In this document: piece by piece, positions 1 through 64,000 of the stretch
Position numbering within the stretch: the first letter of the stretch is position 1
Layout: each line of letters opens with the position of its first letter
Source of the DNA: an uncultured Pseudoxanthomonas sp.
Lineage (GTDB): Bacteria; Pseudomonadota; Gammaproteobacteria; Xanthomonadales; Xanthomonadaceae
Direction of reading: 5' to 3'
Assembly (NCBI GenBank): GCA_964425695.1
Contig: CAYRNF010000001.1
Span: 395,093 to 459,092 of the forward strand
DNA: 64,000 nucleotides
Translations under genes and position numbers: made by a program
Notes under the pieces: generated by a model
Seen by the model: only the letters and a program-made list of their open reading frames with translations
Databases searched by the model: none
Told to the model about the DNA's origin: nothing

Positions 1-4
1 ACTG

Positions 5-2206
5 ATGCGCCGCTTCGCCGCGCTGTACCGCCGCCTGGACCGCAGCACCGCCACGCTGGACAAGCGCGCGGCGCTGGTCGAGTACTTCCGCGACGCGCCG
101 CCGCGCGATGCGGCGTGGGCGCTGTGGCTGCTCACCGGCGGCAAGGTGACCGCGGCGGTGGCCGGCGCCCGGGGAAAGGCCGCCAAGGCGCGCATCGCCA
201 ACACCCGCGAGCTGCGCACGTGGATCGCCCAGGAGTCCGCCACGCCGGACTGGCTGGTGGACGCCAGCTACGACCAGGTGGGCGATCTGGCCGAAACCCT
301 GGCGCTGCTGCTGGACGATCCGGTGCAGCGCGGCGAGGACATCGGCCTGGCGGACTGGATCGAGGGCCGCCTGGCGCCGCTGGCCCACGCGGACGAAGAC
401 ACCCGCCGCGCGGTGGTGGTGGGCGCCTGGCGCAGCCTGGCCTTCGACGAGCGCCTGGTGTTCAACAAGCTGCTCACCGGCGCGCTGCGCGTGGGCGTGT
501 CGCAGGGGCTGGTGCAGCAGGCGCTGGCCGAGCTGTCGGGCCTGGACATCGCGTTGATCGCGCAGCGCATGCTCGGTGCGTGGACGCCGTCGGAGGCGTT
601 CGTGGCGGGGCTGCTCTCGCACGAGGCGCAGCCCGGCGATGCGGCTTCGCCGTTTCCGTTTTTCCTGGCCTCGCCGCTGGAAACCGCACTGCGCGCCGGC
701 GACGACGGCGAGCCGCCCTCGCCCAACGATCCCGACGCCGTGGCGCGCGCGCTGGGCGACATCGGCGACTGGAAGCTGGAGTGGAAGTGGGACGGCATCC
801 GCGTGCAGCTGATCCGCCGCAACGGCGGCGTGGCCCTGTGGTCGCGCGGCGAGGAGCGCATGGACGGCCGCTTCCCGGAAATCGAGACCGCGCTGGCCGC
901 GCTGCCGCGCGACGCGGTGATCGACGGCGAACTGCTGGCCTGGCGCGAAGGCGAGGCCGCACCGCTCCCGTTCACCGCGCTGCAGACCCGCATCCAGCGC
1001 CGCAAGCCGGGGCCGAAGGCGCTGGCCGACACGCCGGTGCGCGTGCTTGCCTACGACCTGCTGGAGCTCGACGGCGAAGACCTGCGCGAGCGGCCGCTGG
1101 TGCAGCGGCGGGCGCTGCTGGAACGACTCCTGGCCGCCACGGGTGATGCGACAGAAGGTGATCCGTCACTCCCGCGCAGGCGGGAGTCCAGGGACGTTGC
1201 GCTTGAAGTGCATGGCGCTGCGGATCACGAAGGATCAAAGGCCGCGTCCATGGGCTCCCGCCTTCGCGGGGATGACGGTGTGGGACAGGACGATCTGTCG
1301 CTGTCCATGAATGAACACCCCGGCGGGCTGTTGAGAGCCGCCTCCCGCGTTCGCGTGGATGATGGTGAAAAAGAAAGTGAATCGTCACTCCCGCGCAGGC
1401 GGGAGCCCAAGGACGTTGGGCTTCCAGTGGATGGCGAAGCGCATCACGGAGAATCAGAGGGAACGTCCATGGATCCCCGCCTTCGCGGGGATGACGTTGG
1501 GGAAGAAGTTGATCCGTCACTCGCGCGCAGGCGGGAGCCCATGGACGTCGGGCTTGAAGTGGATCGTGACACGCATCATGGAGGATCAGAGGCGACGTCC
1601 ATGGGTCCCCGCGTTCGCGGGAATGACGGCATAACGGTGCCGTCGCAGTCGACTTCGGCTTCGCAACGCATCGCGCTGTCCCCGCACATCCATGCCGCCT
1701 CATGGACCGACGCTGCACAGCTGCGCGAGGATTCCCGCACGCGCGGCGTGGAAGGGCTGATGCTCAAGCGTGCGGATTCGCCGTATCGCCACGGCCGCAA
1801 GCGCGGCGACTGGTGGAAGTGGAAGGTGGATCCGCTGACCATCGACGCGGTACTGCTGTATGCGCAGAGCGGCCACGGCCGGCGCAGCACGCTGTACACC
1901 GACTACACCTTCGGCCTGTGGGACGGCGATGCGCTGGTGCCGGTGGCCAAGGCGTACTCGGGGCTGGACGACAAGGAAATCCTGCAGCTGGACCGCTGGA
2001 TCCGTGCGCACACCACCGAACGCTTCGGGCCGGTGCGTGCGGTGCAGCACGGGCAGGTGTTCGAGCTCGGCTTCGAAGCGGTGAATCGCTCCAGCCGCCA
2101 CAAGTCGGGCATCGCGGTGCGGTTCCCGCGGATCCTGCGCTGGCGCCACGACAAGCCGGTGGCCGAAGCCGACGCGCTGTCCACGCTGCGGGCGCTGGCA
2201 CGATGA
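5..2206 (+). CDS. ATP-dependent DNA ligase (ligase-associated DNA damage response type), carrying an in-frame ~470-bp repeat insertion
   Basis: N-terminus MRRFAALYRRLDRSTATLDKRAALVEYF is typical of this ligase family. Adenylation motif I is KxDG (EWKWDGIRVQ) and motif V-like is EGLMLKR. The stop overlaps the helicase start (ATGA). Length is 733 aa against ~550 expected because of the repeat insertion. Confidence 0.85.
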   Translation: MRRFAALYRRLDRSTATLDKRAALVEYFRDAPPRDAAWALWLLTGGKVTAAVAGARGKAAKARIANTRELRTWIAQESATPDWLVDASYDQVGDLAETLALLLDDPVQRGEDIGLADWIEGRLAPLAHADEDTRRAVVVGAWRSLAFDERLVFNKLLTGALRVGVSQGLVQQALAELSGLDIALIAQRMLGAWTPSEAFVAGLLSHEAQPGDAASPFPFFLASPLETALRAGDDGEPPSPNDPDAVARALGDIGDWKLEWKWDGIRVQLIRRNGGVALWSRGEERMDGRFPEIETALAALPRDAVIDGELLAWREGEAAPLPFTALQTRIQRRKPGPKALADTPVRVLAYDLLELDGEDLRERPLVQRRALLERLLAATGDATEGDPSLPRRRESRDVALEVHGAADHEGSKAASMGSRLRGDDGVGQDDLSLSMNEHPGGLLRAASRVRVDDGEKESESSLPRRREPKDVGLPVDGEAHHGESEGTSMDPRLRGDDVGEEVDPSLARRREPMDVGLEVDRDTHHGGSEATSMGPRVRGNDGITVPSQSTSASQRIALSPHIHAASWTDAAQLREDSRTRGVEGLMLKRADSPYRHGRKRGDWWKWKVDPLTIDAVLLYAQSGHGRRSTLYTDYTFGLWDGDALVPVAKAYSGLDDKEILQLDRWIRAHTTERFGPVRAVQHGQVFELGFEAVNRSSRHKSGIAVRFPRILRWRHDKPVAEADALSTLRALAR
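1160..1630. repeat. Tandem array (3 full and 1 partial copies) of a ~117-bp palindromic REP/MITE-like element lying inside the ligase CDS
   Basis: Units start 'gatccgtcactcccgcgcaggcgggag' and end 'cccgccttcgcggggatgacg'. There is an internal inverted repeat ccatggacgtcg...cgacgtccatgg. Each copy encodes SLPRRREPxDVGLxVDGxxHHGxSExTSMxPRxRGDD. Confidence 0.7.
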
Positions 2207-4758
2207 CGCCGCCTGCCGCAGCGCAGCCGGCGGACGCTGCGCCGGGCGGCGCGGGCGTGCCGCGCGCGCGGCGCCGCCACGACGCGCCCCTGGCGGACTG
2301 GTTCGGTGCGCGCGGCTGGACGCCCGCACCGTTCCAGCGCGAGGCGTGGCGCCGCTACCGCAACGGCGAGTCCGGCCTGGTGGTCACGCCCACCGGCAGC
2401 GGCAAGACGCTGGCGGTGTTCGGCGGGCCGCTGCTGGAAGCGCTGGCCGCCGGTGAACACACGACGCCGCCGCCGAAGACGAAGCGCGGCACGCCCGTGA
2501 CCGCACGCACCCGCGTGCTGTGGATCACGCCGCTGCGCGCGCTGGCCCACGACACGGCGCGCGCGCTGCGCGATCCGATCGAGACGCTGGGCCTGCCGTG
2601 GACGGTCGCGATGCGCACCGGCGACGCCAGCGCCCGTGACCGACGCCTCGCCCGGCAGGGCCGCGCCGACGTGCTGGTGATCACGCCCGAATCGCTGGCG
2701 CTGCTGCTGAGCTATCCGGATACGCAGGCGCAGCTCGCGGGGCTGCGCACGGTGGTGGTGGACGAGTGGCACGAACTGCTGGGCAACAAGCGCGGCGTAC
2801 TGCTGCAACTGTGCCTGGCGCGGCTGCGCGCGTGGTCGCCCGCGCTGCGCACCTGGGGCGTGTCGGCCACGCTGGGCAACCTGGCACAGGCGCGCGACGT
2901 GCTGCTGCCGCATGTGCCGGAGGCGGCGATCGTGCAGGCCGCACGCCCGCGTTCGCTGGTGCTCGAAACGCTGCTTCCGGAGGAAGGCGAACGCTTTCCG
3001 TGGGCGGGCCACCTGGGCCTGTCGCAGGTGCAGCGCGTGGTCGCTCGCCTGCAGCACGCGCGCAGCACGCTGCTGTTCGCGAACACGCGTGCGCAGGCCG
3101 AGCTGTGGCATCGCGCGCTGTCGTCGGTGTGGCTGGACGATCCGGCCACGCTCGCCCTGCACCACGGCTCGCTGGATCCCGCGCTGCGCCGCGCCGCGGA
3201 ACAGGGCCTGCGCGACGGTTCGGTGCGCTGCGTCGTGGCGACTTCAAGCCTGGACCTGGGCGTGGATTTCCCGGCCGTGGACCAGGTGCTGCAGATCGGC
3301 AGCCCCAAGGGCATGGCGCGGCTGCTGCAGCGCGCCGGGCGCGCCCGCCATCGGCCGGGCGAAGCCGGGCACATCGTGTGCGTGCCCACCCATGCGCTGG
3401 AACTGGCCGAGTACGCGGCCGCGCGTGAGGCCCTGCGCGAAGGCGAGGTGGAAGCGCGCCCGCCACCGACGCTGTCGCTGGACGTGCTGGCGCAGCACTG
3501 CATCACCCTGGCGCTGGGCGGCGGCTTCAACGCCGACGCGCTGCTGGCGGAAGTGCGCGGCACGCACGCGTTCGCCGCGCTGACCGACGTGCAGTGGGCG
3601 GCGGTGCTGGCCTTCATCGTGCAGGGCGGGCAGGCGCTGCAGCACTATCCGGACTTCCGCCGCGTGGTGCGCGATGGCGACGGCCTGTATCGCGTGCACG
3701 ACCGGCGCATCGCGTTCCGCCACCGGCTGTCCATCGGCACCATCGCCAGCGACGGGTCGATGCAGGTCAAGCTGCTCAAGGGCGGCGGGCTGGGCAGCGT
3801 GGAGGAAAGCTTCGCCGCGCGGCTGCGTCCCGGCGACCGCTTCCAGTTCGCGGGCCGCACGCTGGAGCTGGTGCAGCTCAAGGAGATGACCGCCTACGTC
3901 CGCGTGTCCAAACGTGCCGATGGCACGGTGCCGCGGTGGCAGGGCGGGCGCATGCCCATGTCCACCGCGCTGGGCGCGCGCGTCGCCGCGGTGCTGGCCG
4001 CGCCGCCGGACGTGCCGGAGCTGCGCGCGCTGGCGCCGCTGCGCGAGCTGCAGCAGCGCCTGTCCGCGCTGCCGGGCGCGCAGGTGCTGCTGGCGGAATT
4101 CCTGAAGACGCGCGAGGGGTGGCACCTGTTCCTGTATCCGTTCGCCGGGCGCGCCGTGCACGAAGGGTTGGCCGCGCTTCTGGCGCTGCGCTGGAGCCGG
4201 CGTGCGCCGAACAGCTTCGCCTTCGCGGTGAACGACTACGGCCTGGCCCTGACCGCACAGGCCGAGACGGAAATCGATGCCGACACGCTGCGCGCGCTGC
4301 TGTCGCCCGACGCGCTGGCCGACGATCTTGCCGAAGGCCTCAACCTGACCGAGCTCGCCCGCCGCCAGTTCCGCGAGGTCGCGCGCGTCGCCGGGCTGCT
4401 GCCGCCGTCGCTGCCCGGGCGCGCCGCGCGCAGCCTGCGCCAGCTGCAGGCCTCCAGCGGCCTGCTGTTCGACGTGCTGCGCCAGCACGATCCCGACCAC
4501 CTGCTGCTGCAGCAGGCCGCGCGCGAGGTGTTCGAGGCGCAACTCGACGTGCAGGCGCTGCGCGCGGTGCTGGAGCGCTGCCACGCGCAGGCGCTGCACC
4601 TGCACCATCCCGCCACGCTCACGCCGCTGGCGTTCCCGCTGTGGGCCGAGTCCATGCGCGGCACGCTCAGCAGCGAGGACTGGAAGACCCGCGTGGAACG
4701 CGCGGCACGGCAGCTGGATGCGCGCCATGCGCGGCGCCGGGGCGGACGCCGTGGGTGA
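2203..4758 (+). CDS. Lhr-like DEXH-box helicase (ligase-associated DNA damage response helicase)
   Basis: Walker A VVTPTGSGKTL and DEWH box VVVDEWHEL. A helicase C-terminal domain is followed by the Lhr-core C-terminal extension. The start ATG overlaps the ligase stop. Confidence 0.85.
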   Translation: MTPPAAAQPADAAPGGAGVPRARRRHDAPLADWFGARGWTPAPFQREAWRRYRNGESGLVVTPTGSGKTLAVFGGPLLEALAAGEHTTPPPKTKRGTPVTARTRVLWITPLRALAHDTARALRDPIETLGLPWTVAMRTGDASARDRRLARQGRADVLVITPESLALLLSYPDTQAQLAGLRTVVVDEWHELLGNKRGVLLQLCLARLRAWSPALRTWGVSATLGNLAQARDVLLPHVPEAAIVQAARPRSLVLETLLPEEGERFPWAGHLGLSQVQRVVARLQHARSTLLFANTRAQAELWHRALSSVWLDDPATLALHHGSLDPALRRAAEQGLRDGSVRCVVATSSLDLGVDFPAVDQVLQIGSPKGMARLLQRAGRARHRPGEAGHIVCVPTHALELAEYAAAREALREGEVEARPPPTLSLDVLAQHCITLALGGGFNADALLAEVRGTHAFAALTDVQWAAVLAFIVQGGQALQHYPDFRRVVRDGDGLYRVHDRRIAFRHRLSIGTIASDGSMQVKLLKGGGLGSVEESFAARLRPGDRFQFAGRTLELVQLKEMTAYVRVSKRADGTVPRWQGGRMPMSTALGARVAAVLAAPPDVPELRALAPLRELQQRLSALPGAQVLLAEFLKTREGWHLFLYPFAGRAVHEGLAALLALRWSRRAPNSFAFAVNDYGLALTAQAETEIDADTLRALLSPDALADDLAEGLNLTELARRQFREVARVAGLLPPSLPGRAARSLRQLQASSGLLFDVLRQHDPDHLLLQQAAREVFEAQLDVQALRAVLERCHAQALHLHHPATLTPLAFPLWAESMRGTLSSEDWKTRVERAARQLDARHARRRGGRRG

Positions 4759-5404
4759 GACGCTGCCGATCCTGCTGGCGGGCGAGCCGGTGGTGCTGCT
4801 CGCCGACCGCGCCCTGTACTGGCCGGCGCGCGGGCGCCTGCTGATCGCCGATTTGCACCTGGGCAAGGGCGACGTGTTCCGCGCCGCCGGCATCCCCGTG
4901 CCCACCGGCGGCACCGCGCACGACCTGGCGCGGCTGGATGTGCTGCTGCGCGCAACCGGCGCGCATGCGCTGTGGATCCTGGGCGACTTCCTGCACGGGC
5001 CGCGCCATGCCGGCGTGGATGCGGCGTGGCGCGCGTTGCGCGACGCGCACCCGCACGTGCACATGGCGGTGGTGCGCGGCAACCACGACCGCCGCTTCGA
5101 CCGCGACGCGGCGGGCGTGGACGAGGTGCCGGAAGGCCTGGTGGACGGTCCGTTCGCGTTCCGCCACGCACCGCACGACGAGCCCGCCGCGGGCGCCACC
5201 GGCGACGCGCCGCACCTGCTGTGCGGGCACGTGCATCCGGTGCTGCGCATCCCGGGCACCGGTGCGCACCCGCTGTTCTGGCTGCAGCCCGGCTGCACCG
5301 TGCTGCCTGCGTTCTCGCGCTTCACCGGCGGCTACCGGGTGTCGCCTGCGGCCTGTGCGGGCAGCGTGGTCTGCGACGGGCGCGCGCTGCTGCGCCTGCG
5401 CTGA
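4718..5404 (+). CDS. pdeM: Metallophosphoesterase PdeM (ligase-associated DNA damage response endonuclease)
   Basis: Calcineurin-like motifs LIADLHLGKG, GDFLHG, VRGNHDR and CGHVHP. It overlaps the helicase 3' end and is co-oriented in the ligase/helicase module. Confidence 0.8.
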   Translation: MRAMRGAGADAVGETLPILLAGEPVVLLADRALYWPARGRLLIADLHLGKGDVFRAAGIPVPTGGTAHDLARLDVLLRATGAHALWILGDFLHGPRHAGVDAAWRALRDAHPHVHMAVVRGNHDRRFDRDAAGVDEVPEGLVDGPFAFRHAPHDEPAAGATGDAPHLLCGHVHPVLRIPGTGAHPLFWLQPGCTVLPAFSRFTGGYRVSPAACAGSVVCDGRALLRLR

Positions 5405-5458
5405 GCGGTCCGCGCTGCGCGGCGTAGCATGGGCCGCAGTGTCGAAGGGAGTCGCGGG

Positions 5459-6013
5459 ATGGTGTCGCTTCTGGGGATCTCCGGCAGCCTGCGCGCAGGC
5501 TCGTTCAATACCGCGCTGCTGCGCGCCGCGCAGGGCGTCGCGGGCGAAGGCGTGGCGCTGCGGCTCGCCACCGTGCACGGCATCCCGCTGTACGACGCGG
5601 ACGCCGAGGCGCGAGACGGCCTGCCGCCGGCGGTGCAGGCGTTGAAGGCGCAGGTGCTGGCCGCCGACGGCGTCCTGCTCGCTACGCCCGAGTACAACAA
5701 CGGCATTCCCGGCGTGTTCAAGAATGCGATCGACTGGCTTTCGCGCCCGTCGTCGGACATTCCGCGGGTGTTCGGCGACCGCGCCTTCGCGGTCATCGGC
5801 GCATCGCCCGGCGGCTTCGGCACGCTGCTGGCGCAGGACGCGTGGTGGCCGGTGCTGCGCACCCTGCGCGCACGCGTCTGGTTCGGCGGCAGGCTCACCG
5901 TGTCGCGGGCCGGCGGCGTCTTCGATGCCGGCGGTACGCTGGTCGACGACAAGGTGCGGGAGCAGCTGCGCGCGTTCGTGCAGGGCTTCGCCGATTTCTC
6001 GCGCCGCCGCTAG
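5459..6013 (+). CDS. NADPH-dependent FMN reductase
   Basis: MVSLLGISGSLRAGSFNTALLRAA...ATPEYNNGIPGVFKNAIDWLSRP matches the flavodoxin-like NAD(P)H:FMN reductase signature. Confidence 0.75.
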   Translation: MVSLLGISGSLRAGSFNTALLRAAQGVAGEGVALRLATVHGIPLYDADAEARDGLPPAVQALKAQVLAADGVLLATPEYNNGIPGVFKNAIDWLSRPSSDIPRVFGDRAFAVIGASPGGFGTLLAQDAWWPVLRTLRARVWFGGRLTVSRAGGVFDAGGTLVDDKVREQLRAFVQGFADFSRRR

Positions 6014-6101
6014 CGCGCCACGCCGCGCGTACTGCGGCCTACACGCCTCCGCGACCGCGCATGCGCGAGCCTGTCGGCCGCCCCCTGCGCCGAGACCCGC
6101 C

Positions 6102-6482
6102 ATGACCGCGATCTTCCTGTGGCTCAACGCCGTGCTGTATGCCGTGTTCTGCGCGTGGTGCACGCTGCGCTGGGCCTCCACGTCGCAGGCCCTCGGCTAC
6201 GTGCAGCTCAACGGCAGCGGGCGTTCGGAATACCTGGCCGTGTACGGCGGCCTGCAGCTGGGCCTGGCGATCGCGTTCGCGCTGCTGGCGCTCAATCCGC
6301 AGCACCATCGCATCGGCGTGGTGTTCGGTCTGGTGCTGTACGCGGCGATCGTGCCGTTCCGCTGGGCCAGCGTGTCGCTGCTGGGGCCGGTGGAGCGCCT
6401 GACCCTGGCGGTGGGCGCGTTGGAAACCGGCATGTTGCTGTGGGCGCTGGCGCTGTGGTGGAGCGGCCGCACGGCGCTCTAG
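6102..6482 (+). CDS. Small integral membrane protein (3-4 TM), hypothetical
   Basis: The translation MTAIFLWLNAVLYAVFCAW...LLWALALWWSG is hydrophobic throughout. Confidence 0.5.
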   Translation: MTAIFLWLNAVLYAVFCAWCTLRWASTSQALGYVQLNGSGRSEYLAVYGGLQLGLAIAFALLALNPQHHRIGVVFGLVLYAAIVPFRWASVSLLGPVERLTLAVGALETGMLLWALALWWSGRTAL

Positions 6483-6591
6483 GCCGCGCGCATCGCGCGG
6501 CGTGCGGTCACGGAAGCCTCACCCCGCGTCGCCGAGCCTGTCGGCCCCGATTCGCTCGATCCCTCCCCATTTCCCCAAGGAACCCCCGCCC

Positions 6592-7077
6592 ATGGCGACG
6601 CCGCACGAACTGGAAGCAAAACTCTGGAAGGCGCTGGAATCCGACCGCACCGTGATGCTGGGCATCGACGGCGCCGAAGGCGGTCACACGCGGCCGATGA
6701 CCGCGATCGTGGAAGGCGGCCACGGCCCGCTGTGGTTCTTCACCGGCAAGCCCAATGCGCTGGTCGAATTGGCCGGCACCGCCGGGCGTCGTGCGGTCGC
6801 CGCGTTCAGCGCGAAGGGCCACGACCTGTTCGCCAGCATCCACGGCACCTTGCGCATCGACCAGGACCGCGCGGTGATCGACCGCCTGTGGAACCCCTTC
6901 ATCGCCGCGTGGTTCGAAGGCAAGGACGATCCCAACCTGGTGCTGATGCGCTTGGACGCCGAAGACGCCGAGGTGTGGCTCAACGAAAACAACCTGCTGG
7001 CCGGCATCAAGATGCTGCTGGGCGTGGACCCGAAGAAGGACTACGCCGACAAGGCCGGCGAGGTCCAGCTGGGCTGA
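6592..7077 (+). CDS. Pyridoxamine 5'-phosphate oxidase family protein (general stress protein 26-like)
   Basis: MATPHELEAKLWKALESDRTVMLG...GHTRPMTA...LWFFTG is a PNPOx-like split-barrel signature. Confidence 0.7.
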   Translation: MATPHELEAKLWKALESDRTVMLGIDGAEGGHTRPMTAIVEGGHGPLWFFTGKPNALVELAGTAGRRAVAAFSAKGHDLFASIHGTLRIDQDRAVIDRLWNPFIAAWFEGKDDPNLVLMRLDAEDAEVWLNENNLLAGIKMLLGVDPKKDYADKAGEVQLG

Positions 7078-7165
7078 ACACGCCCCGGCGTGGCGGCGTC
7101 GATCCGGCGCCGCCCGGATCGTCGCCAGGGCAAGGGAATCGCCCCGCAAACGGAGACAACGCGCC

Positions 7166-7615
7166 ATGCCCAGCACCATCCGCCTGCATCGTGTCCTGGC
7201 CGCGCCGCCGGACCGCGTCTACCGCGCCTTCCTCGATCCGGCGGCGCTGTGCAAATGGCTGCCGCCGGACGGTTTCACCTGCACCGTGCACGCCTTCGAT
7301 CCCGTCGTCGGCGGGCGCTACCGCATGTCGTTCACCAACTTCACCACCGGCGGCAGCCACAGCTTCGGTGGCGAGTTCCTGGAACTGGTGCCGGGCGAGC
7401 GCATCCGCCACACCGACGCGTTCGAGGACCCCAACCTGCCCGGCGAGATGGTGGTGACCGTCGCGCTCAAGCCGGTGTCGTGCGGCACCGAGGTGCACGT
7501 GGACCAGGCCGGCGTCCCCGATGCCATCACGCCGGCGGACTGCTACCTGGGCTGGCAACAGTCGCTGACGCTGCTGGCGCGGCTGGTGGAACCGGAAATT
7601 CCGGACGGATACTGA
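7166..7615 (+). CDS. SRPBCC/AHSA1 (activator of Hsp90 ATPase homologue-like) domain protein
   Basis: IRLHRVLAAPPDRVYRAFLDPAALCKWLPP...GGEFLELVPGERI matches the AHSA1 fold. Confidence 0.75.
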   Translation: MPSTIRLHRVLAAPPDRVYRAFLDPAALCKWLPPDGFTCTVHAFDPVVGGRYRMSFTNFTTGGSHSFGGEFLELVPGERIRHTDAFEDPNLPGEMVVTVALKPVSCGTEVHVDQAGVPDAITPADCYLGWQQSLTLLARLVEPEIPDGY

Positions 7616-7690
7616 GCCCGCGGTCGCGTCCCCGCCGGGCGCGAAAGCGCGGTGGCATCGGCGCAGCTCCGGAGCGCCAGCGCAGGCGGC

Positions 7691-8884
7691 TCAGCGCTCC
7701 GGGCCCGCCCAGAAGCGCATGTCGCCGTACTCCCACGTCCACGGCACGCCGGTTTCCCCCAGCGCGAAGCGCACCAGCGCGGGAAAGGCGGCTTCGGCGC
7801 GCACGTCGTTGGACAGGATCAGCACGCAGCGTTGGCCGCGCTGCACGCAGACCAGGGTGTTGCCGGTGCTGTCGTTGTGGCCGCCCTTGAAGAAGCCGCG
7901 GCCCTGCGGCCCGTCGAACACCACCACCCCCAGCCCCGCCGCCAGGTCGGCGCGGCGCTGCGCGGGCGGTAGTTCCGGCTGCAGGGTGGGGAACTGGGTG
8001 CGCGTGGCGATCGGCAGCAGCGGCGCGGTCATCGTGGCGTGCATGCGCGGCGTCAGGCCCGCGCCACGTACCAGCGCGGCGGCGAAGCGCGCCAGGTCGG
8101 CAATGGTCGTGTCCATGGAACCGGCGGCACGCACCGTGCTGCGCTCGTCGTGCGGTTCGGTGCTGCCGTCCGCCTTCCAGCCGTCGGCCAGGTTGGCGGC
8201 GAACTCCGGGCGCCATTGCAGGCTGGTGTGGCGCATGCCCAGCGGATCGAACACGCGCCGCTGCAGTTCCTCACCCACGTCCAGGCCCAGCCCGCGTTCC
8301 AGCGCGAACTGCAGCGCGATGAAGCCGTCACCGGAGTACGCGTAGCGGGAACCGGGCGCGAAGTGGATGCGCAGCCGCCGGTCCGGCTCCAGGAAGCCGA
8401 AGTTCGCAAACCCGGTGGAATGGGTGAGCGCGATGCGCGGCGTGATGGCGCGCCAGCGCTCGTCGCCGGCCAGGTGTTCCCACGTGGCGTAACGATCCTC
8501 GCCGGCGTACGCGGGCAGCGGCTTGTCCAGCATGGTCGCGATCGGGGCGTCCAGGTCGATCCGCCCCTCGCCGGCCAGCTGCGCCACCAGATAGGCGAAG
8601 ACGGTCTTGGTGAGCGACGCGCCGTACATCACGCTGCCGGGGGTGAGCGGATCGCCGGCGGCGTTGCGCAGGCCGTGCGCCTGGACGTCCACCACGCGGC
8701 CATCGTCGATCAGGGCGATCGCCAGGCCCTGCGCGCCGGTCGCGGCCATGGCACGGCGCACCTGCGCCTCGAGCTGTGGCGCCGTGGGTAGGGCGGGTGG
8801 CGCGGGTGCTGCGCCGGGCCGCGTGGCGCAAGCGGCAGGCAGTGCCAGCAGCGCCGCCAGCAGGCAGGCAAGGGCGTGGCGCAT
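7691..8884 (-). CDS. Serine hydrolase, beta-lactamase/class-C-like family (lipoprotein)
   Basis: Signal/lipobox MRHALACLLAALLALPAACA. SxxK motif SLTK. Tyr and HSTG motifs typical of AmpC/esterase-like hydrolases. Confidence 0.8.
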   Translation of the reverse strand: MRHALACLLAALLALPAACATRPGAAPAPPALPTAPQLEAQVRRAMAATGAQGLAIALIDDGRVVDVQAHGLRNAAGDPLTPGSVMYGASLTKTVFAYLVAQLAGEGRIDLDAPIATMLDKPLPAYAGEDRYATWEHLAGDERWRAITPRIALTHSTGFANFGFLEPDRRLRIHFAPGSRYAYSGDGFIALQFALERGLGLDVGEELQRRVFDPLGMRHTSLQWRPEFAANLADGWKADGSTEPHDERSTVRAAGSMDTTIADLARFAAALVRGAGLTPRMHATMTAPLLPIATRTQFPTLQPELPPAQRRADLAAGLGVVVFDGPQGRGFFKGGHNDSTGNTLVCVQRGQRCVLILSNDVRAEAAFPALVRFALGETGVPWTWEYGDMRFWAGPER

Positions 8885-9007
8885 CGGACGCTCCGCGACG
8901 GGACCTGCGTGCAGCGTGCCTCCGCCTGCGCCACCGCTGCAAGCGCGTGCACGCGGGCTTGCCGCGCCGCGGCGCAGGGTGCACACGGCACCGACGGGAG
9001 ACAGGCC

Positions 9008-9202
9008 ATGACGCCGCTGGAAAAACCGCTGCGCCGCGAGGTCCGCGTGGGCGACCAGGCCCATACCGTGCTGATCGACGCGGACGGCCTGAAGTTCACG
9101 CGCAAAGGCGCGCGCAACGGTGTCGAGCTGCGCTGGGCGGACCTGGCCAGCGGCGATGCGGCGCTGGCCGTGGCGCTGCGCGCGTCGCTCGCCCAGCCCT
9201 GA
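9008..9202 (+). CDS. Small hypothetical protein (64 aa), paralogue of 47132..47323
   Basis: MTPLEKPLRREVRVGDQAHTVLIDADGLKFTRKGARNGVELRW. There is a GGGAGA SD-like sequence upstream. The motif is shared with the second copy. Confidence 0.5.
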   Translation: MTPLEKPLRREVRVGDQAHTVLIDADGLKFTRKGARNGVELRWADLASGDAALAVALRASLAQP

Positions 9203-9253
9203 GTCGCCGCCGGGCGCCGCGTGCGGCGCGATCCGTGCGCCTGGGCGCCGCGA

Positions 9254-11401
9254 TCAGTCGGCGTCGATCATGCGGAACGTGCCGGTGCTCGGCTGGCCGT
9301 GTTCGAAGCTCATGGACAGCATGTCCTCGATCACCGAACCGCCGTGGTTATCGTCGGACAGCACGCCGAAGACCTCGTCCGGCGTCTTGCACACCGCCAG
9401 TCGTTCCTGGGTCGAGGACCACCACGGGGTCTCGAGCCCGCTGTCCAGGTTGTCCAGCTTCTCCTGGCCCTGCAGCAACACCACCGATTCGCGCGCGCGA
9501 TCGCGCATCTCCAGCAGCTGCTGGCTGGTGAACTGCATCTGCGCATGCTGCGGGCCGTCGAACTCGCGGTTGACCTGGTCGTTGTTGTACGACGCGTTGA
9601 GGTACGAGGCCAGCACCGGATCCAGGTTGGCGCGTACGATGCTCCACTGCGTCGTGGCCGGGTCGAGGTCGCCGTCCGCGCCCAGCGTGCCGCGCACGTC
9701 GGTGGTCACGCCGCTGGTGGACGTGTAGGTGTTGGCGTATTCCACCGTGCCGTCCGCCCAGGTCGTCTGGGTGATCGTGCCGTTGGCGTCGCTGGAGCCG
9801 CCCAGGCTCAGTCCGCCCACCTGCAGGCCGATGAAGCTCGCGTACTCGTGCGAGAAGATCTCGGTAGTGCCGGACTGCTGCACGCCGGGCGGCGACCACT
9901 CGGGCACGCGGCCGCCGCTGACGAAGGCCTGGTATGCGGCCTGGCCTTCGGCGGTGGACAGGTCGATGCGCGCGATCCGCATGTCGCGCGTCTCCATGCT
10001 CAGGTCGCTGCCCACGCCCACCGCCAGCGTGCCCTGCCGGCCCAGGCCCAGGAAGGCGCTGTTCTCCACGGTGTCCACCGGGCCGGAGTACACCTCCACG
10101 ATCGAACCCTCGCCACGGGTGATGCCGAAGCCCTGGCCCGACAGCTCGGTGTGGGTGCCGCCCACGGTGAACGCCTTGTAGTTGGCCTCGAACGTGCTGC
10201 CCTGCAGCGTCTGCCCGCGCATCAGCACGGACGTGCCCGGCGCCATGGCCAGCGGATCGAGCGGGTTGGGCAGGCCGTCGGTGTTGCCCGCATCCAGCAG
10301 CGCGCCCTGTTGCGGCGTGACCACCGCCTCGTAGCTCAGGCGCGCGCCCTCGAACGTGCCGTAGGAACCGGACACCGGCAGCCCCTTCAGCACGCGCTGC
10401 AGGGCGGGAATGTCGTCCACGTAGTTGCGCGCGTTGCGGATCGCGCCGTCGAGCTGGTTGAAGCCGGGCACGCCGTCCAACCGGGTGCTGGCCCAGTCCG
10501 GCAGGTTCTGCAGCCGGTCGCTCCACTTGTACAGGCTCTGCGGCAGCGAGCGGCTCAGGTCGAAGGTGGTGCCCGACTGGGTCTGCACCGATGCCTCGAA
10601 CTGCTGGGTCTGGCGGAAGTTCACGCCGGTCTGCACGTCGCCCAGCTCGACCTTGCCGATCACGTCCACGTTGTACTGCACGTTCGGACCGACCAGGTTG
10701 GGCGTGCCCACGCCCGCGCCGGTGTGGAAGCTCACCTGCGAACCGGGATTGACCAGCATGCCGAGCATGTCGTCGGGCATGGTGCCCAGCAGCGCGCGGC
10801 CGGCATCGAGCAGTTCCGGCGAGGCGTCCGCCGGCAGCTGCACGCCGACCAGCTCCAGCGCGCCGCGCACCTGCTCCGGCGTGAACCGGCCCACGTCCGT
10901 GCCGCCGGCGGTGGTGCCGGGCGTGAGATAGGCCGGGATCCGGTCGGGATTCGCCTGGGCCTCGGTCACCACGCGGCGCAGTTCGGCCACGTAGGGGCTG
11001 GATTCGTAGGTGGTGAGCGCCTGCTCGTACTCGTGGTTAGCGGTGGTGCCGTTCAGGCCGCTGTCCGTGTAGTCGCTGCGCTGCGGGGCGAAGCGGTCCA
11101 GCGCGGCCTGCGCGGCCTCTGCGCGTGTCGCGTTGAACACGCCCACGCGCTGCGCGTGCACCACCTCCTGGGTGTCCATCGGCATCCCGGACAGGTCGGC
11201 GCGGCTGGGCACCGGCAGCGCCTGCAACGCCGTCACCGCCTCGGCGGGCGTGCGTGCCTGTTCCACGCCGGGCATGGGCTGCGGTTCGGGCGTGGGATCC
11301 ACGTGGCGCGCGATGTAGCTCTCGCGGATCGCCGCCTGGTCCTCGGGCGGCAGGTGGTGGTAGGTCTGCGAGTTGACGCCGTAGATCGTATTGCCGCTCA
11401 T
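9254..11401 (-). CDS. Large hypothetical protein (715 aa) with no signal peptide and no TM; Gly/Thr/Ser-rich
   Basis: This is a single long ORF. The upstream part of the raw ORF overlaps the neighbouring hydrolase, so the start was placed at MSGNTIYGVNSQ. No recognisable catalytic motif was seen by eye. Confidence 0.55.
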   Translation of the reverse strand: MSGNTIYGVNSQTYHHLPPEDQAAIRESYIARHVDPTPEPQPMPGVEQARTPAEAVTALQALPVPSRADLSGMPMDTQEVVHAQRVGVFNATRAEAAQAALDRFAPQRSDYTDSGLNGTTANHEYEQALTTYESSPYVAELRRVVTEAQANPDRIPAYLTPGTTAGGTDVGRFTPEQVRGALELVGVQLPADASPELLDAGRALLGTMPDDMLGMLVNPGSQVSFHTGAGVGTPNLVGPNVQYNVDVIGKVELGDVQTGVNFRQTQQFEASVQTQSGTTFDLSRSLPQSLYKWSDRLQNLPDWASTRLDGVPGFNQLDGAIRNARNYVDDIPALQRVLKGLPVSGSYGTFEGARLSYEAVVTPQQGALLDAGNTDGLPNPLDPLAMAPGTSVLMRGQTLQGSTFEANYKAFTVGGTHTELSGQGFGITRGEGSIVEVYSGPVDTVENSAFLGLGRQGTLAVGVGSDLSMETRDMRIARIDLSTAEGQAAYQAFVSGGRVPEWSPPGVQQSGTTEIFSHEYASFIGLQVGGLSLGGSSDANGTITQTTWADGTVEYANTYTSTSGVTTDVRGTLGADGDLDPATTQWSIVRANLDPVLASYLNASYNNDQVNREFDGPQHAQMQFTSQQLLEMRDRARESVVLLQGQEKLDNLDSGLETPWWSSTQERLAVCKTPDEVFGVLSDDNHGGSVIEDMLSMSFEHGQPSTGTFRMIDAD

Positions 11402-11492
11402 GCGCGTGGTCCGTGCGGGTATCCCCGGAGATGCTAGGCAGGCGCGTCGCGCGCTGCCATCCGGGGCGCACCCTAGGGTCGTCCGCGCTGCA

Positions 11493-12734
11493 TCACTCGT
11501 CGCGGGCGAGCCGCTCCTCGATCGCGGTGAACGCCGAACGCGTCCCGGGCGCCGCGTCGGGCATGCCGGTGGCGAAATAGACCACGCCGGTGCCGGTGGC
11601 CGGATCCACCCACAGCCCGCCCTTGAGTCCGTACGCATCGCCGCTGTGCCCGATGCGCGCCACGCCGTCGCCGAACGGATCGTCGCGGCAGCCCGGCGCA
11701 CGCGTGGCCAGGGTCTGCACGGCCAGCCCGTAGCTGCAGAAGAAGCCGCCGTCGCCGCCTTCGCCGGTCACGCCGTTGCGGCCGTCGTAGGTCCACGCGG
11801 GCGCGACGAGGGTGCGCACCGACGCGGGCGTGAGCAGCCGCACGCCATCCAGCTCGCCTTCGCCCAGCAGCAGCCGGCCGATCCGGGCCAGGCCGTTGGC
11901 GGAAATGCGCAGCCCGCCCTGGGGCGAGAACAGGGCGCCATTGGCGCCGGCCTTCCAGCGCGACAGGTCGCAGCTGCCGTCGCGCGCGGGGTTGGTGGGG
12001 CACGCGGGCGCCCGGCCGCGATGGTCGTCGCGCACCGGCTGGCGCTGCGCGTCGTACTGCACCACCGCGCGCGCCGCGGCCGCCTCGCTGCAGGCGGCCC
12101 AGTTGAAGCAGGCGTCCAGCTGCAGCGGCGCCAGCACCAGCCGCTGCATGAGCAGGTCGAAGCGTTCGCCCGTGGCGCGTTCCATCGCCGCGGCGACCAG
12201 CGGGAAATTGAGGTTGGTGTAGCGGAAGAACGTACCGGGGGCGTGCTCGGCGTCCCACGCGCGCGGGTCGTCCAGGATGTCCTTGAGCTCGCCGTCCAGC
12301 GGCACCGCGTAGTAGCCCGCCGCGTCGGTGAGCCCCGACCGGTGCGACAGCAGCAGGCGCAGCGTGACCGGCGTGTCCGGGTAGCGCGGATGGCGCAGCG
12401 TGTAGCCGAGCAGGGGCGAGACGTCCGCATCCAGGTCCAGCGTGCCGGCTTCGACCAGGCGCATCACGCCGATGGCGACGACCAGCTTGGAGATCGAGGC
12501 GATGCGCACCGGGTCGTCGGCGGTCAGCGCACGCTGCGCGGCGAGATCCGCATGGCCCTGCAGGCGCGTGGCGGTCACGCCGTTGCGGTCGAAGGCGATG
12601 CGCGCGCTGGCGACCGGGGTGTCGCGGGCCGCCGCCGTGCCGACGGCAGGCGCCGGGACCTGCGCCACGGGAACCGGCGCATGTGCGCAGGCGGCAAGGG
12701 ACAGCAGAAGCGGAACAAGGCTGCGCGCGGGCAT
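11493..12734 (-). CDS. Serine hydrolase, beta-lactamase family (lipoprotein)
   Basis: Signal [19 protein letters not shown]. SxxK motif SISK. Shows beta-lactamase/transpeptidase fold hallmarks. Confidence 0.75.
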
Positions 12735-12818
12735 GGCGTCTCCGTCGGTCGGCCCGGCCACGGCCGGAACGCGGCTTACGGTAACCGCACCCGGCGCAGG
12801 TACGCACGCCCGCGGGCG

Positions 12819-13832
12819 TCAGCCGCGCAGCGCGTCCTTGGCCAGGCTCAGGGCATCGTCGGCGCGCAGGAACACCTCGTCCAGCGGCTCGTCCGCGCGC
12901 CGGCTCTCGGCGGCACCGACCAAGATGCGCGCACCGGTGGCGCCCGCATGCCGGGCCACGAACGCTTCCACCCGCTGCAGGATGTCGCCGTTGCCGGCGG
13001 CGTCGCAGACCAGGGTGCACTCGGGGCTGCCGGGCGTGCGCGAGATCGCGGCCGCGCATCCGGCGGGCAGCAGCAGCGCCAGCGATTCCTCCAGCGACAG
13101 CAGCGACTGCTCAACCGCGGCCGCGCCCTCGCGGCGGACCAGGCCGGCGTGGTCCTGCAGTTCCACGATGACGGCCACGAACCCGCCCTTGCCGTCGCCG
13201 CCGGTGGCCGGCGCGGTGCGCGTGGCTTGCCGCGCGGCTTCCATCGCCTGCTGCTGGAGGCTGCGGTGCCGTGCGCGCTCTTCCATCAGCCCCATGGTGA
13301 TGCGCGCCAGGGCGCGCAGCGCGCTGCGCTGGGCCTCGTTGAGCGCGCGCGGCTGGTGGTCGATCACGCAGACCGTGCCGATGGCGTGGCCGTCCGGCGT
13401 GACCAGCGGCATGCCGGCGTAGAAGCGCATGCCGCCGTCGCCGGCGACCAGCGGATTGGCCGCGAAGCGGGCGTCGCGCGACAGGTCGGCGATCTCGAAC
13501 AGCTCGTCCTTGTTGCGGATCGCGTGGTCGCACACGGCGATGTCGCGCGCGGTGCTGGCATCGTCCAGCCCGGTGCGGGCCTTGAACCACTGGCGGTCGC
13601 GGTCGATCAGCGATACCAGCGCGATCGGCGTGCCGCACAGCGCGGCCGCCACGTGCACGATGTCGTCGTAGACGCCCTCGGGCAGCGAATCGACGATGTG
13701 GTAACCGTCCAGCGCGCGCTGGCGGGAGGCTTCGAGCCCGGCGTCGGCTGACGCGCTGGAGGATGGCGCCACGAGGTCGTCGCCGGCGGGAGGGGACGCG
13801 AGTCTACGCGAGGCCTGCGACACGCGGCACAC
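12819..13832 (-). CDS. GAF domain-containing protein
   Basis: A GAF-like core ALCGTPIALVSLIDRDRQWFKARTGLD...RFYAGMPLVTPDGHAIGTVCVIDHQPR. There is no in-frame ATG after the msrB stop, so the start is uncertain (GTG candidates at 13832, 13823 or 13772). Confidence 0.55.
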   Translation of the reverse strand: MCRVSQASRRLASPPAGDDLVAPSSSASADAGLEASRQRALDGYHIVDSLPEGVYDDIVHVAAALCGTPIALVSLIDRDRQWFKARTGLDDASTARDIAVCDHAIRNKDELFEIADLSRDARFAANPLVAGDGGMRFYAGMPLVTPDGHAIGTVCVIDHQPRALNEAQRSALRALARITMGLMEERARHRSLQQQAMEAARQATRTAPATGGDGKGGFVAVIVELQDHAGLVRREGAAAVEQSLLSLEESLALLLPAGCAAAISRTPGSPECTLVCDAAGNGDILQRVEAFVARHAGATGARILVGAAESRRADEPLDEVFLRADDALSLAKDALRG

Positions 13833-13864
13833 CAGCGCGCGTGCAGGGCGGCGCGCGGGGGGCG

Positions 13865-14332
13865 TCAGTCGGCGGGCGCGGCTTCGGCACCGCCCCGGCG
13901 CAGCGGGTCGGGCAGCGGTTCGCCGGAGGCGACGAACACGAGCGACACCGAGTTGAGGCAGTGGCGCTCGCCGGTGGGCGGCGGACCGTCCGGGAACACG
14001 TGGCCCAGGTGGCTGCCGCAGCGCGCGCACACGATCTCGGTGCGCACCATGCCGTAGCTGGTGTCGCGGATCTCGCCGATGTGCGCACGGTCGAACGGCT
14101 CGAAGAAGCTGGGCCACCCGGTGCCGGAATCGAACTTGGCATTGGAGCGGAACAGCGGCAGCCCGCACAGGCGGCAGGCATAGACGCCGTCGCGCTTGTT
14201 GTCCAGGAACGCGCCGCAGAACGGCGCCTCGGTGCCGTGCTGCAGCAGCACGCGACGTTCGTCCGGCGACAGCCCGGCCTCCAGCGCGGCGCGTTGCGCC
14301 TGGTCCGGCGCAGTCAGGTCGTAGCGGCTCAT
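13865..14332 (-). CDS. msrB: Peptide-methionine (R)-S-oxide reductase
   Basis: Two CxxC zinc motifs ([19 protein letters not shown]; [12 protein letters not shown]) and the SelR catalytic region. Confidence 0.9.
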
Positions 14333-14489
14333 GGCAGGTTCCGGCAGGGGATCGCCGCGATCTTATCCATGCCGCTCCCGGTACCGCCTCACGCGGCGCG
14401 CACGGGCGCATGTGGGGGCAATGGCGGCCCTGTGCACGCCGCGCTCACCGGCGTTGAACGCATGCGGGCGCACCCTCGGCGCACATCCG

Positions 14490-15041
14490 ATGCTGAGGCA
14501 CCCCATGCCACACACCCACACCCGGACGCTCGCCATGACGCTGGCGACAGGCCTGGCCGCGTTGTTCGCCGGAAACGAAGGCCACGCGCAGGAAGCGGTT
14601 TCGCCACCGGCGGCCGCCGCTCCGCAAGCACAGATGCCGCCCGCTCCCGAACAGGCGCCGGCCCAGCCGTCCGCGCCCACGGCCCCTGCGCCCGCACCGG
14701 ACCCGGCCGATGCCGCGCTGCGGCGCCTGGATCGCGACGGCAACGGCACGGTGTCGGCGCAGGAGCATGCGGCCGATGCCAAGGCCCGTTTCGACGCGAT
14801 GGACGCGGACAACAACTACCACGTGTCCGCGCAGGAAATGGAAGACGCCAAGGCGCGGGTCGCTGGGTCGGCCGACACCGGCGCGATGGGCGCCGCACTG
14901 CCGGCCGCCGATCCCAACGACAACGGCGAGCTGTCCACCAGCGAAGCCGACGCCAACGCGCAGCGCGAGTTCCGAGCGCTGGATGCGAACGGCGACGGGA
15001 AGCTGGAACGTTCCGAACTGGAGCGCGCCGCCACGCCGTGA
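14490..15041 (+). CDS. Secreted EF-hand calcium-binding protein
   Basis: Signal peptide followed by four DxDxDG-type loops: DRDGNGTVS, DADNNYHVS, DPNDNGELS and DANGDGKLE. Confidence 0.7.
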   Translation: MLRHPMPHTHTRTLAMTLATGLAALFAGNEGHAQEAVSPPAAAAPQAQMPPAPEQAPAQPSAPTAPAPAPDPADAALRRLDRDGNGTVSAQEHAADAKARFDAMDADNNYHVSAQEMEDAKARVAGSADTGAMGAALPAADPNDNGELSTSEADANAQREFRALDANGDGKLERSELERAATP

Positions 15042-15165
15042 TCGCGGCGCGCGCGGCGCCCGCCTCCAACTGCGGCCTCCGGGCGGACCGCGCGGGGCTC
15101 AAGTTCCTGACGCAGGCGGCTGCGCACGCAGCCGCTGCATACGCTGCGCTGGACCGTGCGCGGCG

Positions 15166-15954
15166 TCAGTCGGCGCGCGCGGGGTTGGGCAGCAGTCCGC
15201 CCGGATGCTTGCGGCGCAGCCACACCGTCTGCAGGGCGAGCACCACCGCAATGCCCACCGCGACCCAGGCGGCCACGTCGGCCCCGGGCAGGTCCCAGCT
15301 GGACTGCTTCACGTACACCGCGATCAGCCCCCACAGCGCCGCGCCCGCGTAGTCGATATTGCCGCGCATGCGCATGTTGACGAACAGCAGCAGCGCCGCG
15401 GCCGCGGCGAACAGCACCAGGCTCCACGGCAGCATGTCGCCGGTGGGCAGCAGTTGGTGCGCCACGATCACCTGGGCCAGGTTGAGGAACGCGGCCAGCG
15501 ACAGCCAGCCGGCGTGCAGCGACAGCGGCGTCCACGCCCACAGCCACTGGCCCTCCTGCGGCGTATGGTCGTGCGACAGGACCATCGCGCAGCGCACCAG
15601 GCAGAACAGGGCGCCGAAGATCACCAGCAGGCAGGCCCAGTACAGCCCGTTATCGGGCGTGCCCATGGAGAACAGCGGCATCCACGCCGCGGTCAGCGCA
15701 AAGCCGCCGGCGGCCCACGGCGCGACGTGGGCCACGGTGGGGTCGGTCCTGCGCTCGCCGGTGGCCTGCCAGATGCCGTACACCAGGTCGAGCAGGAAGA
15801 TCACGCCCCAGATCGCGAACGCGTAGCCGCTGGCCACCAGCAAGGTGGGGTACTGGTCGGACACGGTGCCGTTGTCGGGGCCGAACGCGCCGCGGTTGGA
15901 GAAGAACGCCACCACCGGCATGGCGATGGACAGCAGCAGCACGAGCAGGCGCAT
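15166..15954 (-). CDS. Trp-rich integral membrane protein (possibly TspO/MBR-related)
   Basis: Multi-TM and Trp-rich, but at 262 aa it is longer than canonical TspO. Confidence 0.5.
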
Positions 15955-16127
15955 GGCGATCTCCGGGGCTTGGTCCGGCGCGCACGCTAGCAGGTCGGGG
16001 TGAGTGGCGCGTCGACGGGCCGGCGCCTTTGGCCCGGCAGCGCGGTGTCGATCCGGCCGGCGCAGGATCGTCGGGTGGCATGGACCGTTCCGCAGGCGCA
16101 GGCCCGCACCCGTTCGCCTCCAGTAGC

Positions 16128-17078
<951 letters not shown>

Positions 17079-17094
17079 AGGCCAACACAGAATC

Positions 17095-17435
17095 GCTGCG
17101 CGATCGCTGCGCGCGTCAGTGGCGCCATTTCGCGCTCAGGCCGTCCTTTTTCGAAGAGCGGAGACACGCAAATCTCCCCCGGCCCCTCTTTTTCAAAGAG
17201 GGGAGACAAGCTGCAGCCTTCGCACATCCTGTGTGGCGCGCGGCTCGCCGCCTTGCCTCCCCCTTCGAAGAAGGGGAAAAGAGGGGGGCTCGCTCTTGCG
17301 CGAGGGGTCACGCATTCGAAGGGGGGAGACAAGCGGCCGCCTTCGCGGACATTGCGTCGCGAGCGGCTCGCCGCTCTGCCTCCCCCTTTGAAAAAGGGGG
17401 ATTGAGGGGGATTTGCTCTTGCGTGAGGGGCCACG
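17095..17435. repeat. Intergenic array (~2.5 copies) of a ~125-bp palindromic repeat between the ABC ATPase and permease genes
   Basis: Recurring 'ggggagacaagc(g/t)gc(c/a)gccttcgc...gcgagcggctcgccg(c/t)ctgcctcccccttYgaaRaagggg' units with G/C-rich stem-loops. Confidence 0.6.
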
Positions 17436-17436
17436 C

Positions 17437-18198
17437 ATGAACCTGCACGCCATCCAGGCCATCTACCGCTTCGAAATGGCGCGCACGTTCCGCACCCTGT
17501 TCGAGTCGATCCTGTCGCCGGTGCTGTCGACCTCGCTGTACTTCATCGTGTTCGGCGCGGCTATCGGCTCGCGCATGGGCGAGGTGGGCGGGGTGAGCTA
17601 CGGCGCCTTCATCATCCCCGGCCTGATCATGCTGTCGCTGCTCAACGAGAGCATCTCCAACGCTTCGTTTGGTATCTACATGCCCAAGTGGGCCGGCACC
17701 ATCTACGAGCTGCTGTCCGCGCCGGTGTCGTGGGTGGAAACGGTCGTCGGCTACGTGGGCGCGGCGGCGACCAAGTCGCTGATGCTCGGCGTGCTGATCC
17801 TGGTCACCGCGCGCTTCTTCGTGGACTACGAGATCCAGCACCCGCTGTGGGTGCTGTGCTTCCTGGTGCTGACCGCGCTGAGCTTCAGCCTGTTCGGCTT
17901 CATCATCGGGCTGTGGGCGGACAGCTTCCAGCGCCTGCAGATCATTCCGCTGCTGGTGATGACGCCGCTGACCTTCCTGGGCGGCGCGTTCTATTCCATC
18001 GACATGTTGCCCGAGCCGTGGCGCACGGCGAGCCTGTTCAACCCGGTGGTCTACCTGATCAGCGGCATGCGCTGGAGCTTCTACGGGCAGAGCGACGTGG
18101 ACGTGGCGATCAGCGCCGCGGCCATCGTGGGTTTCCTGCTGGCGTGCCTGGGCACGGTGTACTGGATCTTCCGTACCGGCTGGCGCCTGAAGCAGTAG
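17437..18198 (+). CDS. ABC-2 type transporter permease
   Basis: [21 protein letters not shown]... with six TM segments, matching the ABC-2 family topology. Confidence 0.8.
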
Positions 18199-18203
18199 GT
18201 CGT

Positions 18204-18287
18204 GCGCAGGAGCCGCTTCAGCCGCGGGCTTCTGCGCCTTCCGATCGTCCCGCGCAGAGCTCGCGGCTCAAGCCGCTCCTACGGAAG
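18204..18287. repeat. REP element pair (gtaggagcggcttcagccgcga family, Xanthomonadaceae-type)
   Basis: 'gcaggagccgcttcagccgcggg' and 'ctcgcggctcaagccgctcctacgg' in inverted orientation. Confidence 0.6.
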
Positions 18288-18294
18288 CATCACC

Positions 18295-18669
18295 TCAGGC
18301 GCCTACGGCGCGGCGGACCTTGTCCGAATCACGCACCGGGCGGACCTCGATGCAGCCGGTCTGCGCCCACGGGATGTGGGTGGCGATTTCCACGGCTTCC
18401 TCCAGGCTGTCGGCCTCGATCAGGTTGAAGCCGGCCAGGATTTCCTTGGTCTCGGCGAACGGGCCGTCCAGCACCGTGGTCTTGCCGCCGCGGATGCGCA
18501 CCGCGCGCGCCGTGGCCGGCGTTTCGAGCTGGCGGAAGTCCTTCAGCTTGCCCTGTTCCCGCAGCGTGTCGGCGTGCTGCAGGCAGCCGCGCATGCGCGT
18601 GTTGTATTCCGCTTCGGGCAGGGCCTCGTGCAGTTCCGTGTCCGTGTAGACCAGCAGCAGGTATTCCAT
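18295..18669 (-). CDS. YciI-like (YCII-related) domain protein
   Basis: MEYLLLVYTDTE... with LDGPFAETKE and conserved His/Asp residues of the YciI family. Confidence 0.75.
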   Translation of the reverse strand: MEYLLLVYTDTELHEALPEAEYNTRMRGCLQHADTLREQGKLKDFRQLETPATARAVRIRGGKTTVLDGPFAETKEILAGFNLIEADSLEEAVEIATHIPWAQTGCIEVRPVRDSDKVRRAVGA

Positions 18670-18769
18670 GGCGCCTGTCGTGTCCTCGGGTGGGAGCCGC
18701 ATCCTAACCGACGCTCCCCGCGGCGCAGGCGACATAATCGGGGCCACGGGATGGCCGGGAGGGCGGACG

Positions 18770-19306
18770 ATGCGCGGCACACGCGGCAAGGTGGGTGGAA
18801 GGTGGCTGTGGCTGGCCTGCGCGGGCGCGGGCGCGCTGTGCGCGTGTACCGAACGCCCGGCACCGAAACCGGCGCCGGACGGCCCGCAGGGCGCGGCCGC
18901 GCAGGCGGCGGGGCCGCAGCGTCCGTCCGCTACCGGCGCAGGCGCGCCCGCCGCCACGCCGGATGCCTTCGACCAGCTGCTGCGCCTGCTGGACACCGAT
19001 CGCGACGGCCGCATCTCCGCCGACGAACACCGGCGCGGCGCGCGCGACATGTTCCGGCGCATGGACCGCGACGGCGACGGCAAGGTCACGGTCGAGGAGA
19101 TGGACGCGGTGCGACGTGGGCTGGACGCCGCCGAGGGCGCCTCGCGCGACCGGCTGCGCGAAGTGGACCGCGATGGGGACGGCGTGCTGGGCGAGGAGGA
19201 ACACCTGGCCGCCACGCGCGTGGTGTTCGACGCCAGCGATGCGAACGGCGACGGCCACCTCGAGCGCAGCGAGCCGGTGCGCGCGCAGCGGCCCGGCGGA
19301 GGCTGA
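18770..19306 (+). CDS. EF-hand calcium-binding lipoprotein (paralogue of 14490..15041)
   Basis: Lipobox LACAGAGALCAC. EF loops DTDRDGRIS, DRDGDGKVT, DRDGDGVLG and DANGDGHLE. Confidence 0.7.
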   Translation: MRGTRGKVGGRWLWLACAGAGALCACTERPAPKPAPDGPQGAAAQAAGPQRPSATGAGAPAATPDAFDQLLRLLDTDRDGRISADEHRRGARDMFRRMDRDGDGKVTVEEMDAVRRGLDAAEGASRDRLREVDRDGDGVLGEEEHLAATRVVFDASDANGDGHLERSEPVRAQRPGGG

Positions 19307-19436
19307 CCGGCGCGTGCCGCTGGGATCGGCGGCGTAGGGCTACCGCCTTCGGCCCGGGTGGCGGACCCGAAACGTTGCGTGGATGTTGCCCGGAACCCCG
19401 TGCGCTGCCGACCGCGCGCGTCCGATATCAGTCCGA

Positions 19437-21071
19437 TCAGCCCGACAGCGCCCGCTCGATGTCCTCGAGCCGGCGGCCGCGGGTCTCGATGCCGCTGCGC
19501 AGCAGCAGCACGCAGGCGGCCAGCATCGGCAGCGCCAGCAGCAGCGCCGACAGCGCGAAGTGGCTGAAGAACCCCAGCACCCCCACGCCGGCGCCGAGGA
19601 TGCCGCCGAACTTGGAACTGGCCGCGATGCTGCCCGAGCCGGTGCCGCGCAGGTGCACCGGGTAGATCTCGGCGGCGTACGGAATCAGCATGGCGATCAC
19701 GCCGCTGATGTTGACCAGCAGCGCCACCGTGCAGGCGATGGTCAGCGCCTGCGAGCGCACTTCCCAGTGCCCCATCGCGGCGAACGCCAGCAGCGACAGC
19801 GCGGTGAGCGCGATGAACAGCACCAGCGAACGGAAGCTGCTCCAGTAGTGGTACAGCGCGATCACCACCGCGATGCCCGGCAGCGCCAGCAGCGCCGACT
19901 TGGCTAGCACCGCGCTGGCGGCCTTGGGGTCCACCCCCAGTTCGGTCAGGTTCACCGGCAGCCACAGCAGGAAGCCGAAGTTGGCCAGGCCCCAGGCGAC
20001 GCCCGCGGTCAGCAGGCCCCAGGTGATGCCGGCATGGCGCCCGCGCAGCAGCTGGCGCACGCCCTGCACGGGGTGCTGCTCGTCGATGACCGGCGCGCCG
20101 GGGTGCGCGGCGCTGTCGCGTTCCACCGCGGCGGCGGCCGCTGCGCCGCGTGCGCCAGCGAACTTCGCCAGCACCGCGCGCGCCTGGTCCACAAGCCCGG
20201 CGTTGGACAGGAACCGCGGCGATTCGGGGATGAAGCGGTACAGGAACACGATGAGCGCTCCGGTGGGCAGGCCCAGCAACCACAGCACGCGCCAGCTCAT
20301 CCACTCGCCCAGCGTCGCCGCGGCGCCCGCCGCCAGCAGGTAGCCCGCGGACGTGCCGATGCCGCCCAGCGCCACCAGCAGCCACCCGCGATGCGTGGCC
20401 GGCACGGTTTCGGCCATCAGGGTGAAGGTGATCGGCAGCAGGCCGCCGGCCGAGGCGCCCATGAGGAAGCACATCGCCAGGTTCCAGCCGAAGCTGGGCA
20501 TGGCGCCGCAGATCGCGGTGCCGATGAACATCAGCGCGCCCAGCAGGATCGCCGCGCGACGCCCGAACAGGTCGGCCACGCGGCCCCACACGATCGACCC
20601 GACCGTGGTGCCGGTCAGCGCCACCAGCGCCAGCAGGCTCGCGGTGGGCTTGGCGATGGCGTACTCGGCGCTCATGCCCGGCATCACGAAGCCGAGCGTG
20701 GCCGGCTTCATCACGTCCACGGCCAGCGCGATCACCAGCACGGTGACCAGCTTCCAGTGTTCGGCATTGAGCGGCACGCCGTCGGCGACGTGGAAATAAT
20801 CATGTACGGCCTGCAGCGGGCTGGCGTCGTGCAGGGTGCGGCGCATCTGCTCCAGCCGCGGCATCAGGCCGTATCCGGCCAGCAGCAGCCCCACCGGAAT
20901 GATCGCCATGCCCAGCCACATTTCCCAGGTCATCGGCATGCCCACCATCTGCCAGTGGGTGTGCTGGCCCATCATGAACATCGGCACGTGCGCCAGCACG
21001 CCTGCGGTGATCAGCACGCAACCGGCCCAGAAGGCGAGCGGGTGGTGGAACGCGAGGCCTTCGGATTTCAT
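19437..21071 (-). CDS. MFS transporter
   Basis: Twelve to fourteen hydrophobic TM segments and an MFS motif GRVADLFGRR. An alternative start lies at 21101. Confidence 0.8.
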   Translation of the reverse strand: MKSEGLAFHHPLAFWAGCVLITAGVLAHVPMFMMGQHTHWQMVGMPMTWEMWLGMAIIPVGLLLAGYGLMPRLEQMRRTLHDASPLQAVHDYFHVADGVPLNAEHWKLVTVLVIALAVDVMKPATLGFVMPGMSAEYAIAKPTASLLALVALTGTTVGSIVWGRVADLFGRRAAILLGALMFIGTAICGAMPSFGWNLAMCFLMGASAGGLLPITFTLMAETVPATHRGWLLVALGGIGTSAGYLLAAGAAATLGEWMSWRVLWLLGLPTGALIVFLYRFIPESPRFLSNAGLVDQARAVLAKFAGARGAAAAAAVERDSAAHPGAPVIDEQHPVQGVRQLLRGRHAGITWGLLTAGVAWGLANFGFLLWLPVNLTELGVDPKAASAVLAKSALLALPGIAVVIALYHYWSSFRSLVLFIALTALSLLAFAAMGHWEVRSQALTIACTVALLVNISGVIAMLIPYAAEIYPVHLRGTGSGSIAASSKFGGILGAGVGVLGFFSHFALSALLLALPMLAACVLLLRSGIETRGRRLEDIERALSG

Positions 21072-21139
21072 CGATGCGTGCGGTGGATGCGGACGCGGCA
21101 TTGTCGCCGAAGCGCGCGGCCTTGCGCCGCTTCGCTACG

Positions 21140-21934
21140 ATGGCGCGCATGTGCCTGATCGCGTTCGCCTGGCGCGCCGATCCCCGCTACCGGCTGGCGC
21201 TGGTCGCCAACCGCGACGAGTTCCACGCGCGTCCGGCCGCGCCCGCCGGCGTGGATCCCGCGCATCCGCAGGTCTACGGCGGGCGCGACCTGCAGGCCGG
21301 CGGCGGCTGGCTCATGGCGTCCACGCGGGGGCGCCTGGCCGCGGTCACCAACGTGCGCGCGGGCACCGCGACGGAAGCGGCGCCGCGCTCGCGCGGCGCG
21401 CTGGTGCACGGCTTCGCCGCGGGCGATGCGCAGGCGCAGGCGTTCGCCGATGCGCTGCGGCCGGATGCGGGCCGGTACGGGCGCTTCAACCTGCTGCTGT
21501 GGGCGGACGACGCGCTGGCGTTCGCGACCAACCATCCGGCGTTCGCATCGCATCCCGTGTCCTCCGGCGTGCATGCCATGTCCAACGGCGCGTTCGACGA
21601 GCCGTGGCCCAAGGCGATGCACGCCACGCGCGCGTTGCGGGACTGGCTGGCGTCCGCCCCGCATGCGCGAGCCGACGACGCGATCGAACCGCTGTTCGCG
21701 GCCATGACCGACAGCACGCCCGCGCCGGATGCGCTGCTGCCGGACACCGGCGTGGGCATGGCGCTGGAACGCAGGCTCTCGCCCGCGTTCGTGCGCGGTG
21801 CGGACTACGGCACGCGCTGCAGCAGCGTGGTGCTGGTGCACGAAGACGGGCGGCTGCTGTTCGCCGAACAGCGTTACGGGCCGCACGGACGCGACGAGGG
21901 GCGCGATGTGGCCGTACTGCGCTGGCGTGACTAG
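21140..21934 (+). CDS. NRDE family protein (DUF833)
   Basis: MCLIAFAWRADPRYRLALVANRDEFHARP is the defining NRDE motif. Confidence 0.75.
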   Translation: MARMCLIAFAWRADPRYRLALVANRDEFHARPAAPAGVDPAHPQVYGGRDLQAGGGWLMASTRGRLAAVTNVRAGTATEAAPRSRGALVHGFAAGDAQAQAFADALRPDAGRYGRFNLLLWADDALAFATNHPAFASHPVSSGVHAMSNGAFDEPWPKAMHATRALRDWLASAPHARADDAIEPLFAAMTDSTPAPDALLPDTGVGMALERRLSPAFVRGADYGTRCSSVVLVHEDGRLLFAEQRYGPHGRDEGRDVAVLRWRD

Positions 21935-22094
21935 CGGTTCCGGCGACCGTGCCTGTACGCACAGCGGCGCGCGCCTGCCGGAAAGTCCCACCGGCCACGC
22001 GCCGCGAGACGGCCATGACTTCCGTTGGCAGACCGACGCCACATGCGCCGTGCGCGGGCGGCGCCTACGCTGGCCCCACGCTCAGGAGACCGCC

Positions 22095-22328
22095 ATGAAC
22101 GCGATCCGTCCCCCGTCCGCCTTCCCGGCACAGGTCGCTGCGGCAGCGTCGGCGCCGCGCAAGGCGCGTGGCTTCACGCCCGCACCGGCGCCCATGCAGC
22201 CCGATGCGCCGGTGCGCCACGTGCACCGGGCGCGCGAGTTCGGCGTGGGCTATGGCAGCAGCAGCGGCTACGGCAGCGCGCTGCACTTCACCGACGGACA
22301 CGTGGACGCGCCGTTCCGCTTCCGCTGA
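22095..22328 (+). CDS. Small hypothetical protein (77 aa)
   Basis: AGGAGA SD 7 nt upstream of the ATG. There is no recognisable domain. Confidence 0.35.
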   Translation: MNAIRPPSAFPAQVAAAASAPRKARGFTPAPAPMQPDAPVRHVHRAREFGVGYGSSSGYGSALHFTDGHVDAPFRFR

Positions 22329-22406
22329 CGGCCCGTGTCCAGGGGGCGTGCGCCGGGTCGAGCGCGGCGCACGCTGCGCGTGGCATCAACGCGTGGGGTC
22401 CCGGAG

Positions 22407-22661
22407 TTATTCGGCCGTGGACTCGTCGCCGCGGAAATAGGGTTCCACGGTGCCCTTGACCTTCATCGTCATCGGCTGGCCGCGGCGGTCCAGCGCACGC
22501 CCCGCGGCCACCCGCACCCAGCCTTCGCTGACGCAGTATTCCTCGACGTTGTTGCGGTCCACGCCGTTGAAGCGAACGCCGATGCCGCGCGCCAGCAGCG
22601 CCTCGTCGTAGTACGGACTGCGCGGATCGTTGGACAGGCGGTCGGGCAGGGTGTCGGTCAT
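22407..22661 (-). CDS. DUF3297 family protein
   Basis: PDRLSNDPRSPYYDEALLARGIGVRFNGV...EEYCVSEGWVRVA matches the DUF3297 consensus as remembered. Confidence 0.65.
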   Translation of the reverse strand: MTDTLPDRLSNDPRSPYYDEALLARGIGVRFNGVDRNNVEEYCVSEGWVRVAAGRALDRRGQPMTMKVKGTVEPYFRGDESTAE

Positions 22662-22725
22662 GGCGGGATTTGCGGACGTGGGAAGCGCCGCGATTGTAGC
22701 GTGCGCCTCGCGCGCGTCGCAGACC

Positions 22726-23010
22726 TCACGCGCTTTCGCCGCGGCCTTGCGCCTTGGCGCGCGCGATCACCGCCTTGACCAGCGCGCGGTCGCGATGCCG
22801 TGAAATGGGCATCGCGCCCAGTGCCAGCGCGATGCTGCGCAGCTCCGCGTCCACGTCGTAGTGCGCGCCGCTGCGCTTGTCCTGGAACGCGCGGCGCGGA
22901 AGCCCCAGGCGCGCGGCGAAGGCGTGCAGCTCGTCCAGGGTGTCGGCCATGAGGTGGGCCCAGCGCCGTCCGCGCCAGAGCGTGACCGCATCGTCCACGT
23001 AGACCGTCAA
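22726..23010 (-). CDS. DUF4031 domain protein
   Basis: MTVYVDDAVTLWRGRRWAHLMADTLDELHAFAARLGL...YDVD. Confidence 0.65.
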   Translation of the reverse strand: MTVYVDDAVTLWRGRRWAHLMADTLDELHAFAARLGLPRRAFQDKRSGAHYDVDAELRSIALALGAMPISRHRDRALVKAVIARAKAQGRGESA

Positions 23011-23028
23011 GCGGCGATCCGCACCGTG

Positions 23029-23592
23029 TCAGTCGCGCGCGGCGACCGGGCGCTGCAGTTCGTCGCGCAGCCAGCGGTCGATCATCGCCTTCTCGTAGCG
23101 CAGCGGGTCGCTGGCGCCGATGATCGAACTGCGCATCAAGTAGGCGCCATCGACCAGCTCGCGTTCGCCGGCATCGATCACGCGGCCGTCCGCGGCGACG
23201 CGTTCGAAGCGCAGCGTCATGCGCGGCGGGTAGAGGTCGCGCATGATCCGCACGTCGTCGAACTGCGGGCCGTGCCAGGGTTCGTAGGTGCCCGCGCGGC
23301 GGATGTCGGTGATCTCGACCTCCAGCCGTTCGCCGGGCGGCAGCCGCTTCAGGGCGCGGTCGCGCAGGTGCGCGGCGAGCTGCGCGACCCAGTCCCCGCG
23401 TGCGGCCTCGCGGCGGTTGCCGCTGTAGCGGATGTCGGAAAACTGCGCAGGATCGGTCCAGCGCACGTCCACGCTGCCGTCCACGGGCAGGCTGCGCGGG
23501 GCATCGGGATCGGTCACGCTGCGCACCCCGGCGCTGGCGGGAAACGCGACGGCGGCCAGCAGCAGCGCGCAGGCCAGGCAGTGCAGTTTCAT
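23029..23592 (-). CDS. Secreted DUF3016-like protein
   Basis: Signal peptide MKLHCLACALLLAAVAFPASA. Otherwise a conserved hypothetical. Confidence 0.6.
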   Translation of the reverse strand: MKLHCLACALLLAAVAFPASAGVRSVTDPDAPRSLPVDGSVDVRWTDPAQFSDIRYSGNRREAARGDWVAQLAAHLRDRALKRLPPGERLEVEITDIRRAGTYEPWHGPQFDDVRIMRDLYPPRMTLRFERVAADGRVIDAGERELVDGAYLMRSSIIGASDPLRYEKAMIDRWLRDELQRPVAARD

Positions 23593-23688
23593 GTCGGTCG
23601 CTCCGCAGGGAACCGGCCCGATTCTACGCCCGCGGCGCCCGCAAGCCGGGTGCGGCGCACGCGCGCCGCACCGCGGTTGCGCGCGCGT

Positions 23689-24378
23689 TCATCGGCCTTG
23701 CGCGGCGCGCAGCAGCGGCGCCAGTTCGCGCCAGACGTGGTCGCGGATCGCCGGCTGCGTGCCGGCCGTGGGATGCAGGTTGTCGGCCTGGAAACTGGCG
23801 CGCGACAGCGCGATGGGCTGCAGCAGGAACGGCAGCAGCGCGGTGTCGAAGCGCCCCGCCAGGTCGCGGTAGCCGCGTTCGAATTCGCGCGCGTACGCGG
23901 CGCCGTAGTTGGGCGGGATGCGCATGCCCACCAGCAGCACCCGCGCGCCGATGCCCTGCGATGCGCCGATCATCCGGGCCAGGTTGCGCCGCGCCTGGCG
24001 CAGCGGCAGGCCGCGCAGCGCGTCGTTGGCCCCCAGCTGGATCACCACCACCGAAGGCCGGTGCCGCACCACCGCGTCCACGATGCGCGCCGCGCCGCCT
24101 GCGGTGGTTTCGCCGCTGATGCTGGCGTTGACCACCCGCCAGCCGGGGAACTGCGCGGCGACGCGGTCGGCGGTGAGCGCCACCCAGCCCTGCGACGCCG
24201 GCATGTTGTAGGCCGCCGAGAGCGAATCGCCCATCACCAGCACCGTGCGCGGATCGGTGGCCACGTGCGGACGCGGCCGCGCCGCGTCCTGGGCCTGCGC
24301 CAGCCCGGCCAGCAACAGCAGCACCCAACCAATGGCCCATTGAACCCGCCTGCCGCGCACGCCATCTGCCATCTTCAT
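23689..24378 (-). CDS. tesA: Arylesterase / acyl-CoA thioesterase I (SGNH/GDSL hydrolase)
   Basis: GDSLS catalytic Ser block, GANDALRG block, DxxHP block. Divergent from a ybbA-ybbP-like pair, as in E. coli. Confidence 0.85.
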   Translation of the reverse strand: MKMADGVRGRRVQWAIGWVLLLLAGLAQAQDAARPRPHVATDPRTVLVMGDSLSAAYNMPASQGWVALTADRVAAQFPGWRVVNASISGETTAGGAARIVDAVVRHRPSVVVIQLGANDALRGLPLRQARRNLARMIGASQGIGARVLLVGMRIPPNYGAAYAREFERGYRDLAGRFDTALLPFLLQPIALSRASFQADNLHPTAGTQPAIRDHVWRELAPLLRAAQGR

Positions 24379-24468
24379 TCGGTTCTCCGTCGCTGCGGGC
24401 AACATGGCCCGGTTCGCATCGGGGCCCAGCATCGCAGCCACGCCCGCACCACTTCGTCAAGGAAACCC

Positions 24469-25152
24469 ATGGTCGATCCCCACGATTCCATCGCCCTGCA
24501 GGCCGAGGGCTTGGGCAAGCGCGTTGCACTGGCCTCCGGCGAGCTCGTCATCCTGGATGGGGTGTCGTTCCGGATCCGCAAGGGCGACAGCGTGGCCATC
24601 GTGGGCGCGTCGGGCTCGGGCAAGAGCACGCTGCTGTCGCTGCTGGCGGGGCTGGACACGCCCAGCAGCGGCAGCGTGGTGCTGGAAGGCGAGGCGCTGT
24701 CGCAGCTGGACGAGGACGGCCGGGCGCGGGTCCGCGGCGACAAGGTGGGCTTCGTGTTCCAGAGCTTCCAGCTGCTGCCGTCGCTGACCGCGCTGGAGAA
24801 CGTGATGCTGCCGCTGGAATTGCGCGGCGACGCGGACGCGGACACGCATGCGCGCGGGATCCTGCAGCAGGTCGGGCTGGGCGAACGCCTGGACCACTAC
24901 CCGCGGCAGCTGTCCGGCGGCGAGCAGCAGCGCGTCGCCGTGGCGCGCGCGTTCGCCACGCGGCCCGCGCTGCTGTTCGCGGACGAACCCACCGGCAACC
25001 TGGACACGCGCACCGGGCAGGGCATCATCGAGCTGCTGTTCGACATGAACCGCGATGCCGGCACCACGCTGGTACTGGTCACGCACGACGAGCACCTGGC
25101 GCAGCGCTGCCAGCGCACGCTGCGGCTGGAGAGCGGGAGGCTGGTGGCGTGA
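24469..25152 (+). CDS. ybbA: ABC transporter ATP-binding protein (YbbA-like)
   Basis: GASGSGKSTLL, LSGGEQQRVAVARA and LLFADEPTGNLD. Strong similarity to E. coli YbbA as recalled. Confidence 0.85.
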   Translation: MVDPHDSIALQAEGLGKRVALASGELVILDGVSFRIRKGDSVAIVGASGSGKSTLLSLLAGLDTPSSGSVVLEGEALSQLDEDGRARVRGDKVGFVFQSFQLLPSLTALENVMLPLELRGDADADTHARGILQQVGLGERLDHYPRQLSGGEQQRVAVARAFATRPALLFADEPTGNLDTRTGQGIIELLFDMNRDAGTTLVLVTHDEHLAQRCQRTLRLESGRLVA

Positions 25153-25279
25153 GCGGGCGTCAGGCGACATGCGCGAGCGCGTGGTCCCGGGCCCGTACCT
25201 GCGCCCTGAGTCTGGCCTGCTCGATGGTCACGGGCCGCGGAGCTCCCGGCGCGTGGTCGCTGGCGGCCGGAGGTGCCCG

Positions 25280-27817
25280 GTGAACGTCGTGCGCAACACC
25301 GTCGCGCTGGCCTGGCGCCAGCTGCGCCGCGACCTGGCGGCCGGCGACATCCGCATCCTGCTGGCTGCGCTGGTGCTTGCGGTCGTTGCCGTCACCGCGG
25401 TGGGCTTCGTGACCGATCGCGCGGCGCGGGCGCTGGCGATCGAGGCCAACCGCCTGCTCGGCGCCGACGCGGTGCTGCGCGCCGATGCGCCCATCGCCGG
25501 CGCGGCGCGCGAGGCCGCCGCTGCCAGCGGGCTGCGCAGCGCCGAAACCGTGGAACTGGACAGCATGATCCGCGTAGGCAGCGGGGCGGACGCGAACCTG
25601 CGCCTGGGCGAACTGCAGGCGCTGGGCGCGGGCTATCCGCTGCGCGGCGCCTTCACGATCGACCGCGGCGCCGGCGCCGCCGACGCGTCCGGCATCCCGC
25701 AGCCGGGCACCGCGTGGATGACGCGTGCCGGCGCCGAAACGCTGGGCGCGAAGATCGGCGACACCGTGCTGCTGGGCGAGGCCGCCTTCCGGCTGGTCGC
25801 GCTGGTGACGCAGGAACCGGGTGCGGGCTTCGACTACTTCGACGTGGCGCCCAAGGTGTTCCTGAGTCTTTCCGACCTGCCCGGCACCGGGCTGGTGCAG
25901 CCCGGCAGCCGCGTGCGCTACCGGCTGGGCGTGGCGGGCGAAGCCGCGGCGGTGGAGGGCTTCGTGTCCACCGCGCGCGCCAGCCTGGGCCGCGGGCAGC
26001 GCCTGGAAACCATCGGCGAATCGCGGCCCGAGGTGCGTTCGGCGCTGGACCGCGCCGGTCGCTTCCTGGGCCTGGCCGCACTGGTGTCGGTGATCCTGGC
26101 CGCGGTGGCCGTGGCCATGGCCGCGCGCCGGCACAGCGCGCGGCATCTGCAGGGCGCGGCGGTGATGCGCTGCCTGGGCGCGTCGCAGAACACCCTGGTG
26201 GCGATCCACGTGGGCGAGCTGCTGCTGCTGGGCCTGGCCGCGTGCACGCTGGGCGTGGCCATCGCGTTCGGGCTGCAGTGGGGCGTGGGTGCGTGGCTGG
26301 CGCGCGAGCTCGAACTGTCCATCCCGCCTGCGTCCGTGTGGCCCGCCCTGCAGGGCTATGGCGTGGGGCTGGTGGTGCTGCTCGCCTTCGGCGCGCCGCC
26401 GGTGCTGGCGCTGCGCCGGGTGCCGGCGCTGCGCGTGCTGCGCCGCGACCTGGATCCCACCGAACCCAGCGCGTGGATCGTCGGCATCGCCGCGTTCGCC
26501 GGGCTGGCGGCGCTGCTGTGGTGGAAGGCGGGGTCCGCCGTGCTGGGCGGCGCGATGCTGGCCGGGATCGCGATCACCTTTGCCGTGCTCGCCCTGCTGG
26601 CGTGGGCGCTGATCGTGGCGGTGCGCCGCGCGCGCGGACGGCTGCGCGGCAGCCTGCGCTACGGGCTGGCGAACGTGAGCCGCCGCGCCGGCACCAGCAT
26701 CGCGCAGGTGTCGGCGCTGGGCCTGGGACTGATGGCGCTGCTGCTGCTGACCTTCGTGCGCACCGACCTGCTGGACCGCTGGCAGCTGCAGCTGGCGGAG
26801 AACGCGCCGAACCGGTTCATCATCAACGTGCAGAACGACCAGGTGCAGCCGGTGCGCGACTTCGTGCAGGCGCAAGGGCTGCGCGAACCGGTGCTGTTTC
26901 CGATGGTCCGCGCGCGCCTGACGACCCGCAACGGGCAACCGTTCACCGGCGCGGACGTGGCCGATACCGGCGACGCCGACGACACCCGCCAGGCCCAGCG
27001 CCGTGCGGAACGCGAGTTCAACCTGTCCACCGCCGCCGCGCTGGGCGACGACAACCGCGTCACCGCCGGGCGCTTCTGGGCCGCCGACGCGGCCCCTGCG
27101 CGCACCGAGTTCTCGGTGGAGGAGCGCTTCGCCGAATCGCTGGGCTGGAAGCTGGGCGACCGCATCGGCTTCGATATCGCCGGGCAGGCGCTGGAAGGCA
27201 CCATCACCAGCCTGCGCAGCGTGGAGTGGGAGAGTTTCCGTCCCAACTTCTTCGTGCTGGCCTCGCCCGGCGCGTTGCAGGGATATCCGGCCAGCTACAT
27301 CACGGCGGTGAGCGTGCCGCCGCAGCGGCCGCGCTTCACCGCGGAACTGGTGCAGGCGTTCCCGAACCTGTCGGTGATCGACGTGGACGCGGTGCTGGCG
27401 CAGGTGCGCGCCACCGGCGACCAGGTGTCCACCGTGGTGCAGGTGGTGTTCTGGTTCTCGTTCGCCGCGGGCGTGCTGGTGCTGATGGCGGCGGTGAGCG
27501 CCAGCCAGGACGAGCGCCTGCTCGAGGGCGGGGTGATGCGCGTGCTCGGCGCCAGCCGCCGCCAGCTGCGGCTGGCGCAGGCGTCGGAATTCGCGGCCAT
27601 CGGCCTGCTGTCGGGACTGGTGGCGGCGATCGCCGCATCGATCCTGTCCGGCGTGGTGGCCACCCGCGTCTTCGACCTGCTGTGGACGCCGAACTGGACC
27701 CTGGCCGCGGTGGGCGGGGCGCTGGGCATGCTCGCCGCGCTGGCGGCGGGCCTGTTCGCCACGCGCCGCGTGCTGGACGAGCCGCCGTCGGTGGTGCTGC
27801 GGGAGTTGGACAACTAG
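25280..27817 (+). CDS. ybbP: ABC transporter permease, FtsX family (YbbP-like, ~845 aa)
   Basis: Two FtsX-type 4-TM modules separated by large periplasmic domains. The start was placed at a GTG aligned to the YbbP N-terminus; an alternative ATG lies at 25169. Confidence 0.8.
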   Translation: MNVVRNTVALAWRQLRRDLAAGDIRILLAALVLAVVAVTAVGFVTDRAARALAIEANRLLGADAVLRADAPIAGAAREAAAASGLRSAETVELDSMIRVGSGADANLRLGELQALGAGYPLRGAFTIDRGAGAADASGIPQPGTAWMTRAGAETLGAKIGDTVLLGEAAFRLVALVTQEPGAGFDYFDVAPKVFLSLSDLPGTGLVQPGSRVRYRLGVAGEAAAVEGFVSTARASLGRGQRLETIGESRPEVRSALDRAGRFLGLAALVSVILAAVAVAMAARRHSARHLQGAAVMRCLGASQNTLVAIHVGELLLLGLAACTLGVAIAFGLQWGVGAWLARELELSIPPASVWPALQGYGVGLVVLLAFGAPPVLALRRVPALRVLRRDLDPTEPSAWIVGIAAFAGLAALLWWKAGSAVLGGAMLAGIAITFAVLALLAWALIVAVRRARGRLRGSLRYGLANVSRRAGTSIAQVSALGLGLMALLLLTFVRTDLLDRWQLQLAENAPNRFIINVQNDQVQPVRDFVQAQGLREPVLFPMVRARLTTRNGQPFTGADVADTGDADDTRQAQRRAEREFNLSTAAALGDDNRVTAGRFWAADAAPARTEFSVEERFAESLGWKLGDRIGFDIAGQALEGTITSLRSVEWESFRPNFFVLASPGALQGYPASYITAVSVPPQRPRFTAELVQAFPNLSVIDVDAVLAQVRATGDQVSTVVQVVFWFSFAAGVLVLMAAVSASQDERLLEGGVMRVLGASRRQLRLAQASEFAAIGLLSGLVAAIAASILSGVVATRVFDLLWTPNWTLAAVGGALGMLAALAAGLFATRRVLDEPPSVVLRELDN

Positions 27818-27936
27818 CCGCGAAGCCGTGGATCGCGCCGGCCGGGAGGTCGTGCTAGCCTGCGGTTCGACATGGATTGTCGACCGCTTGGCGCAACGCC
27901 ACCGGGAGACACAGCAATCGCAAGGAGGCGTGCGTC

Positions 27937-28335
27937 ATGACCCGATCGTTCCGGACACTGGCATTGCGGCGAGCGGTGGCCCTGGCCCTGCTGCTGGGCA
28001 TGCAGCTGGCCGCATGGGCCGACGAACCCGGGGTCTATACCCGGCTCGCTTGTCGCGACGACGACCCCTTCGTGCTGTGCACGCAGGGGTGCAAGAACCA
28101 GCACTACAACTGGAAGCCGCTTGCGCCCGAATTCGGCACCTGGATCGCGGTGCGCGGCTATTGTCCGTGGCCGCAGAGCAAGGGCACGTGCTGCGTCGGC
28201 AATGTCTGCTTCAGGCTGTGGACCGACACGGCGGTGCAGGCGGTCGGTCAGTACATGGCGATCTGTCCGAGGGCGCATGAAGAGGGCAGCTGGGAAGGCC
28301 AGGGTCGGCCTGAAAGAACGCCCCACGATCATTGA
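27937..28335 (+). CDS. Small secreted cysteine-rich hypothetical protein (8 Cys)
   Basis: Signal peptide MTRSFRTLALRRAVALALLLGMQLAAWA, followed by eight spaced Cys residues. Confidence 0.5.
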   Translation: MTRSFRTLALRRAVALALLLGMQLAAWADEPGVYTRLACRDDDPFVLCTQGCKNQHYNWKPLAPEFGTWIAVRGYCPWPQSKGTCCVGNVCFRLWTDTAVQAVGQYMAICPRAHEEGSWEGQGRPERTPHDH

Positions 28336-28526
28336 CGCTGCGCGTGGGATACGCCGCTGCCGTTCCACGCTGGGAGTTCCCCCATGTCAGGCGACGTCGG
28401 CGCGCGCGCAACCGTGACCGACCGCAATTACTGGCAGCAGGCAGTCCCGCCTGTTAGCCAGACGGGCATCGGCATGGAGCGATCGCACGGCCCTCCATGC
28501 CGGATGCTTGCCCAGCCTATGCAAGC

Positions 28527-28859
28527 TCAGGCCTTCAACCGCCGCGCCGCCAGGAAGTAGGCCAGGTTGCCCAGGCCGGTGGCGACCAGCAGCGCGGCGA
28601 TCACGCCCGGGGTCACTTCCTGCACGCCCTGCAGGTCCACGGCGGCGAAGCCGATGCCCAGGGCCAGCAGCACGATCCCCCAGCGCAGCGAGCCGTGGCG
28701 GCGGCGGGCCTCCTCGCCTTCTAGGATCGAGCGCACCAGCGCCTCGGAGCCGTTGGACTCGACCATCTGCCGGCGTACGCGGGCGTCCAGGACGGCCTTG
28801 ATGGTCCAGGCGATGGACAGGAACAGGACGATGGGGATCAGGAATTCGAGGTTGTTCAT
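28527..28859 (-). CDS. Small membrane protein (2-3 TM), hypothetical
   Basis: MNNLEFLIPIVLFLSIAWTIKAV...GIVLLALGIGFAAV. Confidence 0.45.
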   Translation of the reverse strand: MNNLEFLIPIVLFLSIAWTIKAVLDARVRRQMVESNGSEALVRSILEGEEARRRHGSLRWGIVLLALGIGFAAVDLQGVQEVTPGVIAALLVATGLGNLAYFLAARRLKA

Positions 28860-28991
28860 GGCGGCGCTCTCGTGGGAGGGACGGGTGTGTGGCTTCGGTG
28901 ACAGGGATACGGCGCGGCGGCGGCCGGTTGCAGGCGTGCGGTCCGCCGTACCGGTTGCAACCGGAGCCACCCAGGGCGTATCCCTGACTGC

Positions 28992-29591
28992 GTGAGCGAC
29001 CTCCCCACCACCCTCGACGACGACCGCGCCCTGGTGGCGGCCGTGCAGGCCGGCACGCCCGGTGCGTTCGAGCGGCTGGTGCAGCAATACCAGGGCCTGT
29101 GCTGGCACGTGGTGCAGCGCATGGTCCGCCACCCCGAGGACGCGCGCGACCTGTGCCAGGAAAGCTTCCTGCGCGTGCACCAGTGCCTGCACCAGTGGCG
29201 CGGCGACCGGCCGCTGAGCGGCTGGATCGGCCAGGTGGCCTATTCCATGGCCAAGCGCCACCTCGAGCGCAAGCGCATCCCCATCGCGGAGCCCGCCGCG
29301 GACGACGGGCATTCACCGATGGATGCGGTGTCCGACGGCTTCGACCTGGAGGGCACGGTGGCCGACGCCGAAACCGACCGCCACCTGCATGCCGCCATCG
29401 AATCGCTGCCGCCGCTGCAGCGCACCCTGCTGACCCTGTACCACCTGGACGAGCTGCCGATCGGCGAAATCTCGCGGATCACCGAGCTGCCGGAAAACAC
29501 CATCAAGAGCCACCTGTTCCGAAGCCGCAAGCGCCTGCGCGACCTGCTGGCGCCGCAACTCGGACGCGACACCGTGGGAGCCGCCGCATGA
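28992..29591 (+). CDS. ECF-type RNA polymerase sigma-70 factor
   Basis: Sigma70 region 2 (QGLCWHVVQRMVRHPEDARDLCQESFLRVH) and region 4 (LQRTLLTLYHLDELPIGEISRITELPENTIKSHLFRSRKRL). GTG start. Confidence 0.85.
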   Translation: MSDLPTTLDDDRALVAAVQAGTPGAFERLVQQYQGLCWHVVQRMVRHPEDARDLCQESFLRVHQCLHQWRGDRPLSGWIGQVAYSMAKRHLERKRIPIAEPAADDGHSPMDAVSDGFDLEGTVADAETDRHLHAAIESLPPLQRTLLTLYHLDELPIGEISRITELPENTIKSHLFRSRKRLRDLLAPQLGRDTVGAAA

Positions 29592-30046
29592 ACAGTCATA
29601 CGCCCGCACAGGACACCCCCCGCATCGATGCCGACGCGCGCGAATGGGAACTGCAGGAACGCGCGCGCAGCGATGTGCGCGACGGCATCGGCGGCGACGC
29701 CGTGCCCGGCGATTTCGCGGCCTACCGTCGCATCGCGCAGGCCCTGCGCACGCCGCCGCCCGAGCGCCTGCCGAGCAATTTCGCCTTCCAGGTGGCGCAG
29801 CTGGCCGCGCAGCTGCCCAAGGCGCGGCGCCTCGACACGCGCCTGGAGCTATGGCTGGTGCGCAGCCTGATGGCGGCCATGGGCGTGGGCGGTGTGGTGG
29901 TCGCAGCAATCTATGGCACTGGCTGGCTGCGGGCGGTCGAAGCCACCGATGCCGGCGCCGCAGGCTGGGCCGCGACCGTGGGCGCGTGCCTGTTGCTGAC
30001 CTGGGGCATGCAGGGCTGGCGCGCGCTGGCGCAGCGGCGGCGCTGA
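29588..30046 (+). CDS. Putative anti-sigma factor (single TM)
   Basis: Start overlaps the sigma stop (ATGA). A single TM LVRSLMAAMGVGGVVVAAIY. Confidence 0.55.
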   Translation: MNSHTPAQDTPRIDADAREWELQERARSDVRDGIGGDAVPGDFAAYRRIAQALRTPPPERLPSNFAFQVAQLAAQLPKARRLDTRLELWLVRSLMAAMGVGGVVVAAIYGTGWLRAVEATDAGAAGWAATVGACLLLTWGMQGWRALAQRRR

Positions 30047-30083
30047 CCATCGGCACCCGCCCGCCTGCGCGAAAACACGCAGG

Positions 30084-30110
30084 CAAAAAAAGACCGCCCG
30101 TGAGGGCGGT
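30084..30110 (-). terminator. Rho-independent terminator downstream of rtcB (possibly bidirectional)
   Basis: GC hairpin gaccgcccgtgagggcggtc flanked by an A7 run on + (a U-tract on the minus transcript). Confidence 0.5.
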
Positions 30111-30142
30111 CCAAGGGTGACGCCAACTGCCACACGCCGCGA

Positions 30143-31360
<1,218 letters not shown>

Positions 31361-31432
31361 GTCATCGTTCCTTGTGATGTTCCCGCAGGAGCGGAAGACC
31401 GATCGCGGCGGCTCCGTCCGCCGCAAACGGGG

Positions 31433-32569
31433 TTACTGCTTCATCGTCACCAGCTGCTTCAGCACGCCATCCAGGCCGCCGAACACGGTGAGCTTGTCGA
31501 TCTTCTCGGTGACCTTTTCCAGCGCCTCGAGCTCCTTCAGGCGCATCAGCACCGGCGACTCGTCGATCAGCCTGGCGGTGTTGAGCAGCGAACGCGTGGC
31601 GTTGGCCTCCTCGCGCCGGCGGATCAGGTTGGCTTGCGCCGTCTTCTCCGCCTGCACCACCGCATTGAGGATCGCCTTCATCTCGCCCGGCAGGATCACG
31701 TCCTTCACGCCGACGTCCAGCACCTCAACGCCGAAGCCGCTCAGCTGGCCGCGCACGTAGGCGAAGATGTCGGCGTCCAGAGACGCCTTGTCGCCCAGCA
31801 GCTCGTCCAGCGTCTTGGCGGAGACCGCCTTGCGCAGGCCGTACTGCAGTTCGCGGTAGACGAAGTCGCCGACCTTCGCGACCTTGGTGCGCGCCGCCAC
31901 CACGTCGGTGATGCGTGTGCTGGCGGCCAGGTTCACGCGCAGGCTGACCTTGTCGCGGGTCAGCAGTTCCTGGCCCGAGACCTCGATCGTCTGCACGCGC
32001 AGGTCGACCACGTCCACCACCACGTTCTTCCGGAAGTTCCAGAAGGCGTAGCTGCCCGGGGCGAGCGTGCGCGCCAGCTTGCCGTCGATGAAGACGAGGC
32101 CGGCGAACATCTCCGGCACATCGGCCACCACGGCCAGCTTCGACAGCATGCCCAGCTGGCGCAGGCGGCGCGCGACCGCGGCGTCGACCTCCAGCGAGGT
32201 CAGCGACACTGCGCGCACCTCGACCTTGACCAGGCCGATCCAGTACAGGCGACGCGTGCCGGGCGCCAGCACGTCTTCCAGCTTGCCGTTCTTCAGCACC
32301 AGGCCAACCTCGTCCACGCCGATGTCGCCCAGGACAAAGGTCTCACCCAGCCGCGCGCCCAGGCGCGCGATCAGCGCGTCGACGTCATGGCCGGCGTATT
32401 CCGGTGCGGCGATGTTGAACGTGCGCACGTCGATCCGACCCATCGGGTCAAACCAGCGGTACACGCCCGGTGCGAGCACGCGCTCGAACCGACGGTTGCG
32501 ATACACCAGGCCGCGCTCGCCGTCACCGATCACGACCCGCTTGGTCAAGTACATGCGGTAGAAACGCAT
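31433..32569 (-). CDS. SPFH/band-7 (slipin-like) domain protein
   Basis: AGGAGG SD upstream. SPFH-like core with a coiled-coil, EA-rich C-terminus (AVVQAEKTAQANLIRRREEANAT). A 72-bp gap separates it from rtcB on the same strand. Confidence 0.75.
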   Translation of the reverse strand: MRFYRMYLTKRVVIGDGERGLVYRNRRFERVLAPGVYRWFDPMGRIDVRTFNIAAPEYAGHDVDALIARLGARLGETFVLGDIGVDEVGLVLKNGKLEDVLAPGTRRLYWIGLVKVEVRAVSLTSLEVDAAVARRLRQLGMLSKLAVVADVPEMFAGLVFIDGKLARTLAPGSYAFWNFRKNVVVDVVDLRVQTIEVSGQELLTRDKVSLRVNLAASTRITDVVAARTKVAKVGDFVYRELQYGLRKAVSAKTLDELLGDKASLDADIFAYVRGQLSGFGVEVLDVGVKDVILPGEMKAILNAVVQAEKTAQANLIRRREEANATRSLLNTARLIDESPVLMRLKELEALEKVTEKIDKLTVFGGLDGVLKQLVTMKQ

Positions 32570-32941
32570 GGCGTTGTCCTCCTTGTTGGCTCTGGTGGTT
32601 CGATCCACGTTGTGAACACCGCCGCGCGGGATCGAATGACGCGGCGGAGTGGCTGCAGGCCGCAGCGATGCGGCCGACGAAAGAAGGTGGAAACGCCCCT
32701 GGACGAAAGCGGTGCGGACGCCCGGCGCTGTCGGCGGAGGCCTCGTGGCGACGAGGCGATCCGCAGATCGCGTCGAACGCCGCGTGCATCCGCGTCGAGG
32801 GCGCGGTGCCGGCACCACTCCCGCTGCGTTGCGTCGTCTTCCCGCACTCCATCGCGGATGTTCGGCGCGCCGCACGGGGCGTTTCCCGGTTGGGACTTGC
32901 GTCCCGGTTGTCATGACGTGAAAGGTCATGTGCCTGTTACG

Positions 32942-33015
32942 GCGTTGGAGCGGGAATCGAACCCGCGACCGTCGGATTGAACGTCCGATGCTCTAACCAT
33001 CTGAGCTATCCAGTG
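32942..33015 (-). tRNA. tRNA-like gene (74 nt), anticodon undetermined
   Basis: Canonical D arm (TAGCTCAGATGGTTAGAGC) and T arm (GCGGGTTCGATTCCCGC). The anticodon stem is TCGGA/TCCGA but the loop CGTTCAA has G33, and the acceptor shows 2 mismatches by hand folding. Confidence 0.5.
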
Positions 33016-33088
33016 GCTGACGTGCCAGAGTCGAACCGGCGACCTGCGCAACTTGCGTCGCGCCGCTCTGCCTCTGAGCCAACGTCAT
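33016..33088 (-). tRNA. tRNA-like gene (73 nt), anticodon undetermined, directly abutting the previous one
   Basis: D arm GGCTCAGAGGCAGAGC and T arm GCCGGTTCGACTCTGGC are canonical. The anticodon region GCGCGACGCAAGTTGCGCAGG does not fold as a canonical 5-7-5 arm by hand. Confidence 0.45.
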
Positions 33089-33883
33089 CGTGAAGCGACT
33101 TCGTGCGGTATCGGGCATGCACCACGGCAACGCCGCGCGCACCGGGCGGGCGTGGCAGCACCACGAACCCGCACCGCAGGACACCGTCGGCTCGACGCTT
33201 CGCATCACCGCCATCGCTGGCGGCAATCCGTGTGCCGGCGCGCAACCGCCCGCCGCCCGTGCCCGGCATCAGGGCACAGCGTTCTTTCGCGCACCTGCCG
33301 ACCGTGAGGGCCGGCATTGCAGCAGCAACGCCTTGCAGCGGAACTCCCTGTCACGGCCCTTGCGGACCGGATGCCCGGGATGCGGAAAACACCGGCGAAT
33401 ACGTGCTTGTCTCTCTTCGCGAACGCGCAAAAACAAAACGCCCCCGGATGCGGCATCCGAGGGCGTTCGCGCTTCCTCGGAAGATCGGGGTCGCCGATCT
33501 CCCGTGGGCGGGAAGATCAGCAGGTGGTGGCCAGCAGCGCCTTGCGACCGCCGCGATTCGGGCGATACGCGCATGCGAACGCGCGTGAGCCGCGGCTTTC
33601 GGGCCGCAGTTCGAACGCGTTGGCGATGCAGAGGCGATGGGTCATGGACATATCGTGGTGTCGCTTGTCGCGGATGCGACGAAGGGCGCGGACAATACGC
33701 GCGTGCATGCTCGCGTGCAACCTCAGCGCAGTGCGTGTTGCGCGTTTTCCCGACGGACGGTTGCCTGCATCGCCATGCACGGCGATGCCCGCTTGCTTCG
33801 CTCGCGATCACCACACGCGTGGCATCGGCAGGGGAGCTGCCTGAAGGACGAAGCGGATCGTCGCGATCAGGTGGGCGTGCGCG

Positions 33884-36589
33884 TCAGTCCAGCTCCGGCA
33901 ACGACTGGTGGGTCTGCGCGTAGCCATCCCACGGATCGGCCTTCAGCGTCTTCGCGCGCTTGAGCGCCTTGCGCAGGTCGAACGCATCCGGTCCGCCCAC
34001 GCGACCGAGTTCTTCCCAGCGGATCGGCATGGCGACCGGCGCGCCGTCGCGTGCCCGCAGCGACCAGCTGCACACGCTGGTGGCGCCGCGGCCGTTGCGC
34101 AGCCAGTCGATGAAGATGCGGTCGTGGCGCTTGGCCTTGCTCATGGTGGCGACGTACTGCAGGGGCCGGTGCGCGGCCATGGCCTCGGCGAAGGCGCTGG
34201 CGAAGTCCTTGGCCTGCTCCCACGACGGGCCGCGCCGGATCGGCACGACCACGTGCACGCCCTTGCCGCCGGACAGGCGCACGAAGCTCTGAAGCCCTGC
34301 CTCCTGCAGCCGTGCGCGCACGTCGCGCGCGCCGGCCACGACCTGCTTCCACGACGCGCCCGGCCCCGGGTCCAGGTCGAACACCAGCGTGTCCGGCCGT
34401 TCCGGCTTGTCCACGTGCGCGCCCCACGGGTGGAACTCCAGCGTGTTCATCTGCACCAGTTCCAGCAGGCCCGCGGCGTCGCGCACGAACAGGTAGTCCT
34501 CGGGGCCGCTCTTCTGCCGCAGGGACACGGCGTGGACATGCTCGCCCAGCGATCCGGCGTGATGCTTCTGGAAGAAACACGTCCCGCCGGCGCCGTCGGG
34601 ACAGCGCAGCAGCGACAGCGGACGCCTGGCGAGGTCCGGCAGGATCCAGTCGGCGACGGCCGCGTAGTAGTCGGCGACCTCGCCCTTGGTGATGCCGTCG
34701 GCGGCGAACACGATGCGTTCGCGGCTGCTGATCGCGACTGCGTCCCTGCCCGCGCGCCGCGACGATGCGGCAGCGCGCTTGCGCGGCGGCGCTTTCGCGG
34801 CCGGTTCGGAGGCGGTTGTGGCAGGCGCGCGCGCGGTGGATGCCTGGGTCGTGCCGGCCATGCCGATGTCCTCCACGGTCTTGTCCACGCGCAGCCGCTG
34901 GAAGCTGGCCTGGCGCAGCAGGCCATCCTTGCCCCAGCCGCGATACGCCACCTCGGCGACGAGCTGCGGTTTCACCCAGTGGATGTTGCCGCGATCGCGC
35001 TTGTCGTGCGGCAGGTGACCGGGCAGTGCCACGGTGGCGGTCTTGCGCCGCAGCGGCTGCAGCTTCGCGTGCAGGGCGCGCAGCGTGTCGGCCGTGTAGC
35101 CGGTGCCGACGCGGCCCACGTAGCGCAGCGTTCCGTCCACATCGCGCGTGGCCATGAGCAGCGCGCCGAATCCGCTGCGTGCGCCCTGTGGCGGGGTGTA
35201 GCCCACCACCACGAACTCGTCGCCCTGCGCGTGCTTGGTCTTGACCCAGTGCGCGCTGCGCGACTGGGTGTAGGGCGCGTCGACGCGTTTGCTGATGATG
35301 CCTTCCAGGCCCTGCACGCCGCTGGCGGCGAAGACTTCCTCGCCGTGGCCGCGCACGTGCTGGCTGTAAAGCAGCGCGTGGCCGGGCGCGCCCCCGAGCA
35401 GCGCCTCCAGCAACCGCTTGCGCTCCAGCAGCGGCGTGCGCGACAGGTCCACGCCGGCCAGCCCGGGCAGGTCGAAGACGACGTAGCGCAGGGCCGGCGT
35501 GGAAGTGCCGGCGGATGCCGTCCGGGGCGGACCCTGTAGCGCGCGCTGGAGCAGGGCGAAGTCGCTCATGCCGGCGGCGTCGAGCGCGACCAGTTCGCCG
35601 TCCAGGCGTGCGTCGCCAACCGGCAGGGCCTGCACGGCTGCGGCCAGCGCCGGGAAGTCGGCGGTCCAGTCCAGGCCATTGCGCGAACGCAGCCTGACGG
35701 TGCCGTCCACCAGGTCGGCGAGCATGCGGTAACCGTCCCACTTCACCTCGTGCAGCCAGTCGTCGCAGCGCGGCGCGTGCTGGCGCAGCGTGGCGAGCTC
35801 GGGCTTGAAACCGGGCGGGAAGGGGCGGTCGCGGGCCTGGGGCAGGGCCAGGGCGCGCTTGCGCCAGGCCGCGTCGCTGCGGCGCGCGGGTGCTGCAGGC
35901 TTGCGTGCGGGTTGGGACGCGGCCGGCGCGCGCGCTCCGGTCCGCTGTTTACGCGCGCGGTCGGCTGCCGCGCCGCGCGCAGGGGCGCTGCGTTCGCCTT
36001 CGCCAGACAGCAGGATTCGCCCTGCGCGCGCGGAGGATTCCGGCCCCGGTTCCACGTCCACCATATCGTCGGCGTCAGCATCGCGCGCATGCGCGTCGTC
36101 GCGCTTGATCAGCAGCCACTGCGGCTTGCCGCCGCTGCGGCCGGTCTGCATGCCGGTGCGCACCAGTTTCCACGCGCCGCGCAGCTTTGCGCCCTCCAGC
36201 GTGAAGTCCAGCTTGCCCGCGGCGATCGCCTCCAGCGGATCGCCCTCGCTCGCCCACACGCCGTGGTCGAAGACCAGTACGTGCCCGGCGCCGTAGTTGC
36301 CTTCCGGGATCTCGCCCTGGAAGCCGGCATAGGAGATCGGGTGGTCTTCCACCTGCACGGCCAGGCGCTTCTCGCCGGCGCGCAGCGACGGGCCCTTCGG
36401 CACCGCCCAGCTCTTGAGTGCGCCGTCGGCTTCCAGCCGGAAGTCGTAATGGCGGGCGCGCGCGTTGTGCAGCTGGACCACGAAAATGGGGCGGCGCGCC
36501 TTGCAGCCGCGCGTGGACAGCGCCGCGTCGTCCGCGGGCTCCGGCGTGTCGGAGAAGCGACGCTTGCTGGCGTAATCGCGCAGGCTCAC
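33884..36589 (-). CDS. ligD: Multidomain ATP-dependent DNA ligase LigD (phosphoesterase-ligase-polymerase)
   Basis: N-terminal PE domain (TPEPA...FVVQLHNARARHYDFRLE), a ligase core (KxDG: VKWDGYR) and a C-terminal primase-polymerase domain. 901 aa; GTG start. Confidence 0.9.
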   Translation of the reverse strand: MSLRDYASKRRFSDTPEPADDAALSTRGCKARRPIFVVQLHNARARHYDFRLEADGALKSWAVPKGPSLRAGEKRLAVQVEDHPISYAGFQGEIPEGNYGAGHVLVFDHGVWASEGDPLEAIAAGKLDFTLEGAKLRGAWKLVRTGMQTGRSGGKPQWLLIKRDDAHARDADADDMVDVEPGPESSARAGRILLSGEGERSAPARGAAADRARKQRTGARAPAASQPARKPAAPARRSDAAWRKRALALPQARDRPFPPGFKPELATLRQHAPRCDDWLHEVKWDGYRMLADLVDGTVRLRSRNGLDWTADFPALAAAVQALPVGDARLDGELVALDAAGMSDFALLQRALQGPPRTASAGTSTPALRYVVFDLPGLAGVDLSRTPLLERKRLLEALLGGAPGHALLYSQHVRGHGEEVFAASGVQGLEGIISKRVDAPYTQSRSAHWVKTKHAQGDEFVVVGYTPPQGARSGFGALLMATRDVDGTLRYVGRVGTGYTADTLRALHAKLQPLRRKTATVALPGHLPHDKRDRGNIHWVKPQLVAEVAYRGWGKDGLLRQASFQRLRVDKTVEDIGMAGTTQASTARAPATTASEPAAKAPPRKRAAASSRRAGRDAVAISSRERIVFAADGITKGEVADYYAAVADWILPDLARRPLSLLRCPDGAGGTCFFQKHHAGSLGEHVHAVSLRQKSGPEDYLFVRDAAGLLELVQMNTLEFHPWGAHVDKPERPDTLVFDLDPGPGASWKQVVAGARDVRARLQEAGLQSFVRLSGGKGVHVVVPIRRGPSWEQAKDFASAFAEAMAAHRPLQYVATMSKAKRHDRIFIDWLRNGRGATSVCSWSLRARDGAPVAMPIRWEELGRVGGPDAFDLRKALKRAKTLKADPWDGYAQTHQSLPELD

Positions 36590-36674
36590 GGCGAGGTCCC
36601 GTGCGGCACGCGCGGCCGTCGCGCGGCGCGCGGTCCGGCGTCAGCACCGGATGACGCGCGAGCCACCGCGCGTC

Positions 36675-37595
36675 CTAGGCCGACCGCCGCGCGGCCGCCT
36701 TCTTTGCCGCTGGCTTCTTCGCGGTTTTCTTCGCGGCTTTCCTGGCGGGCTTCTTTGCCGGCGTCTTCGCGGCCTTGGCCGCGGGCGTGCGCTTGCGCGA
36801 ATCGATGCTCTGCTGCAACAGCGACATGAAGTCCACCACGTTGGTGGCGGCGTTCTCGTGCAGCGTCTCGCCATCGTCGTCGGGCTTGGGCACCGTGCCG
36901 CCCTTGGCCTTGACGCGCTTCTCGATGACCTTGTGCAGGCGCGCGCGGAATTCGTCGCGGTAGTCGCCGGGCGACCAGTCGCCGGCCATCGATTCGATCA
37001 ACGCCTCGGCCATCTGCAGTTCCTTGGCGGCCACGCGGTAATCGCCGGCGGCGCCGGAGGGGATGTTGTAGTCATCCACGTCCACCAGTTCCTGCGGGTA
37101 GCGCATCATCACCAGCAGCAGCGCATCGCCCTGCGGCAACACCGCGCACAGGTGCTCGCGGGTGCGGATCACCACGCGCGCGATACCGATCTTGCCGGTC
37201 TTCTTCAGCGTCTCGCGCAGCAGCACGTAGCCCTTCTCGGCCTTCTTCGCGGGGACCAGTACGTAGGGCTTCTCGAAGTACTGCGGGCCGATCGCGTCGG
37301 CGTCCACGAACGCCTCGACTTCCACCGCATCGTGGCTTTCCGGCGCCGCCGAGCGGATGTCCTCCTGCTCGAGCACCACGTAGCTGCCCTTGTCGTACTC
37401 GAAGGCCTTGACGATCTCCTTCCACGGCACTTCCTCGCCGGTCTCGGCATTGACGCGCTCGTAGCGGATCGGCGCCTTGTTGCGCGCGTCGAGCATGCGG
37501 AAGCTGATGTCGGTGCGCTTCTCTCCGGACATCAGCTGCACGGGGATGTTGAGCAGCCCGAAGGACAGGGTGCCGGACCAGATCGGGCGCGCCAT
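36675..37595 (-). CDS. ku: NHEJ DNA-end-binding protein Ku
   Basis: MARPIWSGTLSFGLLNIPVQL... Ku core with a Lys/Ala-rich C-terminal tail. Lies directly upstream of ligD. Confidence 0.9.
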   Translation of the reverse strand: MARPIWSGTLSFGLLNIPVQLMSGEKRTDISFRMLDARNKAPIRYERVNAETGEEVPWKEIVKAFEYDKGSYVVLEQEDIRSAAPESHDAVEVEAFVDADAIGPQYFEKPYVLVPAKKAEKGYVLLRETLKKTGKIGIARVVIRTREHLCAVLPQGDALLLVMMRYPQELVDVDDYNIPSGAAGDYRVAAKELQMAEALIESMAGDWSPGDYRDEFRARLHKVIEKRVKAKGGTVPKPDDDGETLHENAATNVVDFMSLLQQSIDSRKRTPAAKAAKTPAKKPARKAAKKTAKKPAAKKAAARRSA

Positions 37596-37749
37596 GGGCG
37601 GGCTCCACGCAGGCGGGACACCGATTACAGCCCCCGGCGCGTGAGTAGGCCGTCATGCGCGCATGCTCACGTGGCCCTGCCGGACCGGCTGGGACCATCC
37701 GTGCGCGGCGCCGGCGCGCCGCGCTGTCGCGTCCCCAACGGAGATCCCC

Positions 37750-39084
37750 ATGCGAATACCGCCACGCCTGCGCCCGCTGCCCCTGGTGCTGCTGCCGCTG
37801 CTGGCGGCGTGCTCGTGCACGGAAAGCGCCCGGCTGACCGCGCGCGAGGACACCGGTCCTTCGCCGCGCCTGCTCGAGCCGGTGCGCACCCCGATCCCCA
37901 CGGTGGACATCGCGCCCGCGGTCGGATGGCCCGCCGGCACCGCCCCCACGCCGGCCGCCGGCTGGCGGGTGACACGGTTCGCGGATGGGTTGTCGCATCC
38001 GCGCTGGCTGCACGTGCTGCCCAACGGCGACGTGCTGGTCGCCGAGAGCAACGCGCCGGCAGGCAATAGCGGCATCCGCGGCGTCCGCGGTGCGGTGATG
38101 AAGCAGGTGATGAAGAAGGCCGGTGCGGGCGTGCCCAGCGCGGACCGCATCACGCTGCTGCGCGATACCGACGGCGACGGGATCGCCGAGACGCGTTCGG
38201 TCTTCCTGCAGGGGCTGCATTCGCCGTTCGGCATGGCGCTGGTGGGCGGCACGCTGTACGTCGCCAACGCCGACGCGCTGGTGAGCGTGCCGTACGCCGC
38301 CGGCGCCACCACGATCGCGGCGACGCCCCGCAAGGTGGTGGACCTGCCGGGCAAGGGCGAGGAACTCAACCACCACTGGACCAAGAGCCTGCTCGCCAGC
38401 CGCGACGGCAGGCGCCTGTACGTGGGCGTGGGGTCCAACAGCAACGTGGCCGAGAACGGGATGGCCGCCGAAGCGGACCGCGCCGCGGTGCTGGAAGTCG
38501 ATCCGGCGGCGCGCACCACGCGCGTGTTCGCCTCGGGTCTGCGCAATCCGGTCGGTTTGGACTGGCATCCGGGCACCGGCGCGTTGTGGACCGTGGTCAA
38601 CGAGCGCGACGAACTGGGCAGCGACCTGGTCCCCGATTACCTGACCGAGGTGCGCGAAGGCGCGTTCTACGGTTGGCCCTGGAGCTACTTCGGCGCGCGG
38701 GTGGACGCGCGCGTGTCGCCGCCGCGGCCGGACATGGTGGCCAAGGCGGTGGTGCCCGACTACGCGCTTGGCGCGCACGTCGCGCCGCTGGGGCTCGCCT
38801 TCCACGACGGCGCGGGCATGGACGCAGGCGCCACCAGCGGCGCCTTCATCGGCCTGCACGGCTCGTGGAACCGCAAGCCGCCCAGCGGCTACAAGGTGGT
38901 CTTCGTGCCGTTCGCCGGCGGGCGGCCCGCAGGTGCGATGCGGGATGTGCTAACCGGCTTCCTGGACGCCGAAGGCAATGCGCGCGGCCGTCCGGTGGGA
39001 GTGGCGGTGGATGCGCGCGGCGGCGTGCTGGTGGCCGACGACGTGGGCAATGCCGTCTGGCGCCTGGTTGCGCCCCCGCGCTAG
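37750..39084 (+). CDS. PQQ-dependent sugar dehydrogenase (soluble glucose/sorbosone dehydrogenase family), lipoprotein
   Basis: Signal/lipobox [10 protein letters not shown]. Beta-propeller SGDH motifs [19 protein letters not shown] and GWPWSY. Confidence 0.8.
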
Positions 39085-39318
39085 CCCGCGCCGCCGGCGG
39101 GCGCAGGTTCTTTGCCCGTGACGATGCACAAGGCGCAGGGCGATGCGCGCAGCGACACCGATCCATCCGCAAAGGGCGTCTGCAACTCCGGGAGACGCTG
39201 CACAGGCCGGTGCGGTGAGCAGCGCATCGCCCGGCTTCGAACCATCCGCCGTGCCGGGGCCCGCCGCATGCCGGTGCGCGCAACCCGGCCGCAGCCGTAC
39301 GTGCATGCGCCCTCTACG

Positions 39319-39573
39319 TTATGCCGCCGACTCCAGGGCGTCGAAGCGACGGGCGTAGTCGCGCTCGCCCACGACGCGTTCGACTTCGCCCTCGTCCAGG
39401 TCGGGTGCGGCGTAGACCGCGTACACCACCGTGTCGTCCTGGCGCCCGATGCGGCTGAGGCGATAGCGCGACTGCCCGCTGCCGCCGTTCTCGGGGTAGT
39501 GCACCGGCGGGCGATCGCCTGCCAGGTCCAGCTCGCTGTTGTCCACCAGTCCACCCACGAACAGTGCACGCAT
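39319..39573 (-). CDS. Hypothetical protein (84 aa)
   Basis: ORF with no clear domain; weak SD. Confidence 0.35.
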   Translation of the reverse strand: MRALFVGGLVDNSELDLAGDRPPVHYPENGGSGQSRYRLSRIGRQDDTVVYAVYAAPDLDEGEVERVVGERDYARRFDALESAA

Positions 39574-39769
39574 GCAGAGGCCTCTTGTCGTTGTCGAAAG
39601 GAGGGCCAGTGTGCGCAGCGGCGTGTTGGATCGACATCATCCGTGCGTTAGGAAACCGGAAACCGGCACGCGTCGTCGCGTAAGCGCCGGTGGTAAAGCC
39701 GCCGCGCCCGCCCCGCGCACGGTTCGACACGTTCGCACACCAAGCGCGGAGTGCCGCCGTGTGGACACG

Positions 39770-39820
39770 ATGCGCAAAAGAGTGCGCAAAAGAGAAGGGA
39801 CGGCAGCACGCTGCCGTCCC
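39770..39820 (-). terminator. Rho-independent terminator after the fasciclin gene pair
   Basis: Perfect hairpin gggacggcagcacgctgccgtccc followed on the minus transcript by ttctcttttgcgc. Confidence 0.55.
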
Positions 39821-39872
39821 TTCGTCACGTACCGGCGCCGACGAGAACGCCGGCACGCAAGGCGCCTTGCGA

Positions 39873-40511
39873 TTACGGCATCAGCACGGTGTCCACCACG
39901 TGGATCACGCCATTGCTCTGGCGCAGGTCGGCCGTGGTCACCGTGGACTTGCCGCCCTTGGCATCGGTGATGACCACGTTGCCGCCTTCCATCGCCGCGG
40001 TCAGCGTGCCGCCCTGCACCGTGGTCAGGGTGGCCTTGCCGCCGCCGGCTTCGATCTGCGAAGCCAGCGCGGCGCTGTCCACGTTGCCGGACACCACGTG
40101 GTAGGTGAGCACCTTGGTCAGGTCCGCCTTCATTTCCGGCTTGAGCAGGCCATCAACCGTGCCGGCCGGCAGCTTGTCGAACGCGGCGTTGGTCGGCGCG
40201 AACACGGTGAACGGACCGGCGCCCTGCAGCGTCTCCACCAGGCCCGCGGCCTTGACGGCGGCGACCAGCGTGGAATGGTCGGGCGAAGCCGTGGCACCGG
40301 CCACGATGTCGGTGGTGGCAGCCGCAGCCGGATCGGCGGCGGGTGCCGGCTCGGTGGCCGCGGCGTCTGTCGCTGCGGTATCGGCAGCCATCGCGTCGGT
40401 CGCGGCGGCGGCATCGTCGGCCGGCGTGGTGTCGGCGGCAGCGTCGTCGCGCGCACAGGCGGTCGCGGCGAGCGCGGCAACGAGCGCAATCGAAAGGATG
40501 CGGATCTTCAT
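39873..40511 (-). CDS. Fasciclin (FAS1) domain lipoprotein
   Basis: Lipobox LAATACA, an Ala/Asp/Thr-rich linker, and a FAS1 domain ...[22 protein letters not shown]...[13 protein letters not shown]. Confidence 0.8.
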
Positions 40512-40573
40512 TGGGTGACTCCTGAGGGGGTTGGGGGAGGAAACGGCGGGTGCGAACGCACCCGTCCGCGCGA

Positions 40574-41203
40574 TTAAGGCATGAGCACCGTATCGATGAC
40601 GTGGATGACGCCATTGCTCTGGCGTACGTCGGCGGTGGTGACGGTGGCGGCGTTGCCCTTGGCGTCGGTGACGATCACGTTGCTGCCGGACATCGAGGCG
40701 GTCAGCGTTCCGCCTTGCACGGTGGTCAGCGTGGCCTTGCCGCCGCCGGCCTGGATCTGCGAGGCGAGCGCCGCGCTGTCCACGTTGCCGGGCACCACGT
40801 GATAGGTCAGCACCGTGGTCAGGTCGCCCTTCTTTTCCGGCTTCAGCAGGCCGTCCACGGTGCCCGCGGGCAGCTTGTCGAACGCGGCGTTGGTGGGAGC
40901 GAACACGGTGAACGGACCTGCGCCCTTGAGCGTGTCCACCAGCCCCGCGGCCTTCACCGCGGCCACCAGCGTGGTGTGGTCGCGCGAATTCACGGCGTTG
41001 TCGATGATGTCGCGGTTCGCGTACATGGGCGCGCCGCCGACCATCGGGTTGTCGCCGGACATGGCGGAACCGGACGACATCGAGGCATCGGCCTGGGCGG
41101 AGGCGCCGGCTTCGGCGGAGGCCATGTCCGATTTTTCCTGCATGGCGCAGGCGGACAGGGCACAGGTGGCGAGCAGTGCGGCGGCGAGTGCGGAATGTCG
41201 CAT
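40574..41203 (-). CDS. Fasciclin (FAS1) domain lipoprotein (tandem paralogue)
   Basis: Lipobox [10 protein letters not shown]. The FAS1 domain is nearly identical to the downstream copy. Confidence 0.8.
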
Positions 41204-41387
41204 GGGATGTCTCCTGGGTTGGTGGATCGGGGGAAGGATGGGTGCCTCGGAGAAAACTGGATGCCTGCCGGCCACGCGTCGAAGAGTCCACCGGCGCCCC
41301 CGCAACCGGCAGGCACGTGCCAGCTACGCGCATGTCTTCAGCGCGGATGCATCACGCGTCTTTAACGAATCCGTAGAATCCGCGCGC

Positions 41388-42449
41388 ATGTCGTCCCTGC
41401 CTCCCCATTCGGCCGCGCTGCAGGCGCTGCAGCTGCCGTTTTCCAGCGGCGCGCTGCCGTGGCCCGCGCACGGCGCGGTCTTCCTGCTCGCGCAGCCGGG
41501 GTGGCCGTGGCCGGGATTCGTGGCGGAGCAGCCCTTCAAGCCGGCCGCGGACGCGTTGACGGGGGAAGGACAGGCTTTGCAGGTCTGCGGCGAAACGGCG
41601 CATGCGCCACGCGGCGATGCGCCGCTGGTGCTGGTGCTGCCCCCGCGCCAGCGCGATGCCCTTCGCACGCTGCTGGCGCGCGCGGTGGATGCATGCGCCG
41701 AGGGCGGCACGGTGCTGGCCAGCGTGGACAACGATGCCGGCGCGAAATCCGCGGAAGCGGACCTGCGCGCGCTCATGGGTGGGCTGGAGCGCAGCCTGTC
41801 GAAGCACCACTGCCGCGTGTTCTGGGCGCGCAAGGAGGCCACGCGTTGCGATGACGCCCTGCTCGCGCAGTGGCGCCAGCGCGACGCGCCGCGCCGCATC
41901 GTCGCGCCGGAACTGCCGCAGGGTGGCTTCGTGTCGCGTCCGGGCGTGTTCGCCTGGGATCGCATCGATCCGGCGTCGTCGCTGCTGGCGGCGCACCTGC
42001 CTGCGGACCTGCGCGGCCACGGCGCCGACCTGGGCGCCGGCTGGGGCTACCTGTCGCTGCAGGTGCTGGCGCGCGGCGCGCAGGTGCAGGCGCTGGACCT
42101 GTACGAAGCCGACGCGCGCGCGCTTGCCCTGGCCCGGCACAACCTGGCCGACACCGGTCACGCCGCTGCGATCGCGTTCCACTGGCACGATGTCACCGCC
42201 GGGCTACCCCGCGCCTACGACTTCATCGTGACCAACCCGCCGTTCCATGCGCACGACCGCGCCGATCGCCCGGAACTGGGGCAGCGGTTCATCGCCGTGG
42301 CGGCGCAGGCGCTGCGCAGGGGCGGGCGCCTGTACCTGGTGGCCAACCGCCACCTGCCCTACGAAGCCGCGCTGTCCGCCGGATTCGCGCACGTGCGCGT
42401 GCTCGCGCAGCGCGACGGCTTCAAGGTGGTGGAGGCGGTGCGCGCATGA
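41388..42449 (+). CDS. rsmC: 16S rRNA (guanine1207-N2)-methyltransferase
   Basis: C-terminal class I SAM-MTase with TNPPFH motif (DFIVTNPPFHAH). The N-terminal domain is duplicated and lacks the motif. Confidence 0.8.
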   Translation: MSSLPPHSAALQALQLPFSSGALPWPAHGAVFLLAQPGWPWPGFVAEQPFKPAADALTGEGQALQVCGETAHAPRGDAPLVLVLPPRQRDALRTLLARAVDACAEGGTVLASVDNDAGAKSAEADLRALMGGLERSLSKHHCRVFWARKEATRCDDALLAQWRQRDAPRRIVAPELPQGGFVSRPGVFAWDRIDPASSLLAAHLPADLRGHGADLGAGWGYLSLQVLARGAQVQALDLYEADARALALARHNLADTGHAAAIAFHWHDVTAGLPRAYDFIVTNPPFHAHDRADRPELGQRFIAVAAQALRRGGRLYLVANRHLPYEAALSAGFAHVRVLAQRDGFKVVEAVRA

Positions 42450-42468
42450 GCGCCGGGCCCTGCACGCG

Positions 42469-43185
42469 ATGAAGCTGCTGCGCGTGCTCGCCAACCTGGG
42501 CTACGGCAGCCGCAAGCAGGTCGCCGCGCTGCTGCGCGAAGGCCGCGTCACCGACGCGCGCGGCGAGGTGCTGTACGCCGACGATGCGATCGGCGCAGGC
42601 GACGGCGCATTCGCGCACGCGGACGTGCGCGTGGACGGCGAGCCGCTGGATCCTGCGCCGGGCATGGTGCTGATGCTGCACAAGCCGGTGGGCTACACCT
42701 GCTCCACGCGCGATGCCGGGCGCCTGGTCTACGACCTGCTGCCGCCGCGTTACCGGCTGCGCACGCCGGTGCTGTCCACGGTGGGGCGCCTGGACCGCGA
42801 CACCAGCGGCCTGCTGCTGTTCACCGACGACGGCCAGCGCCTGCACCGGATCATTTCGCCCAAGGCGGCGCTGCCCAAGGTGTACGAAGCCACGCTCGCC
42901 ACCGCGCTGCGCGGCGACGAAGCCGCGCTCTTCGCCAGCGGCACGCTGATGCTGGAGTCCGACACCACGCCGCTGCTGCCGGCGCAGCTGGACGTGGTGG
43001 ATCCCACGCACGCGCGGCTGACCCTGCACGAAGGGCGCTACCACCAGGTGCGGCGCATGTTCGCGGCGGTGGGCAACCACGTGGTGGCGCTGCATCGCAG
43101 CCGGGTGGGTCAGCTGGACCTGGGCGACCTGGAGGTGGGCCAGTGGCGCCTCCTCGATGCCGCGGATCTCGACAGGCTCCCCTAG
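42469..43185 (+). CDS. rsuA: 16S rRNA pseudouridine(516) synthase
   Basis: S4 domain MKLLRVLANLGYGSRKQVAALLREGRV, and a RluA/RsuA catalytic motif GRLDRDTSGLLLFTDDG. Confidence 0.85.
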   Translation: MKLLRVLANLGYGSRKQVAALLREGRVTDARGEVLYADDAIGAGDGAFAHADVRVDGEPLDPAPGMVLMLHKPVGYTCSTRDAGRLVYDLLPPRYRLRTPVLSTVGRLDRDTSGLLLFTDDGQRLHRIISPKAALPKVYEATLATALRGDEAALFASGTLMLESDTTPLLPAQLDVVDPTHARLTLHEGRYHQVRRMFAAVGNHVVALHRSRVGQLDLGDLEVGQWRLLDAADLDRLP

Positions 43186-43261
43186 CGCCGCCGGCCGGCG
43201 TGTCCGCAGATCGCAATGCGCGTCGCGGGCGCCGGTGCACAACCGGGCTGCGCGTCGAACG

Positions 43262-43801
43262 CTACGCGCCGCCGCCCTGCAGCAGGCGCCGCCAGCCTGC
43301 GTGTCCCAGCTTGCGCAAGGTGTCGCGATTGCGCTCGATGATCGAATCAGGGTCCGGGTAGGCGTCCACCGCGCGCGCGACGCTGTCTTCGCGCAGCAGG
43401 TGCAAGGTCGGATAGGGCGACCGGTTCGACCAGTTCTCCATGTCGTCCGGGTCCGCATCGGCGAAGCGGTAACCGGGGTGGAAGCTCGCCACCTGCAGCA
43501 CGCCTTCCAGGCCCAGGGCCGCGATCAGCGCGTCGGCGTCGTCCAGGAAGTCGTTGTAGTCCAGGAAGTCCTGCAGCACGTGCGGATGGACCAGCAGCGT
43601 GGTGTCCACGGACGCGGCCGGCGTGTCGCGCAGCAGCACCAGTTCCTCGCCCAGCTGTTCCAGCAGGTCGCGCGGATGTTCGGCGTCGCTCAGCACGTAG
43701 CGGACCTGGCCCTTGGCGTGCACCGCCTTGGCGAACGGGCACAGGTTCAGCCCGATCACGGCGCGTTCCAGCCAGGCTTGCGTGTCGGCGATGGGGTCCA
43801 T
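43262..43801 (-). CDS. DUF1415 domain protein
   Basis: MDPIADTQAWLERAVIGLNLCPFAKAV... conserved hypothetical. Confidence 0.65.
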   Translation of the reverse strand: MDPIADTQAWLERAVIGLNLCPFAKAVHAKGQVRYVLSDAEHPRDLLEQLGEELVLLRDTPAASVDTTLLVHPHVLQDFLDYNDFLDDADALIAALGLEGVLQVASFHPGYRFADADPDDMENWSNRSPYPTLHLLREDSVARAVDAYPDPDSIIERNRDTLRKLGHAGWRRLLQGGGA

Positions 43802-43820
43802 CGAGGGGTCTCCCAGGCCC

Positions 43821-43900
43821 GTGGTAGCGGCTTCGGCCGCGAGCTTTTCGGCAGTCAAGAACAAAGATCAGAAGCTCGCGGCTGAAGCCGCTCCTACAAC
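43821..43900. repeat. REP element pair (gtaggagcggcttcagccgcga family)
   Basis: 'gtggtagcggcttcggccgcgagc' and 'gaagctcgcggctgaagccgctcctacaac'. Confidence 0.5.
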
Positions 43901-43909
43901 AAAGCAGGG

Positions 43910-44392
43910 TCAGTCCCGGAAGTTGTCGAACTGCAGCGGCCGCTCCAGTTCCTGCCCGCGCAGCAGCTGCATCACCGCCTGCAGGTCGTCGCGCTTCTTG
44001 CCGGTGACGCGCAGCTTGTCGCCGTTGATCTGCGATTCGACCTTGAGCTTGGCGTCCTTGATCAGCCCCTGGATCTTCTTGGCCAGGTCGCGCTCGATGC
44101 CCTGCTTGATGGCGATGCTCTGGCGCGCGCCGGACACGTTGGTGAGCACGTCGCCGGCCTCCATGCAGCGCGGGTCGATCTTCCGCGCGGTCAGGCGCTG
44201 GCGCAGGATGTCCGACAGCTGCTGCAGCTGGAATTCGCTGGGCGCCGACAGCGAGACCTTGTCGTCCTCCAGCTCGAACCGGGCCTCCACGCCCTTGAAG
44301 TCGAAGCGGTTGTCCAGCTCCTTGTTGGCCTGGTCCACGGCGTTGGTGAGTTCGTGCTTGTCGACTTCCGAAACGATGTCGAAGGAGGGCAT
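43910..44392 (-). CDS. yajQ: YajQ family cyclic-di-GMP-binding protein
   Basis: MPSFDIVSEVDKHELTNAVDQANKEL is the YajQ signature N-terminus; length 161 aa. Confidence 0.85.
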   Translation of the reverse strand: MPSFDIVSEVDKHELTNAVDQANKELDNRFDFKGVEARFELEDDKVSLSAPSEFQLQQLSDILRQRLTARKIDPRCMEAGDVLTNVSGARQSIAIKQGIERDLAKKIQGLIKDAKLKVESQINGDKLRVTGKKRDDLQAVMQLLRGQELERPLQFDNFRD

Positions 44393-44521
44393 GGCCGGGG
44401 CTGCGCGGGATGGGGGGCGCACATCCTAACGCCCCCGCGCCCGGCCCCGGCGGGGCGGCGCATCTGGCCTGCGCGCCCGCGCTAGCATGGCCGCTCCCCC
44501 TCGCAAGCGCAGGACTCCCCC

Positions 44522-45583
44522 ATGACCACCGCGACGCCCGCCTATGCCGCCCCCGACGCCCGCAGCCCGCTGGCGCCGTTCTCCATCGAACGCCGCGCGC
44601 CGCGCGCCGACGACGTGGCCATCGACATCCTCTATTGCGGCGTGTGCCACAGCGACATCCACCAGGCCCGCGACGAGTGGGGCGGCAGCATCTTCCCCAT
44701 GGTGCCCGGCCACGAGATCGTGGGCCGCGTGTCCGCGGTGGGCGAGGCGGTTACCGGTTTCAAGGTGGGCGACGCGGTGGGCGTGGGCTGCTTCGTGGAT
44801 TCGTGCCGCCAGTGCGCGCAGTGCCAGGCCGGCGAGGAGCAGTTCTGCGCGCAGGGCATGACCGGCACGTACAACAGCCGCGAACGCGACAGCGGCGCGC
44901 CCACGTTCGGCGGCTATTCCACCCGTATCGTGGTGCAGCAGGACTACGTGCTGCGCATTCCCGAAGGACTGCCGCTGGACCGCGCCGCGCCGCTGCTGTG
45001 CGCCGGCATCACCACCTATTCACCGCTGCGCCACTGGGGCGTGAAGCCCGGCGACAAGGTGGCGGTGGTGGGCCTGGGCGGGCTGGGGCACATGGCGGTC
45101 AAGATCGCCAACGCGATGGGCGCCGAGGTCACGGTGCTGAGCACGTCGGAGTCCAAGCGCGCCGATGCGCAGGCGCTTGGGGCGAAGGCCTTCGCGGCCA
45201 CCCGCGACCCGGACACCTTCAAGCGGCTGGCCGGCAGCTTCGACCTGATCATCGACAGCGTGTCCGCGCCGCACGATTACAACGCCTATCTCAACCTGCT
45301 CAAGGTCGACGGCAGCATGGTGCTGCTGGGCGTGCCGGAAGAACCCGCGCCGGTGCACCCGTTCTCGCTGATCATGGGCCGGCGCAAGCTGGGCGGCTCG
45401 CTGATCGGCGGCATCCGCGAAACGCAGGAGATGCTGGAGTTCTGCGCGCAGCACGGCATCGCGGCGGATATCGAGCTGATCGACGCGGCGCAGGTCAACG
45501 ACGCCTACGAGCGCATGATCAAGGGCGACGTGAAGTACCGCTTCGTGATCGACTGCGGAACCATCGCCGCGCCCGGTGCCTGA
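44522..45583 (+). CDS. NADP-dependent Zn alcohol dehydrogenase (YahK/cinnamyl-ADH-like)
   Basis: Zn ligands GVCHSD and GHEIVG, the structural Zn Cys cluster CRQCAQC, and a Rossmann fold GLGGLGHMAVK. Confidence 0.85.
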   Translation: MTTATPAYAAPDARSPLAPFSIERRAPRADDVAIDILYCGVCHSDIHQARDEWGGSIFPMVPGHEIVGRVSAVGEAVTGFKVGDAVGVGCFVDSCRQCAQCQAGEEQFCAQGMTGTYNSRERDSGAPTFGGYSTRIVVQQDYVLRIPEGLPLDRAAPLLCAGITTYSPLRHWGVKPGDKVAVVGLGGLGHMAVKIANAMGAEVTVLSTSESKRADAQALGAKAFAATRDPDTFKRLAGSFDLIIDSVSAPHDYNAYLNLLKVDGSMVLLGVPEEPAPVHPFSLIMGRRKLGGSLIGGIRETQEMLEFCAQHGIAADIELIDAAQVNDAYERMIKGDVKYRFVIDCGTIAAPGA

Positions 45584-46520
45584 CCGGGCGCCGCGCAGCG
45601 CCGTGGCCCATGGCACGGTGCCCGACCAGACGCCGCACGCCCTGCTGCTGATGGCGGTGGCGGTGGCGCTGTTCGCGCTGATGGACGCCGGCCTGAAGCT
45701 GCTGGCGCCGTACTACCCGGTGCTGCAGGTGGCGGCGGTGCGCGGGCTGTCGTCGCTGCCGTTCCTGCTGGTCTGGATCCTGGCGACCACCGGCCCGGGC
45801 ACGCTGCTGCGCGCGCGCTGGCCGCTGCACCTGCTGCGCGCGGCACTGGGCATCGCGATGATGGCCGGCTTCGTGTACGGCCTGCGCACGCTGCCGCTGT
45901 CCACGGCGTACGCGATCACCTTCGTCGCGCCGCTGCTGGTGACCGCGCTGGCGGTACCGCTGCTGGGCGAACGGGTGGGGCCGCGGCGCTGGACGGCGAT
46001 CGGCATCGGCCTGCTGGGCGTGCTGGTGGTGCTGCGGCCCAGCAGCGAGGGCATGCTCACGCTGGGCGGCCTGGCGGTGCTGGGCGCGGCGGTCTGCTAC
46101 GCGGTGTCGGCGATCACGGTGCGGATGCTGGCGCGCACCGACAGCACCCAGGCGATGGTGTTCTGGCTGATGCTGCTGATGGGTGTCGGCGCGCTGGGGT
46201 TGGCGTGGCGCGGCTGGGTGCCGCTGCGCGCGGAGCACGCATGGGTCATCGGCGGCGTGGGACTGGCCGGTTCGCTGGCGCAGGTGGCGCTGACCGAGGC
46301 GTTCCGCCGCGGCGAGGCGTCGCTGGTGGCCCCGCTGGAGTACAGCGCGCTGCTGTGGGGCACGCTGCTGGATGTGGCGCTGTGGGGCGTGCTGCCCGAC
46401 GCCGTGACCTGGGCCGGGGCGGGGATCATCGTCGCCAGCGGCCTGTACCTGCTGCGCCGCGAACGGGTGCGGGGAGCGGCCACCACGGCTTGCGCCGGCG
46501 GCGATACGCCGCCGCCGTGA
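45576..46520 (+). CDS. DMT superfamily (EamA-like) transporter
   Basis: Ten TM segments in two EamA repeats. The GTG start overlaps the upstream stop; an alternative ATG lies at 45651. Confidence 0.7.
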   Translation: MPDRAPRSAVAHGTVPDQTPHALLLMAVAVALFALMDAGLKLLAPYYPVLQVAAVRGLSSLPFLLVWILATTGPGTLLRARWPLHLLRAALGIAMMAGFVYGLRTLPLSTAYAITFVAPLLVTALAVPLLGERVGPRRWTAIGIGLLGVLVVLRPSSEGMLTLGGLAVLGAAVCYAVSAITVRMLARTDSTQAMVFWLMLLMGVGALGLAWRGWVPLRAEHAWVIGGVGLAGSLAQVALTEAFRRGEASLVAPLEYSALLWGTLLDVALWGVLPDAVTWAGAGIIVASGLYLLRRERVRGAATTACAGGDTPPP

Positions 46521-46551
46521 CCGGCCGCGCGCCCGCCGTGCCGCTGCTGCC

Positions 46552-47088
46552 ATGCCGCTGCTGATCGTCCCGCTGCTGGTGCTGGGCGTGTTCGCGCTGT
46601 GGGCGTTGCTGTTGCCGCTGTCCATCGTGCAGCGCTACCGCCACGGCCGCCTGCGGCGCCGCGCGCAGGCGCTGCCGGTGCGGGTCAACGCGTGGCTGCT
46701 GCTGGCCTCGGCGCCGCTGTTCGTGGGCGGGGCCTGGCTGGGCGGGCACTGGATCGAGGGCGCCGCGCGGCACGCGCTGGCCGGACTGGGCGCGGGCGTG
46801 GGGGTCGGATGGGCCGGACTGTGGCTGACCCGCTTCGAGCCCACGCCGCAGGGGCTGTACTACACGCCGCCGGCGGGGCTGGTCCTGGTGCTGAGCCTGG
46901 CCGTGGCGGTGCGCATCGCGCTGGGGCTGTGGCAGCTGCTGGGGCGGTGGGACGCGGTGGGCAGCGCACCGCCAGGGGCCCTGGGCGACCACGCCAGGCT
47001 GTTCGCGGTCGGCGGCCTGCTGCTGGGTTACGCGCTGGCCTACGCCTGGGGACTGAAACGCCGGCTCGGGAGACCCGGCCGGCGTTGA
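46552..47088 (+). CDS. Hypothetical membrane protein
   Basis: N-terminal TM MPLLIVPLLVLGVFALWALLLPL and further hydrophobic segments. Confidence 0.45.
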   Translation: MPLLIVPLLVLGVFALWALLLPLSIVQRYRHGRLRRRAQALPVRVNAWLLLASAPLFVGGAWLGGHWIEGAARHALAGLGAGVGVGWAGLWLTRFEPTPQGLYYTPPAGLVLVLSLAVAVRIALGLWQLLGRWDAVGSAPPGALGDHARLFAVGGLLLGYALAYAWGLKRRLGRPGRR

Positions 47089-47131
47089 GAACACGGTCCG
47101 CTGGGCCTGGCCGCAGCGGTGGAGCGGGCGC

Positions 47132-47323
47132 TTACTCGGCGCTGGGCGTCCAGGAACCGCCGGCAGCGTTGCCGCCACCCAGGACGTCGTTCCAGCTCAG
47201 CTCCTGGCCCTTGCGGTGGCCCTTCTCGGTGAGCTTCAGGCCCTGCGGATCGATCACGAGGGTGTAGGCCTTGTCGCCGATCTCGATCTCGCGACGCAGG
47301 GGCTTGTCCAGCTTGGTGGCCAT
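47132..47323 (-). CDS. Small hypothetical protein (63 aa), paralogue of 9008..9202
   Basis: Strong SD (AAGGAG) 8 nt upstream. MATKLDKPLRREIEIGDKAYTLVIDPQGLKLTEKGHRKGQELSW. Confidence 0.55.
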   Translation of the reverse strand: MATKLDKPLRREIEIGDKAYTLVIDPQGLKLTEKGHRKGQELSWNDVLGGGNAAGGSWTPSAE

Positions 47324-47620
47324 TCGGGGAACTCCTTCTAGCGGGGGAAAACGAACGCGACACTCTTGCCAGAACGCGTTCAGACCGCGTGAAGAGCCAC
47401 CCGCACCCCGGCCCGGTTAACCGCACCCAGCCTGCCCTAACACGTTGAACCGTGGTGGTCGGCGGGTCCGCGGGCTGTGAAATTTCCGTTATCACGCCGC
47501 GTCCGCGCGTGGCACCGCAAGGGTCCCCGAACCGCGCCATGCGCGCACCCCTTAGGCCGGGCAGGGGCGGTCGCCGCGTTGGCCGATGCACCGGGGCGGG
47601 GTCCATCGACGGAGATTCAT

Positions 47621-48454
47621 ATGAAGCACACCACGGGCTTGGCGGCCCTGGCACTGGCGGCGCTGGCGGCGCAGGCCGCCGTGACCGCCCCTTCCACGAC
47701 GCACACGGCCCAAGCGCGGGCCGCCAGTAGCGAAGCGCGGGCGCAAGGCGGCATCCGCCCCGCCCCATCCCTTGCCCGTGCAGCGGCCAGCCCCGGCGCG
47801 ACCGCGGCGGCCCCGACCGTGGACGACGTGGGCGACATCGATTCGTTCGGCCGCACCGTGCGCTGGCTCGGCGTGCAGCAGGCCAATATCGAACTGCTGG
47901 ACGCCTGTCCGCCCGATCCGCCGGACGGCTTCGCCTGCCAGCCGCTGGCGCCGGCGGGTACCACCGTGTTCGCGTTCGAGGACGTGGCCCGGTTCGTGCT
48001 GCCGGCCAAGGCCAGCCGGTCGCTGCTGTGCCACTGGTTCTCGCCGCTGTTGACGCTGGACTGGGACAACCCGGCCGCGGCGCCGGTCCTGGGCACGCTG
48101 GCGTATTCGCCCACGCTGACGGTGGAGAACCCGGTGCTGGACGACCCGGCCCTGATCGACCCCCAGACCGGGCTGCCCTTCGGCGGCCGCCTGCTGACGG
48201 GCATGAGCGCGTCGGAGCGGCTGGTGGCGTCGCTGGCGCCGGGCATGGCGTACGTGGAGCGCCGGCGCGACAGCGCCACGTGCATCGCCGGGTTCGTCAG
48301 CCGCCGCGCGCTGGTGGACAACTACGGGCTGAGCCCGGCGCTGGCGGACGAGTTTTTCCGCCAGCCCACCACCGTGCGCCTCAACGTGCGCGGCACGGCC
48401 ACCCACCTGGCCGCGGCGCGGCTGGTGCTGGGCCTGCGCATCGTGGGGGACTGA
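47621..48454 (+). CDS. Hypothetical secreted protein
   Basis: Signal peptide MKHTTGLAALALAALAAQAAVTA. No identifiable domain. Confidence 0.5.
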   Translation: MKHTTGLAALALAALAAQAAVTAPSTTHTAQARAASSEARAQGGIRPAPSLARAAASPGATAAAPTVDDVGDIDSFGRTVRWLGVQQANIELLDACPPDPPDGFACQPLAPAGTTVFAFEDVARFVLPAKASRSLLCHWFSPLLTLDWDNPAAAPVLGTLAYSPTLTVENPVLDDPALIDPQTGLPFGGRLLTGMSASERLVASLAPGMAYVERRRDSATCIAGFVSRRALVDNYGLSPALADEFFRQPTTVRLNVRGTATHLAAARLVLGLRIVGD

Positions 48455-48542
48455 AGCGCCCACAACGCGAAACGGGCCCGAAGGCCCGTTCCGCTGCCCG
48501 CGTGGCGGGCGCTTGCTGCGAGGATGCGCGGGACGCGGCGGA

Positions 48543-49220
48543 TCAGAACTTCACGCCCACGCCCACGCCCACGGTGACCGGCGAGAACTTGGCATCGGCC
48601 ACGTCCTGGCCGTTGACCTGCACCTGCGGGTCGTTGGTCTCGTGCAGGTAGCGGGCATCGGCGCGCGCGAACCAGCGCTCGTTGATGTTCGCGTCCACGC
48701 CGATCGTGGCCATGGCGCCCTTGCCGGTTTCCACCGCCACGCGCTGGCCGGCGAGCGGGCCGGTGGCCTCGGTCTTCTCGCCGTCGAAGTTCTGCTCGTA
48801 GTAGCCCAGGCCCACGAACGGGCGGATGGTCTGGTCGGCGCTGCCGAACTGGTACTGCCCGCTGACGGCGTAGGGCTGGGAATCGACCTCGCCGATCTTG
48901 CCCTGGCCGTTGTTGCCGGTGACGCGGTGCGTGTACTTGTCCACCGCACCCCAGGCTTCGACGCCGATGTTGTCGTTGATGTGGTAGGTCACGCCCAGGG
49001 TCGGCGCGACCGAACCGTCGGCCTTGACGCGCTGCGTATCGCCCACCCACGCGTTCTTGGTGGGTTCGAGCTGGGTGGCGGAGCCGACGATCGACACGCG
49101 CTTGCCGGACGAGGTGGACGTTGCGCTGTCCGCGTCCTGGGCGAAGGCCAGCGGGGCGGCGGCGGCGAGGGCCAGGGCAAGACCTGCAGTTTTCAAGGAC
49201 GGCATGTGGGTAGACAGCAT
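48543..49220 (-). CDS. ompW: Outer membrane protein OmpW family
   Basis: Signal peptide, then an 8-strand beta-barrel pattern ending with a C-terminal aromatic (VGVGVKF). Confidence 0.85.
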   Translation of the reverse strand: MLSTHMPSLKTAGLALALAAAAPLAFAQDADSATSTSSGKRVSIVGSATQLEPTKNAWVGDTQRVKADGSVAPTLGVTYHINDNIGVEAWGAVDKYTHRVTGNNGQGKIGEVDSQPYAVSGQYQFGSADQTIRPFVGLGYYEQNFDGEKTEATGPLAGQRVAVETGKGAMATIGVDANINERWFARADARYLHETNDPQVQVNGQDVADAKFSPVTVGVGVGVKF

Positions 49221-49533
49221 GAGGAGGATCTCCTTCGTTATTGGTCTGTACGTCGTTCGCGAGGCTTGCGAACCCGCCGCGCGCGACGTTGGGGGAGGAA
49301 GGACGCGCGGCAGCGGGCGCATGGTGGTCGGCGCGTGCTGAACCGCAACGGGCGCGCGACGTGAACCGTGTCGCAACCTGCGGCGGATCGCGCGATGCGC
49401 GCTGCAACGTCGCGGCGGATGTGCTAGCGGCGGTTGCCTGCCCGCGTGGCGACGCCGCGCTTGTGGCGGCGCGTGGCGTCGGCCAGCATCGCGCGCCTGG
49501 GGGCCGCGCCGCGGCTCGACGAGGACGCAGCGC

Positions 49534-49989
49534 ATGACCCTTTCCGCCCTGCTGCTGGCGATCTGCGTGGGTGCGCTGCTGCCCCTGCAGGCCCTGGTCA
49601 ACGCGCGCCTGGGCCAGCTCACGCTGGGGGCGGTGTTCGCATCGCTGGCGTCGTTCGTGGTGGGCACCGCCGCGCTGGCGGCGGTGTGGCTGGCGTGGCG
49701 CCCGCCCGCGCCTGCCGGGGCCGGCGGGATCGCCGCGGCGCCGTGGTGGGCATGGACCGGCGGGCTGATCGGCGCGGCCTTCGTGGTGTCGGCCACGGTG
49801 CTGGTGCCGCGCCTCGGCGCTGCCGCGCTGATCTGCCTGGTGGTGTTCGGCCAGCTGGTCGGATCGCTGCTGCTCGACCACTTCGGCGTCCTGCATCCCG
49901 CGCAGCCGGTGGACGCCACGAAGCTGGCCGGGGTGGCGTTGGTGGGGGTGGGCATGCTGCTGGTGGTACGTCCCTGGCAGCCGGCCTGA
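49534..49989 (+). CDS. DMT family small membrane protein (DUF606-like)
   Basis: Five TM segments in 151 aa. Confidence 0.6.
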   Translation: MTLSALLLAICVGALLPLQALVNARLGQLTLGAVFASLASFVVGTAALAAVWLAWRPPAPAGAGGIAAAPWWAWTGGLIGAAFVVSATVLVPRLGAAALICLVVFGQLVGSLLLDHFGVLHPAQPVDATKLAGVALVGVGMLLVVRPWQPA

Positions 49990-50095
49990 GCGCGCGGGCC
50001 AAAGACCCGGGTAAAACCCCGAAGCGTCCCGGCGCGTTTGTCCGGCCGGCGTCGATGTGTCCACAATACGGGTCCCGCCCTGTCCGGAGCCCCCA

Positions 50096-51907
50096 ATGGC
50101 CGAGTTGAAGGAAGCGCGCGTCCCGGACATCGGCGACTACAGCGACGTCCCGGTGATCGAGGTGCTGGTGGCGGTGGGCGACACCGTGGCCAAGGACCAG
50201 GGCCTGGTGACGCTGGAATCCGACAAGACCACGCTGGAAGTGCCGTCCTCGGTCGCCGGCGTGGTGCGCGAACTCAAGGTCAAGCTGGGCGACACGCTGT
50301 CCGAAGGGGCGGTGGTGGCGCTGATCGAGGCGGCCGACGCTGGCGATGCCTCCGCTTCGCCCCCTTCCGAGAAAGGGGCGGCGGGGGATGCGACGCCCGA
50401 ACGCCAGGCGCAAATCCCCCCTGGCCCCCCTCCTTCGAAGGGGGGTGATCAGCAGGCTGCTGGGGCCGCGTCCACGCCTCCGGCTGGAACCGCAGGCGGC
50501 CTGCAGGAAGCGCGCGTCCCGGATATCGGCGGCTACAGCGACGTGCCGGTGATCGAGGTGCTGGTGGCGGTGGGCGACACGGTGGCCAAGGACCAGGGGC
50601 TGGTCACGCTGGAATCCGACAAGGCCACCATGGAGGTGCCGTCCTCGGTGGCAGGCGTGGTGCGCGAGCTGAAGGTCAAGGTGGGCGACAGCCTGTCCGA
50701 AGGCGGCCTGGTGGCCCTGATCGAACCCGCCGCGGCCGCGCCGCGCGCCCAGCCGGAAGCGGCAGCGAAGCAAACGCGCGCCTCCGAAACCGGGACCCAG
50801 GTCGAACCCGTACGGGTGGATGCCCGCCCGGACAACATCGCCCGGGCCTCGATGGACGCCGCGGCCGGCGGCCGGGCCAGCCCCGACGCCGCCGCCGCCC
50901 CGATGGGCGCCGGACTGCCACCGGTGCGCTTTGAAGCCGCCGCCGTGCTGCCCGACAAGGTGCCCTACGCCAGCCCCGCGGTGCGCCTGTTCGCGCGCGA
51001 ACTGGGCGTGGACCTGCTGAAGGTCGCCGGAAGCGCGCGCGGCGGACGGATCACCCGCGAGGACGTGCAGCAGTTCGTCAAGGGCGCGCTGGCCGGCGGT
51101 GCGGGCGCTGCGACGGGCGCCGCAGCGCCGGTGGCCGGCGGCGGTGGGCTGAACCTGCTGCCGTGGCCCAAGGTGGACTTCGCCAAGTTCGGCGAGATCG
51201 AGGTCACGCCGCTGTCGCGGATCAAGAAGATCTCCGGCGCCAACCTGGCCCGCAACTGGGCCATGATCCCGCACGTCACCCAGCACGACGATGCCGACAT
51301 CACCGATCTCGAGGCGCTGCGCGTTGCGCTCAACGCCGAGAACGAGAAGTCCAGCCGTGCCGGTCAACAGCCGGGCATCAAGCTCACCATGCTCGCCTTC
51401 CTGATGAAGGCCAGCGCCGCGGCGCTGAAGCGCTACCCCGAATTCAACGCCTCGCTCGACGCCTCCGGCGAGAACCTCACCCTCAAGAAGTACGTGCACA
51501 TCGGCTTCGCCGCCGACACGCCCAACGGGCTGGTGGTACCGGTGGTGCGCGACGTGGACCGCAAGGGCGTCAACCAGATCGCGCAGGAAACCGGCGAGCT
51601 GGCGAAGAAGGCGCGCGACGGCAAGCTCGGCCCGGCGGACATGTCCGGCGGCTGTTTCAGCATCAGTTCGCTCGGCGGCATCGGCGGCACCGCGTTCACG
51701 CCGATCGTCAACGCGCCGGAAGTGGCGATCCTGGGCGTGAGCAAGGCGGCGATGAAGCCGGTCTGGAACGGCGAAGCCTTCCAGCCGCGCCTGGTGCTGC
51801 CGCTGTCGCTGAGCTATGACCACCGGGTGATCGACGGCGCCGCGGCGGCGCGCTTCACCGCCTATCTCGCGCAGCTGCTCGCCGACATGCGCCGCGTCCT
51901 GCTGTAA
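50096..51907 (+). CDS. aceF: Pyruvate dehydrogenase complex dihydrolipoyllysine-residue acetyltransferase (E2), two lipoyl domains
   Basis: Two lipoyl motifs LESDKTTLEVPS and LESDKATMEVPS, an E3-binding domain, and the catalytic DHRVIDGA. Confidence 0.9.
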   Translation: MAELKEARVPDIGDYSDVPVIEVLVAVGDTVAKDQGLVTLESDKTTLEVPSSVAGVVRELKVKLGDTLSEGAVVALIEAADAGDASASPPSEKGAAGDATPERQAQIPPGPPPSKGGDQQAAGAASTPPAGTAGGLQEARVPDIGGYSDVPVIEVLVAVGDTVAKDQGLVTLESDKATMEVPSSVAGVVRELKVKVGDSLSEGGLVALIEPAAAAPRAQPEAAAKQTRASETGTQVEPVRVDARPDNIARASMDAAAGGRASPDAAAAPMGAGLPPVRFEAAAVLPDKVPYASPAVRLFARELGVDLLKVAGSARGGRITREDVQQFVKGALAGGAGAATGAAAPVAGGGGLNLLPWPKVDFAKFGEIEVTPLSRIKKISGANLARNWAMIPHVTQHDDADITDLEALRVALNAENEKSSRAGQQPGIKLTMLAFLMKASAAALKRYPEFNASLDASGENLTLKKYVHIGFAADTPNGLVVPVVRDVDRKGVNQIAQETGELAKKARDGKLGPADMSGGCFSISSLGGIGGTAFTPIVNAPEVAILGVSKAAMKPVWNGEAFQPRLVLPLSLSYDHRVIDGAAAARFTAYLAQLLADMRRVLL

Positions 51908-51918
51908 CGGGCAGGGCG

Positions 51919-53076
51919 ATGCAGGACAACGCGCGCAGGCTCGAAGACGCAGGCGACCGCGTGCGCGACGCCGCCAACGAGGCCGCGCAGAGCGGCTGGG
52001 CGGGCGCCCGCGAACTGCTCGCATTCCAGCCGCTGCGCGAGTTCGGAATCACGGTCAGCGTCGGCGGCGTGGCCGCGGCGATCCTGGCGCTGCTGGCCGC
52101 GCTGGCCGTGTCGCTGCTGCTGCGCCGGGCCCTGCGGCGCTACGGCGAACGCAATGCCAACGCCAACAAGGCGGCGCTGTACACGGTGTCGCGCCTGCTG
52201 CACTACGCGCTGCTGGTGGTGGGCGTCCTGCTGGCGTTCGAACTGGCCGGGGTGCCGCTGAGCAAGTTCGCGGTGTTCGCCGGCGCGATCGGCGTAGGCC
52301 TGGGCTTCGGCCTGCAGGCTATCTTCAGCAACTTCATTTCCGGCGTGATCCTGCTGTTCGACCGGTCGCTCAAGGTCGGCGACTTCGTGGAGCTGGAAGG
52401 CGATATCCGCGGCACGGTGCGCGCGATCAACATCCGCGCCACGCGCATCACCACCAACGACAACATCGACGTGCTGGTGCCCAACTCGGAGTTCGTCACC
52501 AAGCGCGTGGTCAACTGGACCCACGGCTCGTTCAACCGCCGCATCCGCGTGCCGTTCTCGGTGGCGTACGGGGTGGACAAGGAACTGGTGAAGAAGGCGG
52601 CGCTGGAAGCCGCCGGCAACGTGCCGTTCACCCTGGCGATGGACGGCGGCAAGGCGCCGCAGGTGTGGCTGGTCGGCTTCGGCGACAGCGCGGTGCAGTT
52701 CATCCTGGCGGTGTGGCTGACCGAGGAGGCCGCACGCCGCAACGCGGCGATCCAGGCGGCCTACCTGTGGGAACTGGACACGGTGCTGAAGAAGTACGGC
52801 ATCGAGATCCCCTATCCGCAGACCGACCTGAACATCCGCAGCCTGTTCGGCTACAGCGGCGCCGACGCGGTGCGCGCCCTGCGCGGCGAGGACGTGGCGC
52901 CGCCGCAGGCCGGCGAACAGCAGCCGGCGCGGTTGCAGCCGGGCGAGCGCGCCGCGCTGGCGCGCAACGACGCGCAGGCCGACACCGAACGCGTGATCCA
53001 GGAAGAAGCCGCGCGCGCCGCGCAGGACGCGCGCGCCGCCGCAGACCCCGCCGGGCGCGACGCGCCGGCACCCTGA
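51919..53076 (+). CDS. Mechanosensitive ion channel, MscS family
   Basis: Three TMs followed by an MscS beta domain (VGDFVELEGDIRGTVRAINIRATRITTNDN). Confidence 0.85.
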   Translation: MQDNARRLEDAGDRVRDAANEAAQSGWAGARELLAFQPLREFGITVSVGGVAAAILALLAALAVSLLLRRALRRYGERNANANKAALYTVSRLLHYALLVVGVLLAFELAGVPLSKFAVFAGAIGVGLGFGLQAIFSNFISGVILLFDRSLKVGDFVELEGDIRGTVRAINIRATRITTNDNIDVLVPNSEFVTKRVVNWTHGSFNRRIRVPFSVAYGVDKELVKKAALEAAGNVPFTLAMDGGKAPQVWLVGFGDSAVQFILAVWLTEEAARRNAAIQAAYLWELDTVLKKYGIEIPYPQTDLNIRSLFGYSGADAVRALRGEDVAPPQAGEQQPARLQPGERAALARNDAQADTERVIQEEAARAAQDARAAADPAGRDAPAP

Positions 53077-53101
53077 CGACATCGACGAGGAGATCCAAGG
53101 C

Positions 53102-54904
53102 ATGGCCGGAACCATCGAAGTGAAGGTGCCCGACATCGGCGACTACGACGCGGTGCCGGTGATCGAGGTGCTGGTGCGGGTGGGCGACACCGTCGCCAAG
53201 GACCAGGGCCTGGTCACGCTGGAATCGGACAAGGCGACGATGGAAGTGCCTTCGTCCGCGGCCGGCGTGGTCAGGGAGCTGAAGGTCAAGGTGGGCGACA
53301 CCCTGTCCGAAGGGGCGGTGGTGGCGGTGCTGGAGAGCGCGGACACGGGGCATGCAGCCGCGCCTGCCGCAGGCGCCTCGCCCGCTTCGACGCAGGCCGC
53401 GCCGGACAAGCCGGCCCCACCGCTGGCGCCGTCGCTCGCGAAACCGGCCGAGCCAGCGGCGCAGGGCGCACCCGCCAGCGGGCGCAAGGCGGACGTGGAA
53501 TGTCGCATCGTCGTGCTCGGCTCCGGCCCCGGCGGCTACACGGCGGCGTTCCGCGCCGCCGATCTCGGGCTGGATACCGTGCTGATCGAGCGCTACGCGT
53601 CGCTGGGCGGGGTGTGCCTCAACGTGGGCTGCATCCCGTCCAAGGCGCTGCTGCATTCGGCGGCGGTGATCGACGAAGCCGAGCACGCATCCGACTACGG
53701 CATCACCTTCGGCAAGCCGAAGATCGCGCTGGATGCCCTGCGTGCGTACAAGGACAAGGTGGTGGGGCAGCTCACCAAGGGCCTGGCCGGCATGGCCAAA
53801 CAGCGCAAGGTGCGCGTGGTGCAGGGCACCGGCCGCTTCGTGTCGCCGCACGAGATCGAGGTGCAGGGCGCGGACGGCAACACGCAGCTGGTGAAGTTCG
53901 AGCAGTGCATCATCGCCGCCGGGTCGCAGGCGCTGAAGCTGCCCGGCTTTCCCTGGGACGATCCGCGCATCATGGATTCCACCGACGCGCTGGAACTGGC
54001 GGAGGTGCCGAAGTCGCTGCTGGTGGTGGGCGGCGGCATCATCGGGTTGGAGATGGCGACGGTGTATCGCGCGCTCGGCAGCACGGTCACGGTGGTCGAA
54101 CTGGCCGACCAGCTCATGCCCGGCGCCGACAGGGACCTGGTCAAGCCGCTGGCCGATCGCCTGAAGAAGCAGGGCGTATCGGTGCACTTGAAAACGAAGG
54201 TGACCGAAGCGAGGGCTGGCAAGAAGGGCATCGACGTCGCCTTCGACGGCGAGAGCATTCCCCAAGCGAAGCAGTACGACCGCGTGCTGGTCGCCGTGGG
54301 CCGTGCGCCGAACGGCGCGAAGATCGGTGCCGACAAGGCCGGCGTGCGCGTCACCGAGCGCGGCTTCATCGAGGTGGATGCGCAGATGCGCACCAACGTG
54401 CCGCACATCTTCGCCATCGGCGATCTTGTCGGCCAGCCGATGCTGGCGCACAAGGCGACGCACGAAGGCAAGCTCGCGGCCGAGGTGGCCGCCGGCGAGA
54501 AGAAGGAATGGGTGGCGCGGGTGATCCCGTCGGTGGCCTACACCGACCCGGAAATCGCGTGGGTCGGCATCACCGAGACCGAAGCCAAGGCCAAGGGCCT
54601 GAAGGTGGGCATGGGCAAGTTCCCGTGGGCGGCCAGCGGTCGCGCCATCGGCATCGGCCGCACCGAGGGCTTCACCAAGCTTCTGTTCGACGAGGCCAGC
54701 CACCGCATCGTGGGTGCCGGCATCGTCGGCGTGCATGCCGGCGACCTGATCGCCGAAGCCGCGCTGGCGATCGAGATGGGCGCCGAAGTGGCCGACATCG
54801 GCCACACCATCCATCCGCACCCCACCCTGAGCGAATCGGTGGCGATGGCCGCCGAGGTCTACGACGGCACGATCACCGACCTGTATCTGCCGAAAAAGAA
54901 GTAG
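53102..54904 (+). CDS. lpdA: Dihydrolipoyl dehydrogenase (E3) with an N-terminal lipoyl domain
   Basis: Lipoyl LESDKATMEVPSS, FAD-binding VLGSGPGGY, redox-active GGVCLNVGCIPSK, and a C-terminal dimerisation HAHPTLSE. Confidence 0.9.
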   Translation: MAGTIEVKVPDIGDYDAVPVIEVLVRVGDTVAKDQGLVTLESDKATMEVPSSAAGVVRELKVKVGDTLSEGAVVAVLESADTGHAAAPAAGASPASTQAAPDKPAPPLAPSLAKPAEPAAQGAPASGRKADVECRIVVLGSGPGGYTAAFRAADLGLDTVLIERYASLGGVCLNVGCIPSKALLHSAAVIDEAEHASDYGITFGKPKIALDALRAYKDKVVGQLTKGLAGMAKQRKVRVVQGTGRFVSPHEIEVQGADGNTQLVKFEQCIIAAGSQALKLPGFPWDDPRIMDSTDALELAEVPKSLLVVGGGIIGLEMATVYRALGSTVTVVELADQLMPGADRDLVKPLADRLKKQGVSVHLKTKVTEARAGKKGIDVAFDGESIPQAKQYDRVLVAVGRAPNGAKIGADKAGVRVTERGFIEVDAQMRTNVPHIFAIGDLVGQPMLAHKATHEGKLAAEVAAGEKKEWVARVIPSVAYTDPEIAWVGITETEAKAKGLKVGMGKFPWAASGRAIGIGRTEGFTKLLFDEASHRIVGAGIVGVHAGDLIAEAALAIEMGAEVADIGHTIHPHPTLSESVAMAAEVYDGTITDLYLPKKK

Positions 54905-55487
54905 CCCGCCAGGTCCAGGCAGGGTCGCGCACAGGCGCGCTCCGCAGCAAGGCGCCGGGCAGGGCGGCCGGGCCGGGGGTGCGGTCGATCGTGTCGGCCC
55001 ACGCCGCAACGCACGGCCACAGGAATCCTCGTCATCCCCGCGCAGGCGGGATCCACCGATGCCAGGCGACATCCAGGCGATGGCACGGGGCGATAGGACG
55101 CCCCTCCGTCCAGGCCCCGCGCGCCCCGCCATGCGGGTGGCGCATGCCGCGGGCGCGGGCCGCGCGGCCGCGTCGGCCAACCGCATTCGCTCCACGCGCT
55201 CCTGCGCACGCAGCGATCCGCGCGAACGATCCTCGCCCTCGCCGTCGCGCCCGCACTTCCGCAGGTGTCGCACGAGCACGCCTGCGCGCAAACCGCTGCT
55301 GCAGGGCAGCATCACGTTCGCCGGCTTCGCGCACTGCATCACACCCGCCCGCGGGAACGCGCCGGCGCGCCCGGGTTGCGTGCCCCGTGGGCGGGTGCAG
55401 CGCGCCAAGGGTTTGCCCCAGCTGGACGCCTGCGCCGCGCCCCCCTTATCCAGTCCCGACAGGGGCTTCGAAGCAAAGGGGACACGA

Positions 55488-57383
55488 ATGGGCAGTCATG
55501 GAACACGGGCGCTGCTTGCGCTGGCGTGCGCGGGCGTCGTTGCCACCACCATCGCCAGCGACCGGCCGCGGCCGGTCGCGCAGGACGAAGTCCAGGCGCT
55601 GCTGCGCGCGGGCGAGGCCGGCGCGTTCGCGCGCAAGGTACAGGCGCAGAACGAACGCCTGCGCATCGAGCGCAGCCACTACCCGGCGATCTTCAAAGCG
55701 GCCTACGCACGCTATCCGGCGATTCCGGCCGGGACGCTGGAAGCGCTGGCCTTCGCCCAGAGCCGCTGGCACACGCTGCGCCCGGACCGCACCGGCGGGC
55801 TGGACCATCCGCACATGCCGCCGGCGTGGGGCGTGATGGGGCTGTACGCCGGCGACGGGTTCGCCGACCAGGTGGGAGAAGCCGCGGCGCTGCTGCGCAC
55901 CACGCCCGAGCGGGTGAAGACCGACCCGCTGGCCAACGTGCTCGGCGCCGCCGCGCTGCTCGACCAGGCCCTGCGCACGACCGGGACGCAGGCGCGCGAT
56001 CCCGCCGCGCTGGCGCCCGCGCTGCAGCGCTACGCCGGCTTCGGTGCCGGCGATGGCCAGATCGCATCGTTCGCCCGCGCGGCATTCGCCCGCGACGTGC
56101 TGCAGGCGCTGGACTTCGGCGTGAACGACAACGGCATCCGCGTGCCGGAGCGCGCGGTGGAGTGGGAGCGCGCGTTCCCCGCCGACATGCTGGCCAAGCT
56201 GCGGGCGCCGATGGTGCGGCTGGACGCCGCCAGCGGACAGGCGCAGCCCGCGCTGCAGACCGAGCACTTCAAGATCGATCCGCTCAGCGGCGTCATCGTG
56301 GACGCGGCGGCAGACGACATGACCGCCGCCGCGGTCGATTTCCCCGGCGCCACGTGGGACGCCTCGCCCAACTACAACTCGCGCAGCGGCGTGGCCGTGC
56401 GCGAGGTCATCCAGCACACCACCGAAGGCAGCTTCGCTGGCGCGATCGGCTGGTTCAACAATCCCGACAGCAACGTCAGCGCGCACTACGTAATCTCAAG
56501 CAGCGGCCAGGTCGTGCAGATGGTGCGCGAGGCGGACCGCGCCTGGCACGCCGGCGACCACAACAGCCACTCGATCGGCATCGAACACGCCGGCTACGCC
56601 AACGATCCGGGCACCTGGACCAGCGCCATCCTCGAGGTGTCGTCGGCGATCACGCGCCAGGCCTGTGCGCGCTATGCGGGCGTGGCCTGCACCAACGCCG
56701 TGCGCGGCAGTCCCAGCCCCACCACCGACGTGGCCGAGAGCATCGCGATCAAGGGCCACGGCATGATCTCGGGCGCCAGCCGCTCGGATCCGGGCCCGTA
56801 CTTCGGCTGGGAGCGCTACTACGGGCTGATCAATCCGGCCACCGGCGGTGGCACCACGACCATCCTCGACGGCTTCGAGAGCAGCGTCGGTCACTTCACC
56901 AGCAGCCCGTCGTACTCGGGCAGCACCACCGGCATCTCCAGCGCGTCCACCAGCGCGCGCACCTGCGCCAGCAGCTACGCCGGCGCGTGCTCGCTCAACG
57001 TCACCCTGGTGGACAACGCCGGCAGCTCGGCCGCCTGGGCGGTGCGCCACCTGTCCGGTGCCGGCAACCCGGGCAGCAACACCGGACTGGCGCGCAGCGG
57101 GCGCATCGGCTTCTACGTGTACTCCGGCGGCAGCGGCATGAGCGTGGGCGTGGGCATCGACGACAGCGACGGCACCGAACGCTCGGTCTCCCGCACGATC
57201 CCCGCCAACACTTGGACGTACGTGGAGTGGGGCCTGTCGGACACCGCGCAGTGGAACGCGTGGGCTGGCGGCAACGGCGCGATCACCGCCAGCACCGTGC
57301 ATCTGGATGCGATCTGGTTCTACCGGGCGCAGACCAGCTACGACGTGCAGCTGTACGTGGACAACGTGCAGCTGCGCAACTAG
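55488..57383 (+). CDS. Secreted N-acetylmuramoyl-L-alanine amidase (Amidase_2/PGRP domain) with a long Ser/Thr/Gly-rich C-terminal extension
   Basis: Signal peptide. Amidase_2 core NYNSRSGVAVREVIQHTTEG...SAHYVISSSGQVVQMVREADRAWHAG. Confidence 0.7.
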   Translation: MGSHGTRALLALACAGVVATTIASDRPRPVAQDEVQALLRAGEAGAFARKVQAQNERLRIERSHYPAIFKAAYARYPAIPAGTLEALAFAQSRWHTLRPDRTGGLDHPHMPPAWGVMGLYAGDGFADQVGEAAALLRTTPERVKTDPLANVLGAAALLDQALRTTGTQARDPAALAPALQRYAGFGAGDGQIASFARAAFARDVLQALDFGVNDNGIRVPERAVEWERAFPADMLAKLRAPMVRLDAASGQAQPALQTEHFKIDPLSGVIVDAAADDMTAAAVDFPGATWDASPNYNSRSGVAVREVIQHTTEGSFAGAIGWFNNPDSNVSAHYVISSSGQVVQMVREADRAWHAGDHNSHSIGIEHAGYANDPGTWTSAILEVSSAITRQACARYAGVACTNAVRGSPSPTTDVAESIAIKGHGMISGASRSDPGPYFGWERYYGLINPATGGGTTTILDGFESSVGHFTSSPSYSGSTTGISSASTSARTCASSYAGACSLNVTLVDNAGSSAAWAVRHLSGAGNPGSNTGLARSGRIGFYVYSGGSGMSVGVGIDDSDGTERSVSRTIPANTWTYVEWGLSDTAQWNAWAGGNGAITASTVHLDAIWFYRAQTSYDVQLYVDNVQLRN

Positions 57384-57564
57384 GCGCGCGCCGCACGGCG
57401 CGGGCGCTGGCCCACACGGCCCCAAAGGAGAAGCCCCGGCGGTGACCGGGGCTTCTTGGGACCTGCGGAGAAGCCGACGAGGATTGGGCCGCAGGCCTCG
57501 CAGGAACTGACCGGCGGATCCGGCAAAGGTTCCGGAGCCGACCAGGCCAGGGCCAGACGCAGGC

Positions 57565-57765
57565 TCAGGCCGGCAGGCCCTGCCGTAAAGCACGGCGGCG
57601 CTCGAGTCGCTGCCAGGCCTTCTCGTGCCAATGGAAGGCGATCGTGTTGCAGGCCGGTTCCACCAGCGCCAGCGCGCCACCGACCCAGGCATTGCCGGTC
57701 ATCAGGTAGCCGACCAGGAAGGCCACGCAGGCGTGGACCGCGGCGAAACTGAGGGTCTTGTGCAT
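57565..57765 (-). CDS. DUF2061-like small membrane protein
   Basis: MHKTLSFAAVHACVAFLVGYLMTGNAWVGGALALVEPACNTIAFHWHEKAW. Confidence 0.5.
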   Translation of the reverse strand: MHKTLSFAAVHACVAFLVGYLMTGNAWVGGALALVEPACNTIAFHWHEKAWQRLERRRALRQGLPA

Positions 57766-58035
57766 GGCAGGCATCCCTTGCGGATCCGGGCCCCCAGCAT
57801 CCGGCCCCTGCCGGCCGCGGGCCAATCGATTGTCGCAACCGGCGTCATAGCCAGTCGCTATCGGCCCCGCGCAGGCCAGATTTACGGCGCCCGGGCGGTT
57901 GCCGCCAAAAATTCACGCCTGCTATACTTTTCCGGCTTTGTGGGGCGGATTTCAGGGCATCGGATCCACCCCGGCCGCGCTGCGGCGCGCAGGGCCAGTT
58001 TCACCACAGCATCCCGCGGAAAGTCGAGCCAGACG

Positions 58036-59699
<1,664 letters not shown>

Positions 59700-59768
59700 G
59701 CCGCCACGCAGCAGCAACGGTTCGGCATCCGCCGGCGGCACCGCGCCGCCGGCGTCCAGGAGCAAGCA

Positions 59769-60254
59769 ATGGATATCAACCTGACATTCATCGTCCAGGG
59801 CCTCGCGTTCTTCGCGGTGGCGTGGCTGGTGATGAAGTTCGGCTGGCCGCACATCATCGGCGCCATCGAGGAACGCCAGCAGAAGATCGCTGAAGGCCTC
59901 GCGGCAGCGGACAACAGCCAGAAGGCGCTGGCCCAGGCCGAAGAGCGCGTCGCCGAGGAGCTCAAGGCCGCGCGCGCCAAGGCCAACGAGATCATCGAGC
60001 AGGCGCACCAGCGCGCCAACCAGATCGTCGACGCGGCCAAGACCGAGGCGGTCGCCGAGGGCGCGCGCCAGAAGGCGCTGGCCCAGAGCGAGATCGATGC
60101 CGCCGCCAACCGCGCCCGCGAGGACCTGCGCAAGCAGGTGTCCGCGCTGGCCGTGACCGGCGCCGAGAAGCTGCTGCGCCGCGAGATCGACGCCAACGCC
60201 CACAAGGCGCTGCTCGACGAGCTGGCCTCGCAGCTGTCGGCCGAGACCGCCTGA
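59769..60254 (+). CDS. atpF: F0F1 ATP synthase subunit b
   Basis: N-terminal TM followed by a long charged Ala/Glu/Lys/Arg-rich coiled coil. Confidence 0.9.
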
Positions 60255-60256
60255 CC

Positions 60257-60784
60257 ATGAGCCAGGCCCTGACCCTCGCCCGCCCGTACGCGCGCGCCGC
60301 CTTCGCCATCGCGCAGGACGGCGGCACGCTTGCGCCGTGGTCCGACGCGCTCGGCTTCGCCGCCCGCGTCGCGGCCGATCCGCGCGTGTCGGCGCTGCTG
60401 GGCAACCCGCGGCTGACCGTGGACGACGCGGTGGCGCTGCTGTCGGTGGACGGCGCGCCGCCTGCGTTCGCCGACTTCGTCGCGCTGCTGTCGGAGAACG
60501 GCCGCATGGCGCTGCTGCCGGAGATCGCCGGGCTGTACGAGGAGCTGCGCGCCGACGCCGAGAAGGTGGTGCGGGCCCGGGTCACCTCGGCCACCGCGCT
60601 GCCGGCGGGCGAGCTGGACACGATCAAGGCCGCCCTCAAGCGCCGCTTCGGCCGCGAGGTCGAGGTGGAAACCGGCATCGACGAGTCGCTCATCGGCGGC
60701 GCGGTGATCGCCGCCGGCGACGTGGTCATCGACGGTTCGCTGCGCGGCAAGCTGCAGCGCCTGCAGAGCGCGCTGGCGCAGTAA
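60257..60784 (+). CDS. atpH: F0F1 ATP synthase subunit delta
   Basis: OSCP/delta family, 175 aa, positioned between atpF and atpA. Confidence 0.9.
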
Positions 60785-60788
60785 CAAC

Positions 60789-60866
60789 GGGGATTCGGGA
60801 TTCGGGATTCGTCGGCGCAGGTTGTCGATCTAGCGGATCCCCAGTCCCGAGTTCCGGATCCCGGAA
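60789..60866. repeat. Imperfect inverted repeat built from heptamer repeats (GGGATTC)3 / (GAGTTCC-GGATCCC) between atpH and atpA
   Basis: 'ggggattcgggattcgggattcg' ... 'ccccagtcccgagttccggatcccgg'. Confidence 0.5.
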
Positions 60867-60921
60867 TGCACATCGAAGCGGTGAGCCGCATGGCGCGGCC
60901 CACCACCAAGGAAACGAAACA

Positions 60922-62472
<1,551 letters not shown>

Positions 62473-62474
62473 GG

Positions 62475-62610
62475 CCGGGACTCGGGACTCGGGGCTCGGG
62501 GACTCGCCAAGGCGCGTTCCCGGGACCTGGAGGCCAGAGACCCCGGAAAACACACAATGGTGATTCGTGAGGGGCTTCCACAGGCCCCAGTCCCGAGTCC
62601 CGAGTCCCGG
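62475..62610. repeat. Long-range inverted repeat of (CGGGACT)n heptamers flanking a ~78-nt spacer between atpA and atpG
   Basis: 'ccgggactcgggactcggggctcggggactcg' ... 'ccccagtcccgagtcccgagtcccgg'. The arms are near-perfectly complementary. Confidence 0.55.
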
Positions 62611-62621
62611 ATTGAGAAGAG

Positions 62622-63485
62622 ATGGCAGGCGGCAGGGAAATCAAAACCAAGATCAAGAGCGTGCAGAACACCCGCAAGGTGACGCGCGCGCTGGAGATGG
62701 TCTCGGCCTCCAAGATCCGCAAGGCGCAGGAGCGGATGAAGGCGTCGCGCCCGTACGCGCGCGCGATGCGGCAGGTGATCGGCCACCTGGCGCAGGCCAA
62801 TTCCGAATTCCGCCACCCTTACCTGGTGGAGCGCGAGTCGATCCGGCGCGTGGGCTACGTCATCGTCTCGTCGGACCGCGGCCTCGCCGGCGGCCTGAAC
62901 AACAACCTGTTCCGCAAGCTGCTGGCCGAGATCCGCAAGCACCAGGAGGCCGGCGTCGAAGTGGACGTGGTCACCATCGGCCAGAAGGCCTCGGTGTTCT
63001 TCCGCCGGATCAAGGTGGACATGCTGGCTTCGGTGAGCCACCTGGGCGACACGCCGCACGTGGAGCAGCTGGTGGGCGTGATCAAGGTCATGCTGGACGC
63101 CTACAGCAGCGGCAAGGTGGACAAGGTCTTCCTCTGCTACAACGATTTCGTCAACACCATGACCCAGCGCGCGGCGTTCGACCAGCTGCTGCCGCTGCCG
63201 GCCTCGGACGATACCGTCGCCCAGCACGACTGGGACTACATCTACGAACCCGACGCCGAGACCGTGCTGGAACACGTGCTGACGCGCTACGTCGAGTCGC
63301 TGGTGTACCAGGCGGTCATGGAGAACGTGGCGTCGGAGCACGCCGCGCGCATGGTGGCCATGAAGGCCGCCAGCGACAACGCCAACAAGCTGATCGACAC
63401 GCTGAACCTGGTCTACAACAAGGCCCGGCAGGCGGCGATCACGCAGGAAATCTCGGAGATCGTCGGCGGCGCCGCGGCGGTCTGA
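62622..63485 (+). CDS. atpG: F0F1 ATP synthase subunit gamma
   Basis: [36 protein letters not shown] is the gamma-subunit signature. Confidence 0.9.
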
Positions 63486-63495
63486 CCACCCCATT

Positions 63496-63558
63496 CCTGT
63501 AGGAGCGGCCCGCGCCGCGACCGGGAAAAGTCCGCGGCTCCAAGCCGCTCCTACAAAG
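63496..63558. repeat. REP element pair between atpG and atpD
   Basis: 'cctgtaggagcggcccgcgccgcgac' ... 'ccgcggctccaagccgctcctacaaag'. Confidence 0.6.
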
Positions 63559-63589
63559 CAATATCCAGAGATTCAGAGGAACTAGACCA

Positions 63590-64000
63590 ATGAGCAACCA
63601 GGGCAAGATCGTCCAGATCATCGGCGCCGTCGTCGACGTCGAATTCCCGCGCGACAGCGTGCCCAAGGTGTACGACGCGCTGAAGGTGCAGAACACCGAC
63701 ATCACCCTGGAAGTGCAGCAGCAGCTCGGCGACGGCGTGGTGCGCACCATCGCGCTGGGTTCCACCGACGGCCTGAAGCGCAACCTGATCGCCGACAACA
63801 CCGGCCGCGCGATCTCGGTGCCGGTGGGCACCGGCACGCTGGGCCGGATCATGGACGTGCTGGGCAACCCGATCGACGAAGCCGGCCCGGTCAAGGCCGA
63901 CGCGCAGTGGGAAATCCACCGCGCCGCGCCGAGCTACGAGGACCAGGCGTCGACCACCGAGCTGCTGGAAACCGGCATCAAGGTCATCGACCTGATGTGT
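63590..64000 (+). CDS. atpD: F0F1 ATP synthase subunit beta (5' partial, runs off the window)
   Basis: [31 protein letters not shown] is the beta-subunit N-terminal barrel domain. Confidence 0.9.

Follow-up and report, generated by a model that had tools for sequence, protein, structure and literature searches.

Among the described repeat systems, the closest to the locus analyzed here are the CGTC-1 REPs, which are defined by a CGTC tag (TGTC or CCTC is allowed), an 8-bp stem, a 4-nt loop, and mostly a CCA tail, and which "almost invariably" have A-T pairs at stem positions one and two (PMC3733652). They are found in many phyla, mostly as intergenic inverted dimers with spacers of 20 to 100 nt; CGTC repeats predominate in Alphaproteobacteria, RPE-6 equals CGTC-1, and no RAYT is flanked by CGTC REPs (PMC3733652). 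Intragenic REPs have been known since 2013, many of them in DNA replication and repair genes (Di Nocera, De Gregorio and Rocco 2013, BMC Genomics 14:522; PMC3733652). The cases include GTAG REPs in the ATP-dependent ligase of O. terrae, a CGTC-1 cluster of 81 aa in S. wittichii dnaE2, and a CGTC-1 peptide in R. conorii that reads SFPRKRES...DSRFRGND (PMC3733652). Ssn-related motifs (SRM) are cut by GIY-YIG Ssn nucleases, and ssn, a single-domain GIY-YIG (cd10448) gene, usually has the motif in its flanks (Chenal et al. 2025, Nat Commun 16:2388; PMC11893778). NIME are intergenic arrays in which dRS3 flanks RS segments of 50 to 150 bp (PMC1797815).

Here, we analyzed a tandem array of such repeats in an ATP-dependent DNA ligase gene of a Luteimonas-like bacterium; the gene lies at the start of a 64-kb stretch of DNA (from here on, the window). 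Judged by its profile matches and gene neighborhood, the ORF at 5-2206 is the TIGR04120/NF006701 ligase of the ligase-associated DNA damage response operon. It scored 691.7 bits against NF006701 (cut-off 543) and 587.6 bits against TIGR04120 (cut-off 400), thus exceeding both curated cut-offs, contains the Pfam domains DNA_ligase_A_N, _M, and _C, and forms an intact, translationally coupled operon with the TIGR04121 helicase and TIGR04123 PdeM (Table 1). The adenylation motifs, KWDG at aa 261-264 and EGLMLK at aa 583-588, are unbroken and lie in alignment columns that are invariant or nearly so, and all invariant family residues are retained in the homologue alignment. The profile match is in two pieces, covering aa 1-380 and aa 552-731. 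An earlier reading of the locus, referred to here as the original prediction, had described a 733-aa protein with intact adenylation motifs and ~157 extra residues in a surface loop between a helix and the motif IV region. The protein length, the motifs, and the site were borne out, and the extra segment turned out to measure ~172 aa.

The orthologue alignment that had been proposed with the original prediction places the start of this 172-aa insert after Q382. The spacing from LRERP to LRE is 44 aa in most of 120 homologues versus 216 aa in the query ligase, and the insert is without counterpart in >100 orthologues. It is located within the adenylation (nucleotidyltransferase) domain between motifs IIIa and IV, where it separates the helix at aa 365-384 from the strand just ahead of motif IV (aa 556-558). 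L003 and L006, two close relatives that are 89% identical over aligned columns, have just 6 to 15 extra residues at this site. The ligase has two further variable loops, at Q107 and Q233. The GC content of the insert is 0.63, and its GC3 is 0.61 compared to 0.94 and 0.88 in the flanks. These comparisons support that the segment is an insertion and not ancestral sequence. The encoded peptide (SLPRRRE...SM.PRLRGDDG) is charged and of low complexity and has the characteristics of an RPE-like in-frame insertion, i.e., it is absent from orthologues, the frame is unbroken, and the rest of the host protein is conserved. We set aside an assembly artefact because the array architecture is shared by assemblies from NCBI, Logan, and JGI that are independent of each other. 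An Rfam search over positions 1000-1800 gave no match at gathering score, the best hits being spurious miRNA and mraW matches of 24 to 31 bits; across the whole window, Rfam identified one tRNA only. We also set aside an attC site of an integron and a CRISPR repeat, neither of which would be expected to have the termini and the spacing of the array.

Tandem Repeats Finder and a second repeat search detected the array independently, in agreement with the predicted in-frame tandem palindromic repeats. The insert contains four tandem units with a period of 132 nt (44 codons), corresponding to a hairpin plus a spacer of 15 to 16 nt. Three units carry a hairpin of 116 to 117 nt that consists of two inverted REPs, while unit 2 is shortened to 87 nt by a deletion that appears as a clean 45-column alignment gap and is common to the relative L002. 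With a period of 132 nt and a shortened unit of 87 nt, the reading frame is preserved. A unit of 117 bp, or 39 codons, as had been proposed, matches the hairpins but not the period, and a hairpin of 116 nt does not divide by three; similarly, the three full copies were found as described, while the "partial" copy is a whole fourth unit (1292-1378) minus 45 nt. The terminal inverted repeats are present, with four to five matches to the terminus motifs in the window versus 0.00 across 100 shuffles. The hairpin arms are 35 to 44 nt long, 80 to 84% complementary, and imperfect. A perfect inner palindrome, which had been ascribed to each unit, is real in unit 4, where it spans 12 nt (ccatggacgtcg at 1539-1550 and cgacgtccatgg at 1593-1604). 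No stop codon interrupts any full hairpin in two of its three forward frames; in this respect, the open frame is less special than originally claimed.

The units are 72 to 81% similar to each other. A 159-nt direct-repeat family takes in the spacers; because the spacers belong to the repeated unit, whole units were duplicated, and we rejected separate insertion of each copy. As RNA, the three hairpins were predicted to fold, in their order in the array, at −79, −60, and −69 kcal/mol (z = −7.4, −4.4, and −5.3 versus shuffles). Double changes were observed in only 2 of 39 pairs, and the covariation term was +0.46. We found no support for selection on the hairpins beyond the conservation of their two arms and make no claim of selection for structure.

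Table 1. Features of the ligase operon, the repeat array, and the REPs in the window
Feature	Coordinates	Strand	Evidence or remark
Host gene, ATP-dependent DNA ligase, 733 aa	5..2206	+	ORF listing, profile search
Inserted segment relative to orthologues, ~172 aa (aa 383-555)	1151..1669	+	Alignment, AlphaFold, GC
Tandem unit 1, 132 nt (hairpin dimer 1163-1279 + spacer)	1160..1291	+	
Left REP, unit 1: CGTC-ACTCCCGC-GCAG-GCGGGAGT-CCAG	1164..1191	+	SRM string matched; 2 mismatches from Neisseria NTS
Right REP, unit 1: CGTCATCCCCGCGAAGGCGGGAGCCCAT	1250..1277	-	SRM string matched
Tandem unit 2, 87 nt (45-nt in-frame deletion removed the left REP; degenerate right REP 1342-1365 kept)	1292..1378	+	
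Tandem unit 3, 132 nt (hairpin dimer 1382-1497 + spacer)	1379..1510	+	
Left REP, unit 3	1383..1410	+	4 mismatches from NTS; SRM string missed at the final position
Right REP, unit 3	1469..1496	-	SRM string matched
Tandem unit 4, 132 nt (hairpin dimer 1514-1629 + spacer)	1511..1642	+	
Left REP, unit 4: CGTCACTCGCGCGCAGGCGGGAGCCCAT	1515..1542	+	One stem mismatch
Right REP, unit 4: CGTCATTCCCGCGAACGCGGGGACCCAT	1601..1628	-	SRM string matched
Downstream gene, ligase-associated DEXH-box (Lhr-like) helicase; overlaps the ligase stop	2203..4758	+	TIGR04121, 1061.7 bits (cut-off 850)
PdeM, after the helicase	~4724-5400		TIGR04123, 165.3 bits (cut-off 150)
Solo intergenic REP: CGTCATCCCCGCGCAGGCGGGATCCAC	55030..55056	+	~125 nt downstream of the stop codon of ORF 53102-54904

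Like CGTC-1 repeats, the REPs of the array form inverted dimers and have the CGTC tag, the 8-bp stem, the 4-nt loop, and the CCA tail. All six full REPs have the CGTC tag on their own strand, and the degenerate seventh (1342-1365) has CATC. The stem and loop are exemplified by ACTCCCGC-GCAG-GCGGGAGT, with GCAG, GAAG, or GAAC as the loop, and the stem is followed by CCAG, CCAA, or CCAT in every full REP. At stem positions one and two, the right-hand REPs have AT...AT (ATCCCCGC...GCGGGGAT), while the left-hand REPs have AC...GT, with a compensated C-G pair in place of the usual T-A at position two. The array core CGTCACTCCCGCGCAGGCGGGAGTCCAG is one compensated stem pair apart from the Neisseria dRS3/NTS sequence CGTCATTCCCGCGMAVGCGGGAATCYRG. 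Using the SRM search string HGTCWYN(0-2)YYVSBRHN(0-5)WNVSBRGN(0-2)RNCYNB (PMC11893778), we identified five matches in the window, i.e., four of the seven array REPs and the solo REP at 55030, whereas 30 dinucleotide shuffles averaged 0.47 and never exceeded 2. No array REP was within one mismatch of NTS, the best having two (1164-1191) and the others three to four. Likewise, none matched the NIME dRS3 pattern ATTCCC-N8-GGGAAT exactly, the closest being ATTCCC-N8-GGGGAC at 1605-1624 on the minus strand.

The solo REP is the only further family member in the window, and six related loci (L001 to L006) have no family copy in their 10-kb flanks. On a wider scale, the 25-nt terminus is present as an exact match in >120 stretches from many phyla, and the family is dispersed in the related genera Luteimonas, Lysobacter, Thermomonas, and Noviluteimonas. 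Among 122 sampled copies, 93 are inverted dimers of 57 to 140 nt, and four lie in frame inside bona fide proteins (IcmF, a BNR protein, HsdS, and a type ISP enzyme). A metagenome scan for the left junction of the array, GATGCGACAGAARGTGA, used a 17-mer that is too short: all 120 matches listed were chance matches, none of which adjoined a REP. Querying 5.8 billion proteins with the 161-aa insert peptide gathered 633 candidates, of which none scored, the known relatives included; this probably reflects filtering of a repetitive, compositionally biased query. Based on tag, stem, loop, tail, and search-string matches, the array REPs are members of the CGTC-1 REP family, which is that of the Neisseria dRS3/NTS, the "Ssn-related motif," and the Rickettsia RPE-6. 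Accordingly, the element that had been predicted to be of REP/MITE type belongs to a named dispersed family (PMC3733652, PMC11893778).

The array also resembles and departs from the described systems in its arrangement. Its peptide is read in the same frame as in the R. conorii and S. wittichii dnaE2 cases; however, at 172 aa it is about twice as long as the largest cluster listed (range, 43 to 82 aa), the dimer plus spacer is amplified in a regular tandem, and its host is a gammaproteobacterium (Lysobacteraceae). As in dRS3/NTS and NIME arrays, REPs alternate with spacers of lower GC content, but the array is in coding sequence while those are intergenic, and we found no ssn gene in the window. 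It shares with the Rickettsia RPEs, compared here by peptide and arrangement, that in-frame palindromic repeats are read as extra peptide in conserved proteins, with the same peptide motif. By contrast, its hosts are free-living and GC-rich, whereas those of the RPEs have reduced, AT-rich genomes, and four units are in tandem instead of single elements or dimers. In REPIN/RAYT systems, GTAG doublets are mobilized by IS200/IS605-like tyrosine transposases, and two inverted REPs form one long hairpin, as they do here. Moreover, GTAG-type REPs are present in the very same ligase loop of three other Luteimonas-like genomes. Nevertheless, the array does not belong to REPIN/RAYT, as its tag is CGTC and not GTAG, and the partner since proposed for CGTC REPs is a GIY-YIG nuclease and not a tyrosine transposase.

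Relatives have arrays of four, three, or about two units or no units at all, and every array variant is in frame; the differences are unpolarized. L002 has three units, and L004 and L005 have differing unit mosaics. The window ligase and L001 are the closest pair, with proteins that are 94% identical, and have equal unit numbers. Copy-number differences are confined to lineages that are dS ~0.07 to 0.4 apart. Unit order differs as well: unit 1 of the window ligase is nearest to the third full hairpin of L001 (0.93) and not to its positional counterpart (0.85). In total, the insert was kept in frame in five independent assemblies representing at least three lineages. Among lineages that all carry the insert, dN/dS of the ligase flanks was 0.04 to 0.2 (0.40 in one comparison with few substitutions), while dN/dS within the insert was 0.75 to 1.0. 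By these substitution ratios, the flanks are under purifying selection and the inserted peptide is neutral.

In the AlphaFold2 model, the insert has pLDDT <50 and no secondary structure over residues 383-549, with ten-residue block means mostly of 26 to 31. The remainder of the ligase is mostly well modeled, with short low-confidence stretches at 215-224 and 624-630, and the two halves form a normal domain. The model suggests that the array is probably read as a disordered surface loop of ~172 residues, and of the two outcomes originally considered for the enzyme, a tolerated disordered loop is the one that is favored by the predicted disorder together with purifying selection on the flanks.

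We consider it highly probable, based on sequence comparisons, that a CGTC-1 REP dimer came to lie in a permissive loop of the ligase, was tandemly amplified, and is translated as a disordered, neutral insert in a functional enzyme. In this scenario, a CGTC-1 palindromic repeat in the form of an inverted dimer (~116-nt hairpin) would have entered the loop in the nucleotidyltransferase domain. Recombination, as an alternative to transposition, could have brought in the first copy; the element is sparse here, with a single further copy across the 64 kb and none across the six 10-kb flanks, and need not be mobile in this genome at present. Unequal recombination or replication slippage would then most likely have expanded the dimer together with the short spacer (132 nt, 44 codons) to four tandem units, followed by the 45-nt loss in one unit and by shuffling or conversion among units. 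The ORF would stay open because two of three forward frames have no stop and the unit lengths are multiples of three, and translation of the array would most likely yield a disordered loop of ~172 residues. The ligase protein would be made and active, and selection on it would remove variants that break the frame.

An explanation that is compatible with this one, although we regard it as unlikely in its own right, is that the array acts at the level of nucleic acid, instead of or besides the protein, as a cluster of Ssn-nuclease sites or as mRNA hairpins. In the former case, and by analogy, a GIY-YIG Ssn would bind the single-stranded REP hairpin, cut just upstream, and limit recombinational replacement of the repair operon, as Neisseria SsnA binds NTS ssDNA, cuts upstream, and reduces transformation with NTS-bearing DNA (PMC11893778). 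In the latter case, the hairpins, which are very stable as RNA, would modulate expression within the exonuclease-ligase-helicase-PdeM operon. Consistent with such a role, the array REPs match the published Ssn-related motif, many of the intragenic REPs reported by Di Nocera et al. are in replication/repair genes (PMC3733652), and we reproduced the association of gene and motif, in that the L083 GIY-YIG genes are flanked by dimers, with one near the L090 match. However, no Ssn homologue was found in the window or in L001 to L006 by tblastn at E values up to 10, the closest NTS match has two mismatches against a published threshold of one, and the close relatives L003 and L006 are without the array. 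A stronger version, i.e., that the array provides working Ssn-nuclease/hairpin sites where exposure of ssDNA leads to cutting and control of recombination or expression, or that REPs preferentially target repair genes owing to their way of spreading, appears quite unlikely to us. If the first part were true, exposure during repair, replication stress, or transformation would result in site-specific cutting in the ligase gene; if the second were true, two unrelated REP super-families in one loop and the published excess in repair genes would reflect targeting and not tolerance.

Explanations centered on the protein fared less well in light of the substitution and copy-number data. It is very unlikely that the repeated peptide is an adaptive disordered module, e.g., a tether or interaction region, for which the ligase recruited it: its in-frame retention in the five independent assemblies and at least three lineages noted above and its charged, low-complexity composition would fit, but dN/dS is 0.75 to 1.0 in the insert versus 0.04 to 0.2 (one low-count 0.40) outside it, the codon usage is foreign (GC3 0.61), and almost all orthologues lack the insert. 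In addition, a mostly intergenic, non-coding repeat family fully accounts for the sequence, and unrelated GTAG REP peptides fill the same loop in other lineages. The original prediction had also raised inactivation of the ligase, and 172 aa inserted between motifs IIIa and IV of the adenylation domain could in principle leave a still-open pseudogene. We consider this highly improbable given the low dN/dS of the flanks among insert-bearing lineages, the retention of all invariant family residues, the unbroken frame of every array variant (four, three, and about two units and the 45-nt deletion), the intact coupled operon with helicase and PdeM, and the modeling of both halves as a normal domain. 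The suggestion of a contingency (phase-variation) locus, in which gain or loss of units toggles the ligase, is reasonable for a tandem array with 72 to 81% unit similarity and a copy number that varies among relatives, and yet it is to be almost entirely discounted: both unit lengths, 132 and 87 nt, divide by three, and slippage cannot shift the frame; the closest genomes, those of the window ligase and L001, have equal unit numbers; and differences are seen only at dS ~0.07 to 0.4.

The probable translation of an amplified CGTC-1 dimer as a tolerated loop is an unusually large case of the intragenic REP kind that has already been described, and it involves no new mechanism; among the published cases considered here, it is the longest REP-encoded stretch in a conserved enzyme. 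It extends intragenic repeats of the CGTC-1/NTS type to the Lysobacteraceae. With seven sites spread over the two strands of a 480-nt segment, the array is also a substrate on which Ssn action on chromosomal genes beyond Neisseria can be addressed. For annotation, REP inserts of this kind lengthen proteins and split profile matches and are worth recognizing as such. Finally, the locus represents a natural experiment in the conversion of hairpin repeats into protein, in which the same ligase loop is empty, holds about two, three, or four units, or holds a second REP family, all under purifying selection.

The window's ATP-dependent DNA ligase scored 691.7 bits against NF006701 (curated cut-off 543) and 587.6 bits against TIGR04120, "cisplatin damage response ATP-dependent DNA ligase" (curated cut-off 400), and its nearest named orthologues are from Luteimonas species. 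Because the next two genes encode a ligase-associated DEXH helicase (TIGR04121, 1061.7 bits) and PdeM (TIGR04123), the gene lies in the usual ligase-Lhr damage-response operon. Three ligase domains were detected in the ORF using Pfam, and the profile match is broken into two blocks (aa 1-380 and 552-731). The distance from LRERP to LRE is 216 aa in this ligase versus 44 aa in most of 120 homologues. The alignment of orthologues bore out the originally predicted insertion, with an extra block of 172 aa after Q382 rather than ~157 aa. In the syntenic DNA of two related loci (L003 and L006; proteins 89% identical across the aligned columns), LLAA... runs almost straight into RIALSP. Ligase structures solved from archaea and humans could be aligned on either side of the insert, which has no counterpart in them.

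Tandem Repeats Finder gave an array period of 132 nt. A repeat search returned a direct-repeat family of 159 nt with copies at 1144, 1363, and 1495 plus long inverted repeats at three positions (1163-1278, 1383-1496, and 1514-1629), for which the RNA folding suggested in the original prediction gave stable hairpins (-79, -59.8, and -68.8 kcal/mol; z-scores -7.4, -4.4, and -5.3). Alignment of successive 132-nt windows resolved four tandem units. The predicted tandem array inside the ligase ORF is therefore confirmed with corrected unit size and insert length: the frame is kept because both unit sizes (132 and 87 nt) are divisible by three, not because of a 117-nt, 39-codon element. The described palindrome is present at 1539-1550 and 1593-1604, as are the described termini, and the terminus motifs had 0 occurrences in 100 shuffles.

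Features of the window and of related or REP-matched loci (L127 to L129, other Luteimonas-like ligase loci; L024 to L108, contig stretches matched by a 25-nt REP terminus)
Feature	Location	Strand	Remark
ATP-dependent DNA ligase, 733 aa	5-2206	+	ORF and profile matches
Tandem unit 1	1160-1291		
Tandem unit 2	1292-1378		clean 45-nt deletion, left arm gone
Tandem unit 3	1379-1510		
Tandem unit 4	1511-1642		
Solo CGTC-1/SRM-type REP CGTCATCCCCGCGCAGGCGGGATCCAC	55030-55056	+	intergenic, ~125 nt past stop of ORF 53102-54904
GTAG-tagged REPs in same ligase loop	L127 4235-4320; L128 4225-4470; L129 4195-4270		
Fused isobutyryl-CoA mutase (IcmF-like)	L024, Luteimonas cellulosilyticus		in-frame REP dimer
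BNR/Ycf48-like repeat protein	L070, Steroidobacter MAG		in-frame REP dimer
Type I HsdS subunit	L090, Methylomonas MAG		in-frame REP dimer
Type ISP restriction-modification enzyme	L108, Gallionella MAG		in-frame REP dimer
GIY-YIG gene, 97 aa, single-domain	L083 4205-4498		between complete hairpin dimers 4040-4121 and 4546-4627

The arms consist of CGTC, an 8-bp stem, a 4-nt loop, and CCA (e.g., CGTC-ACTCCCGC-GCAG-GCGGGAGT-CCA), which is the definition of CGTC-1, the "CGTC-tagged REPs" (PMC3733652); this supports the proposed REP/MITE-type nature of the element. CGTC-1 is the same as dRS3 of Neisseria and RPE-6 of Rickettsia conorii, forms mostly inverted dimers, and is without a dedicated transposase (PMC3733652). 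NTS (CGTCATTCCCGCGMAVGCGGGAATCYRG) is a longer form of dRS3 described in 2025; SsnA, a 94-aa GIY-YIG nuclease, binds it as a single-stranded hairpin and cuts just upstream, and NTS-type motifs flank the ssnA genes themselves (PMC11893778). Relative to NTS, the first REP has two mismatches that together make up one compensated stem pair, and none of the array REPs or the solo copy fell inside a 1-mismatch threshold to NTS. The degenerate Ssn-related motif (SRM) search string of PMC11893778 was matched by four of the seven array REPs and by the solo copy, i.e., 5 matches in the window versus 0.47 in shuffles. This solo REP is the only family member outside the array in the 64 kb; within 10 kb in the six related loci, no further member was found. 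No Rfam family matched the repeat element; in the window as a whole, a tRNA gene at 32942-33015 (-) alone exceeded an Rfam gathering score. A second intergenic repeat at 17192-17437, just upstream of an ORF starting at ~17438, comprises two tandem 123-nt units (80% identical) with the palindrome CCTCCCCCTT(C/T)GAA(G/A)AAGGGG, of which a diverged third copy lies at 50427-50447 (-).

Among element-bearing lineages, dN/dS (Nei-Gojobori) was 0.04-0.2 for the ligase flanks and 0.75-1.0 for the insert; the left flank between the window and the related locus L001 gave 0.40, resting on 24 substitutions. GC3 was 0.61 in the insert versus 0.94 and 0.88 in the flanks. AlphaFold2 (71-sequence alignment) placed the insert between a helix (365-384) and a strand (556-558), with pLDDT <50 and no secondary structure over 383-549, while most of the flanks was modelled well (means of 10-residue blocks reached 97), the exceptions being brief stretches of low confidence (215-224 and 624-630). 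All invariant family residues are retained, including K261-W-D-G and E583-G-L-M-L-K, the two motifs predicted to be intact on either side. Based on these contrasts and the retained residues, the ligase is kept by selection and the inserted peptide is drifting. Inactivation of the ligase, one outcome originally considered, is thus unsupported, and the alternative of a tolerated disordered loop is supported. No stop codon interrupts the insert in the frame of the gene or in one of the reverse frames, and a second forward frame is also open through each full hairpin. Phase variation by expansion or contraction of the array is likewise unsupported given unit lengths in multiples of three. The window/L001 lineage and L002 are separated by the gain or loss of a single 132-nt unit. 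We consider it very probable that a CGTC-1/NTS-type REP dimer array, tandemly amplified in frame, forms a disordered, neutral loop in a still functional ligase; the array would be read through, and the enzyme would stay active.

The related loci differ in their arrays. L001, whose ligase is 94% identical, has four units, as in the window; L002 has three, including the identical 45-nt deletion, which is therefore old; and L004 and L005 have differing mosaics, each with one full dimer and fragments. Comparing the window array with that of L001 (11156-11638), window unit 1 matches the third full L001 hairpin at 93% identity versus 85% for its own positional counterpart (central 60 nt in both cases). 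The second full hairpins (1382-1497 in the window) are 95% identical, and the last window hairpin (1514-1629) is without a close partner. These swapped positions, as judged by similarity, indicate that units were exchanged or converted inside the array by gene conversion or recombination.

Unrelated inserts of 43-103 aa occupy the same ligase position in three Luteimonas-like homologues (P0012, P0032, and P0043). Their DNA holds GTAG-tagged REPs (e.g., the L127 dimer GTAGGAGCGGCGTCAGCCGCGAGC...GCTCGCGGCTGACGCCGCTCCTA); therefore, two unrelated REP super-families hit one site, and the loop at Q382 is a place where insertions repeatedly land or are tolerated. Variable loops occur at three places in the ligase family, close to Q107, Q233, and Q382. 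Extra inserts at the first two, up to 54 aa near Q107 and up to 42 aa near Q233, occur in homologues P0015, P0038, P0063, P0109, and P0112, the last with a low-complexity run (GFGFGFGFGPGPGPGPGPG) near Q107. REP copies were in frame inside Pfam-confirmed proteins in 4 of 122 sampled cases.

In a genome contig scan, the 25-nt terminus GTCAYTCCCGCGCAGGCGGGAGYCC was exact in at least 120 stretches and, among the matches listed, spans at least eight phyla. Groups represented are Alpha-, Beta-, and Gammaproteobacteria, Desulfobacterota, Planctomycetota, Chloroflexota, Verrucomicrobiota, Zixibacteria, and Bdellovibrionota; the 120 matches listed include 9 from Planctomycetes syqfu and 12 from Phycisphaeraceae NAT22. 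Inverted dimers of 57-140 nt accounted for 93 of the 122 sampled copies, and the inner arm TCCAWGGACGTT is common to the window units and copies in Lysobacter concretionis, Luteimonas cellulosilyticus, and Thermomonas. That a non-coding motif is so conserved across phyla is consistent with a protein partner held in common or with horizontal spread. In L083 (Planctomycetes bacterium syqfu, CP087563.1), a GIY-YIG gene (PF01541, E = 6e-16) has the NTS-ssn-NTS arrangement, reproducing the published association (PMC11893778). A homologue (63% identical) lies at 4619-4900 in L090, 1.2 kb from its REP copy; none was found in the window or L001-L006.

Intragenic REP clusters coding for 43-82 aa have been described, including GTAG REPs inside the ATP-dependent ligase of Opitutus terrae and a CGTC-1 cluster in dnaE2 of S. 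wittichii that codes for 81 aa and contains the peptide SFPRKRES...DSRFRENDG (PMC3733652), the same peptide motif as in the ligase insert. The ligase array is the same phenomenon but differs from those clusters in host gene and taxon, in its approximately twofold length, and in its regular tandem amplification. The 2007 claim that arrays of neisserial intergenic mosaic elements are Neisseria-specific (PMC1797815) was already superseded by work from 2013 and 2025 (PMC3733652, PMC11893778). Less probably, the array may offer hairpins or Ssn target sites through which the repair operon is affected, or REP insertion may be directed at repair genes.

Follow-up and report, generated by a model that had tools for sequence, protein, structure and literature searches.

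RtcB repair operons are widespread; their natural bacterial substrates and cofactors are largely open, and for the Band-7 branch an RNA partner has so far been a prediction. In rsr-yrlBA-rtcBA operons the partner of Rsr (Ro60) is YrlA, a bacterial Y RNA with tRNA-like domains and tRNA modifications that is cut by RNase P and extended by the CCA-adding enzyme (PMC4201824). For the Band-7 branch, Burroughs and Aravind predicted b7a-tRNA (band 7-associated tRNA) in 2016 in Nucleic Acids Res; according to the description in bioRxiv 10.1101/312249, it lies beside Band-7/SPFH and RtcB genes, is strongly tRNA-like, is without experimental validation and was proposed as the functional counterpart of Y RNA in RtcB repair systems. 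The rtc locus of P. aeruginosa contains an SPFH gene (PMC13086221), and in the same species ribosome stalling acts through attenuation in the PA5471.1 leader to control the RtcB-like ArmZ (PMC12057347).

The locus described here is in a stretch of 64,000 nucleotides from an uncultured Pseudoxanthomonas sp., which we call the window; all features given below are on its minus strand. Two tRNA-like units lie there head to tail, unit 1 at 33015..33088 and unit 2 at 32941..33015, with one base in common as delimited by ARAGORN. The pair is embedded in a leader of ~1.1 kb 5' of a gene for a slipin (SPFH/Band-7; 31433..32569, 378 aa, Pfam Band_7 116 bits), which has the ribosome-binding site AAGGAGG (32584-78) and starts 372 nt 3' of the pair on the same strand. 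Directly 3' of the slipin gene is rtcB, for the RNA 3'-phosphate ligase (30143..31426, 427 aa, Pfam RtcB 415.9 bits over the full length), and a terminator scan of the window found no terminator between the RNA and slipin. The two units are very probably tRNA-mimic modules of a conserved structured RNA that forms the 5' part of a slipin (Band-7)-rtcB RNA-repair operon.

Homologues of the slipin carry the name 'slipin family protein'; residues 155-363 are stomatin-like, and a recognisable membrane anchor is absent. Vault-like repeats at its N terminus are conceivable, but its AlphaFold2 model is poor (mean pLDDT 60, pTM 0.34), unfit for a fold search or an assessment of RNA binding. PADLOC matched neither the slipin nor RtcB to a known defence-system model, and no TROVE protein (Ro60/rsr) is found among the neighbours examined in the window, namely ligD, slipin, rtcB, an ECF sigma factor and an FtsX permease.

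An earlier note, made from the sequence of the window, had described two abutting minus-strand tRNA-like genes with D and T arms, and its sequence-level statements all hold. Unit 2 has a D arm (33006-32990), an anticodon-type arm (32988-32972) and a T arm (32966-32950); as the note had read it, the stem TCGGA/TCCGA carries the loop CGTTCAA with G33, and the outer acceptor is mismatched at two positions (A:C at 2-71 and C:A at 3-70, in CACTGGA/TCCAACG). About 80% of sequences leave the three outermost acceptor pairs open, and the inner four (TGGA/TCCA, 33012-33009 / 32949-32946) are conserved, being kept by compensatory change in Photobacterium (AGGA/TCCT) and Burkholderia. All five pairs of the anticodon stem show covariation. 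Its loop takes more than 40 different sequences among orthologues, several of them with six nucleotides or a residue other than U33, and ARAGORN, which calls the window copy tRNA-Glu(ttc), reads the orthologues as at least 17 apparent isotypes.

Unit 1 departs further from a tRNA. Its acceptor stem is really 6 bp (TGACGT/ACGTCA, 33087-33082/33023-18), because pair 1-72 is A:G, and between the D arm (33079-33065) and the T arm (33040-33024) there is an arm without an anticodon (33063-33046), a 7-bp stem GCGCGAC/GTTGCGC closed by a GCAA tetraloop; the note's non-canonical 27-43 region and its A:G pair are thereby confirmed. Orthologues have a loop of 4-5 nt, mostly GNRA, in place of the anticodon loop. 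ARAGORN reports the unit as tRNA-??? with a two-base anticodon. The acceptor stem is followed by G-CCA (33017-33014), whose CCA extends into the opening bases of unit 2, and an NCCA is present at this place in about 54/80 orthologues. All four helices covary in an alignment of 80 sequences, in agreement with RNAalifold. The Rfam check that the note had proposed gave a tRNA match for one unit of the tandem: RF00005 matches the downstream unit only, with 51.1 bits (E=4.9e-8 over 64 kb; gathering threshold 29 bits), and unit 1 goes without a match even at E<=10, the YrlA-like signal being weak. Both units keep U8/A9, G18-G19, the T-loop TTCRAnT and stacked acceptor and T stems, the features that give the L-shape of tRNA and recognition by tRNA-binding proteins. 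Judged from their sequences, units 1 and 2 are not decoding tRNAs.

The pair can be followed through many genomes, in an arrangement that coincidence could hardly produce. With blastn, the tandem is found 5' of slipin in 79/80 Lysobacterales genomes, about 370-500 nt away (a count that takes in three loci where only the terminal T-arm segment was matched), and rtcB is downstream of slipin in 76/80 loci. Position, orientation and secondary structure are kept across Xanthomonadaceae, Rhodanobacteraceae and one Photobacterium, while the gene beyond the conserved leader varies between loci. The tandem of Photobacterium scores 113.8 bits with a covariance model, which in Burkholderia picks up a reduced version at 67.4 bits. 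A search with an RNA-only pattern (core motif, described below, plus T-loop) returned 54 metagenome loci; in 46 of the 47 that have at least 400 nt of downstream sequence, slipin lies about 360-530 nt downstream on the same strand (in four of them as far as about 1,090 nt), and rtcB and a nucleotidyltransferase usually come next. Firmicutes and enterobacteria have the tRNA-like units reduced to bare T-arms, so the family can do without complete tRNA mimicry. A sigma-54-type promoter stands ahead of the RNA in Citrobacter, Burkholderia and Photobacterium, in the first of these with a divergently encoded rtcR; the RNA would therefore be part of a damage-induced transcript. Several further searches returned little. 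Rfam, at gathering and E-value thresholds, gave nothing in the window beyond tRNA and one weak YrlA-like match, and zero matches in 16 metagenome representatives; blastn of the intergenic region against plasmids gave ordinary tRNA bodies only. The core motif alone has 66 matches in viral contigs, about the number of a rough chance estimate and none beside a tandem; the motif by itself is unspecific, so these matches make no case for phage carriage.

These comparisons bear on two readings that the window alone might suggest. Genuine but unusual tRNAs, such as a tRNA-Glu(UUC) with G33 together with a non-canonical tRNA, used for decoding or for tRNA-dependent biosynthesis, would account for the ARAGORN label and the RF00005 score of unit 2 and for the NCCA after unit 1 in most orthologues. 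This reading is contradicted by the spread of unit 2 over at least 17 isotypes, with 6-nt loops or non-U33 in several copies, by its four conserved acceptor pairs, by the tetraloop of unit 1 and by the fixed place in an operon leader, and we regard it as practically discounted. Nor did the note's hand folding miss a canonical solution, as its authors had considered: the tetraloop arm, the 4-bp acceptor and the unconstrained loop are real and conserved departures. The note had also offered degenerate tRNA remnants at an integration site, or one ~150-nt fold in which a common helix closes both domains. The complementarity of the outer ends (CGTTGG with CCAACG) on which the single fold was built does exist in the window, and a weak YrlA-like alignment (25.3 bits, E=0.008) runs from T arm 1 through the junction to D arm 2. 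The complementarity is not conserved, however: pairing reaches 48.8% of alignment cells in the closing helix and 67.2% in the junction hairpin, the overall 55.9% equals the shuffle mean, and RNAalifold predicts neither helix. The two-cloverleaf model, in contrast, has 91.3% of cells paired against 83.4% in shuffles (slid controls, 32-45%), and 25 of its 41 pairs change on both sides, which none of 500 shuffles reaches; RNAalifold recovers its helices independently. As for decay, the genes 5' of the leader differ between loci while the pair, conserved in position, orientation and structure, stays attached to slipin and always 5' of it, and purifying selection with compensatory changes rules decay out. 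Both versions are contradicted by the comparative data and are highly improbable. The note's idea of a dimeric tRNA-like RNA was right in spirit, although the cloverleaves are independent and are modules of a much larger RNA of an RNA-repair operon.

The rest of that RNA is structured on both sides of the pair. On the 5' side, a covariation scan of 79 aligned sequences delimits a domain at 33092..33380 with helices 33378-70/33270-63, 33369-65/33358-54, 33278-73/33263-58, 33227-18/33214-04, 33201-194/33099-092, 33186-81/33111-06 and 33172-68/33150-46, each with 3-8 covarying pairs and 89-98% pairing. It includes the core motif GGTGCGCG-N13-GTGCATGCC (33114..33143), an irregular helix (G-C, G-C, U.G, G.U, C.A, G.U or G-C, C-G, G-C) capped by a 3-bp hairpin. 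This motif is nearly invariant in 119/133 sequences from Lysobacterales and metagenomes and recurs in Photobacterium, Subdoligranulum and Burkholderia; covariation is seen in its inner hairpin (GGC/GCC, GGA/UCC, GGG/CCC). On the 3' side, a stem-loop at 32912..32930 (CATGAC-CTTTCAC-GTCATG) mimics an anticodon arm, with a 7-nt loop, U33 and A37 and with covariation in all six pairs. A tRNA-type loop of this kind is present in 63/79 sequences, in which the 'anticodon' is GUC in 31, GUA in 10, UUC in 10, GUU in 6, GUG in 2 and other in 4, so that 49 are GUN; it is missing in 16/79, including a Dyella-type group, and in Photobacterium, Burkholderia and Firmicutes. A distal 'codon' covarying with the mimic was looked for and none was found. 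Next comes a GNRA-capped hairpin, GGGAC-GCAA-GTCCC (32892..32905), which is 100% paired and varies as GGGAC/GGAAC/GGGC/GGAGC; Burkholderia has a comparable hairpin 3' of its tRNA-like unit. The last domain (32689..32886) is closed by a long-range helix, GGAAACGCCCC / GGGGCGTTTCC (32886-76 / 32699-89; 11 bp, six covarying pairs, 94% pairing), of which the alignment contains variants, and has inner helices at 32810-07/32720-17 and 32793-89/32738-34.

Upstream of these domains, a terminator scan combined with helix conservation points to an attenuator of mutually exclusive helices (33426..33525). Four regions and a further 'region 0' form a chain of alternatives: helix 0:1 (33522-12/33502-492), the conserved helix 1:2 (33503-494/33488-479), the conserved antiterminator 2:3 (33481-75/33462-56) and, from the terminator scan, the terminator 3:4 (33468-56/33448-36) followed by a U tract. 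Helix 0:1 has 6-12 bp in 76/77 sequences and 5 bp in the remaining one, against a shuffle mode of 4-5 bp. Ahead of the chain is a leader ORF (33517..33651; conserved ATG at 33645, upstream ATG at 33651, stop TGA at 33519-17) whose predicted peptide is MTHRLCIANAFELRPESRGSRAFACAYRPNRGGRKALLATTC. The ATG falls in one alignment column in 73/77 sequences, and the frame is open and in frame in all 73 of these, with 30-48 codons, 15 lengths and 69 distinct peptides. Its stop lies 11-22 nt 5' of helix 1:2, and region 0 holds a stop triplet in 68/77 sequences. Codons for Asp, Asn, His and Tyr are weakly enriched in the peptide (16.9% vs 12.9%), a figure confounded by a conserved GAC-UGA in region 0. 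Further upstream, a candidate promoter, TTGCAC-17 nt-TATTGT (33687..33720), has an A-rich tract upstream of it in orthologues and fails a stricter sigma-70 consensus scan; conservation of the block TTGC...GCGTAnnGTSCGCGSCCTTCGCC is 90-100% across 77 sequences. The scanned subset of Lysobacterales leaders has no sigma-54 promoter, which sets it apart from Burkholderia, Photobacterium and Citrobacter. The leader-peptide attenuator appears, from its sequence features, to be specific to Lysobacterales and to gate synthesis from upstream. With the stop codon inside region 0, read-through is expected if the leader is stalled or goes untranslated, and impaired translation of the leader ORF would then let transcription proceed into the operon. 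It seems from these data that Lysobacterales exchanged RtcR/sigma-54 control for a translation-sensing attenuator, which, if true, would tie tRNA or ribosome damage directly to the induction of repair.

The role of the RNA that we consider most likely, at a little under even chances, is that of a bacterial Y-RNA-like scaffold of tRNA mimics for repair by slipin and RtcB. The RNA would be co-transcribed with slipin and rtcB and act as a bacterial Y RNA analogue; the near-invariant core helix and its flanking domains would dock the cytosolic slipin, RtcB or both; and the two tRNA-shaped domains and the anticodon-arm mimic would present tRNA-like surfaces, which could recruit, hold or compete for tRNA enzymes such as RtcB itself, RNase P, the CCA-adding enzyme, modification enzymes and anticodon nucleases. 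Such a scaffold could be dispensed with if the RNA were a cis-acting leader only, its units serving as elements of processing or stability (entry sites for RNase P, RNase Z or RNase E, or protective 5' structures) or as a riboregulator of slipin translation, with no separate ribonucleoprotein role. In every case the RNA directly precedes slipin on the same strand, without an intervening terminator, and the Firmicutes have a conserved 3' motif, GGATACCG, ~60 nt from the start codon; since no terminator intervenes and the conserved structure in Firmicutes extends nearly as far as the start codon, the layout fits a purely cis-acting leader equally well. Moreover, unit 1 combines a 6-bp acceptor with a 5-bp T stem and, in about two thirds of cases, an NCCA, the set that bacterial RNase P recognises, and a conserved GGATCGAACC ~30 nt 5' of the ribosome-binding site is complementary to the T-loop sequence GGTTCGAT. 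RNase P signals, however, need no D arm, elbow, covarying anticodon-type stem or second unit, and the Y RNAs of rsr-yrlBA-rtcBA are co-transcribed yet act as ribonucleoproteins (PMC7790460, PMC4201824). The near-invariance of the core helix from Firmicutes to Proteobacteria, too, looks like that of a specific binding site and not of a processing site, and we consider an exclusively cis-acting leader rather unlikely, if well short of negligible.

The anticodon-arm mimic invites another reading, in which the units and this hairpin are bait for tRNA-targeting toxins, titrating the nucleases or, once cut, giving a damage signal and a substrate for RtcB in cis. The GUN triplets, in 49 of the 63 tRNA-type hairpins (UUC in 10), are the set read by the queuosine tRNAs (Asp, Tyr, Asn and His), which colicin E5 cuts. 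Among the operon's products is the ligase for resealing cuts of this kind, and Hughes et al. suggested YrlA's tRNA-like domain as a possible competitive inhibitor of an anticodon nuclease (PMC7790460). But 16 of the 79 sequences, and also Photobacterium, Burkholderia and Firmicutes, are without the hairpin, the unconstrained loop of unit 2 would be odd in a bait, and the link to colicin E5 and queuosine is conjectural; we judge this reading improbable. It also enters a bolder proposal, still less probable and little better than a long shot, in which the whole 1.1-kb leader would be a sensor of and responder to RNA damage. The attenuator would switch the operon on when translation falters; the transcript would then provide a pair of tRNA-shaped decoys and a GUN bait in cis, to be cut by colicin E5-type anticodon nucleases instead of or along with cellular tRNAs, and, held through the core helix on a cage-forming cytosolic slipin, would organise resealing by RtcB. 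If true, the result would be a vault-like particle for RNA repair in bacteria, with an RNA that is sensor and substrate mimic at once. Taken as a whole, the best explanation is the tRNA-mimic RNA of a slipin-rtcB operon together with the scaffold role proposed above, a combination to which we give an even chance.

This locus and its 130-odd relatives provide a structure backed by covariation, with the core helix, two kinds of tRNA mimic and the anticodon-arm mimic as landmarks, and the scaffold, decoy and leader readings as hypotheses for the RNA partner of the Band-7 branch. There is also a practical side: tRNA finders label unit 2 with almost any isotype, which puts false entries into counts of tRNA genes and into searches for suppressor or otherwise odd tRNAs. 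Rfam 15 has no model of b7a-tRNA, nor of the tandem, the GUN anticodon-arm mimic, the core helix or the ~1.1-kb leader with its attenuator, and the family deserves one.

Compared with known systems, the pair matches b7a-tRNA as that RNA is described in bioRxiv 10.1101/312249, the source through which the comparison was made, and unit 2 fits this description exactly. A Band-7/SPFH gene adjoins the pair in the window and at 79/80 loci; RtcB is in the neighbourhood in the window, at 76/80 loci and at metagenome loci; and the resemblance to tRNA is seen with RF00005 for unit 2, with ARAGORN for both units and in the covariation. With YrlA and other bacterial Y RNAs (RF02553) the RNA shares its non-coding nature, a tRNA-like domain made from a T arm and a D arm, co-transcription with rtcB, RtcR/sigma-54 control in some species and a proposed part as an RNA-repair cofactor. 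The window match to RF02553, which is the T arm 1 to D arm 2 alignment given above, is nevertheless far below its gathering threshold of 69 bits; the partner here is slipin and not Ro60, the long Ro-binding stem is absent, and there are two unpermuted cloverleaves, each with its own acceptor stem. Canonical tRNAs (RF00005) have in common with the units the cloverleaf, the elbow residues of the D-loop and T-loop, the 5-nt variable region and, in unit 2, the 7-nt loop; they differ in that here the anticodon is unconserved, the acceptors have 4 bp (unit 2) and 6 bp (unit 1), unit 1 ends its middle arm in a tetraloop, and the units are inside an mRNA leader. The upstream attenuator, finally, resembles those of PA5471.1/armZ in P. 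aeruginosa and of the trp/his type in having a short leader ORF followed by terminator and antiterminator alternatives. Its sequence is unrelated to PA5471.1/armZ, with which the Lysobacterales ORF and four-helix chain share the logic; in contrast to all of these, the Lysobacterales leader has its stop codon within the extra region 0, and the transcript under its control starts with a structured RNA of ~900 nt.

Two tRNA-like elements lie in tandem on the minus strand of the window, upstream of a slipin gene. Re-reading of 33088-32941 (-) bears out the sequence description in the earlier note: its hand folding was accurate, and the elements are non-canonical. ARAGORN reports the upstream element, unit 1, at 33015-33088 as tRNA-??? 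with a two-base 'anticodon' and the downstream element, unit 2, at 32941-33015 as tRNA-Glu(ttc); the two gene calls overlap by one base. The Rfam tRNA model matches unit 2 only (51.1 bits, E=4.9e-8), and unit 1 goes unmatched even at E<=10. In unit 1 the acceptor stem spans 6 bp (TGACGT/ACGTCA) with G-CCA after it, and a GCAA-capped stem of 7 bp stands where the 'anticodon arm' would be; unit 2 has G33 and two mismatches in the acceptor.

Related loci were retrieved using the slipin protein. The pair is found in 79 of 80 of them, a count that includes three loci with at least the terminal T-arm segment, and it lies on the slipin strand, 370-500 nt ahead of that gene. A two-cloverleaf model was scored on a MAFFT alignment of the 80 sequences against shuffles and slid controls. 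Paired cells amount to 91.3% as observed, 83.4% in shuffles and 32-45% in slid controls; none of the 500 shuffles reaches the observed value, and both sides have changed in 25 of the 41 pairs. RNAalifold, run with no input from us, recovers the acceptor, D, inner and T stems of unit 1 and the D, anticodon-type and T stems of unit 2, with compensatory changes in 19 of 30 predicted pairs. The common closing helix that had been proposed for the two elements fares differently: together with the junction hairpin it has 55.9% of cells paired, equal to the shuffle mean, and the complementarity behind it is a coincidence of this genome.

When orthologues are compared, U8-A9, the D-loop GG and A26 are common to both units, as are a 5-nt variable region and the T loop TTCRAnT; these conserved residues are the ones that build the tRNA elbow. 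The inner arm of unit 1 always carries a 4-5-nt loop, often of the GNRA type (GCAA, GAAA, GCGA). The 7-nt loop of unit 2 exists in more than 40 variants among 80 sequences, and in the 60 loci analyzed ARAGORN assigns this unit to Asn, Ser, Tyr, Gln, Leu, Lys, Cys, His, Met, Ile, Pro, Thr, Gly, Phe, Arg and more. Its acceptor stem has only 4 bp (TGGA/TCCA) and is real; the equivalent is AGGA/TCCT in Photobacterium and UCGG/UCGA in Burkholderia. About 54 of the 80 sequences have NCCA after the acceptor stem of unit 1; it is not universal. We rejected decoding tRNAs, given the drifting loop and isotype of unit 2 and the lack of an anticodon loop in unit 1, and also decaying tRNA genes, given that the tRNA-shaped fold is kept and the elbow residues are constrained. 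Both units are tRNA-shaped RNAs.

The units are embedded in a larger RNA, with blocks of conservation throughout the stretch from the end of ligD to slipin. Scanning 79 aligned sequences for covariation gives seven helices in a domain on the 5' side of unit 1; one of them, 33201-194/33099-092 (-), stops three bases before that unit. On the other side, the scan finds a hairpin directly 3' of unit 2 (32930-32912 (-)), a GNRA hairpin (32905-32892 (-)) and an 11-bp long-range helix enclosing a further domain (32886-76/32699-89 (-)). The first of these hairpins resembles an anticodon arm, with a 7-nt loop containing U33 and A37 in 63 of 79 sequences; its 'anticodon' is GUC in 31, GUA in 10, UUC in 10, GUU in 6 and GUG in 2. 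No distal partner covarying with this loop was found. The T-loop region GGTTCGAT of both units has a conserved complement, GGATCGAACC, at 32597-32606 (-), some 30 nt 5' of the slipin ribosome-binding site; with unit 2 the match spans 8 bp. The two may form an alternative pairing that links the tRNA-like fold to translation; alternatively, GGATCGAACC may be the Lysobacterales form of a motif, GGATACCG, which is common to Firmicutes members and lies about 60 nt ahead of their slipin start codon.

Upstream of the structured RNA and outside the coordinates of the pair, the region 33426-33720 (-) is probably a translation-sensing attenuator of the RNA-repair operon. It begins with a promoter-like block shared among Lysobacterales (in the window TTGCAC-17-TATTGT, 33720-33692 (-)). 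In 73 of 77 sequences a leader ORF has its ATG at one and the same alignment column, and each of these 73 keeps the ORF open and in frame, with a length of 30-48 codons and an end 11-22 nt short of the first hairpin. The stop codon falls within 'region 0', whose pairing with the 5' arm of the hairpin extends over 6-12 bp in 76 of the 77 sequences and over 5 bp in the remaining one (4-5 bp in shuffles). Region 0 is followed by helices 1:2, 2:3 and 3:4, the last an intrinsic terminator, and the four helices of this chain are mutually exclusive. A ribosome at the leader stop would mask region 0, so that 1:2 and the terminator would form; with the ribosome stalled or absent, 0:1 and the antiterminator 2:3 would form, and the RNA and repair genes would be transcribed. 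We infer this logic purely from structure. The closest precedent is PA5471.1/armZ, in which the PA5471.1 leader peptide controls the RtcB-like ArmZ upon ribosome stalling (PMC12057347). The terminator arms (33468-33436 (-), GAACGCCC... / GGGGGCGTTTT) resemble the long-range helix strands at 32886-32876 and 32699-32689 (-) (GGAAACGCCCC / GGGGCGTTTCC), so swapped pairings spanning about 550-780 nt are possible.

The 498-codon ORF adjoining the pair has a spurious 5' end; the true slipin start is 32569, preceded by AAGGAGG. The product is a 378-aa SPFH/Band-7 protein, with homologues named 'slipin family protein', and its AlphaFold2 model is of poor quality (pLDDT 60). The gene (31433-32569 (-)) encodes no obvious membrane anchor; the first ~150 residues contain three similar beta-rich repeats (…LAPGVYRWF…, …LAPGTRRLYW…, …LAPGSYAFWNF…), followed by a stomatin-like part. 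Immediately downstream is rtcB (Pfam RtcB, 415.9 bits), and the order slipin, rtcB holds in 76 of 80 loci. A full-length ligD with phosphoesterase, ligase and primase-polymerase domains lies upstream of the leader (33884-36589 (-)); since it is a neighbor in only 1 of 80 related loci, its adjacency is probably incidental. The source is a member of the Lysobacterales: GC content is about 71%, and the best protein matches are from Pseudoxanthomonas, Luteimonas and Lysobacter. In two Pseudoxanthomonas loci, over-long (~90 nt) ARAGORN tRNA-like calls occur about 3.4 kb downstream of slipin (L006 9551-9642 (+), L007 9510-9599 (-)).

Loci outside Lysobacterales were found by tblastn with slipin against plasmid and chromid records. 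Photobacterium carries the same tandem behind a sigma-54-type promoter (RF00005, 54.1 and 46.4 bits; R1, our covariance model of the tandem, 113.8 bits). In Burkholderia cenocepacia a sigma-54 promoter is followed by a first unit reduced to acceptor and T arm and then by a second one whose arm is capped by GAAA (R1, 67.4 bits); Subdoligranulum has two T arms and a GAAA-capped stem. Citrobacter and E. coli have a T arm only before slipin and a nucleotidyltransferase after it, with rtcR divergent in Citrobacter. This enterobacterial version (Citrobacter freundii L081 4700-4860; E. coli L082 4470-5000), a sigma-54 promoter, single-T-arm leader and slipin with the nucleotidyltransferase in place of rtcB, is a tractable experimental system.

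In all but the enterobacterial versions, a core motif, GGTGCGCS-N13-GCGYATRCC, is present directly 5' of the first unit (window 33114-33143 (-); L084 about 4646-4677; L085 about 4605-4636), with a longer spacer in Burkholderia. It folds as an irregular helix in which U.G, G.U and C.A are invariant and which is capped by a small covarying hairpin. Between Firmicutes and Proteobacteria the motif hardly varies, and it may bind a protein or a ligand. A metagenome scan for core motif plus T-loop, using no protein information, gives 54 loci; 47 of them have 400 nt or more of downstream sequence, and 46 of these carry slipin in the same orientation, starting 360-530 nt downstream (up to ~1,090 nt in four loci), usually followed by rtcB and nucleotidyltransferase. 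An Rfam search of these loci gives no family matches. The core motif alone is not specific; its 66 matches in viral contigs are close to our rough chance estimate and none is beside a tandem. One viral contig (IMGVR_UViG_2571042020_000009) has a full-length R1 match of 79 bits at L106 3893-4068 (+), far from the chance core-motif match through which the locus was fetched; it may be two adjacent phage tRNAs.

The units are thus conserved tRNA mimics that fold independently of each other, are free of decoding constraint and are tied physically and evolutionarily to slipin-rtcB. We infer that their role is that of a Y-RNA-like scaffold or cofactor, in which the core helix would be a protein docking site and the tRNA-shaped domains would offer surfaces to tRNA-recognizing enzymes. 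One alternative is a purely cis-acting leader with processing elements; another, suggested by the GUN anticodon-arm mimic, is a decoy or bait for anticodon nucleases. Only T arms are kept in Firmicutes and enterobacteria, a point against strict tRNA mimicry; therefore the T-loop module and core helix may be the essential parts and full cloverleaves a lineage elaboration. The tandem will not overturn expectations, but it opens the part played by RNA cofactors in bacterial RtcB repair to direct testing.

The tandem is genuine and clearly identified; its class had been predicted before and is uncharacterized. The variant in the window combines two unlike units, an anticodon-arm mimic, a cross-phylum core helix and a leader-peptide attenuator; original 2016 account aside, we found no description of it in the literature consulted, and it is absent from Rfam. 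Among known systems, the P. aeruginosa rtc locus contains an SPFH gene (PMC13086221), and slipin and rtcB are de-repressed together in an Anabaena trcR mutant (PMC10272220). YrlA Y RNAs contain tRNA-like domains, bear tRNA modifications and are acted on by both RNase P and the CCA-adding enzyme (PMC4201824). In the summary by Wang et al. (bioRxiv 10.1101/312249) of the prediction of Burroughs and Aravind (2016), b7a-tRNA 'strongly resembles an authentic tRNA' and is possibly functionally redundant with YrlA, though unvalidated. The pair in the window has every feature of that description, and we therefore file it as b7a-tRNA, matched to the secondhand description rather than to the original alignment.
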